Assembly: GCA_963920595.1 (NCBI GenBank)
Contig: OY986946.1
Span: 8,432,001 to 8,496,000, forward strand
Length of the DNA: 64,000 nucleotides
From: Eimeria praecox
Taxonomy: Eukaryota
Direction of reading: 5' to 3'
Shown: positions 1 through 64,000 of the stretch, piece after piece
Numbering within the stretch: position 1 is the stretch's first letter
Layout: each line of letters begins with the position of its first letter
The notes under the pieces: model-generated
Databases searched by the model: none
The model's input: only the letters and a program-made list of their open reading frames with translations
Told to the model about the DNA's origin: nothing
Program-made: the position numbers and the translations under genes

Positions 1-409
1 CATAATACCGGGTAGAAGGAGCAAAAACTCCGCCGAAGTCGCCGTGTTTGTGGCGTATTTCGACATACCTGTTATTTCGTTTTCATCTCACTGTTTGCTG
101 GTTGTTCTTTGTCATTTTCCATTCATTTCTGCTGATCTTGATATTTATCTGAAGCAAATTAAGATATTTTCATCTTTGAATCTACTTGTTGCTGGGGGAG
201 TTCGGCTTCTACACTTCATGTACATCAAAACTGCAGCGCAGCATCATCTTCGCCTATTCTACAAGTTGTATTTTTCTTAGTTTTGTTTCTTCTGTTTGAT
301 TGATTTCAAGGACAGATGCGGCTTCATGGTGGACAGAGTGTAAGTATATTTCTTTATATTTCAACATTCTTTCCACTGTTTGCGGAAGAAGAGTAGGAGT
401 TAACTGAAG

Positions 410-941
410 ATGACGAACAAGAATTCTACTGTATCAGAAGATGATGATGTTATCGAAATCCCCCATACTTATCATGAAGTACGTACACCAAGAGCTCGAC
501 CTCGTAGTCCCTCAGAGCCTCGTACCCCTTCGAAAGACCCTACTACAAAACCATTTGCTTTAGATTCTCCCCTAATAACACCTAAGCTCGATAGGAGAAA
601 GACTAGACACAGGGCAGCACTGCCTGTTGCAGCAGCTGGTCTTACAGCTGCTACAGCAACTGTAGCAGCACCAAGAGCAGCAAGAGCAGCAACAGCAGCA
701 GCAGCAGCAGCAAGAGCAGCAGCAATAGAGGAGCCGAAGGCAACACCACTAATCAACAATTCTAGAAAATATCGTCTCTATGAGAAATCTACCTCGCCAG
801 GTTTTACAGAAGAAGAACTTAGAAATATTGCTGAAACAGTCATTAAAGGAGATAGTCGTTTTAATTGGTGTAGGGCAGAAGCTGATGAAACAGAACAACT
901 TCTTCGGCGCTTTGATATGGAGACGCTGGTGAGTATATATA

Positions 942-988
<47 letters not shown>

Positions 989-1062
989 CTTGTATTTACT
1001 TTTATTCTTTCTTTCTGTTGTTTTAGTTTATATTTAACTTAGCTTTTAAAGAATCAGCTTCA

Positions 1063-1151
<89 letters not shown>

Positions 1152-1364
1152 ATGTTGTGTTAATGTGTGTGCGCTTTTGTATGTATACTACAGTACGGAC
1201 CTTGCGTCGGTATAACCAGAGAAGAAAGATGGAAGAGAGCAGAAGAAATGGGGTTGAGGCCTCCTGTTGAAGTGTTGCATGCGCTGCAGAGACACCCGAA
1301 GAAGATGTTAAGTGTACTTGATCAGAGGATGAGTCCTGGTCATACTACCTCGCTAGGATCTTGA
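410..1364 (+). CDS. POLD4: DNA polymerase delta subunit 4 (p12/Cdm1 family), 2 exons, with a low-complexity N-terminal extension
   Basis: Exons 410-928 and 1194-1364, GT..AG intron, phase 0. Spliced C-terminus EQLLRRFDMETL|YGPCVGITREERWKRAEEMGLRPPVEV matches the p12 signature (LRxFD...YGPCxGxxRxxRWxRAxxxGLxPPxEV). Confidence 0.9.
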
Positions 1365-2093
1365 ATTTGCTGCTGATATTGAATTTGGCTGCTGCTGCAA
1401 GGAGAGGCTAGCGACTAGTATTGTAGTCTTCCCTATAGATAACAGAGCAGTTAAACTTAGCGGCAATAATGTAGTGGAGAGCTTCGCACGAGGGATATGA
1501 AACAGTTCATTGTATGTGCTGTTTCTCTTATTTGTATATATAAATATATCATCGCCTGCGAAGGCTGAGCCGGGGTAGCGCCGATGCAGCTACCAAAGTT
1601 TGTTTTTGTCACGATAAATTCGTCTTAAAAACAAAACAAAAAAATAATTTTCTAATCTGCAAGAAGAATAATCTTGCAAACTGCTGAGTGAGGCTATATA
1701 GCCCTCAGATCCCGACCTCTTTCCGATCTCATCGTTTCAGAAGTTGAACTGCTGACGATGTCGGAAGAGTGCTTTTTTGTCAGATTTTTGTTATTTGTTT
1801 CTTTTGGCTGAACGAAAAAACAAAACGTTTTAGCTTTCTTATCATTTTCAAACAAAAACACAAACAAAATACATCGAATTTAACTCTCAAATCCCTGCTT
1901 TCCAGTCAGCAACCGGCATAGTGTTGAGTTGATGAAGCTGTCGATACACCTGAGAAATGACAACTTGAATTTCCTGCACAGAGGCAGTGATGCAGCTCTT
2001 TTCGTGGTCGTTGAAGCGTAGTATCTTGTTTAATATCTTTTCTGTTTATATTAAGGGGAATAATGATAAATGTACTCATGTAAACCCCCAAAA

Positions 2094-3169
2094 ATGGCGG
2101 CTTTCCTTCATGAGGATCGCGTATATGTGGTTGGTGGCTCCGAAACCGAAACGTTTGGTTTGAAGGTTTCTTTGAATACTGAACAGCATAGAGATTTAGA
2201 GAGAAAGTTGAATTGGACAGTTATTTCGGCTTGTATACAAAACGAAGGTACATATTTCGTGGAGTTTCTGTTTGCTGCTCTGCTTTCAATTAGAGAGAGA
2301 GAAAGAAGTTCTGAAGGGAAGAAAACATTTTGTACTTTCTGTTCTCGTCGTCAAAAACAAAATCTACGTAGGCTAGACTTTAGTTTATATTTATCTTTTA
2401 TTTCTTTGTTTTTTACGGTTTATATATCGCTCGATGGTTTGTATATACAGCGGATGTCTGTGGAGTTGTTGAATGCCCCTGCAATTTCATCATCATAAAC
2501 GATTCTGTTGTGAGTCCTTCAAGAGATTGTATCTTTTGTTTCTTTAGATATTTATTTGTTTTGTTTTTAATAAAAATAAAAATATATTTCTTCTTGTTGA
2601 TGCAGGCAAAACAAAACAAATCTCTGACAGCTCATGTGCCACTTCGGTAAGTTTCGTTTTCGTAATATATAATATTTATATATATTATATATATAAATAT
2701 TTTATTTTTCTTGTTTATTTTATATATACATGCAAACTCACATTATTTTAGGGTTTTCACGGAACTCAACTTTGCAATCAAAGTTATTCAAGAAGAAGAT
2801 AACAACTCAAATTCTATTCGTGAGGTTTGTGCTGCTGTCCTTCTTCTTTCTATACAATCTAAAATATATAAATATATATATATACAGAAAGCTGCAGCTA
2901 CTCAAGACAAAGTTGAATACAGAGTTCGTTGCTGCTGTTATGGGGGGCGTCCCCTTAAGAAAGACTATAAAAGACTATAATATAAGAAATACAATTATAT
3001 ACAATTTTATATTATTTTTTCTTCTTCAGATATTTGTAAGGGTATGGCCTTCGCTCCTAGATTGTTCTGTTGCTGCTTTGTTTGGAAATAGAAAACAAAG
3101 TAAGCTCAATGCAGCAGCAGCTGCTGCTGCTGCTGCTGCAGCTGCTGCTGCAGTAGTAACAGCAGCAGC

Positions 3170-3206
<37 letters not shown>

Positions 3207-3642
3207 CGACTTCTGTAGTGCTTATCATCTTCTTTGCTGCTGAATAGGGGGAGACCTTGCTAGCTTCTTGCTGCCGTCCTTTGGCTTCGGGGACTGTCCA
3301 GACACCCGAAGAGAACAGCAGCAGCAGCAGCAGCAGCAGGCTGGCGGATCAGCACGTCTCTCCCTTCTGGACAGAGGACGAGAGAAAAAGCAGCAGCAGC
3401 AGCAGCAACAACAGCAGCAACAGCAACAGCAACAGGAGCAGGAGCAGCAGGAGACAGCCGTATCTCAACGTCTGCTGCTGCAGCTGCGGGCTCAACAAGC
3501 AGCAGCAAGACAGAAATGTCAGCAGCAAATAAACTTTGCTCAGACACAACACAGCAGCACAAACTCACCCCCTTCCTCTTTCATTGAATCTACAGGGCCT
3601 AGCAGCAACAACAGCAACTGCAGCAGCAACAACACCAGCAAC

Positions 3643-3674
<32 letters not shown>

Positions 3675-3708
3675 AGCAGAAGACTGGCATACTTTAGCAG
3701 CAGATTAA
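2094..3708 (+). CDS. Hypothetical protein, 7 exons, about 297 aa, with a polyQ/S-rich C-terminus
   Basis: Exons 2094-2247, 2451-2509, 2606-2646, 2752-2824, 2888-2923, 3030-3099, 3248-3708. All introns are GT..AG with matching phases and give one open frame (MAAFLHEDRVYVVGG...QAEDWHTLAAD*). No family recognised. The exon 5 donor (GTTCGT) is the weakest point. Confidence 0.6.
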
Positions 3709-3778
3709 TTTGCGATATCTCCTTCACCCAACAAAAAAATTATTTTTAATTGCTGCACAAGGCACAACTGCTGCTGCT

Positions 3779-3813
<35 letters not shown>

Positions 3814-3951
3814 GGGTTCCTGCTGCTGCTTGCTGCTGTTGCTGCTGCTGCTGCAGTGGGTTCCTGCTGCTGTTGCTGCTGCAGTAGACAAACTAGCAGA
3901 TACACCTGAAGATACAACTCTACTCTCCTAACAGACAAACAAAGAAATAGG

Positions 3952-4330
3952 GAGATGAGAGAGAGAAAGAGACAGAGACAGAGACAGAGACAGAGACAGA
4001 GAGACAGAGACAGACAGAGACAGAGACAGAGACAGAGAGAGAAAGACAGTGCGAGAGACAGAAGAGTCTGTCTCTGTCTCCTTCTGTCTCTGTCTCCTTT
4101 GCCGTCTCTCTCTGTCTTTCTCTGTCTCTCTCTGTCTGTCTCTCTCTGTCTCTCTCTGTTTCTCTCTGTCTCTCTCTGTCTCTCTGTGTCTCTCTGTGTG
4201 TCTCTCTCTGTCTCCCTCTCTCTCTCCCTCTCTCTCTGTCTCTCTGTCTCCTTCTCTGTCTCTGTCTCTCTTTTTCTCTGTCTCTTCTTCTATTTGTTTT
4301 CTGTCTCTGTCTGTTCCTGTGTCTGTATCT
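3952..4330. repeat. GAGACA-type purine tract followed by its complement (TGTCTC/CT tract)
   Basis: About 3952-4065 (GAGACA)n-like, then about 4066-4330 TC/TGTCTC-rich; lies between convergent genes. Confidence 0.85.
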
Positions 4331-4470
4331 TTCTTCCAGTGTATAGACAGCTAATGAGTTAATAATATTTATTTATATTTATATTTATTTATGTATTTAT
4401 ATATTTATTTATTTTCTAATAAATTTATACAAAAACAAACAAAACAATTCTGTTTATCTCTCTCTCTCTG

Positions 4471-4723
4471 CTAGCTGTTTGATTCTCTCCTAAGCCGTTT
4501 AGCCCTTCTGAGGGGTTTATGCTCCTTCGCAGCAGCAGCAGCAGCAGCAGCTGTTGCTGCTGCTGCTGCAGCAGCAGCAGCAGCAGGGCGAATCCCTTGT
4601 AGGTTTCTCTTCTTTGCTGCTATGTTGCTGCTGTTTGCTGCAGCAATGATGCTGACAGCATCTTGAGAGGAGTTAACATTCTCGTTGCTGCTGTGCTCAG
4701 CTGCAGCAGCTGCTGCTGCTGCT

Positions 4724-4757
<34 letters not shown>

Positions 4758-5234
4758 GGGAGGTGCTGTGCTCTGAGACAGCATCGTGATAAGGTGTGCT
4801 ATCTTCTGATTTAAATTCTACAGCAGCAGCAGCAGCAGCAGCAGCAGCACGCAGACACTTCCTAGGAGAGGCGGTGTTGCCTCTCCCTGCTGCTGCTGCT
4901 GTTGCTGCTGCTGTTGCTGCTGCTGTTGCTGCTGCTGCTGCAGCAGCAGCAGCACCCGGTAACACACCGCCTAAGACAGCAGCAGCAGGTGTGGGGCCCT
5001 GCTGCTGCTGCTGCTGCTGCTGAGGCTGCTGCTGCTGCTGCTGCTGCGGACGGCTTAGAGGCAAAGAAGGCAGCACAGACGTTGAAGCGCTGGCTGCAGC
5101 AGGACGGGCACATCGCCAAGGGCCTGCAGCACACAAAACCCTAAACCCTAAACCCTAAACCCTAAACCCTAAACCCTAACAAAGAGACTTTTCGCGTTGT
5201 GACGCCCAAGAAACAGCTAAAATAAAAGAATTTA

Positions 5235-5292
<58 letters not shown>

Positions 5293-5407
5293 TATATATA
5301 TATTACTATATTTCTTACTCCTCACAACCTCATCGTCACTTCCAGCGCATTGATGTCTTCTGAATACACCTGAGGGGGGACAGACGTTTCTCTCTCTGTG
5401 CTGCTGC

Positions 5408-5457
<50 letters not shown>

Positions 5458-5575
5458 TTGCTGCTGCTGTTGGTGCTGCTGCTGCCAGCTTCGCTGTCTC
5501 CTTTGTACAGCCTCGAGGCTTTTCAGCTGCGAATCCATAGAGACACCCTCGCTCCTTCTCTGAATGCTGCTGCTC

Positions 5576-5610
<35 letters not shown>

Positions 5611-5832
5611 ATTGCTGTTGCTGCTGCTGCTGCTGCGCTGCAAAGCAGCAGCAGCAGCAACAGAGCGAAAGGGCCGTACCCCAGCTAACCTGTACCCTGA
5701 AGAGGAAAATATCAAGCTGCTGCTGCTGCTGCTGCTGCTGTGCAGCGGTTGCTGCAGCAGCTGCTGCTGCTTCACAGCGGGAGCAGCAGCAGCAGTTGCT
5801 GCTGCTGTTGCTGCAGCTGTTGCTGTCTTCAT
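4471..5832 (-). CDS. Low-complexity 2-exon coding segment; either a separate gene or the C-terminal tail of the upstream kinase
   Basis: Exons 5832-5319 and 5123-4471 joined by a GTAAGA..CTGCAG intron with matching phase 1. Ends in a basic NLS-like KPLRRAKRLRRE. The frame stays open upstream to about 6228. Confidence 0.45.
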
Positions 5833-5932
5833 GCTGTAGTTGCTGCTGCTGCTGCTACGAAGCCTCAACCCGCTGACGCTGCTGCCGCTGCGTCTGTTGC
5901 TGTCTCCTGACCTCCTGCTGCAAGCATGTACT

Positions 5933-5970
<38 letters not shown>

Positions 5971-6043
5971 CTCATGATGTGCTGCAGCTAGCTGGCAGCT
6001 GTTGGTGCCTTTGGTATGGAGGGATTGTTGTTTTGTGGTGGAG

Positions 6044-6088
6044 TCACAGCGTCTCCTTTGTTGCTGCTGCTGCTGCTGTTTCTGCTGC

Positions 6089-6159
<71 letters not shown>

Positions 6160-7393
6160 CAGGGCCTGCTGCAGCAGCGCGTGACAGGCAAATCGCGTAA
6201 GGTTTTCTACCCTTCGACTCCAACGCAGCTAAGCATCGACGGAGAGGAGAAGGAAGAGCAGCACGAAAGGAAGGAATCTCCAAATCTACACACAAACCCT
6301 AAACCCTAAACCCTAAACCCTAAACCCTAAACCCTAAACCCTAGATCGTAAATCCTAAACCCTAAATCCTAAACCCTAAATCCTAAATCGTAAACTGTAA
6401 ATACTTTTTCTTTTGCTCGTCGTTAAATGTTTTTATTAGGGTTTACTATTAGGGTCTAGGGTTTAGGGTTTAGGGTTTAGGGTTTTTCTGAGGGTTTGTT
6501 AGGGTTTATTATGAGGGGAGTTTAGGGGTTTATACGTTTTCTTCTAAGGGTTTAGGGTTTAGGGTTTAGGGTTTAGGGTTTATTCTTAGGGTTTATTATA
6601 AATGTTTGTTATTAGGGTTTTGAATACGAGGGTTTGTCTTTAGAGTTATCATCAACAGAGTTTATTCTTAGGGTTTAAGAATAGGGTTTAGGGTTTAGGG
6701 TTTAGGGTTTAGGGTTTAGGGTTAATTCGAAGGGTTTAGGTTATATGTGTTAGTGTTTAGTGTTATTAGTGTTTAATACTACTTATGTTGTTTATGTTAT
6801 TATAGTTTATAGTTATCATAGTTTCAATTTTATTATATTATTATTATATTTATATAATATTGTATATATATATATATATAATTATACTATTAATGTTGTT
6901 ATATTCTTAATGCTACTATAATGTTAATATTATGTTATTATTATTATATTATTATTATTATTTTATTATTACATTATATTATTATTATTATTATTTATTA
7001 TGATTATCATATTATTATGTTATTATAATATTATTATTATTACTATGTTATAATAATATTATAATTAAAATAATTATATTGGTGAGAGTATTATTTATTA
7101 TTATTATTATATTATTATTATACTAATATTGTTACATTATATTATTATTATTACTATTATTATATTATTGTTATTGTATTAATATAATATAATAATAATA
7201 AAAATAATATAATATATTAACTTAATATCTCTACCTGCTAGACAGTTGAGCCCATCCTTGTCACTGTATTACTAATACTATTATTATTATAATTATATTA
7301 TATTATTATTATATTGTTATTATTATTATTATTATACTATTATTATTATTATTATATTAATATATTGTTGTTATTATTATTATTATACAGTAC

Positions 7394-7429
<36 letters not shown>

Positions 7430-9368
7430 ATATTATATTATTATAATTATATTATTATTATAATATAATACTAATAAAATAATATCTTTGCCTGCGAGAT
7501 AGAATGTGAGTCGATTAATGTTATTATACTACGATTATATTATTATTATTATTACTACTAGTATAATTATATTATATTATATTATATATTATTATTAAAA
7601 TATAATAATAATAATATAATAATAATATAATTATACTATACTATAATTATATTATATTATATTATATATTATCATTAAAATATAATAATAATATAACAAT
7701 AATATAATTATAATAATATAATATAATATAATATAATATAATATAATATAATATAATATAATATAATATAATATAATATAATATAATATAATATAATATA
7801 ATATAATATAATATAATATAATATAATATAATATAATATAATATAATATAATATAATATAATATAATATAATATAATATAATATAATATAATATAATATA
7901 ATATAATATAATATAATATAATATAATATAATATAATATAATATAATATAATATAATATAATATAATATAATATAATATAATATAATATAATATAATATA
8001 ATATAATATAATATAATATAATATAATATAATATAATATAATATAATATAATATAATATAATATAATATAATATAATATAATATAATATAATATAATATA
8101 ATATAATATAATATAATATAATATAATATAATATAATATAATATAATATAATATAATATAATATAATATAATATAATATAATATAATATAATATAATATA
8201 ATATAATATAATATAATATAATATAATATAATATAATATAATATAATATAATATAATATAATATAATATAATATAATATAATATAATATAATATAATATA
8301 ATATAATATAATATAATATAATATAATATAATATAATATAATATAATATAATATAATATAATATAATATAATATAATATAATATAATATAATATAATATA
8401 ATATAATATAATATAATATAATATAATATAATATAATATAATATAATATAATATAATATAATATAATATAATATAATATAATATAATATAATATAATATA
8501 ATATAATATAATATAATATAATATAATATAATATAATATAATATAATATAATATAATATAATATAATATAATATAATATAATATAATATAATATAATATA
8601 ATATAATATAATATAATATAATATAATATAATATAATATAATATAATATAATATAATATAATATAATATAATATAATATAATATAATATAATATAATATA
8701 ATATAATATAATATAATATAATATAATATAATATAATATAATATAATATAATATAATATAATATAATATAATATAATATAATATAATATACTACCTGCTA
8801 GATAGAATGTGAGTCCAAGTCTGTTCATTTGCTCGAAGGGCAAATCGTGAAACCAAGGATGAGATAAAGCAGAGTGAGCAGAAAGACGACAAGAGGGAGA
8901 TACATGCAATAATCTAAACAAATAAATAAATAAATAAATAAATAAATTAATTAATTAATTAAATTAATTAGTTATTTAGTTATTATTCGTTAATTTATTA
9001 TTAATTGGTAGAGTGAGCAGAAAGACGACACGAGGGAGATACATGTAATAGTCTAAATAAATAAATAAATAAATAAACAAATTAATTAATTAATTAATTA
9101 ATTAATTAATTAATTAATTAAATTAATTAACTAATTAAATAATTTAATTGGTGAGTGAGTTGATAGACGACAAGACGGAGACAAATGTAAGAGTCTATAC
9201 ACCAAGAAACAAATAATAAAAAGTATTAATTAATTAATTAATTAATATTAATAAATAATTAATAAAAAAACTAAGAAATAAATAAATAAATAAATAAATA
9301 ATAAACAAGCTAGAAAACAAATAATTAATTTAAAAGAGAGGCGTTTGATAATCTAAACAATAAACAAA

Positions 9369-9408
<40 letters not shown>

Positions 9409-9592
9409 AAATAATTAATTATAAGGAGACACATTCTACAACCTATAAAACAAAACTAAAATAAATAAATCAATAAATAAATATGAAATCAATTAATTAG
9501 TAGGAGACACAAGCAACAACAACAGCAACACAAATAATAATAATAAATAAATAAATTAATTAATTAATTAATTAATTAATTAAATAAACAAA

Positions 9593-9627
<35 letters not shown>

Positions 9628-10188
9628 ATATAAGAATGAAAATACAAGAAAATAAAACAAAACTTAGATAAATAAAAAATATTTGACGAGTAGATCAACT
9701 CCTACCCCATCTAACGACGACAAACATAATAAAAATAATAAATATTAAATTAAATTAAATTAAATTAAATTAAATTAAATTAAATTAATTAAATAAAATA
9801 TATAGCAAGTAGATCAAGTCCAAAGACAAGAGAGATGCGTCTCTTAACTTAACTTGATATCTACTAATTATATTAAATTGAATTAAATTAATTAAATTAA
9901 ATTAATTAAATTAAATTAATTAAATTAAATAAATTAAATTAAATTAATTAAATTAAATTAATTAAATTAAATTAATTAAATTAATTAAATTAAATTAATT
10001 AAATTAAATTAAATTAAATTAAATACCTAGCAAGTAGATCCAGTCCTAAAGCATCGAGTGGCGTCCCTCCTCTCTCTACAATAAAATCTAACAGCGCAAA
10101 TTTTCTTTGATGATGCGACAAAGAAGGAAAGGCGTTGAAGAACGTAGTCAGCGACTCCTTACTCTGTCCTGACAGCCTGTGTACAGAA

Positions 10189-10235
<47 letters not shown>

Positions 10236-10610
10236 GAGAGATATCGATATATATATATATATAGATAGATAGATATATAGAAAGGCGTTGAAGAACGTAG
10301 TCAGGGACTCCTTACTCTGTCCTGACAGTCTGTGTACAGAAACATATATATATATATATATATGTAGAGAGAGAGAGAGATCTATCTATCTATATATATA
10401 TATATATATATAGATAGATAGATAGCTATAGATATAGATACATAGATATATAGATAGACAGATAGATAGATATATAGAAAGGCGTTGAAGAAAGTAGTTA
10501 GTGCCTCCTTACTTTGTCTTGACAGTCTGTGTAGAGAAACAGACATAAATATAAATAAATAAGTATATAAATATAAATAAATGCATACATAAATATATAC
10601 ATATCAGCAT

Positions 10611-10663
<53 letters not shown>

Positions 10664-10748
10664 GATAGAAATATAGAAATATATTTATACAGAAATATCT
10701 ATATCTATATATATATATATACATATATACATATATATACATATATAT

Positions 10749-10801
<53 letters not shown>

Positions 10802-11140
10802 ACTAACTGAATAGAACGGACCTGAGCATATCCTGTAGATGTGTGGGGTTATCTGGTTTTCCTAAAACTTTAAATATATTTTCTAATAACATAAACTCCA
10901 TCGCAAATGCCGCTTTTGATATGCCTTGAAATAAAAACCCGAAATTCCATCGAAAAGATTTAATTGAATCTTGCGGCAAACACAACTCAAGAAAGATTAC
11001 TCCGACAGACCAAATGTCGCACGCAGAAGAGTATGAAGCTACCTGAAATTCACACAGACGTGTAGATATATTTATTTATTTATATTTATATATATATATA
11101 TATAGACATATACAGATATTGGAGATAGAGACAGATACAG

Positions 11141-11203
<63 letters not shown>

Positions 11204-11233
11204 TATACAGACATTGGAGATATATGCATATAC

Positions 11234-11270
<37 letters not shown>

Positions 11271-11539
11271 AGATGCAGAGAGAGAGGGAGAGAGAGGTTA
11301 GAGAATTATAGGGGTATATCTATACAGCTGGAGCTGGAGCTATATCTATATCTATATCTATATCTATATCTATATCTATATCTATATCTATATCTATATC
11401 TATATCTATATATATATCTATATATCTATATATCTATATATAGATGTATGTGTGTGTGTGTGTGTACGTATGGATATAGAGATGAATGCAGGTGTATCTG
11501 TATATCGATATATCTATATATACATATATGCATATACAT

Positions 11540-11572
<33 letters not shown>

Positions 11573-11631
11573 TATATATACATATATACGTATACATTAT
11601 ATATATATATGTATATATATATATATTATAT

Positions 11632-11673
<42 letters not shown>

Positions 11674-11857
11674 ACAGTTAGGAAGCTAACACGGATATAG
11701 AGAGAAGACGATAATTAATTAAATTAATTACAAGACATCGCATACATACAACATCAAATCCAAATAACAAACAAATAAACAAAAACAAAAAACAAATAAA
11801 AAAGAAAAATAAATAAATATAAACAAATACAGAAACATAAATAAAACAACAATAAAG

Positions 11858-11911
<54 letters not shown>

Positions 11912-12012
11912 AGCAGCAGCAGCCTCATCCCTAGCAGCAGCAGCAGCACCAACAGCAGCAGCACCACCACCACCACCAACAGCAGCAGCACCACCACCAC
12001 CAGCAGCAGCAC

Positions 12013-12044
<32 letters not shown>

Positions 12045-12046
12045 CC

Positions 12047-12077
<31 letters not shown>

Positions 12078-12436
12078 GCAACAGCAGCAGCACCACCACC
12101 AGCAACAGCAGCAGCACCACCACCACCACCACCAGCAACAGCAGCAGCACCAGCACCACCCCCACCACCCCCACCACCACCACCAGCAGCACCACCAGCA
12201 CCAGCACCACCAGCATCATCATCATCATCATCATCATCATGTCTATTCTACATACCGGTAGCTTAGCAGCACTTTCACAGTCAGCAGCAGCAGCAAGGAT
12301 TTCTGGCGGTCTGTACGGAAGAGTAACTACTCTACACGATTGCCGCATTGTTAAATGGCTCCAATGAGGGGGGCCTCTAGGGTCTGTGTTGAGAGCAGAT
12401 GCGGCCTCTTCATCCTCATAATGCTGCTGCTGATGC

Positions 12437-12487
<51 letters not shown>

Positions 12488-45496: not shown

Positions 45497-46870
45497 AGGT
45501 GCTTCATCAGGCAATTGCTTTATATATACACCTAATACTAAGTATAAACAACACATCAAAGGGATAAATTTAAACAAACACTTATAGATAAAGATAGATT
45601 GGCCCCTTCTCCCTAAGTTCTAGTCAAGCCCTCTAAGTAAACTATTGCTAAGGAGAGAAGCACAAGACAGAGAAATATCTGAGGGCAGAAAAAGAAGAGG
45701 AAGGGCCACCAGGATAAGCATACACCGCAGCTGCATGCATAAACAACACTCCCAAGTTGAAACATAAATATGATCTGACGACACTAAAAAAATAGAATTG
45801 CATGCGCATGCCCACAAAAGGATTTCTGCACGGGGCCGCTGTGGGGCTGCGACGATCAAACAAAACAGCGGGATATGCTGAATTAAAGATGCCTTATTAT
45901 ACAAAGAGCACTCGAAGGAGGAATAGAAAACAAAAGCAAAAGGGTTCGACGGCTTCATACACTACCCCGTCACAGCCCCCATACCCAAGGGCTGGTGGAG
46001 GCAAGAGTATGTAGATTTCAGAATCTGCGGTTACAAACAAACCTCCGTACCTCTAGAATTGTACAAAAGGGGAAATTGAACCGTATAAAAGAGAGAAATA
46101 GAGGAGGCGATGAGCGCGTTCTGAATGCTGCAAATGCAGCAAACCCGACAGGAGAGGAAAGCAGGCGTACACGAGGACCTGTGCCGGGGAGAAAGATGAA
46201 GAAAGCAGCCGCTTACTGCCTAGAATAGGCAGTAAAGCAAAAATAAAGTGGAAACAAAAAAGAAATTCTGCTGTTTTCCTCAAGACGCAATCAAACCATG
46301 CCGCTGCTGCTGCATCAAACAACTGCGGCAACCTGCTCCTGAGCTGTACGTACAGCCGAGCAGCGCGAGGCGTCCGATTCGGATTTTGTAATTCATGAAC
46401 GAAAACCCATCATTTACAACCCTTTCATCTTTAATACACTTTCTCTTCATTAGTTATATCTTGCATTTTTTTTCCCCTCTCTCATCGGCCTCCTGTGGGG
46501 CGTATTCAAGCCCCAAGCCACCCGCCGACCGTAGAAACTAGAAAGTTGAATACAGTATAATTTGCAATAAAAATTTGAGATTCTTGTGCTTTTCATGAAT
46601 TAACCGATCCCTAGCGTTCACTGCTTTCTTTCATTCCACCTTCTGCTTATGCGAATTCGACTTCTCCCTCCTTGCATCTTACTGTATACTCGGGGGCTCT
46701 CCATTCTATTGCCGGGGTTAACTCAAGCATGTGCGTGTTCTCACTAACCCTGAGAAGGTCTACGATTGGGGGGTTGCGTTGCGTACACTTCAGGGCATTT
46801 CCTTGAGGGTACGAGACATCCTCTACCTCTGTTTCTTCCTTGAATCTCTGCCTAGCCCCCTTGCATCGCC
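45363..46870. promoter_or_regulatory. Divergent DBP2/CTU2 5' region
   Basis: Head-to-head ATGs at 45362 (-) and 46871 (+); repeat-poor; probable DBP2 5' UTR intron acceptor near 45413. Inferred from orientation. Confidence 0.5.
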
Positions 46871-49722
46871 ATGGCTAACAACCGCTATCCTGCAAAGCCA
46901 CAGAGGCTCAGAGCGGCAGACGGAACCTTCCGCTGTTACCGGTGCCCCCAGGAGGTTGCTGTTGCTAACGTACGAGAGAAATGCTGCAGAAACTGTCTGC
47001 TGCTCCTCGTCCGCAAGGCCTTCGCCACAGAGCTGGCGGCCTTGCGCCAGCGGCTCTCCGAGCAGCAGCAGCTGCAGCAGCAGCAGCAGCAGCACCTACA
47101 GCAGCCACAGAAAGCGGATGAGCAGCCGCAGGGGCCTCAGCTTAAGCCACAGCAGCAACAGCAGCTTCAGGAGCAGCAGCCTCAACAACAGCAACCTCAG
47201 CAGCAGGAACAGCCTCATAAGCAGCAGCTTCAGCAGCAGGAATCTCAGAAGGATAGTCATAAAGATGCTGCATGCGGTCTGAGCAGCGGGGGGGAATCAG
47301 AGTCTGTTCCGCTGTACGTTGCAGTGTCTGGGGGTGATGCTAGTTTGTCTTTGCTGCAGCTAGCAGCAGAAAGTATCGAGAAGCGTCTTTCGAGGATGCA
47401 TGCACGGCAGCAGAAGACAGAGGGAAATGCTGCTGGGGAGGGAGGAGGAGGAGGGGGAAGAGGAGGGTTTGGGGCTGGAGGAGGCGAAGCTGACTTCACT
47501 GCATGCATCGCTGTGCATGTAGACATTCAGAGGTTGCTGCGGCCGCCAGCTGCTGTGGTGGAGGCTCGCGTGGGGGAGGCAGGGCTTGCAGGGGGAACCC
47601 AGGGTTTTGGTAGCAGCGTTTCAGGTGTACAGACAGCTGCAGCAGAAGCAACAGCAGCAGCAGCAGAAGGGGGTGTTGTTGTGGGCTTTGCCGCCTCCCC
47701 ACAGAGAGGGAAGCGTCTCCCTCTGCAGATATTCGAGACAGCGTCGGCTATGGGGCAGCACGTACACTGCGTGCTTCTCCATCCTTTAGGAATACCCTTT
47801 TCTTATGTTTCTGTTGAGCAGCAGGAAGGGGGGGCTGAAGGACAAGCCCCCATTGAGGTGTACAGACACCCCGATGGAAGGCTGTGGGGCCGCGAATCGT
47901 TAGAATGCATGCAGAAACAAGAAAGAGAAATGAGGAAACTCCTCGCAGAAACGTTTGCTGCAGACAAAGCAATAGCAGAAAAACTGTGCAGGACACTCAT
48001 GTACGGCACATAAACCCTAAACCCTAAACCCTAAACCCTAATCTTCAACAGACCCACACCCACGGGAACGATAGTCCTCAGCATTAACACTACAAACCCT
48101 AAACCCTAACCCGAAAACCGCCTTTCTTCTAGCCCGAGGGTTTGGGGTGTACAAACACCCCGCCTTGCATGTTAAGGCGTTAGGGCTTAGGGTTTAGGGT
48201 TTAGGGTTTAGCTTGGCCTGCTATGTTCAAGAGGCCGCCGTTGAATTTGTCTGAGGAAGAGGCGGCAGGGAGAGTCTAAGGGGCGATATTGGGGCTGTGC
48301 GGCAACAGCAGCAGCAGCAGCAACAGGAGCAGCTGCATGCGTTCCATGTTTGTTGGTTTATATGTGTCTTTGTGCTGCAGGCTGAAGGCTTTGCGCAGTT
48401 ATTTTAAGAGCATACATAATTCGGGGTGTACGTACACCCCATTTCTTTGCATGGGGGACACAGCATCTGCAGCAGCACTTTCTGTCTTAGAACGCCTCAG
48501 CTATGGGGAGGGTCGTTGTCTTAGCCTGGAGACAGCAGCGATAGACACTAGGTAGGAGCTTTCTCCAAGTGTTTCCCGTGAGGGGGTTTGGGGCTGCATG
48601 CAGGGTTAAGCTGCTAGGGTTTAGAGGACTCAATGCTGGGTTTAGGGTTTAGGGTTTAGGGTTTGGGAGTGTGTGTTTTTCTTGCAGACAGAGCCCTCTA
48701 TTTCTTTTGTGTCGTCCTTTGGTGTTGCTTGAGAAGAAGGAGATGGCGTTGTATCGTCTGTTTGTGGGGCTGGAGAGTTTGAATGTTTCTTCTTTTGCTT
48801 TTCATATGAATGCATGCACGGGGCTTGCTGAGGAGAAAGCCCCAACGAATCCATATGCTTCTGTTCGCTGGCTGCTGCAGCAGTTTCTTATAGACATGCA
48901 CAGTAGTAACAACGCAACAGCCCATAACGTAAGCAGCGCCGTCAGGGGGCTTGAAGACCCCCTCGTGAATTCAGACACTCCTATGAGCAAACGTAAGCCG
49001 AATCTTGGGGCTGCATGCATGCACGCATGCATGCATGCATGCATGCACTGCCAGGAGCGCAGTCAGTTCTGCCGAATGCTCGACATAACCCCCCTAGTGC
49101 AGCTCGCATTCACGCATGCATGCATGCATGCGTGCTTGTACAGTGTGCATCCGTGAATGTATCCTTGCATGCATGCATGCATGCATGCATGGGGGCCAAT
49201 GTGGGGTTTGTGCGGGGCGTTGCATGCGCTGCAGCGTGCTGCCTCTGCTGGAAAGTCCCAGCAGTGGACGTCAACTGCCTACTGGAGGACCGGAGTGTCT
49301 TTACACCTAAACAGAGACAGGTGAGCAGCGAGCAGTGATGGTCTGACTCTGCTGCTGCTGCTGGAGAGGAAGTTGAATAAGTAGCCTTGGGGGGCCCCGG
49401 GGCAAGAAGGGGTTTAGGGAAGGGAGGGAGGTTGCACTGTCTGCATGCGTTGTTTTACATTGGGCGGGTTGACGCGTGCAGTATGCTTGTCAATTTTGTC
49501 TTAAGCTGTACGGATACGGTGTATCCGTGACTGTCTGTGAGATTGGGGCTTGCATGCATGCGTTTCTTGTGCATGCAGATTATAACAGAGTATATCCAGC
49601 CCCGAGAAAAGACCCAAGACTTTTGCTTCGCATGCATGCGCGATGCTACGGCGGCGGAGAGCGCTGCTGCTTTTGTCTTTGAGTTTTGTCTGTCCCCTGC
49701 AGAGGGGGAGGGCACTGCTTAA
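46871..49722 (+). CDS. CTU2: Cytoplasmic tRNA 2-thiolation protein 2 (Ctu2/Ncs2), 5 exons, about 611 aa
   Basis: Exons 46871-48000, 48381-48551, 48688-48992, 49235-49320, 49579-49722, in phase. N-terminal CYRC..CRNC, degenerate PP-loop VAVSGGDAS, MGDTA..YGEG, RPLVLLEKKEMALY, C-terminal CCLC..CFAC. Confidence 0.8.
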
Positions 49723-50224
49723 GATGTACAGGGAATTCGGCTGTCTCCTAGCTGCAGCTTTGTGTCTCTTCAGCATTTGCTGCTCTTAAGAACGCAGTGC
49801 TTACAACACCTAAATCCATTAAACAATGACAGGCAACGCTCCCTTGCGCTCAGCCTGACCAGCAACAGCTGTCTGTGTCTGTACACTTGGGGCCTCCTCC
49901 CATGCATCTTCCCTAATAACTAAATCAAATTCCCCGGAGGCCTTTTTAAAGCCCCCTGGGGGCCTCAGAGGGGTCCCTTGGGGGCCCCTAAGAGGTCCCT
50001 TGGGCCCCCCCCTGAGGTTCCTTAGGAGGGGGCCTCTTAGGGCCCCGTCAGGCCTCATGGGAGGCCCCTATGGGGCGCGGGGGCGCCTTTGCCTTTGCGA
50101 AGGTGTATTAGGGGCCCCCGAGCATCACCGCTTTAGAGGCGTGCAGCCCTACACATGTTTATGGAGTTCTTCAAGGGTTTGTTAAGGCCCATGAAGAGAT
50201 TGGGGCTGCATGCGGTGAAGAGTG

Positions 50225-60324
<10,100 letters not shown>

Positions 60325-60646
60325 TGTGGTGAATGTGAAGCCTCCGTTGTTCTTCGCGACTCTTATGCTTTTTTCAATCTAAAAGAGATCAAAAGACAAG
60401 TTCAAACTGCCTGTACACCGCAAGCGCAGCACGAGAAGACGGCAAGAACCAATGGAGCGGAGCCCAAGGGGGCCGTGAGATCCGATCCCCATTCCTCCTT
60501 GCCGGTTCCCCTTCCGGGGCTTTTTTTGAGATGATTTTGTGCGAAAGTACAAAAGAAATTTCAATCAATCGGAAAACAAATGAAAGAAAATGCAAACTGC
60601 AGCTCGCCGTCGGCGTCCTTCGGTCTGTGCTGTGGTCAGCCGTAAG

Positions 60647-63548
60647 GAGCTGAAGCCCAGATTGGTTCCTACGAGCTTGTCTCTAGCTAACTAAGAAAGC
60701 AATAGTCCAGTATGTTGGGACTAAAGTAATCAAACAAACATTAAAAAGCAAAACCCCCCTTCCATGGGAGTCTAGGCTGTCTTCCAGAAAAAGACCTTGC
60801 CGCCGTTTCTTCCGTGTGCGGACCGCCCTGGTGTCACCCAAGGACACCCGGGCGGAGCGAGGGCCCTGCTGCGGTTCAGCCTGGGCCTACTTTGCAGCCG
60901 GGTCAAATATATACGATTTCCTTGTCTGATTAGTTTCTATATATGCAATAGTGACGTTTATTCTATTTTATGTGGCCTCTGTTGGTTGTTCCAGCGCAAC
61001 ACGGTAGTGCTGCGCATGCGTTTCTCCGGTGCGCATCTGGTGATCTCTCGCCCTTTCTACTCGATTTCTTGCCTGTCCGAGTCGCTTCTCCCCTCTCCTC
61101 AACGCTTTCCATCCCTACTAATACCCAGGGTGGTGTAGCTCGGGCAATCGCTTCCCAGCGTACGCGAGGTTGCACATTGGCTGGGGCATTCGCCATTGCG
61201 TCTGTGTCTAAGACAGTCAATGCATCCGTAGAATGATGCCTGAATGTACAGGCGCCACTAAAAAGTCCCCCAGTTAGCAGTCATGAATGCCCCTCCAGCA
61301 GACGATCAATGTGCAACTGCTGCCCGACGGCAGCCGTGAACCAACAGGCCTTGTGTAAACGGCATATACGCAGGAACGGCATATACGCAGGACTAGCGAC
61401 CCTGCTATGGCTATGCAAAGGGAACTTCGCGATGCAGCTGTGTCAAGTAGCCCCTCAAAACTAGGTCCACGCACGTCTAGCTCAAACACTGCTGACATGC
61501 CTATACGACACAGTCCATTTGCCCTGCGTCGCCCTGTAGGTAGTAACTGTCGTCACCACGGTAGTGTATCGTCTTCTTTCGGTACAGCAGGGGAGGCATG
61601 CATCACTTCCCTACTGCGAGAATCTCTAGTCTCTAAGCAAAATGCCTCTACTTCAGGAATAGAGGACCAGCGCACACCCTGTTTCTAATCCAATACCACC
61701 CTCCAGCTCGTCCTTAGCTCGTCCTTAGCCTTTTGAGAGTGGACTTCCCCTCTTGTCCGCTGTCGAAACCTCTGCTTCCGGCTTGTGGAGGCATCGGTAG
61801 CGTTCTGCCCGCTGGATGATGCGCTTTGCATCACCTTGCTATAGCATGAGTGTTTAGGATGCTCGCCCCTCACAACTCATAGACTTGGCCGTTTAAACGC
61901 TTCAGGTGTTCTCTTTTTTCAAGGACCCTCGCATTCTTTCCGACTATTTCACAAGACCGTTGCCGCAGCTTAGCCGATGCACAGCAATCTCTACCGTAGT
62001 GGCCTTCGCCCCCACACCTTTTGCGAATTTCTCGGTTCGGGGGTATCCTCTTGCCACACGACGGGGAGCCCTTTGCCATGTACCCCTTGCCCTGGTACTG
62101 GTAATACACTAAACTATCCCTGTCTCCTGATAACGAATTGTGTCCCCCCAATTTTGGCTACAGCCAGAGGACGCGTGCTCCTGGCTAGCCCTCCGGCTAA
62201 ACTAAATTTGAATTCACGCAGTCGCCTTCTCGATTCTTCCTCTGTAGCGCCCTACGGGGAAGCTGTGGATGCTAACTTCAGTAATGCTTCTCTCCAAGGG
62301 TTGAACTGCACCGTGCGCCTTTGAGTTATTTTTGCGTTCTCTGCAGGGTGTTGGTACTCATATCCCTACTTGCTCCCGGGCCGAATACAGAGGGCCAAAC
62401 AAGTATTTAAAGACAGCCTACGCTACAATCTACAACTCTAGCGCACGCAGCAAAAATGCATTGGCTGTGTGCGCATGCTGGGCTGCCTTACAGCTCTAGC
62501 TGCAGCAAGGCGCGTTGCAGCCCATAACAGGCCTCTCTGTGTCCCCACCAGTACCTGGAACTTGGCCCGCCGTGCCCAGGTGGCCACGAGGCTGGAGGGG
62601 GGGTCAGGTGCTTTTCGCAAACCCTTTCCGCAAGACTTTGACTCTATTGCAGCTTATTATGGCCCAAGGATAAGGCCAAGGGCTCTAGTTACACAGGGTG
62701 TGCAGCGAACATCTGATCTGCACATACCGTGCCATTATTCTCGCAAAGTTAACCGGCCTGGTCTTCTTGCCACTGATTCGTTGCCATTTAGGATATAAGG
62801 GCCGCTGCTTTAGTATTACTGAACCATTGTATCAAGCCACATTTCAAAGAGACCAGCCAGCTATGTCCGCCCCTCTGTCCTTTAGGAGCATCCCGTACCC
62901 CAGGGCGTCTGATGCTTCACCAGAGCAAGAAGAATCCTCATGTGCTTTCCCCTCCCAGGAGGGATATGCAATAACACGACTGAATACTGCCGCTGTGTAG
63001 CCTTATGCTGCATCAAGCGTGGGCCCGTTCTAAGCCTTCGCCGTAATCGAGAGTCCTGCTAGACTCCTGTACACTAGACATCCAGGGGTATGTTGGAATA
63101 GGTGCAGCAATCAGACGCCTGTTATACAAGCGCATAGCCACCGTCTGCTTCGGCATCGGAAGCGAAAAGCATCAAGGTCCAGAAAAGTTAAAAGGAGAGT
63201 TCGTTGTCGTGTGTACAGGGTTTTAAAAAAATTTTACCTCCCGCGCAGGCCCCCAATTGTGGTGCGCTAACCCCAGCTTGGATCCTACTGCGTGATTGCA
63301 GCTAATTATGAATGCAATACTGCAGTGTCTAGGCACTAAAGAAATCAAACAAACATTAAAAAAAGCAAAACCCTCCCTCCGTGGCAGTCTGGGCTGCTTT
63401 TTAGAAAAAGTTCTCTCCGCCGTTTCCCAACCAAACAAACATTAAAATGCAAAGCCTTCCCTCCGTTGGGTCTATGCTGTTTTCCAGGAAAAAAGACCTC
63501 TCGGCCTTCCCTGTTGTTCGGTGTGACTGGGTGCCACCCGGGCCCTGC
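60647..63548 (-). mobile_element. Decayed LTR-retrotransposon-like element (gag zinc knuckles and protease remnant) between diverged direct repeats
   Basis: Minus-strand degenerate CCHC knuckles VYYQYQGKGYMAKGSPS and RKRCGGEGHYGRDC (about 62109-61984), then LTVLDTDAMAN resembling the aspartic protease LDTGA motif (about 61220-61188); broken frames. Homologous direct repeats at about 60647-60868 and 63264-63548. Confidence 0.7.
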
Positions 63549-64000
63549 CAGCGGGGGAACTGGCTGTAGTTGTAGTGAACAGCTGGTCGTCGCTGTTACT
63601 ACGTATGTTACCTAAGTGTGTCTGACTAGAAGCACATGCCACCTCTGTGTCTATTTTCAGCACACAATTCCCAAACGTTCCATTAATCAATTATTAATTC
63701 CCTCAAACATATTCGAGTCCATATTATTTAAGGGAAAAATCCCAGAATAATAGAACTGAGCAACTCACCCCCGGAGAGGCTCTGAGCCAGGGCAACTGCG
63801 GTAGCCTCACTATCGTGCACAGGCACTACAATGGATCTCTGGTGTGGCATCTAGAGGCCTAATATCATGAAAAGGAATGAACGCTGTAGAAGATGCCAGG
63901 GATTAGGACACTTTTAGATAGAAAGGCAGCTTCAGATTGCTCGCCAGCCGGCACCAGCATAGGGCTGGGTGTGAGGCTGTTGCTGTGACTCTGGCCGTGG

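What the first reader, a model, noticed from the sequence alone, without database searches (positions are those of the whole stretch)
8871..10541. Exon-edge 'echoes' in kinase introns that diverge mainly at synonymous sites
Seen: introns 4 and 5 contain serial copies of an acceptor plus the first ~15-17 codons of the next exon, spaced by AT microsatellites. Compared codon by codon with the real exon: copy 10280-10344 has 2 synonymous and 0 non-synonymous changes (AGG>AGA, TCG>TCC); copy 10477-10541 has 4 and 2; copy 9010-9057 has 3 and 0 (TTA>CTA, TTG>TTA, TCT>TCG); copy 9152-9197 has 6 and 2 (V>L, A>T). The total is 15 synonymous to 4 non-synonymous codons, with two changes shared between sister copies. 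Divergence rises with distance from the exon, the AG acceptors are kept, and no GT donor follows the copies. Established: neutral decay of an intronic copy should give mostly non-synonymous differences. Inference: these segments evolved under protein-level selection. They could be exon-edge alleles from diverged haplotypes stacked by unequal recombination in flanking microsatellites, gene-conversion templates, or alternatively used exon parts. I know of no described system like this.
Basis: partly seen in the sequence, partly recalled or inferred. Interest (0 to 1): 0.9.

Follow-up and report, generated by a model that had tools for sequence, protein, structure and literature searches.

The report
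Duplicated exon edges in parasite introns
In a kinase gene of an Eimeria-like gut parasite, the edges of two exons are copied in tandem into the neighbouring repeat-rich introns; the copies are likely dead leftovers, but those at exon starts differ from the real exon mostly at silent positions, which simple decay explains poorly.

Summary
The two copies of the exon-5 start are also present, with their junction, in contigs of two studies at the depth of the exon, so they are not a mixed-species assembly. The exon-6 copies were not checked on reads. The copies are units of short tandem arrays (exon edge + junction + compound microsatellite + splice site), and the last unit is the working exon. 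Its null was wrong: a dead copy of a constrained exon should give dN/dS near 0.5. The donor-side copies fit this (0.54; 5 synonymous to 12 non-synonymous codons). The acceptor-side copies do not (14:4; dN/dS 0 and 0.10; P 0.0004-0.006 in simulations). Pooled over all eight copies, P is 0.004-0.10. Three of the four amino-acid changes in the acceptor copies hit residues invariant in the orthologues examined, and three of four read-throughs hit stops, so present function is unlikely. Best reading: decaying tandem duplicates, with the excess a fluctuation in a hand-picked half (0.5). Main rival: capture from a diverged haplotype (0.3). A genome-wide count would decide.

The parts
13633..14809 (-). 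Kinase exon 1 (ATG, low-complexity inserts, N-lobe)
   Evidence: matches Cyclospora CMGC kinase P0001
12840..13022 (-). Exon 2 (catalytic loop), ending at a GC donor
   Evidence: (Pkinase E 6.5e-10)
12256..12593 (-). Exon 3 (activation segment with poly-Q insert)
10822..11042 (-). Exon 4
10477..10541 (-). Far copy of exon-5 acceptor plus first 50 nt (exon-like part 10477-10526); 4 synonymous, 2 non-synonymous codons (G>R, S>A)
   Evidence: 6-difference contigs in runs X1, X2, X3
10280..10344 (-). Near copy of exon-5 acceptor plus first 50 nt (exon-like part 10280-10329); 2 synonymous, 0 non-synonymous; 153 nt upstream of exon 5, in frame and without a stop
   Evidence: 1-difference contigs listed for runs X2 and X3
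10027..10176 (-). Exon 5 (working terminal unit of both its arrays); synonymous SNP at 10056
9802..9844 (-).
9683..9714 (-).
9153..9197 (-). Far copy of exon-6 acceptor plus first ~42 nt; 5 synonymous, 2 non-synonymous (V>L, A>T); stop after 20 codons
9010..9061 (-). Near copy of exon-6 acceptor plus first 43 nt; 3 synonymous, 0 non-synonymous; stop after 16 codons
8795..8913 (-). Exon 6 (kinase subdomain XI)
7492..7512 (-).
7235..7253 (-). Weak far copy of the exon-6 3' end, GT kept, 3-nt deletion; aligned by eye, below the shuffle limit
   Evidence: homologous spacer
7068..7084 (-). Intron-6 site resembling the junction of the far exon-6 acceptor copy; possible source of that junction through a 5-nt microhomology
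   Evidence: 5 of 2000 local shuffles reach the score; post hoc; the near copy's junction does not stand out, 1836 of 2000
6044..6285 (-). Exon 7 start; its 3' end and later exons were not resolved

Best explanation
The copies are units of short tandem arrays that span the splice sites of exons 5 and 6; they are likely dead duplicates that arose once by a repair or slippage error, likely multiplied by unequal exchange, and their surplus of silent changes is probably a chance fluctuation on top of the expected bias. Shown: each unit is an exon edge plus junction plus compound microsatellite plus splice-site tail; sister copies share the junction; the last unit is the working exon; arrays lie on both sides of both exons, only in the three most AT-rich introns. 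Inferred: a microhomology-mediated template switch made the first unit; misaligned exchange added exon-proximal units, which gives the divergence gradient; splicing ignores the copies because they have only one splice site. After that the exon changes only at silent sites and the copy changes anywhere, so dN/dS near 0.5 is expected. The donor-side copies show this. The acceptor side falls below it, in a subset chosen by eye and with three exon-side events counted twice.
For: Spacers between units are homologous and junctions are shared. The near copy groups with the exon in the intron tail and the body, which gives the tree ((exon, near), far). The copies carry this lineage's own residues where other Eimeria and Cyclospora differ, so they arose in this lineage. 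Donor-side copies: 5:12 codons, positions 3/9/12, dN/dS 0.54, 2 indels, 3 of 4 GT lost. Three of 4 acceptor-copy replacements hit residues invariant in the orthologues examined. Three of 4 read-throughs hit stops. Pooled P is 0.04 at the middle null value, range 0.004-0.10. Introns 4-6 have GC 0.22, 0.14 and 0.11 against 0.34-0.56 for introns 1-3, which have no copies. Two unnamed proteins (P0011, P0012) differ by one 13-residue tandem unit just before the same exon-6 start, so this intron end also duplicates in a related lineage (protein only).
Against: The acceptor side alone rejects the neutral model: P 0.0004-0.006, 0 of 1545 accepted runs with an AT-biased copy and P 0.0006 without, and 0.002-0.003 with array turnover. 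No second-position change occurs in 63 codon comparisons. The far copies have pS 0.49 against pN 0.075. Acceptor and donor sides differ (Fisher P 0.007; 0.024 with only the core donor blocks), and that split is a natural one. Donor-copy boundaries were set by local alignment and by eye, and one codon beside a gap was left out.
Confidence: 0.5

Rival explanations
1. The acceptor copies were working exon starts in another, diverged haplotype or sister lineage, or in a once-functional duplicate exon, until recently. They were captured when recombination that began in the conserved exon ran into unalignable microsatellite intron and was resolved by a template switch. They have decayed only briefly since.
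For: The far copies look long constrained and recently dead: dS about 0.8, dN 0.08, with most replacements at invariant residues. The data become ordinary only if the exon side carries about 5-8 times more silent divergence than the copy's own decay (P 0.08-0.20). The exon-5 tails differ at only 0 and 1 of about 14 nt. The far exon-6 junction resembles an intron-6 site, as a template switch or a deletion in a whole-exon duplicate would leave. Sample S1 carries two exon-5 alleles.
Against: Present allele diversity is small: one listed SNP in the 150-nt exon 5 across two studies, far below pS 0.22-0.49. Sister copies share one junction, so several captures from graded lineages at two exons are needed. 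The donor-side copies show no such signal. A review states that viable hybridisation between Eimeria species remains unclear (PMC7564333, passage). No sister-lineage DNA was found.
Confidence: 0.3
2. The copies decay neutrally, but silent sites at the real exon start changed faster than neutral. Selection would have strengthened the true acceptor against upstream decoys, or GC-biased conversion acted on the exon.
For: The three exon-only changes lie at exon nt 1, 2 and 7. Two of them move +1 to G and +2 to T, the commonest letters at those places among this gene's six acceptors (4 of 6 each). Downstream donor copies may stay silent by scanning, as reported for F7 IVS7 (PMC1557585, abstract), which would give the asymmetry.
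Against: A 5-fold or greater acceleration along the whole 45 nt is needed. All four decoy AGs are intact, although losing one would be the simplest fix. There are only three events.
Confidence: 0.1
3. The copies are used now, as alternative acceptors giving an inserted or truncated kinase, or as DNA templates that convert or replace the exon start, and are kept by protein-level selection.
For: The AG is kept in 4 of 4 copies. The near exon-5 copy is in frame and stop-free, which would give a 51-residue insertion. The near copies have no replacement in 32 codons.
Against: Three of 4 read-throughs meet stops. Use of the internal GTAAG would give a 14-nt frameshifting micro-exon. G>R, V>L and A>T hit invariant residues. 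By population-genetic inference, conversion frequent enough to purge replacements (rate about 1/Ne or more) would also erase the silent divergence.
Confidence: 0.06
4. The copies are an assembly chimera of mixed strains or species.
For: No listed contig spans the whole exon-5 array, and the exon-6 copies were not checked on reads. Depths in run X1 are uneven (376 for the exon start, 1476 for the far copy).
Against: Runs X2 and X3 (two studies, 2023 and 2013) each hold the exon and both copies at similar per-contig depth (234/243/238 and 31/32.5/25), with the copy-to-microsatellite junction as a loose end. X3 shows a single version of the rest of the exon.
Confidence: 0.04

Closest known systems
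Human F7 intron 7 (IVS7) 37-bp VNTR spanning the exon 7-intron 7 boundary (PMC1557585, abstract read)
   Same: A tandem array whose terminal unit holds the working splice site, followed by intronic copies of the exon edge that carry pseudo splice sites.
   Different: The F7 pseudo-sites are identical in sequence and on the donor side only. Here the units are about 120-350 nt or more, built on microsatellite spacers, lie on both sides of two exons, and are graded in divergence. Copy-number variation and silence of the copies were not tested here.
Potato RdRp intron/exon tandem duplication (PMC4974935, Results and Discussion read)
   Same: Tandem duplication of an intron 3' end plus the 5' side of the next exon; a GTAAG motif lies in the duplicated exon part.
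   Different: In potato the cryptic donor is used and a new intron is supported by RNA-seq reads. Here use of the GTAAG would give a 14-nt frameshift, and there are no RNA data.
Internal gene duplication (Gao and Lynch 2009; seen only as cited in PMC4974935)
   Same: Partial intragenic duplications that straddle exon-intron borders.
   Different: The acceptor-side bias to silent differences is not a feature I found described (searches).
Mutually exclusive tandem exon duplicates (recalled)
   Same: Exon copies that differ mainly at silent sites.
   Different: Those are full-length with both splice sites; these cover a third of the exon or less and have one site.
Silent-cassette gene conversion systems such as vlsE, msp2 and VSG (recalled)
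   Same: Partial gene copies near an expressed locus.
   Different: Those vary at amino-acid level in surface antigens and have many cassettes. Here the gene is a conserved kinase, there are two copies per edge, and the differences are mostly silent.

Membership tests
Tandem array spanning a splice site (F7 IVS7 type) | Head-to-tail units that include the exon edge and splice site, the terminal unit being the working one | tested here: met
   TRF periods 153 and 197 at exon 5; shared junctions and homologous spacers
Tandem array spanning a splice site (F7 IVS7 type) | Unit number varies between individuals | tested here: inconclusive
   The same two exon-5 copies are present in both studies and no contig spans the array
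Tandem array spanning a splice site (F7 IVS7 type) | Pseudo splice sites are silent in vivo | not testable with these tools
   Needs RNA reads across the junctions
Neutrally decaying intronic exon fragment | dN/dS against the exon about 0.5 (donor-side copies) | tested here: met
   0.54 over 36 codons; binomial P 0.65-0.91
Neutrally decaying intronic exon fragment | dN/dS against the exon about 0.5 (acceptor-side copies) | tested here: not met
   0 and 0.10; P 0.0004-0.006
Intron gain by tandem duplication (potato RdRp type) | Upstream copy becomes an exon through a donor that keeps the frame | tested here: not met
   The internal GTAAG at nt 15 gives 14 nt; no GT at the copy ends
Mutually exclusive duplicated exons | Full-length copies with both acceptor and donor | tested here: not met
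   Copies cover about 42-50 of 119-150 nt or less, with one splice site each
Gene-conversion cassette system | Exon alleles that carry cassette states; amino-acid-level variation | tested here: inconclusive
   Only one exon-5 SNP is listed, outside the acceptor-copied part; contigs drop rare variants; the differences are mostly silent
Introgressed or captured allele fragments | Copy states match a sister lineage's exon | tested here: inconclusive
   None of the 4 acceptor-copy replacements appears in the orthologous proteins aligned or read; no sister-lineage DNA was obtained
Protein kinase (Pfam PF00069), CMGC/CDK-like | Kinase domain match and orthology | tested here: met
   Exon 2 scores 39.3 bits against a cut-off of 31.7; exon 4 is below the cut-off; exons 5 and 6 have no hit alone. 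69% identity to the Cyclospora CMGC kinase over exons 3-6

The most novel reading that the evidence does not exclude
In repeat-rich Eimeria genes, recombination between diverged lineages stalls where conserved exons meet unalignable microsatellite introns and leaves stacked exon starts from the other lineage in the intron. Such copies would be a genome-wide, ordered record of past hybridisation that could be read from a single haploid assembly.
Probability: 0.2. Interest if true: 0.8.

Novelty: new variant of a known kind. Interest (0 to 1): 0.4.

Why it matters
If the best reading holds, this is a small but clear case of how microsatellite-rich coccidian introns grow, by tandem duplication across splice sites. 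It also warns that exon-versus-copy comparisons are biased to silent changes by construction. If the acceptor-side excess holds genome-wide, the copies would record exchange between diverged Eimeria lineages, a question a 2020 review calls unclear (PMC7564333), or selection at exon starts against decoy acceptors. One genome and its annotation are enough to test it.

Tried and rejected
No whole genome is held for this window, so there was no genome-wide test. No RNA holder was listed, so expression was not examined. Run X11 (another organism) laid 0 contigs on the exon-5 stretch. The exon-6 stretch was not checked on reads. Window-wide self-comparisons: of 71 hits, 20 passed the complexity and region filters (hits starting at 22500-23700 were dropped), 7 are this gene's copies, and none of the other 13 looked like an exon-edge copy. 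Other genes were not annotated, so this is a weak negative. Metagenome scans: 0 of 130 stretches confirmed for exon 5; 2 of 42 for exon 6, both 58% over 19 residues and treated as unrelated kinases, not read further. The representative search gave 4 hits, three known orthologues and one unrelated repeat protein. Neutral models that failed to explain the acceptor side: transition bias and base composition, AT-biased decay, array birth and death with 1-2-unit slips. In one search the far exon-6 donor copy was out of register; its donor-side totals (4:17) are void and replaced (5:12). The idea that the far exon-5 donor copy is an ancestral state was rejected because the exon's residues are invariant in the five orthologues aligned. 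Earlier-findings look-ups: three empty, one near match. Seven paper searches found no description of graded exon-edge copies with silent bias. The library lacks most subscription papers, and the main chicken-Eimeria genome papers did not appear in the listings.

Full report
Setting. The window has CAG runs and AAACCCT heptamers, which are described as typical of Eimeria genomes (PMC4287421 and PMC7564333, passages). The gene is a minus-strand CMGC/CDK-like kinase with exons at 14809-13633, 13022-12840, 12593-12256, 11042-10822, 10176-10027 (E5), 8913-8795 (E6) and from 6285. Orthologues were found in Cyclospora, four named Eimeria species, a partial E. tenella protein and unnamed fragments. 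None is identical, and the species was not determined. No whole genome is held.

Observation. All four copies are where stated, scoring 48-94 against shuffle limits of 24-32. Codon counts are 2/0, 4/2, 3/0 and 5/2, so 14 synonymous to 4 non-synonymous. Changes by codon position are 6/0/15 over 63 codon comparisons, and all four AGs are intact. Three changes are shared by sister copies. The near copy otherwise groups with the exon, including in the intron tail, so these are best read as exon-side events counted twice.

Reality of the copies. Three of 24 listed runs, from two studies, hold half or more of the stretch's words. On 10020-10560, runs X2 and X3 each give an exon contig, a 1-difference contig and a 6-difference contig at per-contig depths 234/243/238 and 31/32.5/25. 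X1, X2 and X3 all show the copy-to-microsatellite junction as a loose end at 10127. X3 differs from the window at 10056, a silent Leu SNP, so it is not the same haplotype. One study may be the window's source, X1 depths are uneven, no piece spans the array, and 15 records were not shown. A mixed-species chimera is unlikely for E5. The E6 copies were not checked on reads.

Anatomy. Sister copies end at the same exon position and run into the same junction, and the spacers between units are homologous compound microsatellites. Each set is therefore a tandem array whose last unit is the working exon. The E5 3' end recurs at 9844-9802 and 9714-9683, and the E6 3' end at 7512-7492 and, weakly and aligned by eye, at 7253-7235. 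Three of these four have lost the GT. Copies occur only in introns 4-6 (GC 0.22, 0.14, 0.11) and not in introns 1-3. The far E6 junction resembles an intron-6 site at 7068-7084 through a 5-nt microhomology (5 of 2000 local shuffles, post hoc; the near copy's junction does not stand out). That would fit a template switch or a deletion in a larger duplicate. Two unnamed proteins that read intron tail into the same E6 start differ by one 13-residue tandem unit (P0011, P0012), so this intron end duplicates in a relative too.

Statistics. After duplication the exon gains silent changes only and the copy gains all kinds, so dN/dS near 0.5 is expected. Simulated on the real codons with the tree ((exon, near), far), the synonymous share is 0.31-0.42 and P(4 or fewer replacements) is 0.0004-0.006 over 12 settings. 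AT-biased decay does not help, nor does a birth-death array with unequal exchange and selection on the terminal unit (P 0.002-0.003 at three rates). The data become ordinary only with about 5-8 times extra silent divergence on the exon side (P 0.08-0.20). Nei-Gojobori values: near acceptor copies pS 0.22, pN 0; far acceptor copies pS 0.49, pN 0.075, ratio 0.10; donor copies pS 0.31, pN 0.19, ratio 0.54. The donor copies give 5:12 codons in 36 plus two indels. Acceptor versus donor Fisher P is 0.007, and the pooled binomial P is 0.0035, 0.037 or 0.097 for null shares 0.31, 0.38 and 0.42. Leaving out the weak copy and the distal block gives 4:8 and a pooled P of 0.001-0.036.

Orthologues. The copies carry residues peculiar to this lineage, such as most of the E5 start and the Cys in E6, so they postdate its split from the species examined. 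None of the four acceptor-copy replacements occurs in those orthologues. G>R, V>L and A>T fall on invariant columns, which looks like decay and not functional variation. One donor-copy change (P>H) restores the residue of the orthologues, which may mark an older exon state or chance.

Function. Read-through from the copy acceptors meets stops in three of four cases. The near E5 copy is in frame and open, adding 51 residues, about two-thirds of them microsatellite-coded. A GTAAG motif inside the E5 copies would give a 14-nt micro-exon. Indirect selection through gene conversion fails by inference: a rate high enough to purge replacements would erase the silent divergence.

Mechanism and odds. 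Shown: arrays across four splice sites, presence of the E5 copies in two studies, neutral-like donor side, silent-biased acceptor side. Inferred: origin by template switch, growth by unequal exchange, silence in splicing. For the excess I give 0.5 to fluctuation in a subset picked by eye from a very large scan, because four copies made in the same gene are neutral. I give 0.3 to capture from a diverged haplotype or a once-functional duplicate, 0.1 to exon-side acceleration, 0.06 to present function and 0.04 to artefact. These odds are judgement, not computed.

Comparison. The structure works like the F7 IVS7 repeat that spans an exon-intron boundary (PMC1557585, abstract and outline) and like the potato RdRp intron/exon duplication (PMC4974935, passages and Results and Discussion). 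It fails the tests for intron gain and for mutually exclusive exons. Seven paper searches (listings only, except the four papers named) found no description of graded exon-edge copies with silent bias. The library is incomplete and no supplements were read. An earlier AI note on a short ADAM19 exon piece with only silent changes was judged ordinary by its follow-up; it is a lead, unchecked here.

Verdict. The feature is real and a new variant of a known kind. It has one statistically odd property that is unexplained and cheap to test genome-wide. Interest 0.4.

Noticed in passing
window 9348-9360, 9420-9440, 9500-9515 (minus strand): Fainter remnants resembling the exon-6 acceptor and start, including a 13-nt exact match to the acceptor; below the shuffle limit and not scored.
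   Followed up: partly
window 12839-12840: Intron 2 of the kinase starts with a GC donor.
   Followed up: partly
window 7569-8790: A 1.2-kb ATATA pentanucleotide array (244 copies, 96% matches) lies just after the exon-6 donor; its length was not checked on reads.
   Followed up: no
window 10027-11042 (exons 4 and 5): This lineage's kinase is much more diverged in exon 4 and the exon-5 start (about 10 of 17 residues) than the orthologues are from each other.
   Followed up: partly
proteins P0011 and P0012: Two unnamed read-throughs from a related Eimeria-like genome differ by one 13-residue tandem unit at the 3' end of the same intron before exon 6.
   Followed up: partly
window 60653-60810 and 63269-63510: Decayed direct repeats about 2.6 kb apart (about 80% identity) with no convincing ORF of 120 aa or more between them; possibly LTR-like remains.
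   Followed up: partly
window 23067-23567: Minisatellite of about 19-nt GGAGACAG-containing units.
   Followed up: no
window 24528-24712: Cluster of short CGATCCCA-containing repeats after an AT-rich tract, with one inverted copy.
   Followed up: no
window, many sites (for example 15327, 17528, 21532, 35978-36214, 47620-48440): Recurrent near-palindromic GGTGTAYACACC-like and TGCATGCA motifs in non-coding DNA.
   Followed up: no
window about 4470-4830 (minus strand): Short peptides matching the C-terminus of the Cyclospora orthologue suggest that the kinase gene continues beyond exon 7 (seen by eye).
   Followed up: no
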